64,000 bases of DNA, taken from IMG/VR virus record IMGVR_UViG_3300046524_000328; one strand, 5' to 3'. How positions within the stretch are numbered: the first letter of the stretch is position 1; each line of letters opens with the position of its first letter. This document shows, one piece after another, positions 1 through 64,000 of the stretch. The position numbers and the translations under genes are program-made. The notes beneath the pieces were generated by a model. It worked only from the letters and a program-made list of their open reading frames with translations, ran no database searches and was not told where the DNA came from. Origin of the DNA: an uncultured virus (IMG/VR IMGVR_UViG_3300046524_000328). Lineage: Duplodnaviria; Heunggongvirae; Uroviricota; Caudoviricetes.

Positions 1-635
1 TCGAAGGTCACTGCCGCCTTGTCGCCTTCCACGAACTGATCGCCGAGGGCAAGGAAATCCTGCTCGTGGCTGTGCGCCAGTTCAACGGCAATGATGAGGA
101 CGCGGATATCCACGTTCTCAACAGTTCGGGGCAGTTGCTCTTGACGCGGCTCGAACAGGGCCGCAAGTGCCGGGACCGCGTGAGGCTTGGCTGGACGGTC
201 GCGCAGATTGCCGAGCGCGTGCGCAAGTCGCCGAGCTACGTCGAGCAAAACCTCATGCTGGCGAACGCAGATTCTGACGTGCAACGCCTGCTCGAAGCTG
301 AAACGGTGTCGGCAAAAGTCGCGCTGGCCGCCATCCGCAAGCACGGCGCGAAAGCCGGTTCCTACCTGCAAAGCCTTGTCGATGACACCAACGGCAAGGT
401 CACGCCGGGCAAGGCGGCCCCTACCCTCTCGCCGAAGCTGGCCGTGCGCGCGGCCGATTCGATGGCCGGGCTTTTCGGGCGATTCCGCCCCGAACGCCTG
501 GAGGAAATCCGCACGGCCGCGCCCGAAAGCGTCGTTTCCGTGCGCGCTGCCGACCTGCAAGCCCTTCTCGAAGTGCACGACGCACACCTCAAAAAGCTCG
601 TGCGCAAGGATGAAACGCAGAAGGAGGCCACTTAA
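1..635 (+). CDS. ParB/Spo0J-like protein, 5'-truncated by the window edge
   Basis: The frame is open from nt 3 and reads EGHCRL (a GxxR ParB box variant), followed by the HTH-like segment GWTVAQIAERVRKSPSYVEQNL. Confidence 0.7.
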   Translation, partial: EGHCRLVAFHELIAEGKEILLVAVRQFNGNDEDADIHVLNSSGQLLLTRLEQGRKCRDRVRLGWTVAQIAERVRKSPSYVEQNLMLANADSDVQRLLEAETVSAKVALAAIRKHGAKAGSYLQSLVDDTNGKVTPGKAAPTLSPKLAVRAADSMAGLFGRFRPERLEEIRTAAPESVVSVRAADLQALLEVHDAHLKKLVRKDETQKEAT

Positions 636-1064
636 ATGCCGGTCATGACCGATGACGGGATCGCTGTGCCTATCGAGCAGCGCGACGCGTGGCGGTGCCC
701 GTCACATGGCGCGGGCACGCCCCTGCGGCTATTCGGATTGACGCTGCATTGCGTGCTATGTGGCGAGCAATGTGAGGTCCGGCCATCCGTTATTGCCGCG
801 CAACGCCATGCCTCACGCGCCCTTTCGCCGCGAAAAAATGGATGCCACAACCGCCCGGAAGGGCGGCCATCCTACAATGCGCAGGACGGCTATATCGAGT
901 TTCCATTGCCGGACGGCACGCCGCAACGCGCGCCAAAATGGGTGCTCGTGCAGGACAACGTTATGTCGAAAGACTGCCGACACAGCCTGCTTACAGACGA
1001 TCCGGGCTGCACCGGATGCCGCCACAATCAACGGGAAAAAACCCCGGATGGGGACAATCAATGA
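636..1064 (+). CDS. Cys-rich hypothetical phage protein
   Basis: AGGAGG SD; CPSH, CVLC, CHNR and CTGC motifs; abuts the upstream stop. Confidence 0.6.
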   Translation: MPVMTDDGIAVPIEQRDAWRCPSHGAGTPLRLFGLTLHCVLCGEQCEVRPSVIAAQRHASRALSPRKNGCHNRPEGRPSYNAQDGYIEFPLPDGTPQRAPKWVLVQDNVMSKDCRHSLLTDDPGCTGCRHNQREKTPDGDNQ

Positions 1065-1261
1065 AACCGATTTTCCGCCATATTCCGACGTACCTGATCG
1101 CTATCACCGGTGCGCTTGCGCTGCTTGCATTGCAGGCCCGACTCGACCCGCCGCCTGCCGACCCGTGCAAAACGGCCGCCCTACCCCGCCCGTCCAATGG
1201 CCTGCTGGCCGTCTCTCACCGTCTCTCCTGTGAGCGCGTCCCGCCTGAAATCAAGGCTTAA
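1061..1261 (+). CDS. small membrane protein
   Basis: ATGA overlap with the upstream gene; hydrophobic stretch YLIAITGALALLAL. Confidence 0.5.
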   Translation: MKPIFRHIPTYLIAITGALALLALQARLDPPPADPCKTAALPRPSNGLLAVSHRLSCERVPPEIKA

Positions 1262-1307
1262 CGCCTCCTTCCCGTATTGCCTCACCTGTACGCATAACGT
1301 GTAACCC

Positions 1308-1773
1308 ATACCAACTGGTATTAAACACACGTTATGCCGTTTCTCGACACCACCCTTTCACACATTCGCGCGGCACTGATACCAGTTGGTATTAGACACA
1401 CTGGACCATTTTCTATTTGTCCTTGTTTGGGGTGTTGAAATCGTGCCTTTTGTTTCTTGTTATGGTTTGTTCGACTCGTTTCCTGTGTAGTTTTGTCCGT
1501 CATAACCACATAGGGTCACTTCTCACCCAAATAAGTCATGTCGAAACACATAAGATAGGTTTTATTCGCTCTTTGTGTGTCTTTTCTTGATCTAACCGGG
1601 CCGAAAGCAACAAGAAAAGAGCAGGCAGCACCCAAATTGAATGGAAAAGAGGAAATCCGTTTCCGTTAGGCCGTGATTTTGTGTCGTGTCGCTCTGAGTG
1701 TGACAGAGGAAATGAGAAAAACGTCCGAAACCCCTTATCGCGCGGGCGTGATACCAGTTGGTATCAGTCACAC
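1308..1773. repeat. three quasi-palindromic boxes ATACCA(A/G)(C/T)TGGTAT with a CACAC tail; candidate centromere or operator
   Basis: Copies at 1308-1321, 1379-1392 and 1751-1764 in the AT-rich intergenic region upstream of parA. Confidence 0.65.
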
Positions 1774-1899
1774 TTGCATCGACCGTATGTGGCGTGTTCC
1801 CTTCGCCCCACAAACCATATGGAACGGGGCTATCCGGCTTGTAGTGATATAGATAAATCAATACACTGCGCGACATATCAAGCCGAAAAGGGTCACCTC

Positions 1900-2607
1900 A
1901 TGTCGATTACGGTCGTTGCACACACAAAGGGCGGTGTTGCGAAGACAACAACCGCCGTCAACCTGGGCGTCATGCTGTCCTACGCGGGCAAGCGCGTATT
2001 GATGGTGGACGCCGACACCGGCCAGTCGCTTCGCACGTTCAGCATGGCGCGCAACGACCGCGCCGACGAGACGCTTGCGCGAGGCCCGGATGATCCCAAG
2101 GTGCGCACCGACCTGCCGTTTATCGAGGTCATCACCTTGCGCGGGCGCGACCTGCACATGCAACTGAAGGCAAAGGCGGCCGACTATGACGAAATCATTG
2201 TCGACGTCGGCGGCGAGGGCCACGGCGCGACCGAAATCCGCGCCGCACTGCTCGTTGCCTCGCGCGTGGTGACGCCTTGCAGGCCAAATCCGGCTGATAT
2301 TGCCCGGCTCGATGCGATCAACCTACTGGTCGGCGAGGCGCGCACGATGAATCCTACGCTCGACGCGATGCTTTTTCCCACGCAGGCCAGCACGAACGCG
2401 AAATCGAGCGACGTCGAGGTGTTTTACAAGGATTCGGCGAAATTCATTGAGTTCCGTACGCTCGAAACCGTCGTCAACTACCGCGCGCAGTATGCCGGAT
2501 GGGCGAAAACGGGCGAGGCCATCATTGAGCAACGGCCACGAGACAAGGGCGTCAAGGCCGCCCTCGCGGAAATGGAACAACTGCTAGTGGAGATTTACCG
2601 TGGCTGA
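1900..2607 (+). CDS. parA: ParA partition ATPase (short type Ib, no N-terminal HTH)
   Basis: Deviant Walker A KGGVAKTT, VDAD and IIVD motifs; lies next to the origin. Confidence 0.92.
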   Translation: MSITVVAHTKGGVAKTTTAVNLGVMLSYAGKRVLMVDADTGQSLRTFSMARNDRADETLARGPDDPKVRTDLPFIEVITLRGRDLHMQLKAKAADYDEIIVDVGGEGHGATEIRAALLVASRVVTPCRPNPADIARLDAINLLVGEARTMNPTLDAMLFPTQASTNAKSSDVEVFYKDSAKFIEFRTLETVVNYRAQYAGWAKTGEAIIEQRPRDKGVKAALAEMEQLLVEIYRG

Positions 2608-3064
2608 ACAACAACAGACAAAGCAGGAGCGGCAGGCCGCCGCGCGCCTAGCAGCCGAACAGGCACGCATGGCCGCGTTTCTGGACAAGGGGAACCCGGA
2701 AGCGCACGACGCGCCCGCAGAGCCGCCCGCGCCCGACGTTGAGGGCGAGGCACCGGCGAGCGACGCGCAGCCCGCTGTAGAGGCCGCCAGCGAGCCCGCC
2801 GAGGCTGTCGCGGATGCCGAGGCACCGGCCGCCGCGCAGAAACCCGCCAGCAAGGGCAAAAAGGGCAGGGACGCCGGTTTGCCGTGGGCGAACGCTCACC
2901 CGCGCGTCAAGGTCAACTTTTCGACCCAGTTCAGTGAAGAACAGCACATGAAACTGACCTGGCTCACTGAGAATATGACCGGCCGCCAGTCAATCCAGAA
3001 ACTCGTGCATGAGGCCGTCGATGCGCTGCTCGACAAGCGCATCAAGGAGATTCTGAAATCATGA
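2600..3064 (+). CDS. ParG-like/RHH-type partition protein 1
   Basis: Overlaps the parA stop; disordered N-terminus and a C-terminal beta-alpha-alpha pattern. Confidence 0.65.
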   Translation: MAEQQQTKQERQAAARLAAEQARMAAFLDKGNPEAHDAPAEPPAPDVEGEAPASDAQPAVEAASEPAEAVADAEAPAAAQKPASKGKKGRDAGLPWANAHPRVKVNFSTQFSEEQHMKLTWLTENMTGRQSIQKLVHEAVDALLDKRIKEILKS

Positions 3065-3465
3065 GATACGCGCTCAAACCCGGCTTTCAGTTCCGGCCTG
3101 AGGACTTGGTCCCTGTTCCCGACGGCGAGCCGATGCCCGCCGATCACGCGCCGCTGCCTGAGCGCGTGCTGCCATTTGAGGTCGCGCCGGTTGCGGCTGC
3201 ACAACGCATGCATCGCGCCACACCTGAGGCGACGGCAGGGCAGGGCAGGCTCGATCTGCGCGCGAAGCCTCGCAGGCCGTGGGAGGACGCTCATCCCAAG
3301 GTCACGAAGCCGTTCAATCTGCGCCCGGCAGAGGAACTGCACGCAAAGCTGAAATGGCTCGCGGAGCACATGCCGAACACCTCGATGCAGAAAATCGCCA
3401 TGCAGGGCATTGAGGAAATCGTTGATCGCCTGATCGCCCAATACGACACGCCCGACCGCGACTAA
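3061..3465 (+). CDS. RHH-type protein 2, paralogue of the upstream gene
   Basis: ATGA overlap; its C-terminus PWEDAHPKVTKPFNLR...KLKWLAEHM..SMQK aligns with PWANAHPRVKVNFSTQ...KLTWLTENM..SIQK. Confidence 0.65.
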   Translation: MRYALKPGFQFRPEDLVPVPDGEPMPADHAPLPERVLPFEVAPVAAAQRMHRATPEATAGQGRLDLRAKPRRPWEDAHPKVTKPFNLRPAEELHAKLKWLAEHMPNTSMQKIAMQGIEEIVDRLIAQYDTPDRD

Positions 3466-3466
3466 G

Positions 3467-3480
3467 ATAGATATGTCTAT
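3467..3480. promoter_or_regulatory. palindromic box ATAGATATGTCTAT (copy 1 of 3)
   Basis: Recurs at 51723-51736 and 57813-57826. Confidence 0.55.
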
Positions 3481-3485
3481 CGCCG

Positions 3486-3523
3486 AGCCCGACACTCGCC
3501 AGAGGTCGGGCTTTTTGCTTTTT
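3486..3523 (+). terminator. intrinsic terminator after the par operon
   Basis: AGCCCGAC...GTCGGGCT stem followed by a T tract. Confidence 0.75.
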
Positions 3524-3653
3524 GGGGTTTGGGTTGGGGGAAGTCTCTGAAAGAGACAACAACAGGGGTTGTTGTTGTTTTTAAGTAAACAACATCTTTA
3601 AAACCTTTAGGCTCATTAAAGCCTTATCCGGCGCGGGTTTGCGGGCAGATTCA

Positions 3654-3969
3654 GCATAGTTTGCGGGACGTCATAGCATAGTCTGCGGGACGGTTCGCGA
3701 GGGATAGAGCATAGTCTGCGGGATAAGGCATAGTCTGCGGGATGGCAATGAAAACAGGCTCGTAAACCGCCGTAACATGATGATTTATAACGATATTTAT
3801 GCGTCTATTGGGTATAGGTAAGCCAATATTGAGCATAGTCTGCGGGACAAAGAGCATAGTTTTCGGGATGCCCGGCGCGGCGCGAGGCCATAGAGCATAG
3901 TTTGCGGGATGAGGCCGCCCAATAGAGCATAGTTTGCGGGATGAATCGCATAGAGCATAGTTTGCGGGA
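3654..3969 (+). repeat. plasmid origin: 9 iterons GCATAGT(T/C)T(G/T)CGGGA split 4+5 by an AT-rich spacer
   Basis: Copies start at 3654, 3676, 3709, 3728, 3833, 3854, 3895, 3927 and 3955; AT-rich stretch at about 3770-3830; directly upstream of rep. Confidence 0.9.
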
Positions 3970-4047
3970 TAGCATAAGGCATACATATCACCTTGCCGGT
4001 ATGCTGTTAACCTACTACACTTCGCCCCATTGCATCGGGGAGAGGTC

Positions 4048-5295
4048 ATGGGGAGAGTGAAAGCGGCCGACAAGGTCGGCATTGAGGTGTTACCGGCAGA
4101 GGCCCGGTCGGCAGAACTCGCCAAGCTGGACGAACGCGAGTTGCGCAAGCACGTCGCGACAATCCACGTCAGCGGCAGTCTGTCTCTCGTTGAGCGCAAA
4201 ATCGTGAATGTGCTTTTATTGCACGCATACGATGACCTGCTCACGAAGCGTGAGCACACCATGTCGGTGAAGTTTCTGTGCGAGGCAATCGGATGGGAGG
4301 CGAGCAACGATCACAAGAAACTCGCGCAGGCCGCCGAAAACATCATGCACAACATCGTCACGCTGAACATGTTCGCGGACGGCAAAGAGGATTGGAAAAA
4401 AACGCCGCTCGTGTCGTCTATCGGCGTGAGCAATGGGCGGGTGACATACGCGTATATCGAATGGCTCGCCGACCGCCTTGCGCGCCCGGAAGTGTTCGCC
4501 GCCATCGACATTAAGATGCAACGACGCTTCAAGAGCGGTTATGCGCTCGCGCTGTATGAGAACTGCCTGCGCTATCGGACCATCGGACAAACCCGGTATG
4601 CGCCCGTCGATACGTGGCGCGAACTGCTAGGCGCGACGGGAAAAATGTACGAGCAGTACCGGCATTTTTCCAACTTCGTCTTGCAGAAGGCCATCAAGGA
4701 AGTCAACGCCGTTTCGGATATCGACGTCGAACTGCGGTTTAAAAAGGTCGGCCGCACGGTAACCGAACTGCAATTCGGCGTGACGGAAAAGGCCCAGGCG
4801 GAACTGCCGTTCGAGGCGGACCCGAAAGAGGCCATGCTGCGCGAGCAGTTGACCGCTATCGGCTTCGGTGAGTCCAGCATAAAGAGCATTCTTTCGAAGA
4901 ACCTGCCGCGCGCCGCGCTCGCGATCAAGGTCACGCTGGAGCGCGAGGCGGCGGGGAAAATCACCGGCTCGCCTGCGGGCTACTTCATGAGCGTGTTCGA
5001 GAGCGATTCGCCGCTGGATCTGCCTGAGCGCAAGACAAGGAGAGCCGTCAAAGCGCCAGCGCTGCCGTCGCCCGATGAGGTCAAGGCAGACAGGCAGGTC
5101 GCCACGACGCGCGGAGCATGGGGCAAGCTGACAGACGATGAGAAAGAGGCGATTACCGTCGCGTTCATCGAGCAGACGCACGCTCAAACGCGCATCGGCG
5201 AGAAACACGAGTTCGCCAACATCAAGGAAAAGGCCAACTGGACAGGTTTTCGCGGCAAGCGAGCCGCTGAAGTCCTCGCGAGCCGGGAGACATAA
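4048..5295 (+). CDS. plasmid replication initiator (Rep_3/RepB-type winged helix)
   Basis: LSLVERKI, SGYALALYE, VLQKAIKEVN and GRTVTELQF motifs; adjacent iterons. Confidence 0.9.
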   Translation: MGRVKAADKVGIEVLPAEARSAELAKLDERELRKHVATIHVSGSLSLVERKIVNVLLLHAYDDLLTKREHTMSVKFLCEAIGWEASNDHKKLAQAAENIMHNIVTLNMFADGKEDWKKTPLVSSIGVSNGRVTYAYIEWLADRLARPEVFAAIDIKMQRRFKSGYALALYENCLRYRTIGQTRYAPVDTWRELLGATGKMYEQYRHFSNFVLQKAIKEVNAVSDIDVELRFKKVGRTVTELQFGVTEKAQAELPFEADPKEAMLREQLTAIGFGESSIKSILSKNLPRAALAIKVTLEREAAGKITGSPAGYFMSVFESDSPLDLPERKTRRAVKAPALPSPDEVKADRQVATTRGAWGKLTDDEKEAITVAFIEQTHAQTRIGEKHEFANIKEKANWTGFRGKRAAEVLASRET

Positions 5296-5328
5296 GAGAG
5301 GCCGCCGCATTGCGCGGCGGCCGTGCCT

Positions 5329-5814
5329 TTAGTGGTGAGCGCTGGCGTAGGTTATCGATGCCATCAACGCGGCGCACGCGGCCGTGCCGTCGGGCAGCTT
5401 CACCGGCTGCACCGCCGCCTTGTCGGCCGACGAGCTTTTATCCGTTGCGGCCGTACCCCAATGCGACCAGCCGAACGCACGAACGCCCGCCCACATAAGC
5501 TGACGTCTCCACCACGGCACCGCCGTTGCGGCCGACGCCTCACGCAATACCGCGTCCGCGACGTCTCGCGAAACGATATGCGTCGAATAGAGGTAGTCAT
5601 GCACCGTCGCCGCCGCGCTCGACGTGTCGCCCGCCAGTTCATACACGACGGGAATACGCGGCACACTCGCGAAGTTGGTCACGAAGCCAGCGGGCACGGT
5701 GATCGTGCGCCGGGCGACGTCAGACTGATACACGAGGCAATCGAGCAGCCGCCAGTTGTCATCGTCTTTTGAGGTGGCGGGCTCGACGCGCAGCGGCGAC
5801 AGGAATTTGCTCAT
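5329..5814 (-). CDS. DUF1353-family protein at the end of the lysis cassette
   Basis: VPAGFVTNFASVPR, AATVHDYLY, ADAVLREA and GVRAFG signature. Confidence 0.8.
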   Translation of the reverse strand: MSKFLSPLRVEPATSKDDDNWRLLDCLVYQSDVARRTITVPAGFVTNFASVPRIPVVYELAGDTSSAAATVHDYLYSTHIVSRDVADAVLREASAATAVPWWRRQLMWAGVRAFGWSHWGTAATDKSSSADKAAVQPVKLPDGTAACAALMASITYASAHH

Positions 5815-6332
5815 TGCGCGTTGACAACCGCAATGAGCAGGGCAGCCTGCATGCCGGTGATCGCGAGGCCCGCCGCAGTCTTCGCCTTGTCATCCATGCC
5901 GGATTTTTTCACGAGGTCGAGCAGGACGGGAACCTGCGAATCGGCGAACGCTTTCACGGTTGCGAGGTCGAGTGTCGGCACGGTCGCACCACTCACCGGG
6001 TGCGCGATGGCGGCGACCACGGTGCATACCTCGCCCGCCTTGTCCTGGGCCTTTTTCACGAGGTCAATCGCGGCCGGGTCCGTTTGCAGCGTCAGTAGCG
6101 ACGCGAGGAACGGCTGGCCTACCGTGCAGTCCTTGTCGACCGTCACCGCGAGCGCGGTGAGCTTTTTCGCGGCCGTCTGCGCCGTCGGCGTTTGCGAGGC
6201 GACAGCCTGCCCGTTGCCGGATGCGACAGACGTCACAGGACCGCTCGTGTTGTACGTCGCACAGCCGGAAGCGACAGCCATCATGAGCGCGGCACCGGCG
6301 ATGACACAGGCTCTTAGAAGTCTTCTTTGCAT
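5811..6332 (-). CDS. lipoprotein with a hydrophobic C-terminus (possible spanin)
   Basis: Signal peptide with lipobox VASG-C; C-terminal AAGLAITGMQAALLIAVV. Confidence 0.65.
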   Translation of the reverse strand: MQRRLLRACVIAGAALMMAVASGCATYNTSGPVTSVASGNGQAVASQTPTAQTAAKKLTALAVTVDKDCTVGQPFLASLLTLQTDPAAIDLVKKAQDKAGEVCTVVAAIAHPVSGATVPTLDLATVKAFADSQVPVLLDLVKKSGMDDKAKTAAGLAITGMQAALLIAVVNAQ

Positions 6333-6374
6333 TGCATGCCCTACAGGTGGTTGAAAAACAGTTCGCGCCGGGCC

Positions 6375-6947
6375 TCAGTCGTGCCCTTCGCCTTCGAAGT
6401 GGTGGATAGTCGTTGTGCTGGAGAACTGGTAACCCTCGCGGGCATACCTGAGCGCGACCCAAACCGGGTGCGGCATGTCGTGAATGCCGGAGCCCTTGCC
6501 GGTATGGAAGGGCTTCGAGAGCAGCAGGCCATTCGCCGTCATGTCATCCACGAACAGATACGGGTCGCGCGGCGTGAGCACGCGCACCTCATCGGCAAGC
6601 GGGTGCGGCGCGGGGATCACGGTGACCTCTGCGCCCTCGAAAAACTTGTCCCAGTCGAATGCCTGCGCGTGCGGACCCCACGCGCCACGCTTGCAGTCGG
6701 CCGCGAAGCGCTCCCAGTCGATCATGTTCGCCATCGAGCGCTCGATAGGGTGGTGATGCGCTTCGAGCGGATGGCCGCTTTCCTCAGCCGTCGCGCCCGA
6801 TACCCAACACCGGCCGCCCTCGCGCTCAATGAGCAGCTTGCGCGAATGCGCAAACAGCGGCGTGGTAACACGCGGCTCGTGACCGGGAATGTTGACCTCA
6901 AATTCCAGCGTCTCGCGCTGGACATGCACCTCAGTAACCGTGCTCAT
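6375..6947 (-). CDS. hypothetical protein with HNH-like His motifs
   Basis: CWVSG, LEAHHHPIE, NGLLLSKPFH and GIH motifs; ATGA-coupled to the endolysin. Confidence 0.6.
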   Translation of the reverse strand: MSTVTEVHVQRETLEFEVNIPGHEPRVTTPLFAHSRKLLIEREGGRCWVSGATAEESGHPLEAHHHPIERSMANMIDWERFAADCKRGAWGPHAQAFDWDKFFEGAEVTVIPAPHPLADEVRVLTPRDPYLFVDDMTANGLLLSKPFHTGKGSGIHDMPHPVWVALRYAREGYQFSSTTTIHHFEGEGHD

Positions 6948-7579
6948 GCGATGACTTCCTTAGCCAGTTGCCACAGGCCGATGCGAGCCGCACCGCCGAT
7001 ATCGCCGCCGTTGATGACGGCCGTTGTTGCCTTGAAATTGCCCGTATCGGCAATCTCGTTGAGGCCGTGCGCCTTCCAGAACCACGCTGCGCCGCGCGCA
7101 CCGTGCACCGGCTGCTCGAACAGTTCCGGGTGCGCCACAACGTCGATCTTCAGCGTGGTTTTCGCGGCGACGTAGTTCGCTTTTCCAGTGATCTGCAACG
7201 GGCACCGGCCGCGATACAGAAAGCCCTCGCCGCTCGACTCGCTGCCGTTGCCGAGCCGGTTCGCATAGACGTTGTTCGCGATGGCCGCAGGTCTGCGCGC
7301 AAGCGTCAGCGCGAGCGTGTTGGGCGCACCGCCGCGCTTGCCCGTCGCGCTGTAGCGGTCCCATGTGTTCGCCAGTCCCTGCGCGGAGTAATTGAGGTTC
7401 TCCGACAGGCGCGAGAGACTTGCCGACTCGTGCATGCACTGCGCGATGAACATTTCGATGCGCTGTTCCGTCGTGATGGCGAACTCAGCCATCGCCGCGT
7501 TAAGCGCATCGACCCATACAGGCAGGTCTGCCGACGTGCCCGGTGCGAGTCGCTTCAGTTCTGCGAGCGTGATCTGCAT
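6944..7579 (-). CDS. endolysin, glycoside hydrolase family 19
   Basis: FIAQCMHES, ENLNYS, YRGRCPLQITGKANY, AAWFW and INGG motifs; start couples to the upstream stop (TAATG). Confidence 0.9.
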   Translation of the reverse strand: MQITLAELKRLAPGTSADLPVWVDALNAAMAEFAITTEQRIEMFIAQCMHESASLSRLSENLNYSAQGLANTWDRYSATGKRGGAPNTLALTLARRPAAIANNVYANRLGNGSESSGEGFLYRGRCPLQITGKANYVAAKTTLKIDVVAHPELFEQPVHGARGAAWFWKAHGLNEIADTGNFKATTAVINGGDIGGAARIGLWQLAKEVIA

Positions 7580-8004
7580 TACGTGCCCTCGCCAGGCGTC
7601 GTACCGCTCATACGGCTCACCCATGCCACGAAGCCGCTTACGGCCGGTTCGAGCACGCGCGAGCCGCTATAGCCGCCGAGCGTGATGAGTCCGGCCTGCA
7701 CGACGGATTGCCAGTTGAAATACGAGCCGAGAAAGAAAATGCACAGCCCGACGACAATCGACGTCAACAGGTCTTTCACGATTTCAAGCGCCACGCTTTT
7801 GACGACGGTCGCCGGGTCTGCGATCTTCTGCGCGGTGTATGCCGAGCCGCCGATGATCGCGAGCAGAACAGAGATACCGATTGCAGCGGCCGGAATGTCG
7901 CGCAGGTCGTGCGCGAACGTCACCTGAGCAGCTACGGCCGCAGCCGACCAAAAGAGCAGCAGCAGCGCGTAGAACAGTCGTTTCAGTTGCAGGCTTTGAG
8001 GCAT
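7579..8004 (-). CDS. holin-like membrane protein
   Basis: 3-4 hydrophobic segments; immediately upstream of the endolysin. Confidence 0.65.
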   Translation of the reverse strand: MPQSLQLKRLFYALLLLFWSAAAVAAQVTFAHDLRDIPAAAIGISVLLAIIGGSAYTAQKIADPATVVKSVALEIVKDLLTSIVVGLCIFFLGSYFNWQSVVQAGLITLGGYSGSRVLEPAVSGFVAWVSRMSGTTPGEGT

Positions 8005-8414
8005 GTCGCGTCCTTGGAGCGTTGATGTGCGTCAATCAGAGAAAAGGTCACGACGAGCAGCGCGTGCCAGAGACATGCGACCGCGAGGCCCGGCGATGCA
8101 AGTTTCAGCACCGCGATAAACAGGACAGCGACGTAACAGAAGGCGAGGGATGAAAAGCCGAAATGCCGGTGAGTTCGAAGCCAGGCGAACTCAACCGGCA
8201 AAAGAGGTGTGTCGTTGATGAGGACGTCGAGAATGCCCGCGACGCCGCAAATGAGCATGAGCCAGAGCAGGGTGTAGCCCTCATCGCTCACCGCGATTTG
8301 GGCATACAGGGAGCGTGGCTCAGACATGCTGATGTACCACGTCAGGATTGCGATACCACAGACGTAAAGCCGGAACAGGGCACTTGCTACACACACTTGC
8401 GGGCGCGATTTCAT
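7983..8414 (-). CDS. 4-TM membrane protein (holin or antiholin candidate)
   Basis: Four hydrophobic segments; first gene of the lysis cassette. Confidence 0.55.
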   Translation of the reverse strand: MKSRPQVCVASALFRLYVCGIAILTWYISMSEPRSLYAQIAVSDEGYTLLWLMLICGVAGILDVLINDTPLLPVEFAWLRTHRHFGFSSLAFCYVAVLFIAVLKLASPGLAVACLWHALLVVTFSLIDAHQRSKDATCLKACN

Positions 8415-8444
8415 CGTGCGTCGCCTTATCGGTTGACTGGGGAA

Positions 8445-8702
8445 CTAGCGAATACGTCTCGCCGCTATCGCCTTACCGAGGCCGCCAATTGCGCGCACGA
8501 TGTTGTCTAGCCGCTCACATACTGCGAGGAACATGTTCCCCTGCGATTCGCGGCCTTTCTTCCAATCTTTGAACGCATCCGACTCGAACACTTCTTTGTG
8601 ATCCGAGCGGCGCATTGCGCTGGCCTCTTCATAGGACAGGCCATAGTTTAGAAACAGGTTTGCGACCTGCTCTCTAAGATTTTCCAGAGACGTTAAGCGC
8701 AA
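8445..8702 (-). CDS. small tail/baseplate assembly segment, possibly expressed by frameshift from the upstream gene
   Basis: Protein-like TSLENLREQVANLFLNYGLSYEEASAM overlaps the end of the upstream ORF in the +1 frame; only a TTG start with no SD. Confidence 0.5.
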   Translation of the reverse strand: MRLTSLENLREQVANLFLNYGLSYEEASAMRRSDHKEVFESDAFKDWKKGRESQGNMFLAVCERLDNIVRAIGGLGKAIAARRIR

Positions 8703-9477
8703 GCTGACCGAGGCAGGAACGCACGAGAAATCGCGCCGCAGGCGTGACCGCCTGCGCTCCGTTGGGTTGCGTGAGCGGAAGCACAATGACGCCCTCTGCA
8801 TCGAACCACAGGCGGAAAAACTGTCGGTCGGCTTCCATTGCGAGCCGGTATTGCGCGTAGAGCCGGTCAAACGTCGAGCCCGGCAGGCCCGCCATAATCG
8901 GCATGCGCTTCGCGAGCCATTGCATGTACGCGTTGGGGTTCGCGACAGCATCGGGCATGCGCTCGACGTCTGCCACGCGCAGCAGTTGCGCCGACATGCC
9001 GCCTACCAGCCAGTGCATGAGCCCGGTGAGCGTCGTCTCGATGCCCGCCTGCGAGACATACTTGATCGCGCCATGCAAGGCTTCGATGGCTTCCGCCATC
9101 GCGCCGGTGAGCGGGTAGAGCGTCCAGTCGTCGTCGGCCTCGTGAAACGCCGTGCGCACTTCGGGCTCGTGTCCAAGTTCGAGGTAGTCGGAAATGGTCG
9201 ATGCGTCGGTGACGGCGTAGTTGGGCCGGTCCTCGCGGCTGTGCACGTTGTAATGCACGAGCGCGAGCAACCGCTCAGACACCGTCCACGCGCGCGGGTC
9301 TCCAACGTGCCCGGCAGTCGGCACACCCGCATGCTCGACCGCGCGCCGCAGGTATTCCGTCATGGTCTGCTCGTGCGCCGTTTCAGGCGTCAGACACAAC
9401 GCCATTTCATCGCCGAAAGAGAGTTCGCGCAGCCGCACGTCCAGACGCGCGGTGCTCAGGGGCTTAAAGGAAATCAT
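8674..9477 (-). CDS. putative tail/baseplate hub assembly chaperone
   Basis: Position in the capsid-sheath operon; ATGA coupling; function inferred. Confidence 0.5.
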   Translation of the reverse strand: MISFKPLSTARLDVRLRELSFGDEMALCLTPETAHEQTMTEYLRRAVEHAGVPTAGHVGDPRAWTVSERLLALVHYNVHSREDRPNYAVTDASTISDYLELGHEPEVRTAFHEADDDWTLYPLTGAMAEAIEALHGAIKYVSQAGIETTLTGLMHWLVGGMSAQLLRVADVERMPDAVANPNAYMQWLAKRMPIMAGLPGSTFDRLYAQYRLAMEADRQFFRLWFDAEGVIVLPLTQPNGAQAVTPAARFLVRSCLGQLALNVSGKS

Positions 9478-10313
9478 TTGTTGTACCAGTTCGCAATGTC
9501 GCGCCGGTCAATCGCGTTGAGCGTCGCAACGGTCAATTGCACGGCGACACGCAACACCTCACCCGCGCTCGAACGCGGCACCGTGATGGGCTTCGACATG
9601 CTCTCAATCACGATAGGAAGGATGGTTTGATCGCCGTATTTCATCGCGAGCAGTTGCGGCGCGACGGACGGATAGATGGTTTCGAGCGGGCTCTGCGTGA
9701 GGCCGTTTTGCAGCGCGCCCGCGATGACGCCCTGATCGGCGAGAAACGACGGCACGGCCCACTGTTCGAGCTGCGTCAGCGGATCGCGCACTTCGCTTTG
9801 CGCGTCCGTGAGCGCACGAAAATGCGCGGTAAAGCTGAACTTGACGGGCGGCATACCCGAAAATACCTGCGTCGAATTGAGCTTCGTGATACCGGTGCGA
9901 CCGGTCACGTCGCGCAGCGCCTTGCCGACGTCGGTCTGGCCGACAGAGTCGCCGAGCAGGGCCGTCAGGTCCGGCGTGAGCGTGCCCGTTTGCAGCATGC
10001 TCGACAGGGTCGGGATTTTCGACTCAGCACCCGCGCCCTCAAACGGACTATTCCAGTTGAACGACATTTCCTGCGAGCCGTCCGTAATCGGCGTGTGCAC
10101 TTCATAGCCGTCATCCACCACGAAGCTGTCAGCGCTCGACACCGTGCGCTTGTCGAAACTCTGCTCCCACCCCTGGCCGGATGAGGCCCGTTTGACCGGG
10201 TAGAACCTTGCGATCAGCGCAGGGTTGAGCCCGTCCCACTTCGAGGAAAGAACCTTGAACGTCGACTGTTGACCGCTGGAGACAGCGGCGGGCGAGGCGT
10301 CATTGAACGACAC
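9474..10313 (-). CDS. tail-tube-like baseplate protein
   Basis: FSFTAHFRA, PIVIESMSKPI and VAVQLTVAT pattern of tube-initiator proteins; synteny. Confidence 0.55.
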   Translation of the reverse strand: MSFNDASPAAVSSGQQSTFKVLSSKWDGLNPALIARFYPVKRASSGQGWEQSFDKRTVSSADSFVVDDGYEVHTPITDGSQEMSFNWNSPFEGAGAESKIPTLSSMLQTGTLTPDLTALLGDSVGQTDVGKALRDVTGRTGITKLNSTQVFSGMPPVKFSFTAHFRALTDAQSEVRDPLTQLEQWAVPSFLADQGVIAGALQNGLTQSPLETIYPSVAPQLLAMKYGDQTILPIVIESMSKPITVPRSSAGEVLRVAVQLTVATLNAIDRRDIANWYNK

Positions 10314-10393
10314 GAGAGCGTTTCCGGTAGGAGAGGGGAGAGAGCCGCCCCGCCACAGGCGGGACGGCGGCTCAGGTGCGGCTCAGACCGTCT

Positions 10394-11134
10394 TTACAGA
10401 CCGGCTTTCGAGCGCATGCGCATCGACTTCATGCGCTTGATGGTGGCCGATGCCGAGTGCGACTTGCGCAGCATCTTTTTCACGGCGATTTTTTGCTTTG
10501 CCGACAGACGCACCGTGCCGGAAACCCGCTTGTTGATGCGGATTTTGTGGCCGTTGCGAACCGCGACCTTCTTTTTGTACGCCGCGTCGAAAATGACTTC
10601 GCCCGCGCTGTCGAACAGGGCCGTTTGCGCTTCGTCGTCGAACGCGAACGCGTCGACGTCGTCGGCCGCTGCGTCGTCTTCCGACGGCAGCGAGTCGGAG
10701 AGCAGGTCTTTCACGCGTGCCGCTGCGTCGACGTCGCCGTTGTCGAGCAATGCCTCGCAATCTTCATCGGAGACGCCCTTGCTTGCGAGGTAGTCCCAGA
10801 TATAGTCGAGCAGCACAGACGCGACCTGCGCTTCGTCATCGCTGATTTCGCCGTCCTTGTCGACGTCGATTGCACCGATGACCAGCATAAGCAGACGGTC
10901 GGCGAGGTTTTCATCGTCGCCGAGCGAGTCGGCATCGGTGGCCGCCCACGTCTGCACGATGTTGGCGGCCTTGACGCGCAGGTCCGTCGACGCGTAACCG
11001 GCCGGGTCTGCCGTCGAGTCGTCGCCCGTGTCATCGAACACGGTTGTACGCGATGCGGGCGCGGGCTTCGCGACGGGCGTCAGCACCGTGCGCAGCAGTT
11101 CCGAGGCCGGATGAATGTTGTTCAGGTTGCTCAT
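10394..11134 (-). CDS. P1 gp21-like morphogenetic protein (acidic body, very basic C-terminus)
   Basis: Directly downstream of the sheath as in the P1 23-22-21 order; KKKVAVRNG...RLSAKQKIAVKK. Confidence 0.55.
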   Translation of the reverse strand: MSNLNNIHPASELLRTVLTPVAKPAPASRTTVFDDTGDDSTADPAGYASTDLRVKAANIVQTWAATDADSLGDDENLADRLLMLVIGAIDVDKDGEISDDEAQVASVLLDYIWDYLASKGVSDEDCEALLDNGDVDAAARVKDLLSDSLPSEDDAAADDVDAFAFDDEAQTALFDSAGEVIFDAAYKKKVAVRNGHKIRINKRVSGTVRLSAKQKIAVKKMLRKSHSASATIKRMKSMRMRSKAGL

Positions 11135-11142
11135 GATTTCCT

Positions 11143-12771
11143 TTACGGTTTGACGGTTTGCGTGATGTAGACCGCGCGAGCGACGCCGTCGTAATGCAGG
11201 CCGTAGGTCACGTCCATGCGGTCGGCCGGGCGTTGCGCGTTGCGGGTGACGGTGAACACATAGCCCTTGTCGCCCAGTGCGTCATCCGTCGATGCGACCA
11301 GCCAGCCGGTATGGCGCGCGCCATCGAAAAGGACTTCGAGGAACTTTTCCATGAGGCCAATCGCAACGCCCATCGGCTTTTGAAGCGCTTCCTTGCCGAA
11401 CTTCGACACCATGTCGTCAATCGATCCCGCCATTCCGGCAGCGGAGATCAGTTTCAGATAGCCGTTGGTCTTCTTCGCGGTGATCGAGTCGGTGAACACG
11501 TAACGGCCGCCGCTGTTGTACTTCTCGTACAGAACTGGATTGCAGCCCGCCGCCGCGAGGTCGCTTTTCTCGGTGATGTCGTCGGGCGTCGTGATCTGCT
11601 TGACGCCGGTACGCGGCAGCGCGAAGTCCTTGCCCGCGATAGGGAAGTTCTTAGGCGCGAGGCCATATGCGTTGGTCTGCGCGTTGCGCGCGCAGCGCAG
11701 GCCCGCTTGCAGGCCGCCAGTACCGATGATCGCCTTGCCGCCATTGACGGGATCATCCGTCTGCAACGGTGCCCAATAGATACTCACATACTCGGTATCG
11801 AGGCCAAGTTGCGTAATGAACGTTTCAGCGGCTGCAACCGTCAGGCCGCCCGGCACGTCGATGACGAAATCACGGTTTGCGCGCACGTTGAGCGCGACCT
11901 GCTTCGCGAGCAGCGCAACCGCCTGAGAACCGCCGCTAATCATGCAGCCGTAGTCGAGCGTCGATTTTTCGAGCGCAGCAATGACGCGGTCGTAATCGTC
12001 GTTCGCGTAGCCGGTGCCGCCTTCCGTGAACAGGGTCATCACGCCGCTCGTTGCGACCTTCTGCGTCCCGTCGGTGGCACGGCCATAGCAGTCGGCGAGC
12101 GCCGGAATACTGACGTTCGCGTAGGCCGTGAGTTCGATGAGGTCGGTCTGTTGCGCGAGCAGCGAGCCAATGAAGTAATCGTTGCCGTACTCATCGGTTG
12201 CCGCCGGGTCGAGCGAGCCGGTCTGCTGAAAGCGGATAGTCGTGCCGTCCGGGTCCAGAATCGTGAGCGTGATTTCCTTGTTCGCGGTGACCGCGCCTGC
12301 CGCGTCCGTCTTCTTTGCTGCGCTGACGGTGTAGATCGAACCGTCGTTGTAGCATTCGAGGTCTTTCAGCGCGAAAACATACGGGTCCGTCGGCAGGTCT
12401 GCCGAGGCCGCGAACGTCGATGCGCCCGTCTGCGCGTTGAGGCTGTAGACGAGATAGTTGTTGCTCGAACTGGCAGGCGTCAGGCGGCTCACGACGGCAT
12501 TGCGCGCGCCGTTGTTGACGGCCTCATACACCTGCACGTAGCACTCGTTGAGTGCCGATACGCGCAGCGATTCCGCCTTGCCGAGCTTACGCTTGATGTT
12601 GCCGCGATCCACCATGAAAGGCGCGTCGATCCGGCCGCGCTTGAAACGGCCGATAGCCGCCACGACCTGATCGCTCAGGTCGGTAACGAAACCGTCGGTT
12701 TCATCACGCTTCGGATTCAGTTGCACGCCCGGCTGTGCGCCGAGCGAGCGGGTGTGCGGGTAAAAAGACAT
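11143..12771 (-). CDS. tail sheath protein (P1 gp22-like)
   Basis: 542 aa; GRFKRGRIDAPF N-terminus and sheath-like C-terminus; downstream of the capsid gene. Confidence 0.75.
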   Translation of the reverse strand: MSFYPHTRSLGAQPGVQLNPKRDETDGFVTDLSDQVVAAIGRFKRGRIDAPFMVDRGNIKRKLGKAESLRVSALNECYVQVYEAVNNGARNAVVSRLTPASSSNNYLVYSLNAQTGASTFAASADLPTDPYVFALKDLECYNDGSIYTVSAAKKTDAAGAVTANKEITLTILDPDGTTIRFQQTGSLDPAATDEYGNDYFIGSLLAQQTDLIELTAYANVSIPALADCYGRATDGTQKVATSGVMTLFTEGGTGYANDDYDRVIAALEKSTLDYGCMISGGSQAVALLAKQVALNVRANRDFVIDVPGGLTVAAAETFITQLGLDTEYVSIYWAPLQTDDPVNGGKAIIGTGGLQAGLRCARNAQTNAYGLAPKNFPIAGKDFALPRTGVKQITTPDDITEKSDLAAAGCNPVLYEKYNSGGRYVFTDSITAKKTNGYLKLISAAGMAGSIDDMVSKFGKEALQKPMGVAIGLMEKFLEVLFDGARHTGWLVASTDDALGDKGYVFTVTRNAQRPADRMDVTYGLHYDGVARAVYITQTVKP

Positions 12772-12808
12772 TGTTTCCCCTTGGTGCGGTTAAACCATCC
12801 GGCCTTGA

Positions 12809-13168
12809 TTAGGCCGTCGCGCCCGATTCGTCGCCCGTCGCCTGCGATGCTTCCGCCGCTTCGTCGTCGCTCAGTTCTTCGATGCGCAGCGCGTGCGTTG
12901 CCGGGTCCGCGCCTTCCTTGGGCTTGTAGTGATCGCTCACGCCGAGCAGGTGCAGGCAGTCCTCTTTGTCGCGCGTGAGCGCATCAGCATCCTGAATGGG
13001 ATGCTCTGCCGTCGAACTGGGCGCGACATACGTGCCGCCAATCACCCACGGCCGGGCCGTGTTGTTGACGATCTGCATCTTGCGCGGGAACTTGGTCGTA
13101 TCGACCGCTTCAGCGACGGCCGTTGCGACGGCCTTTTTCGTTGCTGCACTCTTGGTGTTCGTTGCCAC
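12809..13168 (-). CDS. small virion-associated protein
   Basis: GTG start with AAGGA SD; between capsid and sheath. Confidence 0.5.
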   Translation of the reverse strand: MATNTKSAATKKAVATAVAEAVDTTKFPRKMQIVNNTARPWVIGGTYVAPSSTAEHPIQDADALTRDKEDCLHLLGVSDHYKPKEGADPATHALRIEELSDDEAAEASQATGDESGATA

Positions 13169-13269
13169 GGTGTTTCCTTGTCGGAGCAGGTTGGGAAACG
13201 GCGGCACCCGCTAAATTAGCCAGGTGCCGCCGTCAAGCGCCCCGCGCACGCCGCGCGAGGCGTGCGGGC

Positions 13270-14934
13270 TTACTTCAGGTTGGTAACCGTGATGAGAGCC
13301 GCGCCCTTGGTGGACATTTGGTGCGGGTTGACCGCGTTGAACGAACGCGAGGTGAAGCCGTAGCCAGACTTCAGCGCTTCCGTCACGCCCAGTTGCTCGA
13401 ACATCGGTGCCTGCGCGTCGCCCATGATGATCGGGCAGCGTGCCGTCTGAGTCGAACGACCCACGCACAGGATTTCCGCCGTCTTGCCGTCGGCCGATTC
13501 GTTGACGACCTTCGGCGAGTAGTACACCTCGAACTGGCCGAACAGGCGGCCCACGCGGTAGATACCCGGACGGTCCACGATGCCCGACGAAACGAACAAT
13601 TCCTGCGGCATCGAGCGGAACTGAGCCGCAACTGACTTCGTCACGTACAGGTGCGTCACGCCGTGATCTGCCGTGTCTTCAGCCATCTGCTGCGACACGA
13701 GGCCGAGCACTGCGGCGAAGTCTTGCCAGATTTGCGCCCGGACCTTCTGCTGAATCTGCACGCTGTACTGGAAATCGAACCCCTGCGTGTTCTGGAAAGC
13801 GCCGATCATCTTCGCTTTCTTCAGCGCGTCGTAATGACGCTCCATCGCGAACTGGCCGCGCACCGTCAGCATCGCTTCCGCACCGGCATCGACGCCGACT
13901 TCGTTCGCGAACTGCGAGCGCGCTTCCGGCGTGACTTGGTACAGCGCACGGTACGGGGCGGCGAACAGTTGGAACATCTGCGCCTGCACCTGCATGCGCG
14001 GCGTAACGCTTGCGTCCGCTTCGTAGTCCAGGAACGATTCAGCCGTAACCGCCGTGCCAGCCGGGAAAGCAGGCGTCGGCGTGACGGTCACCTCACCCGT
14101 ACCCGGTTTGACCGTACCTGTCAGGTTGTAGTCGACGCCCGCGAGGTTGATCGAGCCCACGACGGGAACCGATGCAGCCGTGCTCGGGCCGTTCGCGACT
14201 TCCGTTGCAGCCACGAGGCCGTTGACGTAGATGATCGAACGGCCGCGCAGCAGAATGTTCGCGTTGCCGCCAGCAGCTTGCGCGGTGAACACAAAGTGAT
14301 AGTCGGTGTTGCCTGCGCCTGCATTCGGCGCGGTGAGCGTCGACATGCGCGAGGACGCGAGATACGAGCCGCCCTGCTTGATACCGTCCATCAGGTCGCC
14401 CTGGCTGTAATCGCCAAAGTTCGAACCTGCCTGGTGCGTCACGATGATGAGGCGCGCCTCGTTCGAGCCGCGATCCGCAGGCAGGTAGCCTGCGAACGGG
14501 CACGCTTCAGCGAGCGCGCCGAGAATCGCCACGACCGGGTTGTTCGGTGCGAGCGAAATCTGATCGTGATGGTTGTTGGTCGCCGAGTCGAGCAGCGTAT
14601 CGGCTTGATGCAGCGCCGTCAGGATGATGTCGCCCGACGGCAGAAAGCCGTGCTGACGCTCATACGCGCGAACGCCGTCGAACAGCGCTTTCACGAGCTT
14701 GTTTTCGCCGTCGGCTTCCTGCACCTTGCCGAGCACTTCATTCAGGATGGCCGGGGTGCTGCCGCTTTCGTCGGCGAGTGCGGTCTGTGCGTGCGATGCA
14801 GCCGATGCCGAATCGAACATCGTCGTGTTGCTTGCGCCGGCGTTCGCCTGCACGTTGGAAACGGTGCCGTGAACGAAGCGCTCGATTTCCGTCTGGTCTT
14901 TCAGATTGAATTTGGTCGGTTGAGTTCCGCTCAT
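13270..14934 (-). CDS. major capsid protein (P1 gp23-like)
   Basis: 554 aa; highly biased codons; GIYRVGRLFGQFEVYYSP; own late promoter; synteny. Confidence 0.75.
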   Translation of the reverse strand: MSGTQPTKFNLKDQTEIERFVHGTVSNVQANAGASNTTMFDSASAASHAQTALADESGSTPAILNEVLGKVQEADGENKLVKALFDGVRAYERQHGFLPSGDIILTALHQADTLLDSATNNHHDQISLAPNNPVVAILGALAEACPFAGYLPADRGSNEARLIIVTHQAGSNFGDYSQGDLMDGIKQGGSYLASSRMSTLTAPNAGAGNTDYHFVFTAQAAGGNANILLRGRSIIYVNGLVAATEVANGPSTAASVPVVGSINLAGVDYNLTGTVKPGTGEVTVTPTPAFPAGTAVTAESFLDYEADASVTPRMQVQAQMFQLFAAPYRALYQVTPEARSQFANEVGVDAGAEAMLTVRGQFAMERHYDALKKAKMIGAFQNTQGFDFQYSVQIQQKVRAQIWQDFAAVLGLVSQQMAEDTADHGVTHLYVTKSVAAQFRSMPQELFVSSGIVDRPGIYRVGRLFGQFEVYYSPKVVNESADGKTAEILCVGRSTQTARCPIIMGDAQAPMFEQLGVTEALKSGYGFTSRSFNAVNPHQMSTKGAALITVTNLK

Positions 14935-14997
14935 GTCTAACCCAAGAAAGTTGGTTATTCAAACAAGAGCAAGGGAACTTGCTCTGATCGAGTTTTC

Positions 14998-15040
14998 ATT
15001 GTCAGAGCGAAAATTCAGGTGTCCGTGTCGAGTTTTCCTA
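14998..15040 (-). promoter_or_regulatory. candidate late promoter TAGGAAAA-N29-GACAAT (capsid operon)
   Basis: Member of a 7-site family with a fixed 29-nt spacer. Confidence 0.75.
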
Positions 15041-15079
15041 ATTCACGGACACCCGTCAAAACCAGCCGGGGCGAGCCTC

Positions 15080-15568
15080 TCAGACCGCGCCGAGTTGCGC
15101 TTTCAACGTGTCGCGCTTCGTCGTCGCTTCAGCGATTTGCGTGTTGAGCGCGGAGACTTTCTCTTGCAACACGGCTTCGACCTTCGGCGCGGCCGTGCGG
15201 ATCGTGCCGGGCAGGGCGACTTTCTGGCGCGCCAGCTTCTGTTGGAACTTAGCGCGACCCTTGTCCATCGCCGCAACGATTTCCTTGATCGCGGCGGCGT
15301 GATCGTCGGGGTTCTTCAGCGGCAGCGATTGCCCATTGAGCCTGATCTGCGCGACGTCGCCGGAAGCATTCACGCCAAAGCGCACCTGTTGCGAGTCGGA
15401 GAACCCGAACTGCACTTCGCGATACTCGACGCCAAGCGTCTTTTTCGTTTTCGCGTCGACGTCTACGGTCGCGACTGTCGCACCGGCGCGAGCGAACGCG
15501 CGCACCGCGTCTTTGATGGCCTTGTCTTTGTGGGAGAGGTTGTAAATGTCGAAAATCAGGTTTTTCAT
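15080..15568 (-). CDS. Hdf-like / DarA N-terminal-domain protein
   Basis: FGFSDSQQV and QIRLNGQSLPL, then ARQKV and a coiled coil; resembles the FELSDGQTV region of the DarA-like protein. Confidence 0.65.
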   Translation of the reverse strand: MKNLIFDIYNLSHKDKAIKDAVRAFARAGATVATVDVDAKTKKTLGVEYREVQFGFSDSQQVRFGVNASGDVAQIRLNGQSLPLKNPDDHAAAIKEIVAAMDKGRAKFQQKLARQKVALPGTIRTAAPKVEAVLQEKVSALNTQIAEATTKRDTLKAQLGAV

Positions 15569-15575
15569 GGTTGCC

Positions 15576-16187
15576 TTATGACTTGATCGGTGCGCCTGTC
15601 GTTGAGCCCGTTTCAGGGTGCTTGTGGCCGCTCACGCTCACGCCGTTGGCCGTCACGTCGTCACTGAACGATGCGCCGCCCTGCACGGTGATTGCCTTGC
15701 CGCCGCTGGCACCCGCCTTGCCCGTCATGCCGCCGTTAAACGTGAGCAGGCCGCCGACCGTGAGGTTGCCGCTCACATTGGTATCGGTGCTGTCTACGTT
15801 GGTTGTCGTCGCCTCTACGTGCACGGTTTCCCCCTTCACATGCACGAGCGTATTGGCGATAACCTCAAACGTGTTGTCAGCGTTGAACTGAAAGTTTGCT
15901 TGGAAGAAACGCCGCCAGTCGATGCCGTTTTCCTGATTCTTTGGCCGGAAACCGACGATGACCGGAAAGCGCGTGTCGCCCGCCTCGAACGCAATCCAGA
16001 CGCGATCCCCCGCCTTGATGCGGATTTCGGTTTCCTCGCTGTTGTCGCCGATGGGGTTGCACAGTTGCGCGAGCGGCATTACGGCCGCGCCGTCGGTGAG
16101 GCCCGGAATACTGATCCGGTATTGCCTTTCCTCACGGCCGTCGTCGCTGACGGATGCAATGACAGCAGGCAGCAGGCCGCCAATCAT
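15576..16187 (-). CDS. baseplate spike protein (gp5/gpV-like)
   Basis: OB-fold GDRVWIAFEAGDTRFPVIVG, beta-helix repeats and a C-terminal HKH metal tip. Confidence 0.85.
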   Translation of the reverse strand: MIGGLLPAVIASVSDDGREERQYRISIPGLTDGAAVMPLAQLCNPIGDNSEETEIRIKAGDRVWIAFEAGDTRFPVIVGFRPKNQENGIDWRRFFQANFQFNADNTFEVIANTLVHVKGETVHVEATTTNVDSTDTNVSGNLTVGGLLTFNGGMTGKAGASGGKAITVQGGASFSDDVTANGVSVSGHKHPETGSTTGAPIKS

Positions 16188-17062
16188 GAAAGCCCCCCAA
16201 GCCATACGCGGGTGTACTGTTGTTGGGCGTCGCCGCCCGTCCCGTTTTTCATCACCTGCGCGACGGTCATCACCACAAGGGGCGTACCGCGCACCGTGAC
16301 GACGTCACCGGCGCGAATAGTGGGGCGCACCTTGCCGGTGATGACCTTGCGCCGCACGAGCACGCGGCCCATCGCGTTGAGGGCGCGCTCGCTCTTGCGC
16401 GGCGTATATTCCGAACGTTGCCAGGCGTTCTTGCGCGGTCCAGAAACAAACGAGCCGTCAGCCCCGATGGAGTAATAGACGGGCACCTCATCGGCAACGA
16501 TGAACTCGCTTTGCACGCCCTCTGATTCCGCGCCGTCAACCGCATCGACGGGCACCTGCGCCACGAGGTCGCGCAGTGCCATCGACTGAAGCGTCCCCTT
16601 GCGCCACATCACGACGGCCGATTCCTCTTGCAGCACTCGGGAAAGGCCGAATGTCGGAATGTTGCCGATGAGGCAGGCGAACGCGCTCACCGGCAGGTCA
16701 CCCTTAATGGGGACATTCGCGCCGCACGCGCGGTAGATCGCGGCGAGACTCGTGTTCTCGAAAATCACGGCCGACGAACGCGGGCGCGCGACGTCGGCAA
16801 TGTCATCGGGATAGGCCGTGATCGACACTGCGTTGATCGGCTCTTTGCCTTGCGGGCCGCCGCCGACGTTCTGCACCGGTTCCGTATGGATGATGCGAAA
16901 CGAGGTCGAATTGACCGTAATGACGGCGTTGTCCCTGAACGTAGCGGCCGTGTCCTGCGTGACGCGCACCTGCGCCTCGAACGTGTACGGGATAGGCGCG
17001 AGGTCAGAGCGCAGCACGGCCGACAGGATCATGTCGCCGCGCATGTTGGCGACTTCAATCAC
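16184..17062 (-). CDS. baseplate hub protein
   Basis: Immediately upstream of the spike; RPTIRAGDVV C-terminal motif. Confidence 0.6.
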   Translation of the reverse strand: MIEVANMRGDMILSAVLRSDLAPIPYTFEAQVRVTQDTAATFRDNAVITVNSTSFRIIHTEPVQNVGGGPQGKEPINAVSITAYPDDIADVARPRSSAVIFENTSLAAIYRACGANVPIKGDLPVSAFACLIGNIPTFGLSRVLQEESAVVMWRKGTLQSMALRDLVAQVPVDAVDGAESEGVQSEFIVADEVPVYYSIGADGSFVSGPRKNAWQRSEYTPRKSERALNAMGRVLVRRKVITGKVRPTIRAGDVVTVRGTPLVVMTVAQVMKNGTGGDAQQQYTRVWLGGLS

Positions 17063-17292
17063 GCGCGCGCCTCGTGCTCGCGACCCTGCGTGTACCAGCG
17101 ATAGGCCGCGCTATCGACCTCGCCCGCGCAGTTCGCGCACACATAGTGCTGGCGCAACGCCTTGACCGGCCCGGTCGGCGTGAAAACGTGCAAGGTGCAC
17201 GCGTCGAGCCGCGCACGGTTCGCGCGCGCAGATTCGGTGATGGCCGTGATTTCAGCGGCAGAGAGCAGGGGAGTAGCGGTTTTTTGCATCAC
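17059..17292 (-). CDS. small Zn-ribbon protein
   Basis: CTLH and CANC motifs; coupled on both sides by 4-nt overlaps. Confidence 0.5.
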   Translation of the reverse strand: MMQKTATPLLSAAEITAITESARANRARLDACTLHVFTPTGPVKALRQHYVCANCAGEVDSAAYRWYTQGREHEARA

Positions 17293-17786
17293 ACAACTTC
17301 GACGGTTTGAGCGAACGCGAGGCGGGTCAAGTCCTGCGTTTCGTAGGTGCGAATGTCGGCCTCGACCTGATCGACCGTGCGCCCGTATACCTCGACACCA
17401 AGCTGGCGCGATGCTTCGAGCGCGCGCGCGTTTTCACGCTCGACGTAGAGCAGGAATAGCGGGCGGATCACGAACCATTCGCCATCGGTGATTTCCGATT
17501 CTGGCGAGAGCGGCGACGTAGGCGCGGGGTACGATGGCACCGGCGCGGGGCGCGGCGGCGCGTCGTAAATCGTGCCGTTGTAGCCCCATACGACCTGCGC
17601 GGCAGCATCATCGGGCGACTGGCACGGCGGCGGCGGATCGACCATTACGACCGGGTCAACACTCGCGATGTGCGCGTAGCCGAGATAGACGCGCGCAGCG
17701 TTGACGGCCTGCTGATTGTAGGCATCGTCATCGAGCACGATGCCATACGACCAGTAGACGTCTTTCGCGAGTTCGGCGAGCTTCAC
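17289..17786 (-). CDS. head-tail adaptor-like protein (P1 PmgC-like)
   Basis: EWFVIRPLFLLYVERENA; downstream of the tube gene. Confidence 0.5.
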   Translation of the reverse strand: MKLAELAKDVYWSYGIVLDDDAYNQQAVNAARVYLGYAHIASVDPVVMVDPPPPCQSPDDAAAQVVWGYNGTIYDAPPRPAPVPSYPAPTSPLSPESEITDGEWFVIRPLFLLYVERENARALEASRQLGVEVYGRTVDQVEADIRTYETQDLTRLAFAQTVEVV

Positions 17787-17788
17787 GA

Positions 17789-18274
17789 TCAGATGTTCCC
17801 TACGATCTTGTCGCCGGTGTAGGTGAAAAAGATCGTGCCGCTCAGAAGGATTACCTGCGAGCGGTTTTCCCAGTCGCGGTCGACGTCCTCGAACTGAATG
17901 AAACAGTCCGTGATGCGCCAGCCGCGCTTGAACTTCTCCATCGTGCCGTGATAGATATTCGCGTCGAACTTGCCGCCGTTCGCTTGCAGCGACGTGATGA
18001 AATTTTCGACGTGACCGTCTTCGGTTTCGTAAAACGCGATCTGGCCTTGGTGATTGATCTTCGCCTGTTGCGACTGGAACGTTTCCGTACCGAGCGGGCC
18101 GGGCACGGCGATTTCGCCATTCGAGGAAAGGACCGGCTGCGGGAACTGCTTGCAGAGCAGGCGCATGTCCTCATAGCCGACGGGTACAAACATGCCATCG
18201 CTGTTGATGGCCTTGTTGCCCATCGCCTGAACCGCGCCGAGTACCGTTTTAAGGTAATTGCCGGTGTTAACCAT
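17789..18274 (-). CDS. tail tube protein (P1 Tub-like)
   Basis: 161 aa; tube-like beta pattern; own late promoter. Confidence 0.65.
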   Translation of the reverse strand: MVNTGNYLKTVLGAVQAMGNKAINSDGMFVPVGYEDMRLLCKQFPQPVLSSNGEIAVPGPLGTETFQSQQAKINHQGQIAFYETEDGHVENFITSLQANGGKFDANIYHGTMEKFKRGWRITDCFIQFEDVDRDWENRSQVILLSGTIFFTYTGDKIVGNI

Positions 18275-18309
18275 GTGTGTGTCACCTGAAAATGTGGGAG
18301 TGCAGCTTG

Positions 18310-18352
18310 ATTTTCAGGTCGCTTTCTGGCTTGACACGCGCGGCTTTTCCTA
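18310..18352 (-). promoter_or_regulatory. candidate late promoter TAGGAAAA-N29-GAAAAT (tube operon)
   Basis: Family member with exact spacing. Confidence 0.75.
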
Positions 18353-18365
18353 AATCACCGGACGC

Positions 18366-18390
18366 AAAAAAGCCCGCTCGCGGCGGGCTT
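18366..18390 (-). terminator. intrinsic terminator
   Basis: AAGCCCGC...GCGGGCTT stem with a T tract on the minus strand. Confidence 0.75.
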
Positions 18391-18412
18391 GGTGAGGGCG
18401 TTTCAGCCTGGC

Positions 18413-18832
18413 TTACATGCGCTTGAGAACCTGCTCGCGCACGTACTTCATGCGCGGCACGACATAGGCCGGGTCTTGTTCCGGCAGTTCAACGATATGC
18501 GCGCGCGCGAGATTCGCTTTCGCGCGGACCATCACGTCGACCGGCTGAAAATACTGCGACTGGGCGAGCTTGCCATCGTGCTGGAGCATCACCACGCCCG
18601 CCGCTTCGAGCGCCATGCAGTATTCGACCTCGCGCGCCGGGCTCGATACGGAGCCGCTGAAATCGACGCCCGTCGTGCAGAGGTTCGCCTTGGTCGCGAG
18701 CGCGTTTTCACCGCCGCTGCGGTACGTTGCCAGCGCGTCATTGACGGCGCGGTCGAGATTCGCCTGATCGGCGAAAGCGGGCAGAGCGGCGAGCGAGAGC
18801 GCCAGGCCGACCAGCAGTTTTTTGCAGCGCAT
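18413..18832 (-). CDS. exported protein with a signal peptide
   Basis: MRCKKLLVGLALSLAALPAFA; two Cys residues; GGGGA SD. Confidence 0.65.
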   Translation of the reverse strand: MRCKKLLVGLALSLAALPAFADQANLDRAVNDALATYRSGGENALATKANLCTTGVDFSGSVSSPAREVEYCMALEAAGVVMLQHDGKLAQSQYFQPVDVMVRAKANLARAHIVELPEQDPAYVVPRMKYVREQVLKRM

Positions 18833-18904
18833 GGATATTCCCCCGTTGTGCATTTCGCGCGAGTGTGCCATGCGCCCTTACATTTTCCTAGTGCCGGTGT
18901 CGCG

Positions 18905-21328
18905 TTAACCGGACACGCCGCCCGTTGCGATCTGCGCGAGCCGTCGATTCTGCAAGTCCTGCCCGACGGCGCGATCATCGGCAACGCGCACCTCAAGCGG
19001 CTTGTCGCTGTTGACGGGAACGGGAATGCTGGCCTGCTGCGCGGCGGGCGCGGCGGGTGTGACAGGCACCGCCGCCGACGGGATAGACGGCGGTTGCGGC
19101 GCGCCGACGGCGGCCGTGACGACGGGCGGCGCGGCCTGCGCGACAGCCGTACCGATGCCGAGCGCGGGTGTCGCCGTGCCTTGTGCAAGGTAGGTGTCGT
19201 ACTTCTCTTTGCGCACGTCGAACCCGTTGAGGCCGCCGTTGATTTTCTTCGTTGCGGCTGCAACGTCACCGGCGCGCGCGGCATCCGCGAGCCCGCCTTT
19301 GCTCTGCCAGTACCACGTCGCGATCTGTGCCGCGATAGCCGGGACGGCCGCAAGGTCCGGGTTATTCACGAGGTCGATGCCGAGCGCCTTGCCTGCCGCC
19401 TCGTAATTGGCCTTGCCCGTCAACTGGACAAAGCCGCGCCCGCGATACTTGTAGCCGTCGCCCGCCTCGGTGTTACCCATGCGACCGCCGTACACCTTGT
19501 TGGCGATGGCCTCAGGCCCGCCCGCTGCCGCCGCCTTGGCTTCGTCATCCGTCTTGAAATACTTGCCGAACACCTTGCGCAGCGTTTTCGGTTTGTAGTT
19601 GAGATTTTCCTCAAGACTGCGGAACCCGCCGCTTTCGGTGTCCATCTGCGCCATGAACATCGCGCGTTCTTTCGGGTCGGAAATGCCCGCCTTGTCGGCC
19701 GCCGACATGAGCGCGAGCTTGTTGCCCTTCGAACCCTTGCCGAACAGACCTTTACCCCAGTCGAGCGCGTTGCCCGCCGCCGTCTGGATCGGCGCGGCCA
19801 TCTTTTCGACGCGATCTTTGCCGTAGTCGATGACGGCCGAACCGGCGTCCTTAGCAGCGTCGACACCCTTCTTTGCGGCGTCGACAACAGGGGCGGCGGC
19901 TTTCTTCGCCGCGTCGACGGCGGGCGCAATCACTTCCTTCGCCTTGCCCATCAAAGCATCGACGTCGATGCCGAATTTGCTTTTCAGGAACGCCTTTGCC
20001 CCGCCGATGATCGCATTCCAGCCGTCGCTGACGCTCTTTGTGAAGGCGTCGAGCTTGTCGGTGACGGCCTTCCACGAGTCTTTGAAGAAACCCGTTGTCG
20101 CGTCCCATGCGTCCGTGATCTGCGCCGCGACTTTCGACCAGTCCACAGTCGCGAGCCATCCGCCGACAATCTCGCCGAGCTTGTCGCCGACGACACCGCC
20201 AATCATCGCGCCGACCGGGCCGCCCAACATGCCGACCGCGCCGCCGACCAGTGCGCCGATACCGGAACCCGCGCCCTTGAAACGGTCCTCGCGGTTTTGG
20301 TCTTTCGTCTTGTTCGGGTCATCGCCGCCGAAAATCGACGCGAGGGCAGAGCCGCCCGCGAACAGTGCGCCGAGCAGCGGCAGGCGCTTCAATCCGAATT
20401 TGCCGATATTGAGAGCGCCGCCGAGCAGCGAACTGAGCAGGCCGCCGCCCTTGCCGAGCATGCCGCGCGCACCGCCGAGCAGGCCCGACAGCATGCCGCC
20501 GCCACCGCCGCCATGCTCGCCGCCTGCCTTGTTGTCGATTTCCTTCAGCGTGCGCGTCTGCACGAGCCCGAACTCGCCCTGCTGTTCATAGCTCGACTTG
20601 AGCACGCCGAAAATCTTTCGATACCACGATACGGCCGTGTTGGCACCGCCGCCAAAGGCACGAGAGACGCCCGCCTTGGTGAGTTTGCCAACGCTCGCCA
20701 TCGGGCCGCCTACGAGCTTGTGCACCTCTTTCGCGGCCTCTACCGTCGGGTCCACCTTGTCGAAATCGCCAAGGTCCGGCATACCCAGTTTAGGCGTGAG
20801 TCCGGCGAGCGACTTCAGGCGCGCGAGCAGACCGAACCCGTCGCCATCGCCGCGACTACGGCCGCCGCCACTGCCACCCTTGCCGACGAAACGCCCGCCC
20901 GCGTCGCGCTTCTGATCGCCGCGCGCTGTCGCCGCTGCGTCCGCGCGCCGCTGCAAGGCGCGCTCCGTTGCCTGCTGCCGCGTCATCGAGTCGACGGCCT
21001 TGGCGACGCTAGTCAGTTCGCTTGGAACGCCAGTGATGCCAGGCGCGCCGGGCAGGAACCGGCCGCGAGGGTCACGCGCGCGAGCGCTCGCGAGGGCAGA
21101 GCGCACGGCCGACGTCATCGCCGCACCGGCAGCACCAGAAGCGGCGGCGGCAGCGGCAGGCATCGCGCGCGGGCTCGATACGCGTTGTTGCTGCATCAAC
21201 GAGGCGCGAGAGCCCGATTTGAGCAGCGCGAGAATCGCGCTCGTGTCGGAGTGCACGGCATCAATGCCGGAAGCGAGCGCATCAATCGGCGCGTCCGCGA
21301 TCAGAAAGCCTTTCGAGTCGCTTTTCAT
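18905..21328 (-). CDS. tape measure protein with a C-terminal GH19 lysozyme domain
   Basis: Ala/Gly-rich helices, GGAVGMLGGPVGA segment, FMAQMDTES...YRGRGFVQLTGKANY...INGG. Confidence 0.85.
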   Translation of the reverse strand: MKSDSKGFLIADAPIDALASGIDAVHSDTSAILALLKSGSRASLMQQQRVSSPRAMPAAAAAASGAAGAAMTSAVRSALASARARDPRGRFLPGAPGITGVPSELTSVAKAVDSMTRQQATERALQRRADAAATARGDQKRDAGGRFVGKGGSGGGRSRGDGDGFGLLARLKSLAGLTPKLGMPDLGDFDKVDPTVEAAKEVHKLVGGPMASVGKLTKAGVSRAFGGGANTAVSWYRKIFGVLKSSYEQQGEFGLVQTRTLKEIDNKAGGEHGGGGGGMLSGLLGGARGMLGKGGGLLSSLLGGALNIGKFGLKRLPLLGALFAGGSALASIFGGDDPNKTKDQNREDRFKGAGSGIGALVGGAVGMLGGPVGAMIGGVVGDKLGEIVGGWLATVDWSKVAAQITDAWDATTGFFKDSWKAVTDKLDAFTKSVSDGWNAIIGGAKAFLKSKFGIDVDALMGKAKEVIAPAVDAAKKAAAPVVDAAKKGVDAAKDAGSAVIDYGKDRVEKMAAPIQTAAGNALDWGKGLFGKGSKGNKLALMSAADKAGISDPKERAMFMAQMDTESGGFRSLEENLNYKPKTLRKVFGKYFKTDDEAKAAAAGGPEAIANKVYGGRMGNTEAGDGYKYRGRGFVQLTGKANYEAAGKALGIDLVNNPDLAAVPAIAAQIATWYWQSKGGLADAARAGDVAAATKKINGGLNGFDVRKEKYDTYLAQGTATPALGIGTAVAQAAPPVVTAAVGAPQPPSIPSAAVPVTPAAPAAQQASIPVPVNSDKPLEVRVADDRAVGQDLQNRRLAQIATGGVSG

Positions 21329-21330
21329 CG

Positions 21331-22236
21331 TCAGGGGTTGTACATGAAGGTATCGAACTGCGTGAACGACAACTGGATTTCCTGCAAGCCGTCCTCGCCA
21401 CGGTTCATTTCCGTTTCGAGCGTGCCGGGCCGCATCACCCATTTGCGTTGCAGGCCGCCAAAGCGCTGCATCACCGTGTCATTGACAGCCGCCTGCAACA
21501 GGCGGATCTGCACGAGGTAGTCAGCGGGTACGCCGAACGTGCCATCGTTGTGTGCCATGCCATCGAAGCGGGTTTCAAACCAGCGCTGGATTGAGCCGTA
21601 GGCGTCATCGAGCGTGGTAATACGGAGTTCCGTGCGCCCGCTGCCATGCAGGTTGTCCATCTGCGCGGACCCGATGTTGACGGCCTCGCCTTCAGCCGTG
21701 CACGGCCCGAATGACACGCTCGTTGAGAACAGGTTGAACAGGCCGGAACTCTTGCCCGCCGTGCCGCTGCCGGGATAAAAGTCAAGAATCTCGACATAAA
21801 AGAGGTTCTTTTTCGCGTAGTTCGTGCTCTGCACTTCCTGAATGATCTGGCGCGCCTCGAACGGCGTGATGCCGCCGAGCAGAGGGTTGGCCGTCGCCTC
21901 AAACAGAAGGTCTGACGCAAAGGGGCTCGTGAGCGCGTTGTTGATCTTTTTGCCGATGCCCGTTTCGCCGAACGCTTCAAGCCCCGCGCCGATGAAGTCA
22001 CCGCGCAGCGCTTTCGAGAGCGGGCCTGCGGCGGCCGGTGCGAGCTTGCCGACGGCATTCTTGAGCAACGACGTGCCCGCGCCCACGAGCGACAGGCCGC
22101 CAATGCTGGCGTTGCCGAGCAGGCCGCCAGCGCCGCCGCTGCCAATGCCGGAACCGGGACGTTGGGTAATATCGTCAAAGCGCGACGAGTTCGAGCCGCC
22201 GCCAAGGTCGCGCGCGACCGCGTCAAAAATCGACAT
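21331..22236 (-). CDS. tube-like baseplate/tail protein
   Basis: Between portal and tape measure; LRITTLDD and LQEIQLSFTQF. Confidence 0.5.
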   Translation of the reverse strand: MSIFDAVARDLGGGSNSSRFDDITQRPGSGIGSGGAGGLLGNASIGGLSLVGAGTSLLKNAVGKLAPAAAGPLSKALRGDFIGAGLEAFGETGIGKKINNALTSPFASDLLFEATANPLLGGITPFEARQIIQEVQSTNYAKKNLFYVEILDFYPGSGTAGKSSGLFNLFSTSVSFGPCTAEGEAVNIGSAQMDNLHGSGRTELRITTLDDAYGSIQRWFETRFDGMAHNDGTFGVPADYLVQIRLLQAAVNDTVMQRFGGLQRKWVMRPGTLETEMNRGEDGLQEIQLSFTQFDTFMYNP

Positions 22237-23828
22237 TATTCGACCTCGCTGTTGTCGTCCGCGCCGGGCTTGCCGCCGCCACCGCCGCCGAATCTACCGC
22301 CACCACCGCCGCCGTCGTCGGGCGGTTCTTTCGGCATGCCCTTAACGATCAGCTTGACTTGGTCCTCATCGAGCAGCGCGATTTTCACGAGGATTTCAGT
22401 GAGCGCCTTCGGATCAAGGGCAAGGTCGCGCAACTGTTGGAGCATCTGCACGAGCAGCAGGCCCGTATTCATGGCCTCTGTTTTCGTTTTCTGCCGCTCG
22501 CTTTCGAGCGCGCTGATCGTGCCGTAGAAGTTGACATGCCACGGCCGCTCATCGGCCGGGAAAATGATCCCGTACTTAGCGTGCGTGTGAATGTCGATGA
22601 TGTGATTGAAAAAGTCCGACAGACCAACGCGGATGAGGCGCGAGCGTTCGGCCGCCTGCGCGGACGTACGGAAAAAGCCGCCATCGCCCAGGCCGCCCGA
22701 CAGCAGTTCGGAAAAGCCGAGCATCGACAGATCGATACCGATTGCGCCGGACAGCAGCTTGGCGTGAAAGAGCACGTCCTCAATGCTGATCGAGCCGCTA
22801 GGACCACGGCCGCCGCCATTCGTGAGCGAGCCATTGATGGCCGTAAGCTGCTTTTCATCGGTGACGGGGATGATGTTGTACACCCGTTCGAGCACCGGCT
22901 TTCCGCTTTGAATCGCCCGCTCTGCGCGGGCCTTGCTGGCTTTGAGTACCCGCTTGATGTTCTCCATGAAGGAGATGCGCTGCTCTTTCGTCATGCCCTG
23001 CTGATTGACGGTCATCATGCTTTCGTCAATCGAATCGAGCACGCGCTGCCCGACGAGGCCGACGAGCGCAGCCGATAGCTGATCGTATGGCGCCTCTGCC
23101 GCGTCGAGGAACGATCCGCCGATGAGCGACGGCATGTTAGGCAGGGCGTGTAGATTGTCCTCGCTCAGGGCCACGCGAATGGCTTTCTCCATCGCGCGCA
23201 CCTGCGGGATATAGACCATGCGCGGCATCTTCATGCGCGCCATCTGATAGATGTTGAGGCGTTCGGTTGCCTTTGCGCCGCTGGCGACGACAAAGCCCAC
23301 GGTCTGATTGCCGCGCTCGTAAGAGGTCACCATCGACGGGTGCACGAGTTCATCGACATAGACGTCGACAACGCCGCGCTTGCCTTCCGTGTACACCCGC
23401 CCGTAAGCGTCGCCGAAACCCGCGCCGTTGAATCCGACGGTGTACGCAATGCGGTTAAAGATCGGCGCGAGGTCTTTCGCGATTTCGGCCGCGATCTTCT
23501 CTTTCTGCTTGTCGCCCTTGGCGTCCGGTGCCGTCTCGATGAATACCACGTCCCCCGACGTCTCGTGCCCGCCGAGGGCCGCCGTGACATGCAGGCGCAG
23601 CGCGGTCGAAATGATCGGGTCACCGACCATTTCAATCCACTTGAGGTAAATCTGCATCCGGTTTCGCGCCGTGCGCTTGCCGGTGCCGAGCAGCATCGAG
23701 ATAGTCAGGCCGTCCGTGAGGGCATCGGCCTGCTCAGTTTCCGAAATGGCGTTGTTGGCTGCGCGACTGGGGAGAAAGCGCGACAGGAAACTTTTGGCCT
23801 TGCGGGTTGCTTCCGTAGTCGTTTGCAT
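22236..23828 (-). CDS. portal protein (P1 Prt-like)
   Basis: 530 aa; DPIISTALRLHV, GDAYGRVY and GGLGDGGFFRTSAQAA. Confidence 0.75.
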   Translation of the reverse strand: MQTTTEATRKAKSFLSRFLPSRAANNAISETEQADALTDGLTISMLLGTGKRTARNRMQIYLKWIEMVGDPIISTALRLHVTAALGGHETSGDVVFIETAPDAKGDKQKEKIAAEIAKDLAPIFNRIAYTVGFNGAGFGDAYGRVYTEGKRGVVDVYVDELVHPSMVTSYERGNQTVGFVVASGAKATERLNIYQMARMKMPRMVYIPQVRAMEKAIRVALSEDNLHALPNMPSLIGGSFLDAAEAPYDQLSAALVGLVGQRVLDSIDESMMTVNQQGMTKEQRISFMENIKRVLKASKARAERAIQSGKPVLERVYNIIPVTDEKQLTAINGSLTNGGGRGPSGSISIEDVLFHAKLLSGAIGIDLSMLGFSELLSGGLGDGGFFRTSAQAAERSRLIRVGLSDFFNHIIDIHTHAKYGIIFPADERPWHVNFYGTISALESERQKTKTEAMNTGLLLVQMLQQLRDLALDPKALTEILVKIALLDEDQVKLIVKGMPKEPPDDGGGGGGRFGGGGGGKPGADDNSEVE

Positions 23829-23855
23829 GGCGTGGGCGATATGAGAACAGCGTCC

Positions 23856-23898
23856 ATTGTTGACGCTGATCTTTCACCCGCCCGCTCGCGTTTTCCTC
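23856..23898 (-). promoter_or_regulatory. candidate late promoter variant GAGGAAAA-N29-AACAAT (portal operon)
   Basis: One mismatch in the octamer; exact spacing. Confidence 0.65.
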
Positions 23899-23914
23899 GC
23901 GCGCCACGCAAAGC

Positions 23915-23949
23915 AAAAAGCCCCTGCGACGCATGTCGCAGGGGCTTTT
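23915..23949. terminator. bidirectional intrinsic terminator
   Basis: AAAAGCCCCTGCGAC-GCAT-GTCGCAGGGGCTTTT. Confidence 0.85.
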
Positions 23950-24045
23950 CTGGAGCACATCAATGGATCAAGCTAACCCTTTCCGGGGTATGCCGGTCTA
24001 GCCGTCCGGCATATCGCGCCGTCTCCACCACAGAACCGACGCGAC
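23915..24045 (-). ncRNA. candidate ~130-nt structured sRNA
   Basis: Extended -10 TGTTATAGT (24060-24052); three hairpins with minus-strand G-U pairs; ends in the terminator. Confidence 0.55.
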
Positions 24046-24152
24046 CGGCGAACTATAACAAGCGCGCTTTGTGTAGGGAAGGGGGATTCATACGATAAAG
24101 ACGGCTATTTCGTCTCCGCAGCGATTGTGCCCGCGCGAGGCGGGCGGTTCTC

Positions 24153-24413
24153 TTAGCTGCCGTAGCCGGGCGACAGGCAGCGTTCAGCGCGGCTCTCTGC
24201 GCGCACTTCGGCGGCGGCCTGCCATTCTGCGCGAATCTGCTGTGCAGCCTCTGCGGGCGTTGCGCCGTCGCGGCACAAGTCGTCGCATGTGCCTTCCTCA
24301 TCCGACCCATCGAGAATATCGCAGCCGAGGATTCTCTCGACAGAGCGCACGAAGCGGTCGTATTCGCGGTCGGTTGCCGCTTCTGCGCGGGCCATCGTTG
24401 CCATGTTTTCCAT
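24153..24413 (-). CDS. small acidic early protein
   Basis: GGGAG SD; third gene of the early operon. Confidence 0.55.
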   Translation of the reverse strand: MENMATMARAEAATDREYDRFVRSVERILGCDILDGSDEEGTCDDLCRDGATPAEAAQQIRAEWQAAAEVRAESRAERCLSPGYGS

Positions 24414-24457
24414 GCCGTGCTCCCTACGTTGTTGGCCCGCCGAGGCGGGCGATTTGA

Positions 24458-24643
24458 TCAGCGCTCGACGGCGCGGAAATCGTTGGCGGCGTCGATCATG
24501 TCCTGCTCTTGCTTACCGGCGCGCACTTCCTTTTCGTACAGTTCTTCGGCTTCCGGGCGGGTGCAGTTCTCGCACGCCATGATCGTGTCAATCCACTGCT
24601 CGCGGTCATCATTCGCGGCCTCGTGCCGCATATCGTCCATCAT
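24458..24643 (-). CDS. small acidic early protein
   Basis: GGGGG SD; D/E-rich. Confidence 0.55.
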   Translation of the reverse strand: MMDDMRHEAANDDREQWIDTIMACENCTRPEAEELYEKEVRAGKQEQDMIDAANDFRAVER

Positions 24644-24655
24644 CGGTGCCCCCTG

Positions 24656-24967
24656 TTAGACGTTGGAAACTTCGACCTTCATGCCAGCCACCACAAGGCG
24701 CTTGAGCGCGTCATTCAAATCGCGCCAGTCCGAATAGCGCTTCTCGTGATCTTCGGCGTCGAACCAGCGCAGCACCCATTGATCCTGAACGGGCTTTGCG
24801 GCACCGTCGGCGCGGTCGATCACCGCTTGAATCTTTTCGCGCATCCACGGACGGGCCTCAGAGAGCGGGTACTGCTTGCCGTCCCAGTCGATCATCTGCG
24901 TGTCGCGCTTGAACGTGCCGCGAATGCCGCTATGCGAGAACGAAAGGGTGTTTCTGATCTTTGCCAT
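24656..24967 (-). CDS. hypothetical early protein
   Basis: First ORF after a consensus sigma70 promoter. Confidence 0.6.
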   Translation of the reverse strand: MAKIRNTLSFSHSGIRGTFKRDTQMIDWDGKQYPLSEARPWMREKIQAVIDRADGAAKPVQDQWVLRWFDAEDHEKRYSDWRDLNDALKRLVVAGMKVEVSNV

Positions 24968-24993
24968 GCTGCGCCCCGGTTTGATGTGTGGTG

Positions 24994-25030
24994 GAGACTC
25001 AATAGTATGTTGTCACACTTCCAATTGCAA
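24994..25030 (-). promoter_or_regulatory. early sigma70 promoter TTGCAA-17-TACTAT with the GTGACAACA operator motif
   Basis: One of four near-identical promoter/operator units. Confidence 0.8.
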
Positions 25031-25091
25031 CTACTTTTTGTAGTTGCAAAAAGTCTTTGCGCTTTCGACTTTCTGCACTACAATAAGTCAC

Positions 25092-25361
25092 ATGAAAATT
25101 ACATTTGACCCGGACAAAGACGCGATCAATCGCGACAAGCACGGCGTATCGCTCGCGGAGGCAGCGCGGCTTGACTGGAACGGCATGCAGGTTGTGCCCG
25201 ACCTGCGATACGCCTACGGCGAGGATCGTTACAAGGGAATTGCCGCGTTGGGGAATCGGCTGTACGCCGTGATCTACACCCCGCGCGACGATGTGAAACG
25301 GATTATCAGCCTGCGTAAGGCGAGCCAGAAGGAGTTTGATGAATATGAACACGAAAACTAA
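25092..25361 (+). CDS. brnT: BrnT-family toxin
   Basis: FDPDKDAINRDKHGVSL, YGEDR and RIISLRKA. Confidence 0.9.
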   Translation: MKITFDPDKDAINRDKHGVSLAEAARLDWNGMQVVPDLRYAYGEDRYKGIAALGNRLYAVIYTPRDDVKRIISLRKASQKEFDEYEHEN

Positions 25362-25650
25362 GCTGATCCGTCCGACGGACGATGAAGAAAAGGCAATCCA
25401 GCGCGGCATCGCGGCCGACCCGGATAACCCGGAATGGACGGCTGACGACTTCGCCAATGCGCGGCCGTTTAAAGAGGTAGAGCGCAAGCGCATGGGCCGC
25501 CCGCCGCTTGATCGGCCGAAAGAGCAGGTGACCATTCGCTACGATGCAGACGTCGTTGCGGCTTTCCGCTCGACAGGTGAGGGCTGGCAAACGCGCATGA
25601 ATGACGCCCTCAAAACGTACCTGAGCGAGCATCCGCTGCGCGCGGCCTGA
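25339..25650 (+). CDS. brnA: BrnA-family antitoxin
   Basis: GRPP..PKEQVTIRYDADVV..FRSTGEGWQTRMNDAL. Confidence 0.9.
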   Translation: MNMNTKTKLIRPTDDEEKAIQRGIAADPDNPEWTADDFANARPFKEVERKRMGRPPLDRPKEQVTIRYDADVVAAFRSTGEGWQTRMNDALKTYLSEHPLRAA

Positions 25651-25689
25651 TTCGTGCTGCACCGTGGGCGGGCTACGTGGAGTATCGCC

Positions 25690-25908
25690 ATGTCATACGG
25701 AAACCCTGTTGCACTGTTGGCCGTCATCATGCCGGACCCGATGCCGGTCAACAGACTAGGACATACACCGCTCGATGACTTCGCGCACCTGTGCTCGCGC
25801 ACCGGCCTGAGCGTCGAGAGCGCGGGCGAAATCGGGTACGCGTGGGCGAAACTTGGTTTCGTCGCCGGTTGGCTCGATAAGCACGACGGGTATGGTGGCC
25901 CTGATTAA
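25690..25908 (+). CDS. hypothetical protein
   Basis: GGAG SD; overlaps the ligase start. Confidence 0.45.
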   Translation: MSYGNPVALLAVIMPDPMPVNRLGHTPLDDFAHLCSRTGLSVESAGEIGYAWAKLGFVAGWLDKHDGYGGPD

Positions 25909-26542
25909 GCCGTCCGACCTGATGCACGCGGCAACGATGCGCAAACGCCCGTTCGATGATCGTGACTGGATTTACGAACTCAAATACGACGGGTTTAGAT
26001 GCCTCGCGCAGAAAGCCGGGGATGCGGTCGCGCTCGTGAGCCGTGAGGGTAATCTGTTCAATGCGTCGTTTCCCGACGTCGTCGCGGCTGTCGCGGCGTT
26101 GCCGGGTGACTTCGCGTGCGATGCCGAGCTTACGGTAGACGATGCCAGCGGCCGGTCATCGTTCGAGCGCCTACAGAAGCGCGCGGTCACGAAGAAACCC
26201 GGTAACGTGCGCGCCGCTGCCGCGAGCGATCCAGCACGCCTTTATCTGTTCGATGCGCTCGTGATCGACGGCATCGACCTGCGCGAGTTGCCGCTCGAAA
26301 CGCGCAAAGCGCACCTGCGCGACCTGTTCGAGGACACGCGCACGCTGATCTATGCGAGTGGCGTGCCGATGGCGGGCACATGGGCCTTTAGTCAGGCGCA
26401 GGCGCTAGACCTTGAGGGCATCATGGCGAAGCGGTGCGGCTCGCCATACAGGCGCGGCCGGTCGTTCGACTGGGTAAAGATCAAAAACCAGCAATACAGC
26501 CGCAAGGCCGCACTTGGTTGGGGCAGAAAAAACCCCGCCTGA
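25892..26542 (+). CDS. ATP-dependent DNA ligase, adenylation domain only
   Basis: ELKYDGFR (motif I), DAEL, LYLFD, LEGIMAK and WVKIK; ends without an OB-fold. Confidence 0.85.
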   Translation: MVALIKPSDLMHAATMRKRPFDDRDWIYELKYDGFRCLAQKAGDAVALVSREGNLFNASFPDVVAAVAALPGDFACDAELTVDDASGRSSFERLQKRAVTKKPGNVRAAAASDPARLYLFDALVIDGIDLRELPLETRKAHLRDLFEDTRTLIYASGVPMAGTWAFSQAQALDLEGIMAKRCGSPYRRGRSFDWVKIKNQQYSRKAALGWGRKNPA

Positions 26543-26551
26543 GCGGGGTTG
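26527..26551. terminator. terminator between convergent genes
   Basis: A tract then AACCCCGC-CTGA-GCGGGGTT; T tract on the minus strand. Confidence 0.65.
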
Positions 26552-26565
26552 CGTTGCTTCGGGTC

Positions 26566-26961
26566 TTACTTCGGCTCTGCCTGATCCGGGTCGTACAGCA
26601 GAAACGTCATGTCGTTGTCGAGTTCGTACTCATTCGACTGCACGCCGAACTGGCCCATGTTGTCGTCGGCGAACTCCCACGCGGCGAGCAGCGTCAGTTC
26701 CGGCGTCTCGCACGCGTACTCATCGGCCCAAATGGGCTCATCCGTCTCGCCCACGCCGATATCGTTCGCGCGCAGCACGCGTTTTACGGCCCACCAGTAC
26801 GGGCCATAGCGCAGGTATGCCGAGCGGTCGTGATTGAGCACCTTCGCCGTCTGAGCGACGAAAACGGGCAATAGCGGCTTTCCCTCGCCGACCTGCGCCT
26901 GATATTCGGCGAGCTTTGCGGCGAGGTATGCCGGGTCCATCTTGTATGCCGTAATGGTCAT
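26566..26961 (-). CDS. small protein downstream of darB (positional equivalent of P1 Ulx)
   Basis: YLRYGPYWWAVKRVL; synteny with darB. Confidence 0.55.
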   Translation of the reverse strand: MTITAYKMDPAYLAAKLAEYQAQVGEGKPLLPVFVAQTAKVLNHDRSAYLRYGPYWWAVKRVLRANDIGVGETDEPIWADEYACETPELTLLAAWEFADDNMGQFGVQSNEYELDNDMTFLLYDPDQAEPK

Positions 26962-27006
26962 ATTGTCCCTTTTTGCCGCCGCCCCTCGCGAGGCGGCGGC
27001 GCATCA

Positions 27007-30000
27007 TTAAACGAGGTAGTCGGAGAGGTTCAGGCCCAGGTGCTTGAACAGGGCGTTGACCGATGCAACCGGCTTGCCGTCACTGAACGCTTCACCGTCC
27101 TTGATCGTCACCCGGAAGCACTTGCGGACGTTGTCAAACGTGCGCCCCTGCAAGCCTTCCGCACCCGCCGCCGCGACCTTCTTTTGCGAGTCGGAGTAGC
27201 GAACAAACGTGATGTTTATATACGTGTTCGCGTGATAGACAAAGTGCGCTGAGTAACGGTCCTGAAACTTCGTCTCATCCGTCGTGCCGATATCGGCACC
27301 CAGTACACCCGGAATCGCGCGAATCGCGCCGAGGATGCCTTGAATGTCGACGCCAGCGGCATCGAGCGCACGCATCGACTTCGCCTTTTTCGCTGCCTGG
27401 CACATCATCTGCCATTGCGGCGACATGATAGCAAGGGCGATGGCCGTCGCATCCGCCCACGACTCGACATAGAGGCGTGCCGACTGAGGCAGTTCCATGT
27501 CGGCGCGCGCGTCCTCGACGCCCACCTTCAGCGCGATGTAGTCGCCCGTATCTTCGAACACGAGTTCCGTCAACTGGCGGCCGTGCGCGCGCGTGAAGTC
27601 CGCAGGCATATAGGACGTGTACGCCGTGGCCAATGCCGCGATTTCGTCATTCAGAAACCCGCTCTGAATGGCCGACGTCAGCGCACCGATAAACGGCGCG
27701 GCGAGCTTGTAGCGCTGCGACTGCGAAACGGTGTACCAGCGCTCTTTGCCGTCGTCGACCTTCATCTGCTCGCGGCGGAAACGCGAAATGCCATAACCGA
27801 GTGCCGATTCGAGCCGGTCCACCTGCAGGAAGTCCTGCTTGCTGTTGAACCACGCGAGCGCCCACGCTTCGAGCGCTTCAGGTGAGGTCGATTGTGCAAC
27901 GCCGTCGGGCAGGGCGTCGAAAAATGCGTCCGTCAGATTGAGCGAATCGAGCGCCTTTTCCATCGAGATATACGAGGACACACATGCGACGTCCTGAGCG
28001 GTCGCGCGCAGGCCCGTTGCGCGGGCATAGTCGCGGATAGCAGCGCAGCGGCCGGGGACGTCCATCGGCAGTTTCGGGCCGATCACGCGCATGTCTTTCA
28101 GGCGCACGTTATCGCGGAAATCGCGCTCTGCAATGAGCGGTTCCTGCTCTGCCATGATCCGCTCAATGAATGCGCTGCCCGTCGCGTTGTTCACGAGGAT
28201 GAACGGGAAAAGCGGTGCGGCGAGGCAAATCGTGTCGCTGTCGACCATCATCGACGGAATCGCAATCGTGAGCGCGTCGCGCACGTCGCCATTGAGCGAC
28301 GAATACAGATAGGGGCTTTCCGCCGAGAAACCCGACTGGGTATTGCCGATCACCTGTTCGTCAGCGGCGGCGGCGCGCGCGACGGCGGCCGAATATTCCG
28401 GCGTGTTCTTTTCCACGAACACCGGACCCGTCATGCGCAGCACTTCCGTTTCAGACTGATCGGCCGGGTTATAGCCGACAAAGCCCTTGGCGGCGTCCGT
28501 CGCCTTGCGCGGCTTGGCGACAACGAGCAGCTTGCCCTGGTACTCGACAAACGAGCCGACCGTGAGCAGGTGACCCGTCACGATCCGGGCATCGCCGCGC
28601 ATGAACTTGTCGAGCACCTCGCCCGTATAGCCGTCGTCGGTGCGGTTGCCAAACGTCACGCCCGCCTCGTCGCGCATACGGTCTGCCATCGAGAGGTCTT
28701 TCTGCCAGTTCGCGTAGGCCGTCGTCGCCTTTTCGTCGTCGGTGATGGCCGACCATTCCGAGCGCACCACGACCAGCCCGCGCGAGTCACGCGGCAGGCC
28801 GTTGAGCACTTCGAGTTGGTCTTGCAGCTTCGCGCGCAGGTCGGAAATCTGCGTATTCAGCCGCTTCGCCATCAAAGCCGACTCAGTCTTGTCGGCGCGC
28901 TCGCGCAGTTCGTTGATCTTTGCGGCCGTCTGCTGCGCCACACCGTTCTTGTTCTTGATCCACGCGGTAAAGCCCTTGCGGCCGTCCTGATCGCGCTCGC
29001 TCGGGCCGCCCATGCCGTATTTCGCAAGCCAGTTCTGTTGCGCCTCAATGATGCGCACAGCCTGCATCTGCGCGACCTTCGCCGCCATGATCTTTTGACG
29101 CTTGTTGCGCGCGGCGATTTCGTCATTGATGCGGTCCATTGCGGACGCGTCGCCGACGGCGTTTGCAAGCATTTCATAGTCGGATGCCGACAGGTCGCCC
29201 TCGATCTTGACCTTCGAGGAATCGCCCTGCATGAGCGCGCCGATCCAGTCTGCCTTGATGCCGACCAGCTTGCGCTTGTACGCGTCAAACGTGCCGTCTG
29301 CGTCGTAGTGGTAGACCTTTACCGTCTCGACCGGGTTGCCCTGACGCACGCCGCGACCGTTACGCTGATGGATGCTGTCCGGCGTCCATCCAATCGTCAT
29401 GTGATGGATAGCCTGCGTGCCCTTTTGCAGATTAATACCGACTTCCGCCTTTTTGTTGGCAATGACGATGCAATACTTGTTCTCGTCGCCGTCAGCGTTA
29501 TAGCCGTCCTGCACGTCCTGCATGCCCGCGACGTCAACCGAGACGGCATTGACGACCTTGATTTTCGCGGCCGGGATGCCGACCTGTTCCGCAATCGCCA
29601 GCTTGATCTTATGGTGCAGGCTCAGTTCGTCACAGAAAATGATCTGCTTCGACTTGCCCTGATAACGCGGGTGCAGGTTTTCGAGCTTGACGTTTTCGAT
29701 CAGCGCGGCGAGCTTGGGGCTTACCGTGATGGTCGGCGTAATGTCGTTCGCGTCGAGCAGCTTGAGCAGCGTTTCCTGCGTGCTGTAGTCCGTCGACAGC
29801 AGTTCGATTGCGCTGCCGTTGGCCGACTTTCGCGCGCGGATCGTCACGAGGAATTTCGAGACGGATTCGCCCGTTTCCGCGTCCTTTACGACCTTGGTCT
29901 TAATGTCGGCCGGGTCGGCGTTGTCATCGAAATAATCGCGTTCTTCAACGATATTCTTTTTGTTGAACGCGTCGATAGCCTTCTGCGCACCCTCGCGCTG

Positions 30001-33000
30001 ATCCGCCGAAAAATGGAACGTGAAAATGCCCTTGTCCAATTCCGGGTCGTTGATGACGCGCGTCATCTTGCGGATCAGGTTGAACGGCGAGCCCGCCAGC
30101 TTGTCCTCTGCATCGCCGCCGCCAGCCTTGAGCCGCTCGACGGCTTCGAGATACTTGTTTTTGTAGTCGATGATGGTTTCATACGACTCGCGGCCGATAT
30201 CGACGCCCGTTGCGACCTCATCGTAGGCGGGCACGCTGATATCGATGCCGTCGGCCTTGACGTCGTCCGCCGTCTTGATGAGCGCGGACGTTTGCAGCAA
30301 GCGGCGCAGCAGACCGGCGTTTTGCAGGCCCGTAAAGACGCGCACCGGCCGCATGATGCCGACAATGTTTTCTTCCTCGCGTTCTTCGATATCGCACGCG
30401 GCCGCCATGAAGGAATCCGCGCCGGTCACGCCGTACATCGCATTCACTTCGCGCTCGCCGAGCGCCAACGTCAGCATCGAATACACTTCGAGTGGGCTGT
30501 TGGTGACGGGCGTCGCGGTGAGCGCGAGCACGCCATCATTGCGCGTCGACAGACCGCGCACGTACCACGATTTCGCCTGCATATCCATGCCGCGTTGCGA
30601 CTTGGCGGGATCAGCCAGATATTTCGCGCCCTTGAACTCGCTCGACGTCAGCTTGGAGTTTTTGAAGTTGTGCGCCTCATCGAGCACGAGCGAATCAATA
30701 CCCATGTCTTCGAAGAAGGGCAGTGCGCCCGACTTTTCGCCTACGTCCTTAACGTTGCCCTGCTTGCTCGCGGCGGCGATGTTGGCGCGCTTCTTCATCG
30801 CGTCTTCTTCAGCGAGCAGATACGCGTCGTCGTTCTCCGTCAGGTACGCAATGTAGGCGTCCATCGTTTCGTCGCGCAGCGGGATCAGCTTGAACGCTTC
30901 GAGCGTCATGAAAATCTTGCTGTGACGGTTCTCGCGGATCGTGTTGAGGTCGGCCTTGACCTGCGCGTTATCGACCTTGTCTTTGCCGTCCTTACCCTTC
31001 ACGATGCCGACAAACAGACAATCTGACGTGTCGAGATACGCTTTCCCGGCTTCCTTCTTCCAGTTCGTGAGTGTCGCGTTCGGCACCACGAAAATGGTTT
31101 TCTTCTTCACACCGATGCTTTGCGCGTACTGGACGGACGCGAGCGCGGTGAGCGTCTTGCCGAGGCCCACGTCAAAGCCGAGGATGCCCGAAAACTGGCG
31201 GGAATAGCGGCGCGCGGCTGCGTACTGGTAGGCGTGCGGGCGGAACGTTGCCGTATTGAGGTTGGGAATGTCGAGCGGCGTGCCGTCCGGTTCCTCAATG
31301 AAGCGCAGCGCTTCCGGCGCGTTCAGCTTGTTGCGCAGGTGTACCTGAATCTCATCGTTTGCGCGCGCCCATGCGTCAAACTGGGCTTTCGCGTTGTCGG
31401 TGATTTCCTTGATCCGGCGCAGCAGTGCGGCCTCGCGTTGCGGGTCGGCTTCGACGTCCGACTGCTTCGACATGGTCGTGATGTTCTGGTTGCGCAGGTA
31501 GCCCTTCACAAACCGTTGCATCGCCTTGTACGCGGCCTTTTCTTCGTCGCTCGCCCACTTGCCGACAGAGGGCTGCTTGATATCGAACACGTCGCGGCCG
31601 TCGGCATCCGTCGTCAGAAAGATATCCGCCGACACGTACTGCTTGAGAAACTCCAGCTTTTGCAGCGGCGAGATATGCGGCGTGAAAAGGCTGAACGTCA
31701 TTTTCGAGACGTCCACGATATTCACGCGGGCCTTGGCCGATTCGATCTGCTTGACCAGCTTCGCGCGGATATCCGGGTCCGTGCACTGGGCGAGTTCCGC
31801 CTCTGCCTGCTTCAGAAAGTCCGCATACGAGCCGGTGTAATAGTCGTTCGCATGCGTGACGTGCTGCCCGTCGGCCGACACGCACCACTCATCCGACGTG
31901 AGCGGATCGAAGTCGGAGAACGCCTCGCGCATCTTCGCAACCGACACGTACCCGGTTTCGTCCTCGCTTTCGTACTTCGTCTTTTCGTAAAGCTGCGTGG
32001 GCGTGAGCGCGATGGTTTCGACGTTGGCTTTGATTTCGCCGAGCCAGAAGGCCGTAAATTCGCCCTTGTAGCGCGCATTGCGAATCGAGAGCAGGGCGTC
32101 TTTCACGAGGCGCGACGCCTTGCCGATGGTCTTGTTGCCGTAGTTCTGCACCTTGGCGAGTTGCGCCGAGAGGGCCGGGTACGCTTCGAGATAGTTGAAC
32201 GGCTCGACGCTGTCGGCGTCCTGCATGAGCTGCATCGCGGCCATGCCCGCCGTGATCGCTTCCCACCACGGTTGCATGTCGCCTTCGCCGAGCGAGTCGA
32301 TAGCCTTAAGCGTCGCCGTGAGCCATGCAGGCACGTCGGAATAGCTGCCCTTGGCGTTGGCATAGCGCGCATAGCCCTGCGCGTCTGCGAGCGTCACGCC
32401 CGCCGTCACGGCCGCGAATGCCGTACTGATCTTCGTGCCGACGTCGAGCATTGCGCGGTCATCGGCAACCGACGAATCGAGCGCAGTCCATTGGCCGTCG
32501 CGGTATTCCAGCGTCTGCCCGTCCTTATGGATCACGTCGCCGTCTTTGTAGACGATGGGCGCGGTTTCCGTCGTGTTCAGCAGTTCCCAGTCGATATGCG
32601 AATCGGGGAAACGGCGGATCATCTTTGCGATGTTGCTGATCGAGTCGTCGGAAATGACGGCTTCGACCTCGCCATACTTGCCGTTGGTCGTGCCGACCTC
32701 GCCGAGCACATACTTTTTGCCTGTGCCGGTGAAATAGCGGCCTTCCAGAAACTCATCCCACAGCACATTGGCCGTGCGCAGCGTGTCCGGGCTCTGCGTT
32801 TCGAGTTCGCCGATCTTCGTCGCCGCGTCGCGCGCGAACTTGCGGAAAACGATAACGTCGGTGATCGTGTCGGCGGCGGCCGACTCGCTGAAAATCTTGT
32901 TCGGCAGGCGGTACGCACCCACGAACTCAGCCATCAAAGACGCTTGCAGGCGCAGCTTCTGAGCCTTCGCACCCTTGCCGCTGACAATCGACGGCGGCAC

Positions 33001-33828
33001 GATGAAAGCGGCGAGCCCGTTCTGGCGCAGCTTCTGAAGCGAGCGCAGGATGAAATACTCTTGCAGGTTCGCCTTCTGGAAACGCTTGTCGGCCAGCTTC
33101 GCATCGCCGCGCATGGCGTTGTCGCCAAACGGGACGTTGGTGATGATCGCGTCGTAAATCTCATCGGGCGTGGCCGCCGCGACAGCCTCGAACGGCGAAA
33201 CCGTCGTGCTGACAGTCGGGCCGTCGTTGATCGCGCCATTGATTGCGCCGCTCGTTGCGTCGAGTTCGATCTGCGTCATCACGGCCGATGCCGGGCGCGT
33301 CGCGGTGAATACGCCCGTGCCTGCCGACGGGTCGAGCACAGAGCCGCCCTGGAATCCCAATTCGCCGAGCAGGCCCCACATGGCGGCAGCAACGGGCTTC
33401 GGGGTGTAATACTCGTGCGGCGAGCCGGTGAGGCCGTCCGCGCCGGTGAGTCCGCCGCCATTGCCCGAATACTTCGCGAGCACAGTGCGGTCTTCGTCGG
33501 TGACGGCGCGGCCTTCGGCCTGAATCTCGCGGATGAGGGCGATAGCGGCGTTGTTGTCGCGCTGGCGTTGCGCGAGCGTCTTGCGGCCTTCCTCAGGGTA
33601 AAACTCGCCCGTCGGTTCCGTGCGCACCGGCACGGGTTCCGGCTGCGGCTCGACCGCGACTGGCGGGCGCACGCCGAGCGCGAGCGCGATATCGCGCAGG
33701 CGCTTGCCGATCTTCAGTGCCCGGATTACGTCGCCGGTATCGGCTGACAGGGTTGCGCGCTCAGTGATGAGGTCGCGCGCCTCTTTCGCCAGCTTCAGGC
33801 GTTCGAGGTCAATTTGCAGAGAGGTCAT
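27007..33828 (-). CDS. darB: DarB-like N6-adenine methyltransferase-SNF2 helicase fusion (virion internal antirestriction protein)
   Basis: EYYTP, VLDPSAGTG, NVPF; VGLGKT, DEAH, TATPVTN and QRNGRGVRQGN; 2273 aa. Confidence 0.9.
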   Translation of the reverse strand: MTSLQIDLERLKLAKEARDLITERATLSADTGDVIRALKIGKRLRDIALALGVRPPVAVEPQPEPVPVRTEPTGEFYPEEGRKTLAQRQRDNNAAIALIREIQAEGRAVTDEDRTVLAKYSGNGGGLTGADGLTGSPHEYYTPKPVAAAMWGLLGELGFQGGSVLDPSAGTGVFTATRPASAVMTQIELDATSGAINGAINDGPTVSTTVSPFEAVAAATPDEIYDAIITNVPFGDNAMRGDAKLADKRFQKANLQEYFILRSLQKLRQNGLAAFIVPPSIVSGKGAKAQKLRLQASLMAEFVGAYRLPNKIFSESAAADTITDVIVFRKFARDAATKIGELETQSPDTLRTANVLWDEFLEGRYFTGTGKKYVLGEVGTTNGKYGEVEAVISDDSISNIAKMIRRFPDSHIDWELLNTTETAPIVYKDGDVIHKDGQTLEYRDGQWTALDSSVADDRAMLDVGTKISTAFAAVTAGVTLADAQGYARYANAKGSYSDVPAWLTATLKAIDSLGEGDMQPWWEAITAGMAAMQLMQDADSVEPFNYLEAYPALSAQLAKVQNYGNKTIGKASRLVKDALLSIRNARYKGEFTAFWLGEIKANVETIALTPTQLYEKTKYESEDETGYVSVAKMREAFSDFDPLTSDEWCVSADGQHVTHANDYYTGSYADFLKQAEAELAQCTDPDIRAKLVKQIESAKARVNIVDVSKMTFSLFTPHISPLQKLEFLKQYVSADIFLTTDADGRDVFDIKQPSVGKWASDEEKAAYKAMQRFVKGYLRNQNITTMSKQSDVEADPQREAALLRRIKEITDNAKAQFDAWARANDEIQVHLRNKLNAPEALRFIEEPDGTPLDIPNLNTATFRPHAYQYAAARRYSRQFSGILGFDVGLGKTLTALASVQYAQSIGVKKKTIFVVPNATLTNWKKEAGKAYLDTSDCLFVGIVKGKDGKDKVDNAQVKADLNTIRENRHSKIFMTLEAFKLIPLRDETMDAYIAYLTENDDAYLLAEEDAMKKRANIAAASKQGNVKDVGEKSGALPFFEDMGIDSLVLDEAHNFKNSKLTSSEFKGAKYLADPAKSQRGMDMQAKSWYVRGLSTRNDGVLALTATPVTNSPLEVYSMLTLALGEREVNAMYGVTGADSFMAAACDIEEREEENIVGIMRPVRVFTGLQNAGLLRRLLQTSALIKTADDVKADGIDISVPAYDEVATGVDIGRESYETIIDYKNKYLEAVERLKAGGGDAEDKLAGSPFNLIRKMTRVINDPELDKGIFTFHFSADQREGAQKAIDAFNKKNIVEERDYFDDNADPADIKTKVVKDAETGESVSKFLVTIRARKSANGSAIELLSTDYSTQETLLKLLDANDITPTITVSPKLAALIENVKLENLHPRYQGKSKQIIFCDELSLHHKIKLAIAEQVGIPAAKIKVVNAVSVDVAGMQDVQDGYNADGDENKYCIVIANKKAEVGINLQKGTQAIHHMTIGWTPDSIHQRNGRGVRQGNPVETVKVYHYDADGTFDAYKRKLVGIKADWIGALMQGDSSKVKIEGDLSASDYEMLANAVGDASAMDRINDEIAARNKRQKIMAAKVAQMQAVRIIEAQQNWLAKYGMGGPSERDQDGRKGFTAWIKNKNGVAQQTAAKINELRERADKTESALMAKRLNTQISDLRAKLQDQLEVLNGLPRDSRGLVVVRSEWSAITDDEKATTAYANWQKDLSMADRMRDEAGVTFGNRTDDGYTGEVLDKFMRGDARIVTGHLLTVGSFVEYQGKLLVVAKPRKATDAAKGFVGYNPADQSETEVLRMTGPVFVEKNTPEYSAAVARAAAADEQVIGNTQSGFSAESPYLYSSLNGDVRDALTIAIPSMMVDSDTICLAAPLFPFILVNNATGSAFIERIMAEQEPLIAERDFRDNVRLKDMRVIGPKLPMDVPGRCAAIRDYARATGLRATAQDVACVSSYISMEKALDSLNLTDAFFDALPDGVAQSTSPEALEAWALAWFNSKQDFLQVDRLESALGYGISRFRREQMKVDDGKERWYTVSQSQRYKLAAPFIGALTSAIQSGFLNDEIAALATAYTSYMPADFTRAHGRQLTELVFEDTGDYIALKVGVEDARADMELPQSARLYVESWADATAIALAIMSPQWQMMCQAAKKAKSMRALDAAGVDIQGILGAIRAIPGVLGADIGTTDETKFQDRYSAHFVYHANTYINITFVRYSDSQKKVAAAGAEGLQGRTFDNVRKCFRVTIKDGEAFSDGKPVASVNALFKHLGLNLSDYLV

Positions 33829-33860
33829 TGGTCGCCAATAAAGGTAGTTGGGCGCGTTAA

Positions 33861-33903
33861 ATTCTCGCGGCCCTTTCTGCCTTTACTGGCGCGGCTTTTC
33901 CTA
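33861..33903 (-). promoter_or_regulatory. candidate late promoter TAGGAAAA-N29-GAGAAT (darB)
   Basis: Family member with exact spacing. Confidence 0.75.
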
Positions 33904-33905
33904 TG

Positions 33906-33930
33906 AAAAAGCCCCTGTTTCAGGGGCTTT
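33906..33930 (-). terminator. intrinsic terminator
   Basis: AAAGCCCCTG-TTT-CAGGGGCTTT with an A tract on the + strand. Confidence 0.75.
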
Positions 33931-33942
33931 CCGGTGCCGGTG

Positions 33943-35292
33943 TTACTGCCCGCCGATGAGCTTTTGCATGTAGTCCGTGTACGAGGCGACAGATTCGCGC
34001 ACGGCCTGCTCGATATCGGCATCGCCCGGATATTTGCCGAGCGTCGCCTCGATGCGTTCGGCGATGCCGTCGGCCATCATGTCGATGCTTTGCGCGCTCA
34101 CCGACAGGAGAAACGCGAGGTCGTCGGCGCGCTCGCCGTTCGGCGCGGGCTCGATGGGCGGCACGACCGTACCGCCCTCCGGCAGCGGGTCCGTCACCGC
34201 CACAACGGGATCAGCAGCGGGCGGCGTCCAGCCGTCGTCGGGCCATTCTTCGGCCATCACGGCCGTTACTTCGGCGGCGAGGTCCGGGCGCTTCTGCGCG
34301 ATCCACGTCGCGAGCGCGGCGCGCGTCACGCCGTTGGCGTTGTCGGCCGCGAGCGAGTAGAGCACGCGATAGACGTCGATGCGGCGCAGCGCGGTGATGG
34401 AGTCGGCGGCAATGGCGATGTACTTCAGCATGGTTTCGTCGGAGAGAGGGGAGGTCGACAAGGTATCAGGGGCGGGCGGCTCGATGACCGGCTCGTTTTC
34501 CGTACCGGTCGGCTCCGGGTCTGCGACGGGTACGACCAGCTTCGGGAACGGGAACGCGTCGCACGACTTTTGCGCGGCGGCTACGGCTTCCTCAGGCGTC
34601 GCATACCAGCCAAGCGAGTCGGAGCCCGGCTTGCGCACGCCGGTGAGCGCTGCCGTGACCGTGACGCGGTATTGCACCGGGGAGCCCCATTCAACGAACA
34701 CGCGGTACAGCAGCGAGCCCATATCGTCGGCGAGCGCGACCTCGCGCAACCATTCGTTGCCTGTCGGGTTGTCCTTCACCTTGGCATACCCGGCCGCAGC
34801 CAGAGCGGGCTGATCCTGCGTGACGTCGTAGGGCATGGGCTCAGGCACCGGCGCGGCAGCGCCGAGCGCGATCACGATTTCGCGCAGGCGGCCGAGGTCG
34901 ACAAAGAACGTGTCGGAGTTTTCGTCGAGCCCGTTGAGCAGGGCTGCGCCCTCGCCGATGAGGGTAAAGGTGTCCGCGTCGCTCGCGGAGTCGTAGATAG
35001 TGGGCATTTGCGTGTCGCCGGTGTCGTCGTCAATCAAATCGTCAAGCGGCTCGATAACCTTAATGCCGTACTGCGCATTCTGGCAAAAGGCCATGTCGCC
35101 GGGCTGGAGGGCGGCGAACTGCACGAGCGAGCCGCCGCGCGCGGAAATGGGATTGAGGTCAAGAAACGACTTAAAAAACGCGATGGCGCTTTCGTCGCCC
35201 ACGTAGGCGACGGGGATTTCCTCGTCCTCATCCCATTGGGCCTCAAAGCCGCCGTGCGGCGTGAGCACCCGATAAACGGTCGTAATGGTCAT
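33943..35292 (-). CDS. mosaic internal head protein with a DarA-C-like terminus
   Basis: Shares segments with both neighbouring proteins (see findings). Confidence 0.6.
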   Translation of the reverse strand: MTITTVYRVLTPHGGFEAQWDEDEEIPVAYVGDESAIAFFKSFLDLNPISARGGSLVQFAALQPGDMAFCQNAQYGIKVIEPLDDLIDDDTGDTQMPTIYDSASDADTFTLIGEGAALLNGLDENSDTFFVDLGRLREIVIALGAAAPVPEPMPYDVTQDQPALAAAGYAKVKDNPTGNEWLREVALADDMGSLLYRVFVEWGSPVQYRVTVTAALTGVRKPGSDSLGWYATPEEAVAAAQKSCDAFPFPKLVVPVADPEPTGTENEPVIEPPAPDTLSTSPLSDETMLKYIAIAADSITALRRIDVYRVLYSLAADNANGVTRAALATWIAQKRPDLAAEVTAVMAEEWPDDGWTPPAADPVVAVTDPLPEGGTVVPPIEPAPNGERADDLAFLLSVSAQSIDMMADGIAERIEATLGKYPGDADIEQAVRESVASYTDYMQKLIGGQ

Positions 35293-37199
35293 TGCACATT
35301 CTCCGGGCCTACGAGGTCGATCAGCTTTTGCTGGCGGTCTGCTGCCGAGCCAAGGCCATCGTAGAAGTAACGATAAAAGGTGCTCGACAGGGTAATGCCA
35401 TTCAGGCGCGACGCGGCGATAACGGCCCGCACCAGTTGCATGTCGCCATGCACGTACTCATATTCGGGGTAGTCATCGCCCCGGATGGTGAGGATCAGAT
35501 AGCCTTTCGCGTTGCGCTTCGTGTTCTTGTTGCGGAACGTACCCGAAAATACCTTGTATTCACCGTTCGCCCCCACATACTGCGGGTTCTTCGATTTATC
35601 GCGCCTGAGCATGTATTCGACCTGCTCGCCTTGCACGGTGTTTTTGTCGAACGTGCTATACCAGTCATCGTCCGTCACAGGTGCTTTCGACGCGAGGTAG
35701 GCGAGCGCCTTCTCATACTGGCTTTCGAGCGCAGCGGCCTGATCCTGCTTGTCGTCAATCGCGTCAGCGTGCAGGTTCAGCTTTGCGCGCATCGCGGGCG
35801 TTGCTGCCGCGCTCAGGTAGCCGGTGATGAGGTTGAACATTTCCGGGTCTTTACCGGCGAACCACGCGGCGTCTTTGGGGTTTGCTAGGTATTGGACACC
35901 CATAGACCAAACCTCAGTGATGCCGCCACGATAGACCTTACCAACATACGGGTCGGTAAAGCCGTCTTTCCACGCCACCTCATCGCGGCCGTATGCCTTG
36001 ATGCCGGTGAGGTCGCGCAGGCTGTAGACCTTCTCATCGTCGCGCCGCTTGAGCAGAAAGCCGTTTGACGCGGCCTTGGCAATCGGATCATTCTCCAGAT
36101 GGTGCGCCAGTTCGTGAAAGAGCACCGTCTTGTTGAAATACGTGCCGAGGTTGATGACCTTTTCGCCTACGCGCGTGTCGACGCCTACCGCGTTGGCGCG
36201 CTTGCCGCCCGCGCTGATGCGGATGGTGGACGCCTTGCCGCCGCTCAGGCGGTAATACTCTGCCATGTCGCGAACGACGTCATCGGGCTTGTAGCCGAGC
36301 CGCTTGAGCTTCGTCTTGGCGTTGTCATCAATGACCTGTTCGGCCGCCCATGCGCGCGCGGCTTCCTCGGTGACGGGAGACGCTTCAGCCAGCTTCGACA
36401 GAATCTGCTTGCCGTTGTCCTCAAAGAGAGCCAGGTGCGCCGCCGCCTTGTCCGCGTCGAAACGCTTCGCGGCGGCCATCATTTCCTCATAGGCGCGCGT
36501 CTGTTCCGCGTCCGACTCGTTGTAATAGTCCTCGCGGTCGCGGCGCGCGCGGTCGAGCCGCACGAACGCGTCGTTACGGTCGACTTCCGTCACATTGCGC
36601 GAATTGAGCAGGTCATCGTATTGCCGCTTGTATTCGGCGATGACCATGTCGAGTTCGCGGATGCGGGCAATGCGCGCGCGGGTGACTTCGTTATAGCGCT
36701 CGCGAGAGGCGGTGTATTCGGGATCGTCGCGCACGCTCGTCTGCAGCAGCTTGTCGGCGTCGCGTACGTTGTCGCGCAGGCGCGCCGTATTCATGCTGCG
36801 GCCGATGCCGCGCGCCGAAAAGTGATCGAACGCGGCGAGCTTGGTCGTGTCGGTATGCGCCTGAAACTCACTTTGCGTGCTCGCTGCCCAGTTCTTCGCC
36901 TCTTGCGCGATGGAGGGCAGGCCCGCCATTGCCGCCAGTTCCGCTACCGTTTCTGCTTCGAGTGCGGCCAGCACGGGCGGCAGGTCGGCGAGCCCGGTCT
37001 GCATGTAGCGGGCAAGCGACGCGCGCGCGCCCTCGCGATCCGACAGCGACACCGCGAGCGGTGCCGGGCCGCCGAGCATGGCGAGGATTTCGCGCAGGCG
37101 ATTCAGACGGTCAAAAAAATCCGGCGCGTTCTCATCGAGCGCGGCGAGCAGCGCCGCGCCTTCGCCGATGGCCGTGAAAATCTCACCATCGGCACTCAT
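35289..37199 (-). CDS. internal head protein with a zincin-like metallopeptidase domain
   Basis: FHELAHHLE (HExxH) with downstream YVGKVY..TEVWSMGVQ. Confidence 0.7.
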   Translation of the reverse strand: MSADGEIFTAIGEGAALLAALDENAPDFFDRLNRLREILAMLGGPAPLAVSLSDREGARASLARYMQTGLADLPPVLAALEAETVAELAAMAGLPSIAQEAKNWAASTQSEFQAHTDTTKLAAFDHFSARGIGRSMNTARLRDNVRDADKLLQTSVRDDPEYTASRERYNEVTRARIARIRELDMVIAEYKRQYDDLLNSRNVTEVDRNDAFVRLDRARRDREDYYNESDAEQTRAYEEMMAAAKRFDADKAAAHLALFEDNGKQILSKLAEASPVTEEAARAWAAEQVIDDNAKTKLKRLGYKPDDVVRDMAEYYRLSGGKASTIRISAGGKRANAVGVDTRVGEKVINLGTYFNKTVLFHELAHHLENDPIAKAASNGFLLKRRDDEKVYSLRDLTGIKAYGRDEVAWKDGFTDPYVGKVYRGGITEVWSMGVQYLANPKDAAWFAGKDPEMFNLITGYLSAAATPAMRAKLNLHADAIDDKQDQAAALESQYEKALAYLASKAPVTDDDWYSTFDKNTVQGEQVEYMLRRDKSKNPQYVGANGEYKVFSGTFRNKNTKRNAKGYLILTIRGDDYPEYEYVHGDMQLVRAVIAASRLNGITLSSTFYRYFYDGLGSAADRQQKLIDLVGPENVQ

Positions 37200-39856
37200 T
37201 AGCCCACCTTCTTTTTGAACTCAGCGATGAAAAAGTACTTTGCGGCCGTCTTGGCGGATGCGATCAGCGCGGCGAACTCATCATCGCCCGCGTATTGCGT
37301 CGCGAGCGCGGCAAGCCGGTCGGTGACGGCCTTATCGTAGAAGTTCTCGTTTCCGTCGGCGGCCGACTGGACAAACGTCGCGTCAGCGGTGCGCGCGGCG
37401 GCCTGCGCTGCGGCAGCTTCGGCGGCGGCCTGCTCTGCTGCCGCCTGTTCGGCGGCCATGCGGGCAGCTTCCTCTGCGGCAGCCTGTTCATCGGCCGTCG
37501 GCGTGGGATCAGGCAGCGGCTCAGGCAGCGGCAGCGGCGTAGGGCCGGGATTCGGCAGTGGGTCCGGCGAGGGCTCAGGTGTCGGTTCCGGCTGCGGCTC
37601 GCTAAGGAACGCCGTCATTTCGTCAACTGCGGCGTCGACTAGTTCGCCCGGCTTGGCATACGTGCCGACGTCCTCAACTGCGCCGGTTTCCGTCAGGCCG
37701 ATGATCGCCTTGCGCAGCGCATAGGTGCCGTCAGTCTGAACGAACGCGATCAGGGCGAGTTTCACGCCGTCAGCGTTGCTTTCCGACCGCGTCCACACGT
37801 TGTCAGCGCTGTGCACGAATCCGTTTGCTTCGAGCACGTCAGCGCCCGGATAGGTCGGCTTGGCGGCTTCTGCCGTGAATGCGTCGAACTCAGCCTGCGC
37901 GGCAGCAGCGGCCGCCTCTGCCGTCTCGAACACGCCGATTGCCTGGCTCGCGCCAGTGATGCCGGGAAACGTCACCGACTTGACGGCGTTATAGCCGTTG
38001 TCCGCCACGTTGATATTGACCTGCAGCTTTTTGCCATCATCGAGCGTGATCGCGCGCACCCATACGTTCGCATGCACATTCTTGAAACCGGCCGCTTCGA
38101 GCACCGGCTCACCTTGCGCAACGGGTTCCGGCTCGACAACCGGTGCAACGGGCATTCCCTTTGCGGCGAGCGCCTTCAATTCGCCGTAGGTCTTACCTTC
38201 CTTCAGTTGCGACAACAGGCCGCCGATGCTTTCGCTCAGTTCCTGCGCGTCCATCGCGAGGTAGGAGGGCAGGTATTCCGGGTCGGCGAGATTCAGTGCC
38301 ATCGCGGTTTGCGTCGCGCTGTCGGCGGCGAACACTGCGACCGCGCCGTTCTGGCGGTTCTCAGCGATCAGATTGCCTGCGCTGCCGTCCGAAAGGTCGA
38401 TCAGGGCATAGAAGCGGCCTTCGAGCATCGGGCCGTTGTCCAGTACGGAATCGCCCACAAGCGGGCGCGGCGCGTTCATCACGAGCCAGCGGGCCGTATC
38501 GCCGACGTCATCAAAGGGTAGGTCGGCCGAGACGACAGCAGGCAACGAATCGACGTCGACCGGCGCAGCGGGCGTGGGTTCCGGCGTCGGTTCCGGTGTC
38601 GGCTCGATGACCGGCTGCGGCTCTGGCGTCGGATCGGGGACAACGGGCGTCACGCGCTGCTTTTGCTCGACGGTGATTTCCAGTTCGCCGATTTCCTTAT
38701 TGAGGTTTTGCAGCGTCACCACGCCATCGTCATACTGCTTTTGCAGGCCCGCGATGTTCTCCATGCGTTCGGCCCGCTTGGCGTTGGTCTGCGCAAAGCG
38801 CGAACTGTTGCGCGCGGCGAGCGTCATCACGCGCGCGGCGACATTCTGAATGTTGAGGTCGCGGCCTTTTTCCGGCGCGACGACAATCGTGATGTCCTTT
38901 TTGTTGAGCATCCATTTCCACGAAACGACCTCATCCGTCGCGACGATCTTTTTCGGCGTGACGTCCGGATTGTGAAAAAAGATCGTGACCGTCTGGCCGT
39001 CGCTCAGTTCGAACACGGATGCGACGTTGGTCGTACCGCGCTGCGTGAAAGGTTCCGTGACCTGCACCGACAGCACCTTGATATCGCCGCCCTTGCGGTC
39101 CATCACCTTGCGCAGGATTTCCATGCGCTGCGGCAGCTTCGCGAACGGGATCACGAGCGCATCGAGCGTCACCACGCCGTCAGCATCGCCCATGATATCG
39201 GCGATGGTCACCGGGTCGAAAATGAGCCCGTCCGCGCCATCGTTCGCGCGAATGTCGTACAGCACCTGCGCGAGGGTTTTGCCGACGGGCATATTCGCGC
39301 TATCCCAAAGCACCTTTTGCATGGGGTTCCTTTCCTCTTGAGGGAGTTGATCTTGCGTAAGCGGGATGGACATATCGCCGTTGGTCATCCACCAACGTAA
39401 TTGCGGAATCGAGCAAGGCACACAGCTTTGCAGGCCCGGCCAGCCCGCATTGAAGTTGCTCAGATAGCCCGCTTCAGCCGTGCGCTGATCGGGAAAGCCG
39501 AGCATCACCTTGTGCTCATCGAACGCGCCACGCACGTTCTGATTGACGACGTAGGCCGCTGCGGATTCCGGGTACGGGCCGACGTAGCAATCCAGTTCAT
39601 CGCCGTCCGCGCCGGTGACGCCTTCGACGTAGCCGTAATGGAACTTCATGAGGTTCGCGCCGCTCGTGCCGTCGGCGGCACGCCACTCGCGCAGCGAGCC
39701 GCGAGGGTTCTCGATCACAACGGGGATGCCCGCGACGGCGGCGCGGCCCTTTTTGTAGTTCCCGGCGTCCTGCTGCGCGACGGACGGCAGCGGGCGGCTG
39801 TTGTGCCCGAATGCGCTGTCGTGCGCGGCTTGCTCGATGTGCGAATAGGTGTCCAT
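37199..39856 (-). CDS. darA: DarA-like protein with an N-terminal polyvalent-protein inorganic pyrophosphatase-like domain
   Basis: GNYKKG, HYGY, GADGDELDCYVG and FDEHKVMLGF; then FELSDGQTVTIFFHNP..WMLNKKDIT..VAPE. Confidence 0.75.
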   Translation of the reverse strand: MDTYSHIEQAAHDSAFGHNSRPLPSVAQQDAGNYKKGRAAVAGIPVVIENPRGSLREWRAADGTSGANLMKFHYGYVEGVTGADGDELDCYVGPYPESAAAYVVNQNVRGAFDEHKVMLGFPDQRTAEAGYLSNFNAGWPGLQSCVPCSIPQLRWWMTNGDMSIPLTQDQLPQEERNPMQKVLWDSANMPVGKTLAQVLYDIRANDGADGLIFDPVTIADIMGDADGVVTLDALVIPFAKLPQRMEILRKVMDRKGGDIKVLSVQVTEPFTQRGTTNVASVFELSDGQTVTIFFHNPDVTPKKIVATDEVVSWKWMLNKKDITIVVAPEKGRDLNIQNVAARVMTLAARNSSRFAQTNAKRAERMENIAGLQKQYDDGVVTLQNLNKEIGELEITVEQKQRVTPVVPDPTPEPQPVIEPTPEPTPEPTPAAPVDVDSLPAVVSADLPFDDVGDTARWLVMNAPRPLVGDSVLDNGPMLEGRFYALIDLSDGSAGNLIAENRQNGAVAVFAADSATQTAMALNLADPEYLPSYLAMDAQELSESIGGLLSQLKEGKTYGELKALAAKGMPVAPVVEPEPVAQGEPVLEAAGFKNVHANVWVRAITLDDGKKLQVNINVADNGYNAVKSVTFPGITGASQAIGVFETAEAAAAAAQAEFDAFTAEAAKPTYPGADVLEANGFVHSADNVWTRSESNADGVKLALIAFVQTDGTYALRKAIIGLTETGAVEDVGTYAKPGELVDAAVDEMTAFLSEPQPEPTPEPSPDPLPNPGPTPLPLPEPLPDPTPTADEQAAAEEAARMAAEQAAAEQAAAEAAAAQAAARTADATFVQSAADGNENFYDKAVTDRLAALATQYAGDDEFAALIASAKTAAKYFFIAEFKKKVG

Positions 39857-39862
39857 TGAGCC

Positions 39863-39905
39863 ATTCTCGGGTCGCGCGCGCGCGCGAGCGGCGGCACTTT
39901 TCCTA
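39863..39905 (-). promoter_or_regulatory. candidate late promoter TAGGAAAA-N29-GAGAAT (darA, leaderless)
   Basis: The -10 lies 6 nt before the ATG. Confidence 0.75.
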
Positions 39906-39914
39906 CGGAATCCG

Positions 39915-39951
39915 TTGCATGTTCAAACGTGACAACATACAATTGAGGCTC
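39915..39951 (+). promoter_or_regulatory. early sigma70 promoter TTGCAT-17-TACAAT with operator motif
   Basis: GTGACAACATACAATTGAGGCTC. Confidence 0.8.
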
Positions 39952-39972
39952 AATCACACAACGGGGTGACCC

Positions 39973-40311
39973 ATGAAACTGAAACTCACGAAGAAACTGC
40001 AATCGCTCATCCTGCCGACGGAAGGCGAGGCGGCCGGTACGGTGCCGTTCGATGGCGCGGAACTGATTCAGGTGGTCATTCGCGGCAAGTGGGCGGCGGG
40101 CGGTATCGCGAAAGACGGCTCGATCAGCGTCGAACTGGGCGATGCCGACGTCGAACGCCTGCGCGGCCATGCAACGGCGCGCCTTGCAGTGCTTGAGGTG
40201 TCGCTCGCGGCGTGCACGACGGACGAAGAACGCAAGCCGTTTTTCGGCGAAAACAGTGCTTGGCGCGGCCTCATGCGCCAGCTTGAGCCGGTTGCAGGAT
40301 TCGCGGCATAA
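39973..40311 (+). CDS. hypothetical early protein
   Basis: GGGGTG SD after the promoter. Confidence 0.6.
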   Translation: MKLKLTKKLQSLILPTEGEAAGTVPFDGAELIQVVIRGKWAAGGIAKDGSISVELGDADVERLRGHATARLAVLEVSLAACTTDEERKPFFGENSAWRGLMRQLEPVAGFAA

Positions 40312-40315
40312 GCGC

Positions 40316-40352
40316 TTGCACTGGATAACGTGACAACATACAATCAAGTCTC
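40316..40352 (+). promoter_or_regulatory. early sigma70 promoter TTGCAC-17-TACAAT with operator motif
   Basis: GTGACAACATACAATCAAGTCTC. Confidence 0.8.
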
Positions 40353-40370
40353 ACCCGACAGGAGCGCGGC

Positions 40371-40931
40371 ATGTTTCAACTGAAATCGAACGCACCGGAA
40401 GTCAAGTGGATCATCCACCATGCGGCAATCGACGATTTCGCGCGCTCTCTCGACAAGCGACTGCGCGAGACGGGTGACTTGACTGACCCGATGATTCAGG
40501 CGGTCGCGCGCATTCTCGCGCGCAATGCGTCAGCCGTGGCGGTCGATGCCGCTGGCGTTGATCGCATCGTGACGGCGTTTAACAACGCGGCTGAAAGCGG
40601 CCTGAAGTACCCGCGCATGTTCCTGGCTGATTTCACGTTCGCGCTCGCGATGAGCGGTCGCAACAAGGGCGCGATTTGGGTCACGGCAGGCAACCAGAAG
40701 CGCGGCGGCCGTTACCTTGGCAAGGTTGCCGACGGCAAATTCGTTGCGAGCGACGCATGTACGACGGCAGAGCGCGCCAAGGTGCTCGACGTCTGCGCCG
40801 ACCCGAAACAGGCCGCTGAAGCGTTCGGCAAGGAAACCGGCCGCTGCGCGTGCTGCGGGCTCGAACTGACGAACGAGGAAAGCATCGCGCTTTCCATCGG
40901 CCCGATCTGCCGCAAGCGCTTCGGATTTTGA
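40371..40931 (+). CDS. DUF6011-like Zn-finger protein
   Basis: GRCACCGLELTNEESIALSIGPIC; AGGAG SD. Confidence 0.75.
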   Translation: MFQLKSNAPEVKWIIHHAAIDDFARSLDKRLRETGDLTDPMIQAVARILARNASAVAVDAAGVDRIVTAFNNAAESGLKYPRMFLADFTFALAMSGRNKGAIWVTAGNQKRGGRYLGKVADGKFVASDACTTAERAKVLDVCADPKQAAEAFGKETGRCACCGLELTNEESIALSIGPICRKRFGF

Positions 40932-40943
40932 GAGGGAGAGGGA

Positions 40944-41147
40944 ATGCCCCGCAAGGCTAACGCGCTATCCATCGTGAAGCGCCACACAACGATGCTCGCC
41001 GCCGCGCAGGCGGCAAAGAGCACAACAACCGTATGCGTGCGCCCGGCGCGCGTGGAACCCCGGTTCCGCACCGTGCTCGCGCCGAATGCGAACTGGCCGG
41101 GCATCGTCCCGCGCATTGACATGCTGTTGACGGGAGGCGACAAGTGA
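40944..41147 (+). CDS. hypothetical protein
   Basis: GGAG SD; GTGA-coupled to the next gene. Confidence 0.45.
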   Translation: MPRKANALSIVKRHTTMLAAAQAAKSTTTVCVRPARVEPRFRTVLAPNANWPGIVPRIDMLLTGGDK

Positions 41148-41467
41148 GCGACACAGAAAACGGTTTGGTGCTTCTCGATGACGGCGAGTATTTCGTGCAG
41201 CACAACGTCAACTATCCGCCGACGGCGGGTAACGGCTTTCTGATGCGCCGTTGCGCGGTGTCGATGACGTCGCCGGAAGGCGCGGAATGCGTGGGCGGCT
41301 ATGACCTGAAAGTGGATGGCAAGTGGCGCGCGGATATTCACACGCACCACGATCCAGAAACCGATAGCGACTGCCGCACATTGGGCAAATTCGAGAGCCG
41401 CAACGAAGCGCTTCACGCGCTCTGGACACACAGACGCGAGGCGCTTACGCGTCACCCGCGTTACTAA
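41144..41467 (+). CDS. hypothetical protein
   Basis: GGAGG SD; followed by a hairpin and T tract (41477-41498). Confidence 0.55.
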   Translation: MSDTENGLVLLDDGEYFVQHNVNYPPTAGNGFLMRRCAVSMTSPEGAECVGGYDLKVDGKWRADIHTHHDPETDSDCRTLGKFESRNEALHALWTHRREALTRHPRY

Positions 41468-41508
41468 GATCACGGTCCCGCCCTCGCGCGGGATTTTTCG
41501 CATGGAGC

Positions 41509-41880
41509 ATGCTAATGGACAAGCATTTTCAAAGCATCGAGCGCGAGCTTAATCTCGCGATGGATGCCGTAGAGGCGGGCGAGGCTGATCGGGAGACGTT
41601 GCTCGAACGGCTCGAAATGCTGCTCAACAACGTAAAGGGCAAGCGCTTCGCGACCGGTCACGCGATCTTTGGCAAGCAGTTCAAGCCGGGCGGCGAGCCC
41701 GCGAAAGAACTGGAGGGCGTCGAGCCGCCGCCGCGCGAGTTCGAGCGCGGTGACCTCGTGCGCACGAAAGACGGGTATCTGGCCTATGTCGGCTATTACG
41801 ATCAGCATGGCAAAGTAGTGGCGAACGTCGTGTATCAGGCGGTCGATTTCAACGAGAGTGATTTACAGGCAGCGGAATGA
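41509..41880 (+). CDS. hypothetical protein with an SH3/KOW-like C-terminus
   Basis: FERGDLVRTKDG. Confidence 0.55.
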   Translation: MLMDKHFQSIERELNLAMDAVEAGEADRETLLERLEMLLNNVKGKRFATGHAIFGKQFKPGGEPAKELEGVEPPPREFERGDLVRTKDGYLAYVGYYDQHGKVVANVVYQAVDFNESDLQAAE

Positions 41881-42101
41881 TCCGAAAACTGATTAACGAT
41901 GCACCGATGAGCCCGAAAGAGCGGCGCGCCAAGTCCAACGCGGATAAGATCGCGCGCGGCGAACGCCTGCTGCATACATGGCTCATTCCTGAGGCGGCGC
42001 AAGCGCTCGACAATATCACCGGTCCTGAGGGATCGCGCGGCGCGATTGCGCAGGCGGTCAATGAAGCACTCATCGCGTATGCGCGGAGGAAGCGTGTTTA
42101 A
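41877..42101 (+). CDS. small RHH-like DNA-binding protein
   Basis: Basic N-terminus; LHTWLIPEAAQAL...AVNEALI. Confidence 0.5.
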   Translation: MIRKLINDAPMSPKERRAKSNADKIARGERLLHTWLIPEAAQALDNITGPEGSRGAIAQAVNEALIAYARRKRV

Positions 42102-42426
42102 GTTCGATGCGGGTGTGATTTCGACGGCCGCAACGACGGCCGCATTCAAAACCCCTGCGATCACGCTGGAGATTTTTCAGGAAACGATGAAGCAGGTTGA
42201 GGAATTGCTCGACAACGAGGCCAAAGCGTTTAATGACGCGGTCAAGGTGCATGGCTTCGACCTCGATGCGGGCGACACGATCATTGTGCCGCCCGGAACC
42301 GATATCAGCGGTGTGCCCGAACGCTATCGGGATCGGGTGCGCGCGAGCCCGTTCGCCGACCGCGCCTATCTGCTGCGCAATCCGTTCTACGGACTCAGCA
42401 TTACTGACCGCTATCCCAAGGCGTAG
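42094..42426 (+). CDS. hypothetical protein
   Basis: GGAGG SD before a GTG start. Confidence 0.5.
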   Translation: MFKFDAGVISTAATTAAFKTPAITLEIFQETMKQVEELLDNEAKAFNDAVKVHGFDLDAGDTIIVPPGTDISGVPERYRDRVRASPFADRAYLLRNPFYGLSITDRYPKA

Positions 42427-42904
42427 TGTCCGACAGTTCATCGCGCGGCGCGAGAATCCACTTTTTCGCGTAGGGCGCGATGCCGACCGCGCTTATCATT
42501 CCCACCACTTCATACGCGATGACCACACCCCCGCCTGGCATCGCGGCGATGAGGTCGTACTTTTTCACCTGAAAACCCGGTACGTCGACGGGCTCAACGA
42601 GCGCTTCGAGCAACTGGGTATCGGGCGCGAGCGCGTCGCCCCGGTCGGTGAGGTCGAGCGTCCCCTCAAAGCGGCTTGTAATCAGCAGCTTGCCCTCGCC
42701 AAGCGGCTGATACTCGAACTCCGGTTCGTCCTCAGGCGTGAGCACGCCGAGCCCGCCAATGGTCGGCAGACCGCCCTCAGTCGTGCCGTCATCGGCGACG
42801 CGCGAAATGACCTTGCGATAGAGCGCACAGTCGAGCGAATTGGGATGCTTGAGCGTGACCGTGCGCGCCGCGTGATTGATCGCAACCGGGATCGAATTAA
42901 TCAT
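42401..42904 (-). CDS. virion morphogenesis protein (head closure-like)
   Basis: Last gene of the tail-fibre late operon. Confidence 0.5.
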   Translation of the reverse strand: MINSIPVAINHAARTVTLKHPNSLDCALYRKVISRVADDGTTEGGLPTIGGLGVLTPEDEPEFEYQPLGEGKLLITSRFEGTLDLTDRGDALAPDTQLLEALVEPVDVPGFQVKKYDLIAAMPGGGVVIAYEVVGMISAVGIAPYAKKWILAPRDELSDTTPWDSGQ

Positions 42905-43941
42905 TTCGCGTTCTTCATGATTTCGTTGAACTGTTCCTGCGTGATCGCGCCGAGCGCGAGCAGGTTGTGCGCGCTACGCTCGATCTTCTTTGCGGCGGCC
43001 GACGGCTTTTTCGCGTCCACCTTGGCCTTTTCGACGGCGGCTTTCTTCATCGACTCGCGCGCGCGGCGCGCGGCGTTCGCGGCCTGCTTTTGTGCCGTCG
43101 TCTTGAGGTTGGTGCTCGACTTGCGCTTGGCGTGCTGTTCTGCCGCGTGTGTGCGCGCGTCAGCGGCCTTGGTGCGCTCAGTCTTGAGCTTTGTGCCATC
43201 GAGCGCGGCGCGGGCCTTGATGACCTGCTGCGCGATTTTTAGCTGCGTGTTCGCGTCTTTCAGAATGACGTGCATCGTGCGCAATACGTGCTTGCACGCG
43301 ACGCCATGCAGTTTCGGGTTGCGGATTTTCGGGTAACCCGTTTCCGCGCGCCCATAGTTGTACTTGCCGATGGTCGCGATGTAGCGGAACCAGTAGCGGT
43401 GACGGCCGCAATCGCAATCGAACTTCAGCCGTCCATTCGCAACCGTCTTGCCGATCTTTTTCTGATCGTTCGGCGACGCGCCCACGGCTGCATCGAAGTC
43501 CATAAACTCGACGTGCACATGGTGGCGCGTGACGTCCGAATCAGGCCCGGCGTTCGTGATGAAGTGAAACAACGGGCCGCGTATCGAGACGGGCACCGCG
43601 ACGCGGATTTCCTTGTTCGCGCGCTGCTTGTCCGCGTCCAGCGCGAGGTCGATCACGCCTTGCGCGGTGATGCCGCCGACGAACTTCTTTTTGAGGTTCG
43701 TGACATTCGACTGGAACGCGCGCAGGTCTTTCTGCGTGATCGGGCGCAGCGCGCCGCGCAGCGACGTTTGCAGCAGCCGCCCGCCGTCATACTCGCCCGA
43801 CACCTCATTCGGGTTGAGAATGGTCGACGCGGCTTGCCGCTGTTCGAGGTCAGCCTGCGCGTTGCGTTGGGCTTCACCGCGCGCCGACGGCAGGCGCGCG
43901 GTTGCCCGGTTAATCAAGTGCTGAATATGCTCGTTCTTCAT
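42901..43941 (-). CDS. SWIM Zn-finger morphogenesis protein (P1 gp7-like)
   Basis: FDCDCGRHRYWFRYIAT..PKIRNP..VACKH. Confidence 0.65.
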   Translation of the reverse strand: MKNEHIQHLINRATARLPSARGEAQRNAQADLEQRQAASTILNPNEVSGEYDGGRLLQTSLRGALRPITQKDLRAFQSNVTNLKKKFVGGITAQGVIDLALDADKQRANKEIRVAVPVSIRGPLFHFITNAGPDSDVTRHHVHVEFMDFDAAVGASPNDQKKIGKTVANGRLKFDCDCGRHRYWFRYIATIGKYNYGRAETGYPKIRNPKLHGVACKHVLRTMHVILKDANTQLKIAQQVIKARAALDGTKLKTERTKAADARTHAAEQHAKRKSSTNLKTTAQKQAANAARRARESMKKAAVEKAKVDAKKPSAAAKKIERSAHNLLALGAITQEQFNEIMKNAK

Positions 43942-44230
43942 TGTCAGTCAGATAGCCCGTCTGGCGCTTGATGATCTGCAACTGCGAGTAGTTCGGCAGC
44001 ACAAGCGCCTGTTCGGGCAGTTCCTGTTCGAGCGTATCGAGCCCGGCCGCCGCGAAGATCACCATGTATTGCGCACGGTCACCGTAGACGCGGCGCGCCG
44101 CCAGCGTGATATCGAAACGCTCATCGGGCAGCGTCTGGTAGCGGATCGCGGTCGACCAGTCCGGCGTTTGCACGGCGAACCGGCGAACCGCCCGCACGAA
44201 TGCGGCCGTCGATACGGGCGTGATTGCCAT
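43910..44230 (-). CDS. baseplate wedge / LysM-like protein
   Basis: DITLAARRVYGD...IFAAAGL...LVLP. Confidence 0.6.
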   Translation of the reverse strand: MAITPVSTAAFVRAVRRFAVQTPDWSTAIRYQTLPDERFDITLAARRVYGDRAQYMVIFAAAGLDTLEQELPEQALVLPNYSQLQIIKRQTGYLTDNEERAYSALD

Positions 44231-44889
44231 TACGAGGCTTGTGCGGTATCAGTTGCGCCAGCGGCCTGTGTCTGCTGCGCTGCCTTCGCCGCCAGTTCAG
44301 CCAACACCTGCGCCTCGACGGCATCTGCATCCGGCTTGGCGGGCCATTGCAGGTTGGCGGGGAAGTCGGCCGCGTTCACGACGTTGGCGAGCGCCAACTG
44401 ATAGGCGGCCCACGCCTTGAACATGCCGACTTCGAGCGGCGTAAGCAGGTCGGCGGCGTAAGCATCGTTTTTGCCCGCGTTCGCCGTGCGCGCCTCGCTC
44501 ATGAGCGTGTCAAATTCCGCCATCGCATCGGCCTTCGCCTTGGCAGCGACGGCGGCCGGGTCGATCACCCATGCGCCGTTTTCCCAAATGTACTGATCGG
44601 ACGGGCGCGGCGTCGCTGTGAGCCCGGCGTCTTCGATGCTAATGCCCGGCATGAGGATTTCAGCGGCCTCGCCGGTGTCGGTGCGATACAGCATCTGGCC
44701 GCGAAAGTCCGGCTTGATGACCCATGCGCCGCCGATGAAGAACGGCCATTCGTTGCGCTGCCGGTCGGGCAGTGCAACGTCCGTCGTGAATGCGGGCAAA
44801 AGCCAGCGGTCCTGATTGAGCGGGTCCGGGTCGGCCAGGCGGCTGCTGATGTATTCGCCCGTCGCATTGTTGTATTGATGGATAAGCAT
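44230..44889 (-). CDS. tail fibre assembly chaperone
   Basis: YNNATGEY, LPAFTT, PDFRG and AWAAY..WPAKP. Confidence 0.85.
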   Translation of the reverse strand: MLIHQYNNATGEYISSRLADPDPLNQDRWLLPAFTTDVALPDRQRNEWPFFIGGAWVIKPDFRGQMLYRTDTGEAAEILMPGISIEDAGLTATPRPSDQYIWENGAWVIDPAAVAAKAKADAMAEFDTLMSEARTANAGKNDAYAADLLTPLEVGMFKAWAAYQLALANVVNAADFPANLQWPAKPDADAVEAQVLAELAAKAAQQTQAAGATDTAQAS

Positions 44890-44903
44890 GGGGATAACCT
44901 CGT

Positions 44904-46349
44904 TTAGTAAGCGCGAATCATCGCGAGCATTGCGACCGAGCGCACGCGCACTTCAGTGCCGCCTGCCGCCCCGATGGTGATGGTGTGAGAGTGCCCGCCT
45001 GCAGCGCCCACGCCGACGTTGTGGCCGTGCGTGCCTTGAGTGTCCGTCCACGGCCAAACAGGGGTGTCGATGGAGAAGCCGCTGCTCACGGAACCCCGGT
45101 CGGTGTCGCCGACACTCTGCGGAACCTGTTGCGAAAAGTTGTGGCCGTGCGCGCCTTGACCGTCCGTCCATGCGCTATGCGCATGATCGCCGACGGCGGC
45201 GGCCGACGCGGCATGAATATGCGAGAGGTTCTGGCCGTCCTGCCACGTACCGATGCCGCGCGAGGTGTCGACCCCCCGGCTGTCATCCCAACACCGGATC
45301 GACTCGCCGCGCACCTCAGGAATGCGGAACGTGGTTGCGTTGTCGCCCGACGAAAAACAGCCAAAACTGTTGGCCGACCATTGCGCTTCCGTCACGAGCG
45401 CGCCGCTCGACTGCGCATACGCCCAAAGCGCGGGATAGTCTGCGCGATTGAGCAGGGCACCATTGAGCTTCAGATAGCCCGCGCGCGCCGACGTGCGCGG
45501 CTCCCACGCGATCTGGCCGACCAGTGCCGTGCTGATCGCGGCCGTGACAAACTCAGTCGTCGCAAGCTGCTTGGTGGACGTCCCGGCCGCCGCCGTCGGG
45601 GCTTGCGGCACGCCGCTGAATACGGGGCTTGCGAGCAGGGCAATGCCGCCCTTGTCGACGTTGTCGATGCTCACCTTCAGAGCGCCGCTGCCGTCGCTGG
45701 CAAGGCCGATTGCGATCTTGTTCGCACCTTGCCCAGTCACGCCGCCTTGCTGGACCGGCGTAAAGCCGAGCAGCGGCTGTTTCGTGACGACAACGGCCGT
45801 CAGCGCGGCAACGTCGGCATCCGTCGCATACTGCGGGTGCGGGTCGGGCTCTGCCTTGTGCTGGAGGATCAGCGCGGCCATGCCCTGAGGGTCGGTTGCG
45901 ACCGTGACGGTCACAGAGTTCTGAGGGAATGCCGACGTGTCGAGCGTGTACGCGAACGGGATATCGAAGCCCGCCGACTTCACGAACAGCGCCGAGTCGG
46001 CGCGACTCCACACGGCCCAAAGCGTGTTACCGGCATAGAAGCCGATTTCGCCGATGGATTTTCCGTTGGGGCTCTTGCCGTTCGGGTCCGTGTCGGTGAT
46101 GGTCGTGCCGATCTGGATCGACGTCGCATTGGGGTTCGTGCCGCTCGAAATCGCATAGCGCGCAATTTCATTCTTGAGCGCGACCATCGAGCGCGCAGCC
46201 GTGTCGTCGGCGTCGCCCGTACCGCCGAGCGAGTAGAGTCCAAGGCCGATAGCGATATGCGTCAACTGCACCGAAAAGCCGGTCGCATCCCCGGTCGGCA
46301 TGAGAGCCAGACCGGCGTTGGTGATTTTGGGGTTGAGGGTAACTGTCAC
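44904..46349 (-). CDS. tail fibre protein with collar domain
   Basis: ITNAGLA N-terminus, DPHPQY, collar GYLKLNGA..YPALW..FRIPEVRGE and HxH repeats. Confidence 0.9.
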   Translation of the reverse strand: MTVTLNPKITNAGLALMPTGDATGFSVQLTHIAIGLGLYSLGGTGDADDTAARSMVALKNEIARYAISSGTNPNATSIQIGTTITDTDPNGKSPNGKSIGEIGFYAGNTLWAVWSRADSALFVKSAGFDIPFAYTLDTSAFPQNSVTVTVATDPQGMAALILQHKAEPDPHPQYATDADVAALTAVVVTKQPLLGFTPVQQGGVTGQGANKIAIGLASDGSGALKVSIDNVDKGGIALLASPVFSGVPQAPTAAAGTSTKQLATTEFVTAAISTALVGQIAWEPRTSARAGYLKLNGALLNRADYPALWAYAQSSGALVTEAQWSANSFGCFSSGDNATTFRIPEVRGESIRCWDDSRGVDTSRGIGTWQDGQNLSHIHAASAAAVGDHAHSAWTDGQGAHGHNFSQQVPQSVGDTDRGSVSSGFSIDTPVWPWTDTQGTHGHNVGVGAAGGHSHTITIGAAGGTEVRVRSVAMLAMIRAY

Positions 46350-46374
46350 TGGTGACCTCAGAATGGATGCTCCG

Positions 46375-46417
46375 ATTCTCAGGTCACCTCACGCGCGCGG
46401 CGGCGCGCGTTTTCCTA
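46375..46417 (-). promoter_or_regulatory. candidate late promoter TAGGAAAA-N29-GAGAAT (tail fibre)
   Basis: Family member with exact spacing. Confidence 0.75.
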
Positions 46418-46419
46418 CG

Positions 46420-46902
46420 CTAGATGCTGAAATACATGTCGGCCATTTCGTCAGCGAAGTCCGTCGTATCTTCGACAGACAGCGAGCGGTGCGATGCGTA
46501 CATGAGCGCGAGCACTGCGACCTGCCCGTTGGTGAGATCCGGGTTGAGTTCGTACCGCGTGCCCGCTGCCGCGACACCGCGCACCTGCACCGCGCCGGAA
46601 GGGTTGTGCTTTTGCACCGGCGCAAGCAGTTCGAGCATGCCCGTCGACTCAGCCCGAAAGTACAGGTCGATGGCCGCCGCGATCATGCTTTCGTCAAAGA
46701 GCAGGTCACGCGCCGCCGCGCGCGGGTCGTTTGACGTCACCATTGCGCCGGGCTCGCGCGAGCCTGGCGGCAGCTCCTGCGAGACGATGACAAGGCCGGT
46801 TGCTTCCGCGTCGCCGGGCTCGCCTGCATCGCAAGCGGCGAGCAGGTTGACGGCCGGGCCTTTGTAGCCGTTGATTTCAACCTGAAGTGTAATGACGCTC
46901 AC
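46420..46902 (-). CDS. hypothetical morphogenesis protein
   Basis: GTGA coupling within the baseplate operon. Confidence 0.5.
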   Translation of the reverse strand: MSVITLQVEINGYKGPAVNLLAACDAGEPGDAEATGLVIVSQELPPGSREPGAMVTSNDPRAAARDLLFDESMIAAAIDLYFRAESTGMLELLAPVQKHNPSGAVQVRGVAAAGTRYELNPDLTNGQVAVLALMYASHRSLSVEDTTDFADEMADMYFSI

Positions 46903-47726
46903 GATTGCACCTCATCATCGTCACCGATCACAGGGACGCGCAGGGTCGGCTGTGTGTACGAGCGCACCTCAGTTACCACGCCGCTGGCATCCACGGAATC
47001 GTCAATCACAACGCCGGTGCGCAGGTTGACCGCGTTGACTTCCGTGACAACCGGATAGCCTGCCGGTGCCGCCTTGCCGTCGTTGGGCTCGCCGTCGCCC
47101 GGTGCCTGGAATACGGGCACGGTCGCATGCAGCACGAAATCCGCGACATTCACGCGCAGGTTCTTCTGCGCTTCCTGCGCAATCGCGCCGACGTTGATAT
47201 CTTCGAGCACGACGGGGAAATCAAGGCTCTGCCCGGCGAACTCGTGCGCCATGCTGAAGCGCCGCCCGAACGGGCCGTTCGTAAAGAGGTTGAACTGCAA
47301 CGCGAGGCTGTGCGCCGAGTGCCGCTCAGACGCGATGAACACGATCTGCGCGCGGTAATCGTTCGCGCTCAGGCGCACCTTGTACGCGCGATTCAGTTCG
47401 TCGCCGGGCAGCATGACGTCGACTGCGCCGCCGATGGACGCACCATAGTCCACCAGTGACGGCGTGAAATCTTCGTCAATGCAGACGATGCAGACGGGCA
47501 ACAGAGACGACAGGCCCGGCCCGGACACGTTCTGATTCTTGCGCCACTCGTTGAGCACGTCCTCGACCTTGTCGACCATGCGGCCGGGCGCATAGACGAT
47601 GCTTTTCGAGAGGCCGCGCGCGACGTACTCTTTCATTTGCGGCGTGTCAGCCACAAGGCCGCTATAAAAGCGGCCGAGGTATTGGCCGAACGCCTGTTCG
47701 AGTGCAGAGAACAGGCTCAACGTCAT
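46899..47726 (-). CDS. tail terminator/completion-like protein
   Basis: ATGA coupling to the protease gene; function inferred. Confidence 0.45.
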   Translation of the reverse strand: MTLSLFSALEQAFGQYLGRFYSGLVADTPQMKEYVARGLSKSIVYAPGRMVDKVEDVLNEWRKNQNVSGPGLSSLLPVCIVCIDEDFTPSLVDYGASIGGAVDVMLPGDELNRAYKVRLSANDYRAQIVFIASERHSAHSLALQFNLFTNGPFGRRFSMAHEFAGQSLDFPVVLEDINVGAIAQEAQKNLRVNVADFVLHATVPVFQAPGDGEPNDGKAAPAGYPVVTEVNAVNLRTGVVIDDSVDASGVVTEVRSYTQPTLRVPVIGDDDEVQS

Positions 47727-48592
47727 ACTCCCCACGCGCGGCGCGCATGTTCGATTACCGGGTTTTCGGCGGGCGCGACCGTGCTGTCGTCATCGGGCAG
47801 ATTTTCGAGCGGCACGAGCGCACCGGTGCTGAACGAGCGGGCACGCGCGCGGAAATCGGCCGTTGCGCGCGAACTGATCGACAACGGCGCGACGTGGCCG
47901 CCCGTACTGTCGAGCAGCACCGCGCCGTTTTTACCCGTCGCGCGCGAGGCGATGGACAGCAATTCCTCGTTTTCCTCTTTGAGGCGTTCAATCGTCTGCA
48001 CTGCCAGCAGGTGATCCGCCTGCATCGAATCGAACAGGTTGCGCATCATGGCGTTTGACATATGCCATTCCTGCATGACGGCATCGAACAGCGTGCTGTC
48101 GTCGGCGAGCGTGCTGTCGAACATGAAACCGCGATTGGTCGAGTAGTTCGGCTCGAACACGTAATCGAACCCGGCAAAGATCGTCGGGAACGACGGCCGG
48201 ATATTCGGCGCGGCCTCAATCGCCGACGAGAACCCGCCTTGCTTCGAGTGAAAAAGCCGCTCTGCAATCGAGCCCGCGTCCGTGTCGAGAAACTCAGCCT
48301 CGTGCGTGATGTTGCCCTCATCGTCGGCTGCTAGGTACGTCGTCACAAGCGCGGGCTCGATGTTGACTACCTTACCGTCGAACACAAGCGACTCAGGCGG
48401 GTTGAGCCCGAACCGGGCACGAATCCAGTGCCCGTAAAAGCCGGTGAGGTCGCGGTTGCGCACGCGCTCTTGCACGGCGTTACTGTTCACGAGCGCGGCG
48501 AGCGCGCCGAGGTTGAAATTGCGGTCCTTGCCGACGAACTGGCGGCCCCGCTCGTGCACGTTGTACGTGATCTTTCCGGTTTTGCTTCCCAT
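47723..48592 (-). CDS. prohead protease (P1 Pro-like)
   Basis: GFYGH, HEAEFLDT, GGFSSA and GFDYVFEPNY. Confidence 0.75.
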   Translation of the reverse strand: MGSKTGKITYNVHERGRQFVGKDRNFNLGALAALVNSNAVQERVRNRDLTGFYGHWIRARFGLNPPESLVFDGKVVNIEPALVTTYLAADDEGNITHEAEFLDTDAGSIAERLFHSKQGGFSSAIEAAPNIRPSFPTIFAGFDYVFEPNYSTNRGFMFDSTLADDSTLFDAVMQEWHMSNAMMRNLFDSMQADHLLAVQTIERLKEENEELLSIASRATGKNGAVLLDSTGGHVAPLSISSRATADFRARARSFSTGALVPLENLPDDDSTVAPAENPVIEHARRAWGV

Positions 48593-48603
48593 ATTCCCCT
48601 CGT

Positions 48604-49914
48604 TTAACTCAGTGTGCCGTTTGCGAGCACCGGCATCACGCCCGATGCACCGTTTGACATTGCAAGGCCGCCCGTTACGCCGATGCCCTCGAACACGGTC
48701 GACAGTTGAAGTTCGATCATGAGGCGCGCGGCCAGCACCGACCGGAACGCCTTGGCGACTTCGAGCAGGCCGAGGCCGTTGTCCGTCGTGACAGGCAGCG
48801 TCACGCGCACGCGGCTCGTGCGAAAGTGCGTGATGGGCGTCGCTGGTGACACGCCATCGGAGAACGTCGCAATGCCGTTCGCGTCAACCGTGTAGTCTGT
48901 GACCGTCTTTGTCGCGCCGACGGGCGTCTGAATCAGCCCTGTCAGTACGCCGACCTCAAGCTGCGCGCCCCACATATAGAACGCATCGCCTGCCGCGCCG
49001 GTGTCCGACGTCGGATCGACGGTTAATTTCGCGCCGCCGACGGCTGTTGCCGGAAGTGCTGCCGTGATCGAAACGCGGTGCCAGGCGACGGTGTCGTCTA
49101 GCGTGATGTTCTGAGTGGCGTATTGCGTGTCCGCGCTATCGCGCAGGCGAAGCGTGTAATTGCCCGGCATGCCTGCGCCGAGCAGATAAACCGACCCGGT
49201 AAATGTCTTGCTCGCCGCTGCAATGGCCGTTTCCGTCTGCGCGGCCCAGTCGTTGCCCGCCGCCGTGCGCGTGACCTTCGCACCCGTATTCGTGCCGTCC
49301 GGTGCGATGACTGAGTTTGACGTGACCGTGGCATTGGACAGGGTCCAGTTCGCGCCCGCACTCGCCAGATTCGAGTTCTGAATCAGGTTCGTGCGCGCGA
49401 CCGGATAGAGCTTCTGCTCCCCCTGCCAGTCGGTGCGGTAGATCGTCGGCAGGCCGTCCATGCTGTCCGGGTCATAGACCGCCTGCACGTTCGTGCCAAT
49501 GTCGATGATCGTGCGCGGCGTGACGTGATCCGGGTATTCATTGGCCGTCGCAATTGGGTGCCAAAGCGGCTCGACCTTCCACACATTCGGCCAGGTGGCC
49601 TGAAGGTATTGCTTCAGAAATAGCATGCCCCGACGCGGGTTGCGCGCAAGGGCGGCCTTCAGCAGAAACGCGGTTCGCGTGTCGTCGCGGCGGATGATCG
49701 CGAGGCCGTTGAGCTTGAGCACGCGCTCCATCAATTCGGCATCGCCGAGGTGCGGCATGCCGGTGAAATTCAACTGGCGTTCGCGGTCGCGGATCATGGC
49801 GTTGAAAACGGACGTGAAAACCGCTTTCAGTTCCGTTTCCAGTTCGTCATATTCCGCGCTGTTCGCGAGCGGTTGTAGCGCGGGCGCGTCGATAGGCAGC
49901 AGGTCCGTCGTCAC
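48604..49914 (-). CDS. baseplate protein with an inserted carbohydrate-binding-like domain
   Basis: NPRRGMLFLKQYLQ N-domain; RTNLIQNS...WGAQLEVG insert. Confidence 0.6.
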   Translation of the reverse strand: MTTDLLPIDAPALQPLANSAEYDELETELKAVFTSVFNAMIRDRERQLNFTGMPHLGDAELMERVLKLNGLAIIRRDDTRTAFLLKAALARNPRRGMLFLKQYLQATWPNVWKVEPLWHPIATANEYPDHVTPRTIIDIGTNVQAVYDPDSMDGLPTIYRTDWQGEQKLYPVARTNLIQNSNLASAGANWTLSNATVTSNSVIAPDGTNTGAKVTRTAAGNDWAAQTETAIAAASKTFTGSVYLLGAGMPGNYTLRLRDSADTQYATQNITLDDTVAWHRVSITAALPATAVGGAKLTVDPTSDTGAAGDAFYMWGAQLEVGVLTGLIQTPVGATKTVTDYTVDANGIATFSDGVSPATPITHFRTSRVRVTLPVTTDNGLGLLEVAKAFRSVLAARLMIELQLSTVFEGIGVTGGLAMSNGASGVMPVLANGTLS

Positions 49915-49915
49915 G

Positions 49916-51358
49916 TCAATGGCTCCACATGCCGTCGTTGTACGTCGCCTGCGTCACATTCACGGTGAGTGAGGCGGCCGTGACATAGCGATACTGCTCA
50001 GGCAGCAGGCCCACCGATGCCGGGATAACGATCTGCAAATCGCTGCCGTCATCCTGAAGCGCCACGACGCCGGTTTTCGAGTCCGTGAGCGTCGAGTTGA
50101 TTTTCTTGGTCGACAGCGTGAGCATGCCGCGCTTGGTAGCCGCCGCGCCCTTGCCGTAGATCGCAAGCACCTCCGAAATGATTTCCGCCGTTACATCGGC
50201 CGGATCATGCACGACGGACACCTGCGCATTGATCGTCACCGGCAGCGGCGTCTCGACCTCATCCACGAACTTGACCCAGTAGGAGTCATCGGCCGCCGCG
50301 ATGATCTTCTTGATTTGCGTCTTGATATAGGTCGGGTCGCTGCCGTCGGAGGTCGCGAATGCTACGAACAGCCGGTTGATGTTGTTGATGTTGCCGCCGC
50401 GCACGGTTTCCTCGACCTGCTCATTCCAGACGGACAGGAAATCGAGGTTGTTGAGATTGCGGCGGATCAACGCATCGAAGTTGCCGAGGTAGACGGCCGA
50501 CGAATCATATTGCGGCGGCACACTCGCCCACTCGCGCAGCGTGTCGATATCGACAGGATCAGCACCCGGATTAACGACGGCCGTCATTGCGAACGTGGCT
50601 TGCCGGTCGTTGGTGTCGACGGTCGTTTCCAGCGTGAAAACCGCGTTCACATCGACCGCGAGCGCGCCGTAGGTTTCCTCAACCACAAAGTCAATTTCGG
50701 TGCCATTGGAAGGCTGGACGCCAAACGTGTTAGCCCAACCGAACTTGACCCAAAGCTGCCGCAGTTCATCCGTGGCGAGGTCGTATCCGGGCTCACCCGC
50801 GAGCAGGTTCGCAAACTCAGGCGTGTACGGGTAGAGCGTGCCGCCGACGGTTACCGAAAGGCCGCTGATCTGCTGTTCGGTATCCGTGTTCGGCGTGATC
50901 TGAACCGGGTAGAAGGGTGCGGAGTTCGAAACCGTGTGCGTGAGCGGGCGAGTCGTCATCTGCTTGGCGTTCACCGCGCCGCTTCCGCCTGCGGCGATGG
51001 TCACCGACGATTCAGCGACGTACACCCGGCCGTAGGAGTCGAGAAAGCGGCGACCGGTGACGATATTGAGCGGCACGGCGGCCGGGTTTTTGCCGGTGAG
51101 CGTGACGCGCGGCGGAACCGCGAACGGCAGGATGCCCTTCATCGCGGCATCCGCGAGCACGGTCGTATCGCGCGTCTTGTTGAACGCCTCGACGCTCTCG
51201 ACGTCGATCTGCGACGACAGCATGGCGAGCATCGTCGCCTGCGCCGACAGCGACATAAGCAGGCGCGGGTCGCTTGCCTGATAGTAGAGGGCGGCCGTCG
51301 GGTAGTCCTGCGCAGCAGCCTGCACGGCGGTCCAGAAGTCGTCGCGGCTGTAAGCCAT
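49916..51358 (-). CDS. baseplate wedge subunit (BplA/gpJ-like)
   Basis: TVLADAAMKG, VKFG..FGVQP, GADP, VWNEQ. Confidence 0.75.
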   Translation of the reverse strand: MAYSRDDFWTAVQAAAQDYPTAALYYQASDPRLLMSLSAQATMLAMLSSQIDVESVEAFNKTRDTTVLADAAMKGILPFAVPPRVTLTGKNPAAVPLNIVTGRRFLDSYGRVYVAESSVTIAAGGSGAVNAKQMTTRPLTHTVSNSAPFYPVQITPNTDTEQQISGLSVTVGGTLYPYTPEFANLLAGEPGYDLATDELRQLWVKFGWANTFGVQPSNGTEIDFVVEETYGALAVDVNAVFTLETTVDTNDRQATFAMTAVVNPGADPVDIDTLREWASVPPQYDSSAVYLGNFDALIRRNLNNLDFLSVWNEQVEETVRGGNINNINRLFVAFATSDGSDPTYIKTQIKKIIAAADDSYWVKFVDEVETPLPVTINAQVSVVHDPADVTAEIISEVLAIYGKGAAATKRGMLTLSTKKINSTLTDSKTGVVALQDDGSDLQIVIPASVGLLPEQYRYVTAASLTVNVTQATYNDGMWSH

Positions 51359-51652
51359 TTAGTTGTCGCTCCCAAGCTGTACGAGTTCGCCCGCGACCTC
51401 GATATAAAGGTTGCGCTTGTCCGGCCCGGTGTCCTGCGCATAGATGTTGACCGCGCCACGCGGCTGCGCGCCGAGGAGCGGCACGTCGTTGCGCAGCTTG
51501 GCGATGACAGCGTCTGCAAGTCCGGACGCGAGCGGCTTTTGCAGCATGTCGGTGACGTTCTGCCCATAATCGCTGCCCAGATAGCCATTGAGCGGCGTTG
51601 CGAGCCAGTGGGACGTCATATCAACGAGGTCGGAAGCGGGGATTTTTGCCAT
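51359..51652 (-). CDS. baseplate gp25-like protein (P1 PmgA-like)
   Basis: HWLATPLNGYLGSDYG. Confidence 0.7.
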   Translation of the reverse strand: MAKIPASDLVDMTSHWLATPLNGYLGSDYGQNVTDMLQKPLASGLADAVIAKLRNDVPLLGAQPRGAVNIYAQDTGPDKRNLYIEVAGELVQLGSDN

Positions 51653-51658
51653 GCGTCA

Positions 51659-51701
51659 ATGCTACGGCCGCGCCGTATCCCATAGACATGTTGTTTTCCT
51701 A
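51659..51701 (-). promoter_or_regulatory. candidate late promoter TAGGAAAA-N29-TAGCAT (baseplate operon, leaderless)
   Basis: The -10 lies 6 nt before the ATG. Confidence 0.7.
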
Positions 51702-51722
51702 CCGGCTGTTCGGCTTAAAAAT

Positions 51723-51764
51723 ATAGATATGTCTATTGCCATAGTTGCGCTTGGTCATTAATAT
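51723..51764 (+). promoter_or_regulatory. sigma70 promoter TTGCCA-17-TAATAT with an abutting ATAGATATGTCTAT palindrome
   Basis: Read directly from the sequence. Confidence 0.65.
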
Positions 51765-51789
51765 GTCGATATTCCGATACGGGGATGCG

Positions 51790-51993
51790 ATGACCACCAC
51801 GGCTAGATACCTCTGCGCGACCTGCGGCGCGACACACGAGCGGCGAAACCTCGCCGTCGAGTGCTGCTCGACGGGCAGCGCATTGACAGCCGACGAACTG
51901 GAGGCCATAGGCCAGACGCGGCTGTTTGAGGATGGCCTGCCGCCAGCGCACCCTGTAACGGTCGAGCCGGACGGACAGCAGCGGCTGTTCTGA
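51790..51993 (+). CDS. small Zn-finger protein with a C-terminal QQRLF
   Basis: CATC..CC; GGGGA SD. Confidence 0.55.
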   Translation: MTTTARYLCATCGATHERRNLAVECCSTGSALTADELEAIGQTRLFEDGLPPAHPVTVEPDGQQRLF

Positions 51994-52027
51994 TCCATCC
52001 GGATTTTCTGGCGGGCCTCATGCGCGA

Positions 52028-52225
52028 ATGGTGAGGACTACAAACTGGGCACACATGGCAGCGCACAAGACTGACGCAGTCAAGGTTGCCGTCTCGCTGG
52101 TCGTAAAGGGCAAGTGCCCGACGGCCTACGCGGCGGCAAAGCAGACAGGCGTATCGGCTTCCTCGATACACCGCGACCCGACGTACAAGGCATGGAAGGC
52201 GCAGAAGGAGCAGAGCAAGCAATGA
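52028..52225 (+). CDS. small HTH-like protein (start may be 52055)
   Basis: TAYAAAKQTGVSASSIHR. Confidence 0.55.
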   Translation: MVRTTNWAHMAAHKTDAVKVAVSLVVKGKCPTAYAAAKQTGVSASSIHRDPTYKAWKAQKEQSKQ

Positions 52226-52596
52226 ACGTAATGACACTCGCGCAATTTAGGGAAGCGCTCAAAGCGCAAGGCGTCAAGTCGCACGAGCATTTCGCGTTCG
52301 TGTGCCCGATGTGCGCCACGATCCAATCGTCGCGCGACCTGATCGCGGCAGGTGCGGGCGCGGATTTCGATGCGGTCGAAAAGTATCTCGGTTTCGCGTG
52401 CGTGGGCCGCTTCACAGACGCCGGTTCGCCGCGCAACAAGCCGGACGGCAAGCCCTGCAACTGGAGTCTTGGCGGCCTGTTCCGCCTGCACAAGCTGGAG
52501 GTGGAGACAGAGGACGGCGAGCGCCATCCGCGTTTCGAGCTTGCCACGCCCGAACAGGCGCAGGCACACGCGGCAGCAGGGCAGGTGACGCAATGA
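52222..52596 (+). CDS. VVA0879-like Cys-rich phage protein
   Basis: FVCPMCATIQS..FACVGRF..CNWSLGGL. Confidence 0.65.
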   Translation: MNVMTLAQFREALKAQGVKSHEHFAFVCPMCATIQSSRDLIAAGAGADFDAVEKYLGFACVGRFTDAGSPRNKPDGKPCNWSLGGLFRLHKLEVETEDGERHPRFELATPEQAQAHAAAGQVTQ

Positions 52597-53147
52597 TCGC
52601 GCAGGCAACGCCGTATCAGATAGAACTGTTGCAGCACACGTTAGGGCTCACAGGCAAGACGCGCGGCAATCACACGCCGCACCGCAATCTGTTCGTCGCG
52701 GATGCCGGGCATCACGACATGAAGCACCTCGCAGCGCTGGAGGGAATGGGCCTGATGGAGCGCCGCCGCTCGCCGGGCTTTCTCGCGGCCGGTGACATTG
52801 TGTTTGCTGCAACCGATACAGGCCGGGCGACTGCGCTCGCGGCTCTGCCGGAACCGAAGCCGCGCACGCGATACGAGGATTATCTCGATGCCGACGGCTG
52901 CGCGGGCAATACGTTCGGCGAGTTTCTGTGCGGCGACCGCATGCCAAAGTTCGAGCAGCGCCGCCCGTTGTTCGGCGATAGCTGGCGCAACACGGAATAC
53001 CGCATGTACCGCAACCATGCCTTTTACAAGCGCGACGTTGAGGGCGACTGGTGCAAGACGATGAAAGAGGCCAAGGCAAGCTACAAGGCCGCGCTCAAAC
53101 GTCAGCACGAGAAACAGCGCGCTGCACTGCGGAGGCCCGCCCAATGA
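52593..53147 (+). CDS. hypothetical protein
   Basis: ATGA coupling. Confidence 0.55.
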   Translation: MIAQATPYQIELLQHTLGLTGKTRGNHTPHRNLFVADAGHHDMKHLAALEGMGLMERRRSPGFLAAGDIVFAATDTGRATALAALPEPKPRTRYEDYLDADGCAGNTFGEFLCGDRMPKFEQRRPLFGDSWRNTEYRMYRNHAFYKRDVEGDWCKTMKEAKASYKAALKRQHEKQRAALRRPAQ

Positions 53148-53809
53148 TCGGCTATGCGTTCTACGGGCACGATCAGACCGAACTACTCGCGTTCTCTCAT
53201 GAGGGCATCCGCGCGCCGCGCAAAGACGTGATCGGCGAGGTCGTGATGGCCGAAAGGTGGCAGGCGTACATGCAACGCTTTGCGCCGTCGATTCACGATG
53301 AATGCGACGAGTACGGGTTTCGCACGCTGATGGCGTCGTTTCCGTTTCCGCTCTCGCAACGTCTCGCCACGGTCGCAGCATCGTTTATCCAGTGGCTTGG
53401 CACGAACTGCGGCCGGTGCTTCATCGGCGACGCAGAAAAGATCGCGGCTGCACTGCACGACCGGCTCGACGCATGGGCGGCCGCCTGGGCCATTGAGAAC
53501 GCCCGGCATCCGTCCATCAATGGCGGCGTTCGGATCATTGAGGCCGCGCTCGCGCCTGCGGATCACTACGTTCATGGTCGTTTGAACCGACTGCCAGACC
53601 TCACCGCCGAGGATTACGAGGCGGTCGAGCATGTCGTGCTTTGGCTTGGCTCGACGGACGGTAAGGCGTTTTTCGCCGATTGCCAGCGCGAGATTAATGC
53701 ACGGCTCGAAAAGGAGCGGCACGAGCGCATTGCCGAATGGCGCAAAGAGCAGGTCGCGCGCCAACGTGCAACGGCAAAGCCGACCAACAAACGGGATGAA
53801 TGGCGATGA
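53144..53809 (+). CDS. hypothetical protein with an internal WLG(T/S)xxG(R/K)xF repeat
   Basis: IQWLGTNCGRCFI and VLWLGSTDGKAFF. Confidence 0.6.
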   Translation: MIGYAFYGHDQTELLAFSHEGIRAPRKDVIGEVVMAERWQAYMQRFAPSIHDECDEYGFRTLMASFPFPLSQRLATVAASFIQWLGTNCGRCFIGDAEKIAAALHDRLDAWAAAWAIENARHPSINGGVRIIEAALAPADHYVHGRLNRLPDLTAEDYEAVEHVVLWLGSTDGKAFFADCQREINARLEKERHERIAEWRKEQVARQRATAKPTNKRDEWR

Positions 53810-54162
53810 ATTTCGACCTCAGAAAGCCGTGCGCCCAGTGTCCGTTTCGTACCGACGTCGAGCCGTACCTGCGCACCGAACGCGTCGAAGAACTGTGCGA
53901 TGCGATCACGCACAACGACAAGACGTTTCAGTGTCACAAGACGCTCAAGCACGACGACGACGGCCGCGCGATCCCGACGGACAAGGATCAGCACTGCGCG
54001 GGCGCTCTCATCATGCTCGAACATATGCAGCGACCGAACCAGTTGATGCGCATTGCGTACCGGCTTGGCTATTACGACAAACACAAGCTGGACATGAGCG
54101 CGCCGGTGTACATGCAGGCCCGCGACATGATCGACGCTTACGCGAAGCACAACGGGGATTAA
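53800..54162 (+). CDS. Cys-rich phage protein
   Basis: PCAQCPFR, FQCHK and HCAGA. Confidence 0.65.
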   Translation: MAMNFDLRKPCAQCPFRTDVEPYLRTERVEELCDAITHNDKTFQCHKTLKHDDDGRAIPTDKDQHCAGALIMLEHMQRPNQLMRIAYRLGYYDKHKLDMSAPVYMQARDMIDAYAKHNGD

Positions 54163-54167
54163 AGCAT

Positions 54168-54923
54168 ATGCAACGCACGCAACTTTGGGCCTCTGGCGGC
54201 GGCGTCCAGTCAGCCGCCATCGCAGCCCTAATAGTTCAGGGAAAGATCAGGCCCGATCTGGCCGTAATCGTAGACACAGAGCGTGAGCAGTCTACGACGT
54301 GGACCTACATGAATGAGGTCATTTCGCCCGCGCTGGCTTCCGTCGGCGTGACGCTGCATCGCGTCAGAAAAAGCGAGTTCGAAAAGAAAGACCTTTACGC
54401 GGGTGCGCAGGATGACACGCTGCTTATCCCGGCCTTCACGACCCAAAGTGGAGATATCGGAAAGCTCTCGAATTACTGCTCATCCTATTGGAAGCGCGAG
54501 GTCGTTAAACGGTGGGCAAACGCTCACGGTGTCACGGCGGTTGATATGTGGCTTGGTATCAGCGTCGATGAAATGAATCGCGTGCAGAAGGGCACCCGCG
54601 CCAAGTGGCAAACCCGCTACCCGCTGATCGAGCAGCGTATGAATCGCGGCGACTGCATCGCGCTCGTACAGCGCATGGGCTGGCCGACACCGCCGCGTAG
54701 CTCTTGCATCATGTGCCCGAACCATACGGCCCACGAGTGGCGTGACATTCGCGACAACAAGCCTGAGGACTGGCAAGCCGCTATCAGGTTCGATCACGAG
54801 ATTCGGAAGCGCGATCCGCATGTCTACGTGCACCACGATTGTGTACCGCTGGAGCACGCGGACCTTGATGAGCAAAACGGCGTCCTTTTCGGCCACTGCG
54901 ATAGCGGCCATTGCTTTACCTGA
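54168..54923 (+). CDS. PAPS-reductase-like PP-loop protein
   Basis: SGGGVQS PP-loop, DTERE, GISVDE..R, YPLIE, SSCIMCP and C-terminal CDSGHCF. Confidence 0.75.
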   Translation: MQRTQLWASGGGVQSAAIAALIVQGKIRPDLAVIVDTEREQSTTWTYMNEVISPALASVGVTLHRVRKSEFEKKDLYAGAQDDTLLIPAFTTQSGDIGKLSNYCSSYWKREVVKRWANAHGVTAVDMWLGISVDEMNRVQKGTRAKWQTRYPLIEQRMNRGDCIALVQRMGWPTPPRSSCIMCPNHTAHEWRDIRDNKPEDWQAAIRFDHEIRKRDPHVYVHHDCVPLEHADLDEQNGVLFGHCDSGHCFT

Positions 54924-54953
54924 TAACTCACCATCCAACGTCACGTACATACC

Positions 54954-55904
54954 ATGACTCAACTTCGCATCAAGCGCGTCCACCCGGACGCCCAACTCCC
55001 CCAGTTCGCCACGGCAGGCGCGGCCTGCATCGACCTGCACGCCATTGAAGCGCACGCGTTCAAGCCGCACCCGGTAGACCGTCACGCGTGCATTTTCCGC
55101 ACCGGCCTCGCGGTCGAAATCCCGCCCGGCTTCGTTCTGAAAATCTACTCGCGCAGCGGGCAGGGCTTTAAGGACGCGGTACGCCTCTCGAACTGTGTCG
55201 GCGTGATCGATTCCGACTATCGCGGCGAAATCATGGTGTCGCTGCGCGCCGACGGCGACGACGGCAAGGCAATCAACAAGGTCCGTACTGGTGACCGTAT
55301 CGCTCAGGCGATGTTGGAAATCGCGCCGCGCTTCGAGATTATCGAGGTCGCTGAACTGTCGGAGACGGCACGCGGCGCGGGCGGTTTTGGCTCGACGGGC
55401 ACCGGCGCAATTCCCGCCGTCGACGTGCTCGCCGGTGATGACTGCGCGGACCTGCTGCGTGGCACGCCCTACGAGGCAGGCATGGAAGCGATGGCACTCG
55501 CACGGAAGTGGGAAGAAAAGGGTGTGATTGTCACTATCTCGCGCAAGTCGAAACAGCCGCCCGTAATGGGTGAGCACTACCCGGTCACGAACGCATGGCC
55601 GAAACTCGTGAGAAAGGATGATGTAGCGGTTCCGGCAGAAACGGCGGTGCTCGACATGGTTCAGTACGAGCGCGACGACGAGAGCATTCAATGCGCGCTG
55701 CTGCTCACCGACCTCAAAGAGGTGCCGCTCGACGTCATCGCCGGTTGGACGCTTGAGCAGTGCATTCAGGTGCACGACTGGGCGCTTGCCGTGCACATGA
55801 ACGCATCCGATAACGATGATGTGGTAGTGCCGCCGCGCCCGGCAGTGCTCGATGCCTACGAAATGACGGCAGAAGAACGCCGCGATTCTTACCGGATCGT
55901 CTGA
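54954..55904 (+). CDS. dut: trimeric dUTPase with a long C-terminal extension
   Basis: AACIDL, SRSG, GVIDSDYRGE, GDRIAQ and RGAGGFGSTG. Confidence 0.9.
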   Translation: MTQLRIKRVHPDAQLPQFATAGAACIDLHAIEAHAFKPHPVDRHACIFRTGLAVEIPPGFVLKIYSRSGQGFKDAVRLSNCVGVIDSDYRGEIMVSLRADGDDGKAINKVRTGDRIAQAMLEIAPRFEIIEVAELSETARGAGGFGSTGTGAIPAVDVLAGDDCADLLRGTPYEAGMEAMALARKWEEKGVIVTISRKSKQPPVMGEHYPVTNAWPKLVRKDDVAVPAETAVLDMVQYERDDESIQCALLLTDLKEVPLDVIAGWTLEQCIQVHDWALAVHMNASDNDDVVVPPRPAVLDAYEMTAEERRDSYRIV

Positions 55905-55905
55905 C

Positions 55906-56484
55906 ATGATCGCGCTGATAAAGAAGCCGCTGCGCGCGTACACCGTCCACGATGGCGAGGACGGGTACACCGTCGTTTTCGGGCGCACCAACGGGGTGGC
56001 GCGCGCGCAAGGCGCGAACGAACTCAATTGCGGGTTTGAGGACGTCGCATATTGCAGGCGTGCACCGGAGTTCGACCAGTACGCGCCCGGCCCAGTACCG
56101 CCAGAAGCCTGCATCGAGCAGGGCAATTGGTGGTTTGAGTGCATGGAGTGCACCGAACACGTCAATGACGAGACGCCCGATCCCGTCTACCTTGGACAGT
56201 TCGTGTTCTGCTCGAAAGGGTGTCACGCCGTGCACGAGCGAGACAGGCGCGCGGAGGTCGATTTCGAAGACATGGCCTGCGAGCTTCTGGAGGCCCGCTA
56301 TCCAGGCGCAGTGTTGCGGCACGTCCATCGCATCAGGCGCGATCACCTCGTGCCTATCGAGGTTCATTTCACGTTTCCGGGCGGTCAATACTGGGTGCAC
56401 TGGGTGAGCGGCGAATCGACCGCTTCCGCGCATCCCGACGACGTCGACGCCTTTGTTTCCCTCTACCGTAAAAGCAAAAAATGA
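55906..56484 (+). CDS. Cys-rich hypothetical protein
   Basis: WWFECMEC and FCSKGC. Confidence 0.6.
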   Translation: MIALIKKPLRAYTVHDGEDGYTVVFGRTNGVARAQGANELNCGFEDVAYCRRAPEFDQYAPGPVPPEACIEQGNWWFECMECTEHVNDETPDPVYLGQFVFCSKGCHAVHERDRRAEVDFEDMACELLEARYPGAVLRHVHRIRRDHLVPIEVHFTFPGGQYWVHWVSGESTASAHPDDVDAFVSLYRKSKK

Positions 56485-57794
56485 AAATCAAATTCTGCGA
56501 TACCAATTCCGACGTTGCGAACGCACTGCACACCGTTTTCGCGGGCGTCGCTGACGTGACCGTGATGAACGGCAACATTCTGACGGTGACGGGAGACGCC
56601 ATCGTGAGCCCGGCCAACAGCTACGGCTATATGGACGGCGGCATCGACCTCGCCTATGTCCGGCATTTCGGCCTGGAGATTCAGCGGCGCGTGCAATCGG
56701 CCATCGGCACGTACTACGATGATGGTGTGCCCGTTGGCGAGGCCGTCACGGTCAAGACGGGGCACGCCAAGGTGCCGCTGCTGATTTCCGCGCCGACCAT
56801 GCGCCTGCCCGGCGACGTGCGCGGCACCGATAACGCCTATCTGGCGATGCGCGCCGCCCTCAGGCAGGCGCGGCAGCACAACGTCCAGACGCTGCTGTGT
56901 CCGGGCCTATGCACGCTTACCGGCCGTATGGACCCGACGGAAGCCGCCGCGCAGATGCACCGCGCCTACGTCGAGTTCGTGCAGAACGGCCATATCAACA
57001 TCGAAGCGAAAGACCTCGCCGACTGGCTCACGAGCTTCATTCAGAATCACGCGAACCTCACGCAACACCCGGCTGTCATCACCGCAGAGCGCGCGCTCAG
57101 TGTCGTGCCGCGCGAAAACCTCGAACACGTCACGTCGATGATGCTCGAACAGGTTCGCCGCCGCCTGTGCACATTCGAGCGCGAGCCGGGCGCGCGTGCG
57201 CTCGCGCTGATCGCCGACCTGCTGTGCATGGGCTCGATGACGCGCACGCCCGACAACGTCGCGCAGGGCGTGCGGATGATGCGCGATAACGCAGAGAGCG
57301 TCCGCGCAATCCTGCGTTCGGCCGCCGACCATTTCAGCATTGAGCCGGGCGACGAAAGCGAACTGCCGGAAAAAATCCACGTCCTCAAAACGCTGGCGGG
57401 CAATGGAGCACTGACGGCAGAGCACGACAAGCTGGAGAACGCAGCGCGCGCTATCGCGCCGTACTACGGCGAGACGTGGGAGCACGAGCCCGATGAGGAC
57501 GGTAAGGGCGTACAGGTCGGCACGCGTCACGAGGACGGCTCGCTCAACGCGTTCATTCGTGCCTATGTTTCCAACTACTCGATGGACGATGCGGACGATT
57601 ACGCGCTGGCCGACTATCTCACCCTTGCACGCCCGGCCAATATCGCCGCGCTGTTCGACCTGATCCGCGAGCAGATGAAGCTGATCCGATTGCAGGCAAA
57701 GGAAGTAGACGACCTGCGCGCCGCCTTTGCGCTGGGCGTCGGCGAAGAACTCAAGCGCCTTGAAGCGGACGGGGCTTTGATCGTACCGGTCTGA
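56481..57794 (+). CDS. macrodomain protein fused to an Ead/Ea22-like region
   Basis: DAIVSPANSYGYMDGGIDLA, GEA, APTM and CPGLCT; later ADYLTLARPANIAALFD. Confidence 0.8.
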   Translation: MKIKFCDTNSDVANALHTVFAGVADVTVMNGNILTVTGDAIVSPANSYGYMDGGIDLAYVRHFGLEIQRRVQSAIGTYYDDGVPVGEAVTVKTGHAKVPLLISAPTMRLPGDVRGTDNAYLAMRAALRQARQHNVQTLLCPGLCTLTGRMDPTEAAAQMHRAYVEFVQNGHINIEAKDLADWLTSFIQNHANLTQHPAVITAERALSVVPRENLEHVTSMMLEQVRRRLCTFEREPGARALALIADLLCMGSMTRTPDNVAQGVRMMRDNAESVRAILRSAADHFSIEPGDESELPEKIHVLKTLAGNGALTAEHDKLENAARAIAPYYGETWEHEPDEDGKGVQVGTRHEDGSLNAFIRAYVSNYSMDDADDYALADYLTLARPANIAALFDLIREQMKLIRLQAKEVDDLRAAFALGVGEELKRLEADGALIVPV

Positions 57795-57812
57795 TTTTTT
57801 TCGCATGCACCC

Positions 57813-57863
57813 ATAGATACGTCTATTGACAGCCTCAATTGTGACAACATACTATTGAGGCTC
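57813..57863 (+). promoter_or_regulatory. early promoter TTGACA-18-TACTAT carrying both operator motifs
   Basis: ATAGATACGTCTAT at the -35; GTGACAACATACTATTGAGGCTC at the -10. Confidence 0.8.
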
Positions 57864-57887
57864 CCACACACCACGACGGGGCACACC

Positions 57888-58454
57888 ATGACACTGACGC
57901 ATCACCCTAATTCGAGCCTGCCGCTTGAAGGGCTCAAGCAGGAAATCCGCGACCTGTTTTCTCAGGTCACGACAGGGTTCGAGCCAACGGAGAACGAGAT
58001 TCAGATGCTGGAAAGTGGGCTCGACTGCCTCTTTTTGCCGGAACTTCCAATTGACGATTACGCGGCGGCGCGCGTGTCGTTGGAAGCCACGATTGCATGG
58101 CTGGAAGCGGGCAACGACGCGCTGGAAGCGGCGAAGGAACTGCGGTTGAACGTGAGCCGCCTCGTCGCACCTGAACCGACCGCGACGCCCGCAAAGCCTA
58201 CGGAACTCGCCGCGCGCACGAGCTATTCATCGCTGGCGATGCCGGGCATATTGTTCTGGATCACAGAGCAGGACTCGCTCAACGAACTGTGCCCCGCCGA
58301 GGTGTTGCTTGGACAGGCGAGCAGGATGCGCGGCGACGTGCACGAGAGCCAGAAACGCATGCTGTCGTACCCGCCCGGCGTGCGCTACGAAAAGGTGCAG
58401 ACGCTGGTTCGCATGCACAACGCGGAACAGGCCGATCCGGGGCTGAAATCGTGA
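57888..58454 (+). CDS. hypothetical early protein
   Basis: GGGG SD after the promoter. Confidence 0.55.
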   Translation: MTLTHHPNSSLPLEGLKQEIRDLFSQVTTGFEPTENEIQMLESGLDCLFLPELPIDDYAAARVSLEATIAWLEAGNDALEAAKELRLNVSRLVAPEPTATPAKPTELAARTSYSSLAMPGILFWITEQDSLNELCPAEVLLGQASRMRGDVHESQKRMLSYPPGVRYEKVQTLVRMHNAEQADPGLKS

Positions 58455-58633
58455 GCGAGAAAGAGGCGCGCGATGTGCGCAAGCTGATCGAGATTTTCAA
58501 CATCGTGACAGGCATCGTGACGTTGCTGCTCGTTGTAGCGGCGTGCTTCTATCCGATGGTGCGGGACTACCGGCTGTGCGTCTCGCAGGGGCATACCGGC
58601 TACTTCTGCTACTTCCTGCTGCGAGCACCGTGA
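58451..58633 (+). CDS. small membrane protein
   Basis: GTGA coupling; TM segment. Confidence 0.5.
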   Translation: MSEKEARDVRKLIEIFNIVTGIVTLLLVVAACFYPMVRDYRLCVSQGHTGYFCYFLLRAP

Positions 58634-58866
58634 GCGAGCGGCAACCTGACGCGTACATGGCGCGCGTCTATCTCGCGCAGGCGGCGGCTGTCCGTCGGTT
58701 CAATGACGGACGGTATGAACGCCTGATCGGATGGGCGCAGAAGCGGCGGCGGCAGCACGCGGAAGGCGTGCGCCTCGCGCGCGAACGCGAAAGCGACCGC
58801 AAGCGCGCTATTGCCGCGATCAACTTCACGCCCGTACAGGGCGATTTGTTCGAGGGGCTTTTGTGA
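58630..58866 (+). CDS. hypothetical protein with QGDLF
   Basis: GTGA coupling. Confidence 0.5.
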   Translation: MSERQPDAYMARVYLAQAAAVRRFNDGRYERLIGWAQKRRRQHAEGVRLARERESDRKRAIAAINFTPVQGDLFEGLL

Positions 58867-59054
58867 GAAGTGTTTTCAGCTACGCGCAAGCAGACCTGCG
58901 CATCAAGGCAGAGCGGGTCATACGCGCTGATCGTCTCGCCGACGGCCGCGACGTTTCGCACCTGAATTTCGAGCAGCAGTATCACGAGGCGTTGCGCGCG
59001 TATCGCGACGCACTTATCCACATCAATCGAACGCTGGACATTCTCTTTCCATGA
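58863..59054 (+). CDS. hypothetical protein
   Basis: GTGA/ATGA coupling. Confidence 0.45.
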   Translation: MRSVFSYAQADLRIKAERVIRADRLADGRDVSHLNFEQQYHEALRAYRDALIHINRTLDILFP

Positions 59055-59398
59055 CGACTCAGCGACCACCACTAAACGATGACGCAATCGCGCGCCTGAC
59101 AATCGCCGCGCTGCGCGAACACGGACAAATGCGGCTCAAGCCGCTTTGCGCGCTCGTGCACGTCCACCACAAACGCTTAGGCCCGGTGCTCACCGCGCTC
59201 GCGATCAGCGGCCGTTTGCAGCGCATCGCCGACGGCCAGCGCGAGGGCTCGACGGTCTACCTGTACGCGGCAATCGGCGAGGACGTCGAGCCGCCCGCCG
59301 CGCCCGCGCGTGCACAGATTTCGTTCAACGCGGCGGCCACGCTCGCGGCTTTTCAGGCCACGGCGCAGCGCTTCGCTATGGGCTCGCTGGCGGTATGA
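59051..59398 (+). CDS. winged-helix-like protein
   Basis: ALREHGQMRLKPLCALV..LTALAISGRLQR. Confidence 0.5.
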   Translation: MTTQRPPLNDDAIARLTIAALREHGQMRLKPLCALVHVHHKRLGPVLTALAISGRLQRIADGQREGSTVYLYAAIGEDVEPPAAPARAQISFNAAATLAAFQATAQRFAMGSLAV

Positions 59399-59676
59399 AC
59401 ATCATTCACGAGCACGACACCGGAAAGGGTTTCAAAATCCGGCGCGGCGGCGCGTATCGCGGCAGCACCGGCGAGGTGCGCTACGTGCACATGATCCACA
59501 AGCCGGGCAGCGGGTACGGCGTGACGTGGGATAGCGTCAGCATCGAGGCCTATTACAAGCAGGGCATAGGAGCCGCGTTTTACAGCGAGCGCGAAAAGCG
59601 CCAACACGGCTACATGACAATGAAGGCGTTTAAGGACTGGGCTGTCCGCGACGTCACACCGGAGGATTTGAAGTGA
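59395..59676 (+). CDS. hypothetical protein
   Basis: ATGA coupling. Confidence 0.5.
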   Translation: MNIIHEHDTGKGFKIRRGGAYRGSTGEVRYVHMIHKPGSGYGVTWDSVSIEAYYKQGIGAAFYSEREKRQHGYMTMKAFKDWAVRDVTPEDLK

Positions 59677-60038
59677 TCGTCTATCTCGCGAAACTGAAAA
59701 GTCGCAAGGAAATGGAGCGCACCATACCGCGCAATGAACTGGGTTGGTGGCATGACGTCTGCCCCGGCGACTCGCTAATCCTGCGCGATGCGACGGCCGC
59801 CGATTTCAAGGGCATCATGCTCAATGAGGGCGTCTCGACAGACCCGGCCAACTTCCTATGCGAGACGTGCGAGCGGCCCGCGCTCGTAAGCCGCAAGGCC
59901 GTCGAATGGCTCTCGATCATCGTGCCTGTCACGCATACTGGCGCAACGGTGACACACGATAACGCGGCTCTCACGAAAGCGCGCGCCCGCGAGCTTTGGG
60001 AACACGAGGCCCGCGAGCGCGAAAAAGCGGAGCTATAA
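59673..60038 (+). CDS. hypothetical protein
   Basis: GGAGG SD; GTGA coupling. Confidence 0.5.
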   Translation: MIVYLAKLKSRKEMERTIPRNELGWWHDVCPGDSLILRDATAADFKGIMLNEGVSTDPANFLCETCERPALVSRKAVEWLSIIVPVTHTGATVTHDNAALTKARARELWEHEAREREKAEL

Positions 60039-60064
60039 AGAGTCTCCCTCAACAGGAGATAATC

Positions 60065-60316
60065 ATGTCCGCTGATTTTGACACCCGCCGTCAGCCCACG
60101 CCCGTATGCCCTTCATGCGGCCACGCGCTCACAACCAATGAACTGTCCGGCATTTTGTCGGACCTCGAAGGCGCGCCGGTTGACCTTGTGCGCCTGGCAC
60201 CCGATGAGAAGTTCGCACAGATCGCGTGCCCGGTTTCCGAGTGCTGCACGCCGTACTGGATCAGCGGCGGCTACGTGCCGCTGTATGCGTCCGGGCTGAC
60301 GCGCGACGACGTCTAA
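60065..60316 (+). CDS. Zn-ribbon protein
   Basis: AGGAG SD; CPSC...CPVSEC. Confidence 0.55.
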   Translation: MSADFDTRRQPTPVCPSCGHALTTNELSGILSDLEGAPVDLVRLAPDEKFAQIACPVSECCTPYWISGGYVPLYASGLTRDDV

Positions 60317-60337
60317 CCTGCTAACTCTTTCCGCCCC

Positions 60338-61168
60338 ATGACTCATCACTACCCAATGCCCACCACGGCCGCCAATGCGCTAATGGCCGCTTTCGAACGC
60401 GCGTACGAGCATGGCGATATGCCCTTGCTCACGCCGCACAAGCCCGCGCACCCGTCGCTCGCGCGCGTCTCGCAGACAACGCACGACAGGGCGGCGCGCG
60501 TCATCGAGCGCTGCCGGTTTCACATTACCGGGTACGTGCTCAGTGACACATGGGATTTGCGCAAGGCCATCGTTGAGGAAGGCGCGGTGCGCTGGCTTCC
60601 GAATCGCGAGGACTTCACTCGCGTAATGGCATGGCAGGACACGAAAGGCCCGAACACGCCGCCCGATGAGGCAATCGGCGATGAGCTTATCGGCACCGCA
60701 ACGCAGGCCGTCAGCGCGCCGCCTATCGTGCTCGCCGCGCCTGCCGCCGCACCGTCGCGGCCGGTGCTCACCGCGCCGCCGTCCGCGCGCCTGCTCGAAT
60801 CGACAGAGGAAGCGCTTGGCGTGCTCGCCGGTGAGCTTGGATGCGTGCACAACGAGGATATCCCGCACAACGCGGGCTGGTTCGTGCCTGGCAAGGCGAG
60901 GGCATACGCGAGCGCGCTCGACGCCATCAAGGGGCTTGTCGCGAGCCTGAAGGCTGGCGGCACGGTGTACGAAAGCGGCGCGGTGCACGAGGGCGAGTTA
61001 GTCGTGACGGGAGATATTGTGCTCGCGGGCGAGGTCGCGGACGGCACCACGAGGCCCGGCGAACCGGCAGGGAAAACCACCATGACGGGCAAGCCAAAAG
61101 CCTTGCATGTTGTCGTCACGCCCAAGGTCATCAAGCCCGTCGATGACCGGCAGGGCGGCCTGTTCTAG
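60338..61168 (+). CDS. hypothetical protein ending in QGGLF
   Basis: 276-aa ORF with typical codon usage. Confidence 0.55.
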   Translation: MTHHYPMPTTAANALMAAFERAYEHGDMPLLTPHKPAHPSLARVSQTTHDRAARVIERCRFHITGYVLSDTWDLRKAIVEEGAVRWLPNREDFTRVMAWQDTKGPNTPPDEAIGDELIGTATQAVSAPPIVLAAPAAAPSRPVLTAPPSARLLESTEEALGVLAGELGCVHNEDIPHNAGWFVPGKARAYASALDAIKGLVASLKAGGTVYESGAVHEGELVVTGDIVLAGEVADGTTRPGEPAGKTTMTGKPKALHVVVTPKVIKPVDDRQGGLF

Positions 61169-61871
61169 GCCGGATTGAGCGCAACAGTCACCGCGCCGTA
61201 AGCGTATGACACGTTGAATGTGCCGGGCGCTGGCACCTGCGTACCGGCCGCAATCGCGGCGTTCGAGAGGGCACCGAAAGACGATTCGCCGTCGTAGGTC
61301 GAACCCTTGTTGTACTGCGACGTCGAAGACACCCCTATTGCATAGCCAGACGGCGGCGTAAAGACGTTGGACACACTGCCCGAATAGCTGCCACCTTGCC
61401 CCGCGATCAGCAGCAGACACATCGCTTTGGGCAGCGTGATCGCAGAGAACACACATGAGGTCGACGCCGTCGCTTTCTTCGTCACCGGCGCAACAGAATT
61501 GAACGGGCTCGCCTGATTGACGCCCGACAGATTCATGATGCCGATGTTGACGGATTTGACCGTCGAGCCGCTAAACGTGTACGAGGTCGGTTCGCTCGCT
61601 GTCGCGATTTTGTAAAAACCGCCGATGAAACCGTTGTCGTTGTGCGACGTGAAAAGCAGCGACGTATGCAGCGTCCAACCGGCGCACGCGAGCGATACAG
61701 CAGCGGCCGTATCGTCGCAGGTGAACACCGCATAAAGCAGGTTGCCCGCGACGATGCCCGACGGCGCGGCAATCGTCGCGGTGCTTGTCTGCGAGCCGCC
61801 GTCCGATGCCGACACGAGCTTGACGCCAGCGACAACGACAGGCGCGCGATAGCGCGTGACGGCCGGGATTA

Positions 61872-61875
<4 letters not shown>
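61165..61875 (-). CDS. beta-rich fibre tip/receptor-binding-like protein
   Basis: GTGA coupling to the collagen gene; [25 protein letters not shown]. Confidence 0.6.
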
Positions 61876-63853
<1,978 letters not shown>

Positions 63854-63877
63854 GTGTGCAAAGCCTTGGAAGATAGG

Positions 63878-63994
63878 GCGATGGCCTGCCTTTGCGCCTC
63901 TGCACGGTTGCCCTCACATGAACCAACTACGGGGCATCGTTGCGAAGTGCCGTAGCCGAGCTTGGTGCGTGAGCGCAGGGAGACAGGCCATCGC
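63878..63994 (-). ncRNA. candidate ~117-nt structured RNA (cis-leader or sRNA)
   Basis: 14-bp outer stem and nested stems with minus-strand G-U pairs. Confidence 0.45.
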
Positions 63995-64000
63995 GGAAAC

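Follow-up and report, generated by a model that had tools for sequence, protein, structure and literature searches.

A candidate trans-acting antisense small RNA conserved upstream of the portal gene in P1-like phage-plasmids

The locus and its neighbouring genes

The window (the whole stretch of 64,000 nucleotides that was analysed) carries P1-like phage-plasmid genes (DarB-like, Ulx-like, portal, sheath, tube and baseplate) together with plasmid-maintenance genes (ParA-like, ParB-like and a replication-initiator), and its source element is, by this combination of P1-type virion and anti-restriction genes with plasmid maintenance genes, a P1-like phage-plasmid. Relatives are designated here by L-numbers (loci) and G-numbers (genomes). 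The region of interest falls outside the span of the nearest record, G001, and one relative, the L003/L012 copy, is carried by a 93-kb contig of Paraburkholderia sp. C35. Detailed knowledge of the regulatory RNAs of phage-plasmids comes mainly from P1/P7 (C4) and P4 (CI) of E. coli.

The portal gene (22236..23828, minus strand; phrog_1497, E 1.3e-158) is preceded by a conserved upstream element, GGAAAACGC (about 23895-23887, minus strand), and in all 22 close relatives GGAAAA(C/T) precedes the portal match by 74-97 nt, whether the small RNA (sRNA) described below is present or absent. Further upstream, on the same strand, stand ORF3 (86 aa, 24153..24413), ORF2 (61 aa, 24458..24643) and ORF1 (103 aa, 24656..24967), the latter being the first gene behind a leader that bears the box discussed below. 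ORF1 and ORF2 have no PHROG or Pfam family. ORF3 belongs to a small family with the C-terminal end RAERCLSPGYGS (8 homologues, the five with a source name all being called 'hypothetical protein'); its AF2 model is a three-helix protein (pLDDT 79), for which a Foldseek search of the PDB returned nothing at E <= 0.001. More generally, the putative target genes encode small unannotated proteins, with no recognisable antirepressor among them by PHROG or Pfam.

In front of ORF1-3 lies the promoter TTGCAA-17-TACTAT with its GTGACAAC element at 25016-25009 (25002..25030, minus strand), one of four promoter modules in the window and of 20 in six genomes. The sequence-only reading had pointed to three further related leaders, and these do exist, each behind a module GTGACAACATAC(T/A)AT on the plus strand: at 39915..39960 (leader GGCUCAAUCACAC), 40316..40360 (GUCUCACCC) and 57826..57875 (GGCUCCCACACACCACG). 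The names that it used, 'early' for these promoters and 'immunity' regulator for the RNA, are given by analogy with P1 only. A perfect inverted repeat, TTGCAACTAC-N5-GTAGTTGCAA (25025..25049), unique in the window at 0 mismatches, separates the ORF1-3 operon from the divergent BrnT/BrnA genes, and is probably the operator of this toxin-antitoxin pair.

Anatomy, conservation and covariation of the predicted RNA gene

Directly upstream of the portal gene we find a candidate sRNA gene whose own promoter and intrinsic terminator, as predicted from sequence, delimit a short non-coding transcript of about 131 nt (23915..24045, minus strand, like all the elements that follow). Its extended -10, TGTTATAGT, is at 24052..24060, and TAT(A/C)GT stands 6 nt before the hairpin in 9/9 homologues. 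Exactly 19 nt upstream of the -10 is a CCCTTCC box with a weak -35-like TTCC(C/A)(T/A) (24077..24083), at a spacing identical in the window, L002, L003, L005 and L024; the -35 region differs in a second subgroup (L027, L029, L008 and L007). The predicted +1, G24045, opens hairpin 1, GUCGCGUCGGUUC-UGUGGUG-GAGACGGCGCGAU (24013..24045), after which come hairpin 2, AUGCCGG/CCGGCAU (23990..24012), hairpin 3, ACCC/GGGU (23976..23989; missing in the short forms L027, L008 and L007), the single-stranded linker UGAUCCAUUG (23961..23970; conserved in the window, L002 and L003), and an intrinsic terminator with a 16-bp stem and a U-run (23915..23949). The linker has a complementary sequence, CAACAAUGGA, ahead of the portal gene in the window, L002 and L003 only. 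RNAfold applied to the RNA of about 131 nt returns exactly these helices (MFE -65.6 kcal/mol; fold z -4.35; 0/200 shuffles equally stable). The extended -10, the +1, the three hairpins and the strong terminator are thus all found where the sequence-only reading had placed them, and its proposal of a discrete minus-strand small RNA gene with its own promoter and terminator is supported by the occurrence of a -10 and a terminator in 9/9 homologues.

These nine distinct homologues (the window, L002, L003, L005, L024, L027, L029, L008 and L007) share a common layout directly upstream of portal, in which a -10 box is followed by a 5' hairpin with an apical YGUGGUGG and by a terminator; there are short forms of 79-88 nt and long forms of 131-151 nt, and the window and four complete relatives carry one copy per genome. 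Hairpin 1 has 11-15 pairs in every homologue, including 1-5 G-U pairs, such as had been noticed earlier on the minus strand of the window, and in 8/9 the sense strand gives a better fold than its reverse complement. Between subgroups the identity of its arms is only 5/14 to 12/18. When the five full-length members are put into a model-fitted alignment, paired cells make up 97.9%, a share that falls to 42-52% if the partners are slid, and 23 of the 39 pairs have changed on both sides, a count matched by 0/500 shuffles. Such double changes affect 9/13 pairs of hairpin 1 and 5/7 pairs of hairpin 2 (the window, L002, L003, L005 and L024). The covariation analysis that had been suggested, as run on the stems, gives compensatory changes across three helices upstream of the terminator. 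Close relatives of the gene differ by indels of 1-3 nt, which rules out a conserved reading frame, and the open reading frames that overlap it have no Pfam family. Its conservation and covariation argue for a structured RNA beyond chance and, as far as comparative evidence can tell, the sRNA gene is real and functions as an RNA on the minus strand.

The covariance model R1 scores the window at 156 bits, L003 at 149, L002 at 141, L024 at 28 and L005 at 25, and found no other members over 83 sources; it is a long model, which the short forms (L027, L029, L008 and L007) escape. In a search of 151 genomes from the genus to which G011 belongs, that genome gave the sole true match, 44 others being matched via the terminator or weakly, and the promoter-plus-loop signature was present in none of the 19 other loci that this search returned. 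One pattern scan of viral contigs recovered 7 stretches, namely 6 family members (one record being new) and 1 chance match; in a second, 4/48 stretches belonged to the family, all four already in our set. With 23850-25150 as the query, distant-mode BLAST found nothing in the plasmid and phage collections.

The apical loop and the CCACCAC boxes

The only fixed sequence across the homologues is the G/U-rich apex of hairpin 1, (C)UGUGGUGG. The apical motif CUGUGGUGG (24025..24033, minus strand), our proposed seed, is identical in 7/9 homologues and reads CCGUGGUGG in L007 and L008; GUGGUGG is invariant in all nine, the stems being variable yet structurally maintained. The sequence-only reading had given the loop as the part that matches the leader, and the apex is the conserved portion of the molecule. 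Part of the seed is predicted to lie inside 2-3 weak apical pairs, which counts against the antisense reading proposed below.

The 12-mer UGUGGUGGAGAC (24032-24021) had been described as perfectly complementary to GUCUCCACCACA (24987..24998, minus strand), and we confirm this. The latter sequence forms the 5' end of the ORF1-3 leader, beginning 4 nt past the TTGCAA-17-TACTAT promoter; its conserved core is CCACCACA (24994-24987), and 19 nt separate the end of this box from the AUG, which puts it at the margin of a ribosome footprint and is a further point against the antisense reading. Taken by itself, the bare 12-mer match is not beyond chance in the window: the RNA has 4 exact 12-nt complements elsewhere, and 300 control segments of 131 nt have a mean of 9.5, 98% of them having at least one. 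In a scan of duplex energies the 24998 site comes about 5th of 42,648 scanning windows, the stronger duplexes being with the antisense strand of the RNA gene itself and with sites at 5494, 10102 and 57067 on the plus strand; that at 5494 is antisense to a DUF1353 gene. Nor is the 12-nt complementarity conserved, since the leader of L003, the closest relative, is identical, yet the RNA of L003 pairs with it over only 8-9 nt; the predicted 12-nt pairing is lineage-specific. What is kept is an 8-nt core, the loop UGUGGUGG against boxes CCACCAC(A/G).

These boxes, in 5' leaders, adjoin the Shine-Dalgarno sites of small genes and lie in stretches predicted to be unpaired. Sense-strand CCACCAC is present in leaders of the window, L003, L002, L005, L027 (two sites near the RNA gene) and L029; L003 has it in the same leader as the window, and L002, L005, L027 and L029 in leaders or ribosome-binding regions. 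Loop complementarity to the 5' leaders of neighbouring small genes, the broader claim, holds for the window and for its relatives. The ORF3 homologues of L002, L005, L027, L029 and L026 have AUCCACCAC 1-3 nt before the Shine-Dalgarno sequence, in the place where the ORF3 leader of the window has CCAACAAC. For L003, the prediction places the box within an 8-nt loop closed by a GUCUC/GAGAC hairpin stem, and complete relatives have further CCACCAC sites at G003:62407, G005:40152 and G005:80429.

Of the 23 CCACCAC in 8 portal loci with the sRNA, 6 are adjacent to a ribosome-binding site; in the 74 loci that lack the sRNA the count is 1 of 123 (Fisher p 5e-5). This contrast is confounded by relatedness, the boxes amounting to only about 3-4 independent leader types. 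In whole genomes the figure is 9/120 versus 20/533 for 20 permuted 7-mers (about 2-fold, p 0.085). There are also discordant cases: G009 (L026) has lost the sRNA and kept the box before its ORF3 homologue, G004 (L024) has the sRNA and no box adjacent to a ribosome-binding site by the criterion used, and a search of the 2 kb upstream of L008 turned up no box. Co-variation of loop and leader, which had been suggested as a check, is not seen, and cognate duplexes show no systematic advantage in strength over non-cognate ones; loop and box are both invariant, which explains why no such covariation is visible.

Comparison with known RNAs and proposed function

Searched with Infernal against Rfam, as had been recommended, the whole window matches no family at the gathering score, C4 (RF01695) included. 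At E up to 10, the region 23850-25100 has no C4 row, and only terminator-driven sub-threshold rows appear (e.g. sodF_sRNA, ctRNA_p42d). RF01695 matches 0/4 complete relatives, the same search being silent in all 14 control genomes. This absence of an Rfam family bears out the earlier description of the sequence as unfamiliar, and we found no description of such an RNA in the open-access full-text literature that was searched.

C4 is released by processing at the head of the operon that it controls (c4-icd-ant), and two of its exposed segments have their complements at two places in the leader that it targets. The P1 c4 RNA is described as acting in trans and repressing Ant synthesis (PMC8546580). 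Like C4 of P1/P7, the present candidate is a small RNA of a P1-type phage-plasmid whose loop is proposed to pair near ribosome-binding sites, thereby holding down phage genes. It differs in having a predicted promoter and terminator of its own instead of being processed from the transcript of the target operon, in having one conserved loop instead of two (the apex of hairpin 1 is the only segment to be conserved in all nine, and each leader carries a single box), and in its neighbours, since icd/ant are not nearby, the portal gene lies downstream and the upstream genes are without family. P4 CI, P22 Sar and lambda OOP are likewise RNAs encoded by phages, and they use base pairing to repress phage genes, as is proposed here; CI is cut from the leader that it controls and causes premature termination, and Sar and OOP are cis-antisense transcripts overlapping their targets. 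Unlike these three, our candidate would be trans-encoded, with a complementarity of 8-12 nt, and unlike both C4 and CI it is not part of the leader of the target operon. In its proposed mode of action it resembles enterobacterial GcvB, which pairs with CA-rich translational enhancers upstream of the ribosome-binding sites of many mRNAs (PMC7534054): a G/U-rich seed would face C/A-rich elements upstream of ribosome-binding sites. Unlike GcvB, to which it has neither homology nor an Rfam match, it is phage-encoded, its seed lies in a hairpin apex and not in a linear stretch, and its putative targets are phage accessory genes.

The reading that we favour, with moderate confidence, is that of a previously undescribed trans-acting antisense sRNA, belonging to a clade of P1-like phage-plasmids of Paraburkholderia, that would mask a C/A-rich box near ribosome-binding sites. 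The loop is able to pair with such a box before several small phage genes, which makes the sRNA probably a switch that turns these box-bearing genes down. Beyond the gene anatomy, conservation, covariation and distribution of loop and boxes reported above, we infer that the RNA is produced, pairs, represses and acts in the prophage state. Transcription would proceed from a sigma-70-type promoter with an extended -10, start at the first base of the 5' hairpin and end at the strong intrinsic terminator. The apex would then pair with unpaired CCACCAC(A/G) in the 5' leaders of small accessory genes, some boxes lying just after the start of the recurring promoter module and others 0-4 nt upstream of the Shine-Dalgarno sequence; by masking the ribosome-binding region or a C/A-rich enhancer, this pairing is proposed to lower translation and probably mRNA stability, and would keep the accessory genes silent in the plasmid-prophage state. 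An opposite action, activation by unmasking, was rejected, because no sequestering of the Shine-Dalgarno sequence by the boxes is predicted, save for a GUCUC/GGGGC pairing of the window leader that is weak and of low probability.

It is also conceivable, though we think unlikely, that the RNA is real but has a protein or some other molecule as its partner, which would recognise the conserved loop of an RNA serving as sponge, decoy or scaffold; CCACCAC would then be an ordinary C/A-rich enhancer, and the complementarity either coincidental or due to an RNA that titrates a factor binding both. The persistence of the box in G009 without the RNA would fit this, as would the abundance of C/A-rich leaders in these genomes (the 20/533 permuted C/A 7-mers adjacent to ribosome-binding sites) and the lack of cognate specificity beyond 8 nt. 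However, coincidence is an unlikely source of two independently conserved and perfectly complementary 8-mers that six lineages encode at most 1-2 kb apart, and no recognisable gene for an RNA-binding protein lies beside the RNA gene. Quite unlikely, in our opinion, is a terminated leader of the late structural operon, like the lambda PR'-6S RNA, which a phage antiterminator recognising the hairpins would let read through into portal. A strong promoter followed by a strong terminator, directly upstream of and codirectional with the portal and tail genes, is what one would expect in that case, but portal has its own conserved upstream element in 22/22 close relatives, and L013, L014, L025, L026, L028 and L038 keep this element with no sRNA before it, so the RNA module is dispensable for portal expression; moreover, the complementary boxes would be left unexplained.

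We consider it very unlikely that CCACCAC/GTGGTGG is instead a DNA site for an asymmetric repressor (the operators of P1 C1 are asymmetric), acting as a roadblock past several promoters, that of the sRNA included. The motif does lie at +5 to +20 behind promoters in the window, L003, L027 and G005:40152, and within the sRNA gene it occupies +14 to +22; yet it accompanies only 4/20 promoter modules, the ORF3-type boxes come after terminator-like hairpins with no promoter nearby, and a DNA site would not need covarying, G-U-rich flanking arms. Finally, we can hardly credit that there is no stable RNA at all, and that the hairpins are a composite terminator region of the upstream cassette behind a fortuitous promoter-like sequence. 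The arm-shuffle z of hairpin 1 alone is indeed weak in 4/9 homologues (-0.2 to -1.1), but the -10 stands at a fixed distance from the hairpin in 9/9, in two different promoter contexts, the loop is invariant and covariation extends across three helices upstream of the terminator. Other candidates were tried and rejected: an RNA anti-CRISPR (a solitary repeat mimic), because a conserved loop on variable stems is the reverse of what repeat mimicry needs; a type I toxin-antitoxin system, the neighbouring ORFs not being short hydrophobic peptides and the nearby toxin pair being the type II BrnT/BrnA, on the other strand; and a Chi-like site, since the covarying arms are unexplained by the resemblance of GTGGTGG to E. 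coli Chi.

Returning to the antisense reading, a bolder version of it, to which we give only a small chance, is that CCACCAC is a portable 'address tag', by which one constitutive sRNA loop would silence any tagged cargo in the prophage state. The box would travel with small accessory-gene cassettes and with copies of the repressor-type promoter module, as a cassette-level RNA layer of immunity with no relation to C4 or CI in either sequence or layout. If this were true, the decay of one box (the CCAACAAC of ORF3 in the window) and the gain of another (in the operon leader) would represent a rewiring of the regulon among close relatives.

The predicted regulon is small, consisting of accessory genes on the stretch bounded by darB and ulx (anti-restriction) on one side and by portal on the other, and may offer a handle on the function of the unannotated small proteins with the C-terminus RAERCLSPGYGS. 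The present work describes a structurally supported sRNA family in P1-like elements of Paraburkholderia, a betaproteobacterial genus associated with soil and plants, and, if the pairing is real, this would be a simple, testable case of a plasmid-prophage quieting its variable cargo genes post-transcriptionally.

Genomic setting and constraint of the RNA gene

The window is a segment of a P1-like phage-plasmid. Its genes for portal, sheath, tube and baseplate proteins, for an Ulx-like protein and for a DarB-like giant protein (27007-33828, minus) are accompanied by genes for ParA-like, ParB-like and replication-initiator proteins. Close relatives are records of 88-98 kb, one of them a 93,160-bp contig of Paraburkholderia sp. 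C35. The predicted small RNA (sRNA) gene (23915..24045, minus) is flanked by the portal gene (23828-22236, minus) and by a cassette of three small ORFs, ORF1-3 (24967-24153, minus), for which no PHROG or Pfam family was matched. On the opposite strand, divergent from the cassette promoter, lie a BrnT/BrnA toxin-antitoxin pair (25092-25650, plus; E 7e-21 for the toxin and 5e-28 for the antitoxin) and a gene with an ATP-dependent ligase domain; since a perfect 10-5-10 inverted repeat (25025-25049) overlaps the -35 of the ORF1-3 promoter, these BrnT/BrnA and ORF1-3 units may be co-regulated.

The sequence-only reading had described here a minus-strand RNA of three hairpins and a terminator behind an extended -10. 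All of these elements are in place, and the predicted fold of the 131-nt RNA reproduces the hairpins and terminator (-65.6 kcal/mol, z -4.35, with 0/200 shuffles equally stable). Portal-protein searches and DNA-pattern searches recovered nine distinct homologues at portal-anchored loci of related phage-plasmids (the window copy, equal to L001; L002; L003, equal to L012; L005, equal to L004; L024, equal to L021; L027; L029; L008; L007). In all nine, a TAT(A/C)GT -10 box is followed after six bases by a hairpin of 11-15 pairs, which has (C/U)GUGGUGG at its apex, and then by an intrinsic terminator; all nine lie directly upstream of a conserved element belonging to the portal gene. Short forms of 79-88 nt (L008, L007, L027) consist of hairpin 1 and the terminator; long forms reach 131-151 nt. 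The window and the complete relatives G002, G003, G004 and G005 each carry one copy, and G009 none; at L026:2500-3000 (G009) the module's place is taken by a gene in reverse orientation whose start resembles a signal peptide. No sRNA was found upstream of the portal gene at L009-L011, L013, L014, L025, L026, L028, L030-L034 and L038, nor in any examined relative with about 50% portal identity, and in a sample of 151 genomes of the genus of G011, the sole carrier was G011 itself.

These comparisons indicate that the sRNA is constrained as RNA, on the minus strand of the window. A covariation check across relatives, as the sequence-only reading had proposed, found the stems kept paired through compensatory changes, already at 5 of 39 predicted pairs among three close sequences. 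With L024 and L005 added, paired cells amount to 97.9% (42-52% with slid partners), both sides have changed at 23/39 pairs (9/13 in helix 1, 5/7 in helix 2) and 0/500 shuffles reach the observed covariation values, in an alignment that is fitted to the structure, covers helices 1-3 by only five sequences and includes three reverse-strand terminator matches among its helix 4 rows. Hairpin 1 contains 1-5 G-U pairs, and in 8/9 homologues it folds more stably than its reverse complement; with arm-shuffle z-scores spanning -0.2 to -4.1, thermodynamics by itself is weak for some members. Close relatives differ by indels of 1-3 nt, which excludes a conserved reading frame.

Promoter modules and the portal upstream element

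The ORF1-3 promoter (25002-25030, minus) belongs to a module of consensus TTGCRY-N8-9-GTGACAACATAC(T/A)AT, copies of which also precede the three other leaders that had been called related. Counting five complete relatives along with the window gives 20 modules, each of the variant GTGACAAC or GTGAGCGC (the dispersed module being spelled TTGCRY-N8-9-GTGA(CAAC|GCGC)ATAC(T/A)AT): besides the ORF1-3 copy, three more in the window (39915-39960, 40316-40360 and 57826-57875, all plus) and 16 in G002-G005 and G009. The variant separates the window, G002 and G003 from G004, G005 and G009, and the two resemble operators for repressors of two immunity types. By analogy with the dispersed C1 operators of P1 (PMC8546580), the modules would be repressor-controlled 'early' promoters.

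The element AGGAAAACGC ... (C)AACAATGGACGCTGTTCT is conserved ahead of the portal gene (23840-23900, minus, in the window; about 20-100 nt before the portal start in L002-L038), a gene with no obvious Shine-Dalgarno sequence. The portal match is preceded by GGAAAA(C/T), at a distance of 74-97 nt, in 22/22 close relatives and at 42/75 portal loci overall; this phage group may use the element as its late-promoter or activator site. A single-stranded linker of the sRNA, UCCAUUG(A/U)UG (23961-23970), is complementary to CAACAAUGGA (23855-23864, minus) within this element, over 7-10 nt in the window, L002 and L003 and not in L005, L024, L029 or L008, which is either a subgroup-specific second seed or chance. 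The tblastn match L003:3001-4518 has one internal stop in the portal frame, which may come from the choice of frame or coordinates or may truly interrupt the gene.

The invariant loop and its complementary boxes

GUGGUGG is invariant, with identity of the stem arms between subgroups as low as 5/14 and no higher than 12/18. Its complement, the box CCACCAC(A/G), is carried in sense orientation by 5' leaders of small genes no farther than 1-2 kb upstream of the sRNA gene, in the window, L003, L002, L005, L027 (two sites) and L029, and elsewhere in complete relatives at G003:62407, G005:40152 (after another module copy) and G005:80429. Several boxes precede genes for small proteins of 86-91 aa with the invariant C-terminus RAERCLSPGYGS (ORF3, 24153-24413, minus; L002:1618-1893; L005:1211-1477; L027:1226-1495; L026:1478-1750). 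This family has 8 database homologues, unannotated or 'hypothetical protein' only, and is modelled as a three-helix protein (pLDDT 79) with no PDB fold match. In the window and L003 the family gene's leader has CCAACAAC in place of the box, which stands in the same operon leader of both, directly after the promoter module. Boxes are predicted to be unpaired; that of L003 makes up the loop of a small hairpin, an arrangement that suggests a loop-loop contact.

The complementarity first noticed, between 24032-24021 and the ORF1-3 leader at 24998-24987 (minus), is indeed exact over 12 nt, but it is not beyond chance: for the sRNA, 4 other sites of the window are exact 12-nt complements, and 300 control segments of equal length from the window average 9.5, with at least one in 98%. 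The 24998 site ranks about fifth among 42,648 windows in a duplex-energy scan. At 5494-5523 (plus), GUCUCCACCACGG gives a stronger, 13-nt match to the apex (one G-U pair), conserved in G002 and G003; being antisense to a DUF1353 gene, it lies outside any sense transcript, and is most simply explained by coding-sequence conservation.

The case therefore has to rest on conservation. The 12 nt are not conserved as such: an 8-nt core is kept, and L003 shares the window's leader and differs in the loop flank. CCACCAC is RBS-adjacent in 6/23 occurrences at 8 loci with the sRNA versus 1/123 at 74 loci without (Fisher p 5e-5), a contrast of portal-anchored loci that is confounded by relatedness, the boxes representing some 3-4 independent leader types. 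Over six whole genomes the figures are 9/120 versus 20/533 for 20 permuted C/A 7-mers, only 2-fold (p 0.085). We count against the pairing model this relatedness, the 2-fold enrichment, the 8-nt limit, the presence of a box in only 4/20 promoter modules, the box kept ahead of the ORF3 homologue in G009, where the reverse-oriented gene has replaced the module, the lack in G004, which has the sRNA, of an RBS-adjacent box by the criterion applied, and the lack of a box in the partial record of L008. In duplex stability, cognate loop-box pairs do not consistently outrank the others, which also counts against the model.

Proposed action, alternatives and family status

We think it fairly probable that this is a trans-acting antisense sRNA, whose G/U-rich apex would pair with the C/A-rich box, located at ribosome-binding sites or just ahead of them, and so lower the expression of small accessory genes. 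It is unlikely that the sRNA is instead the late operon's terminated leader, because the portal gene keeps its own GGAAAA(C/T) in all 22 close relatives with or without the RNA module. Reading the motif as a DNA operator leaves unexplained both the covariation and G-U richness of the arms and the existence of boxes away from any promoter. It is possible that the sRNA is a protein-binding RNA and its complementarity to the boxes coincidental.

As a trans-acting antisense sRNA, it would resemble GcvB in mechanism, which acts on CA-rich enhancers (PMC7534054), and in biological setting the trans-acting P1 c4 RNA (PMC8546580). A role in immunity is conjectural, and none of the predicted targets is a recognisable antirepressor. 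The sRNA is not a member of the C4 family, since it matches no C4 model in Rfam, has its own promoter and terminator and a single conserved loop, and lies in a different context. No other Rfam family was matched either, in keeping with the 'unfamiliar sequence' noted earlier, and a search of open-access full texts gave no publication describing an RNA of this sort from phage-plasmids of Paraburkholderia or Burkholderia. We file it as a new family among phage-encoded base-pairing sRNAs, a known kind, with the pairing being predicted.
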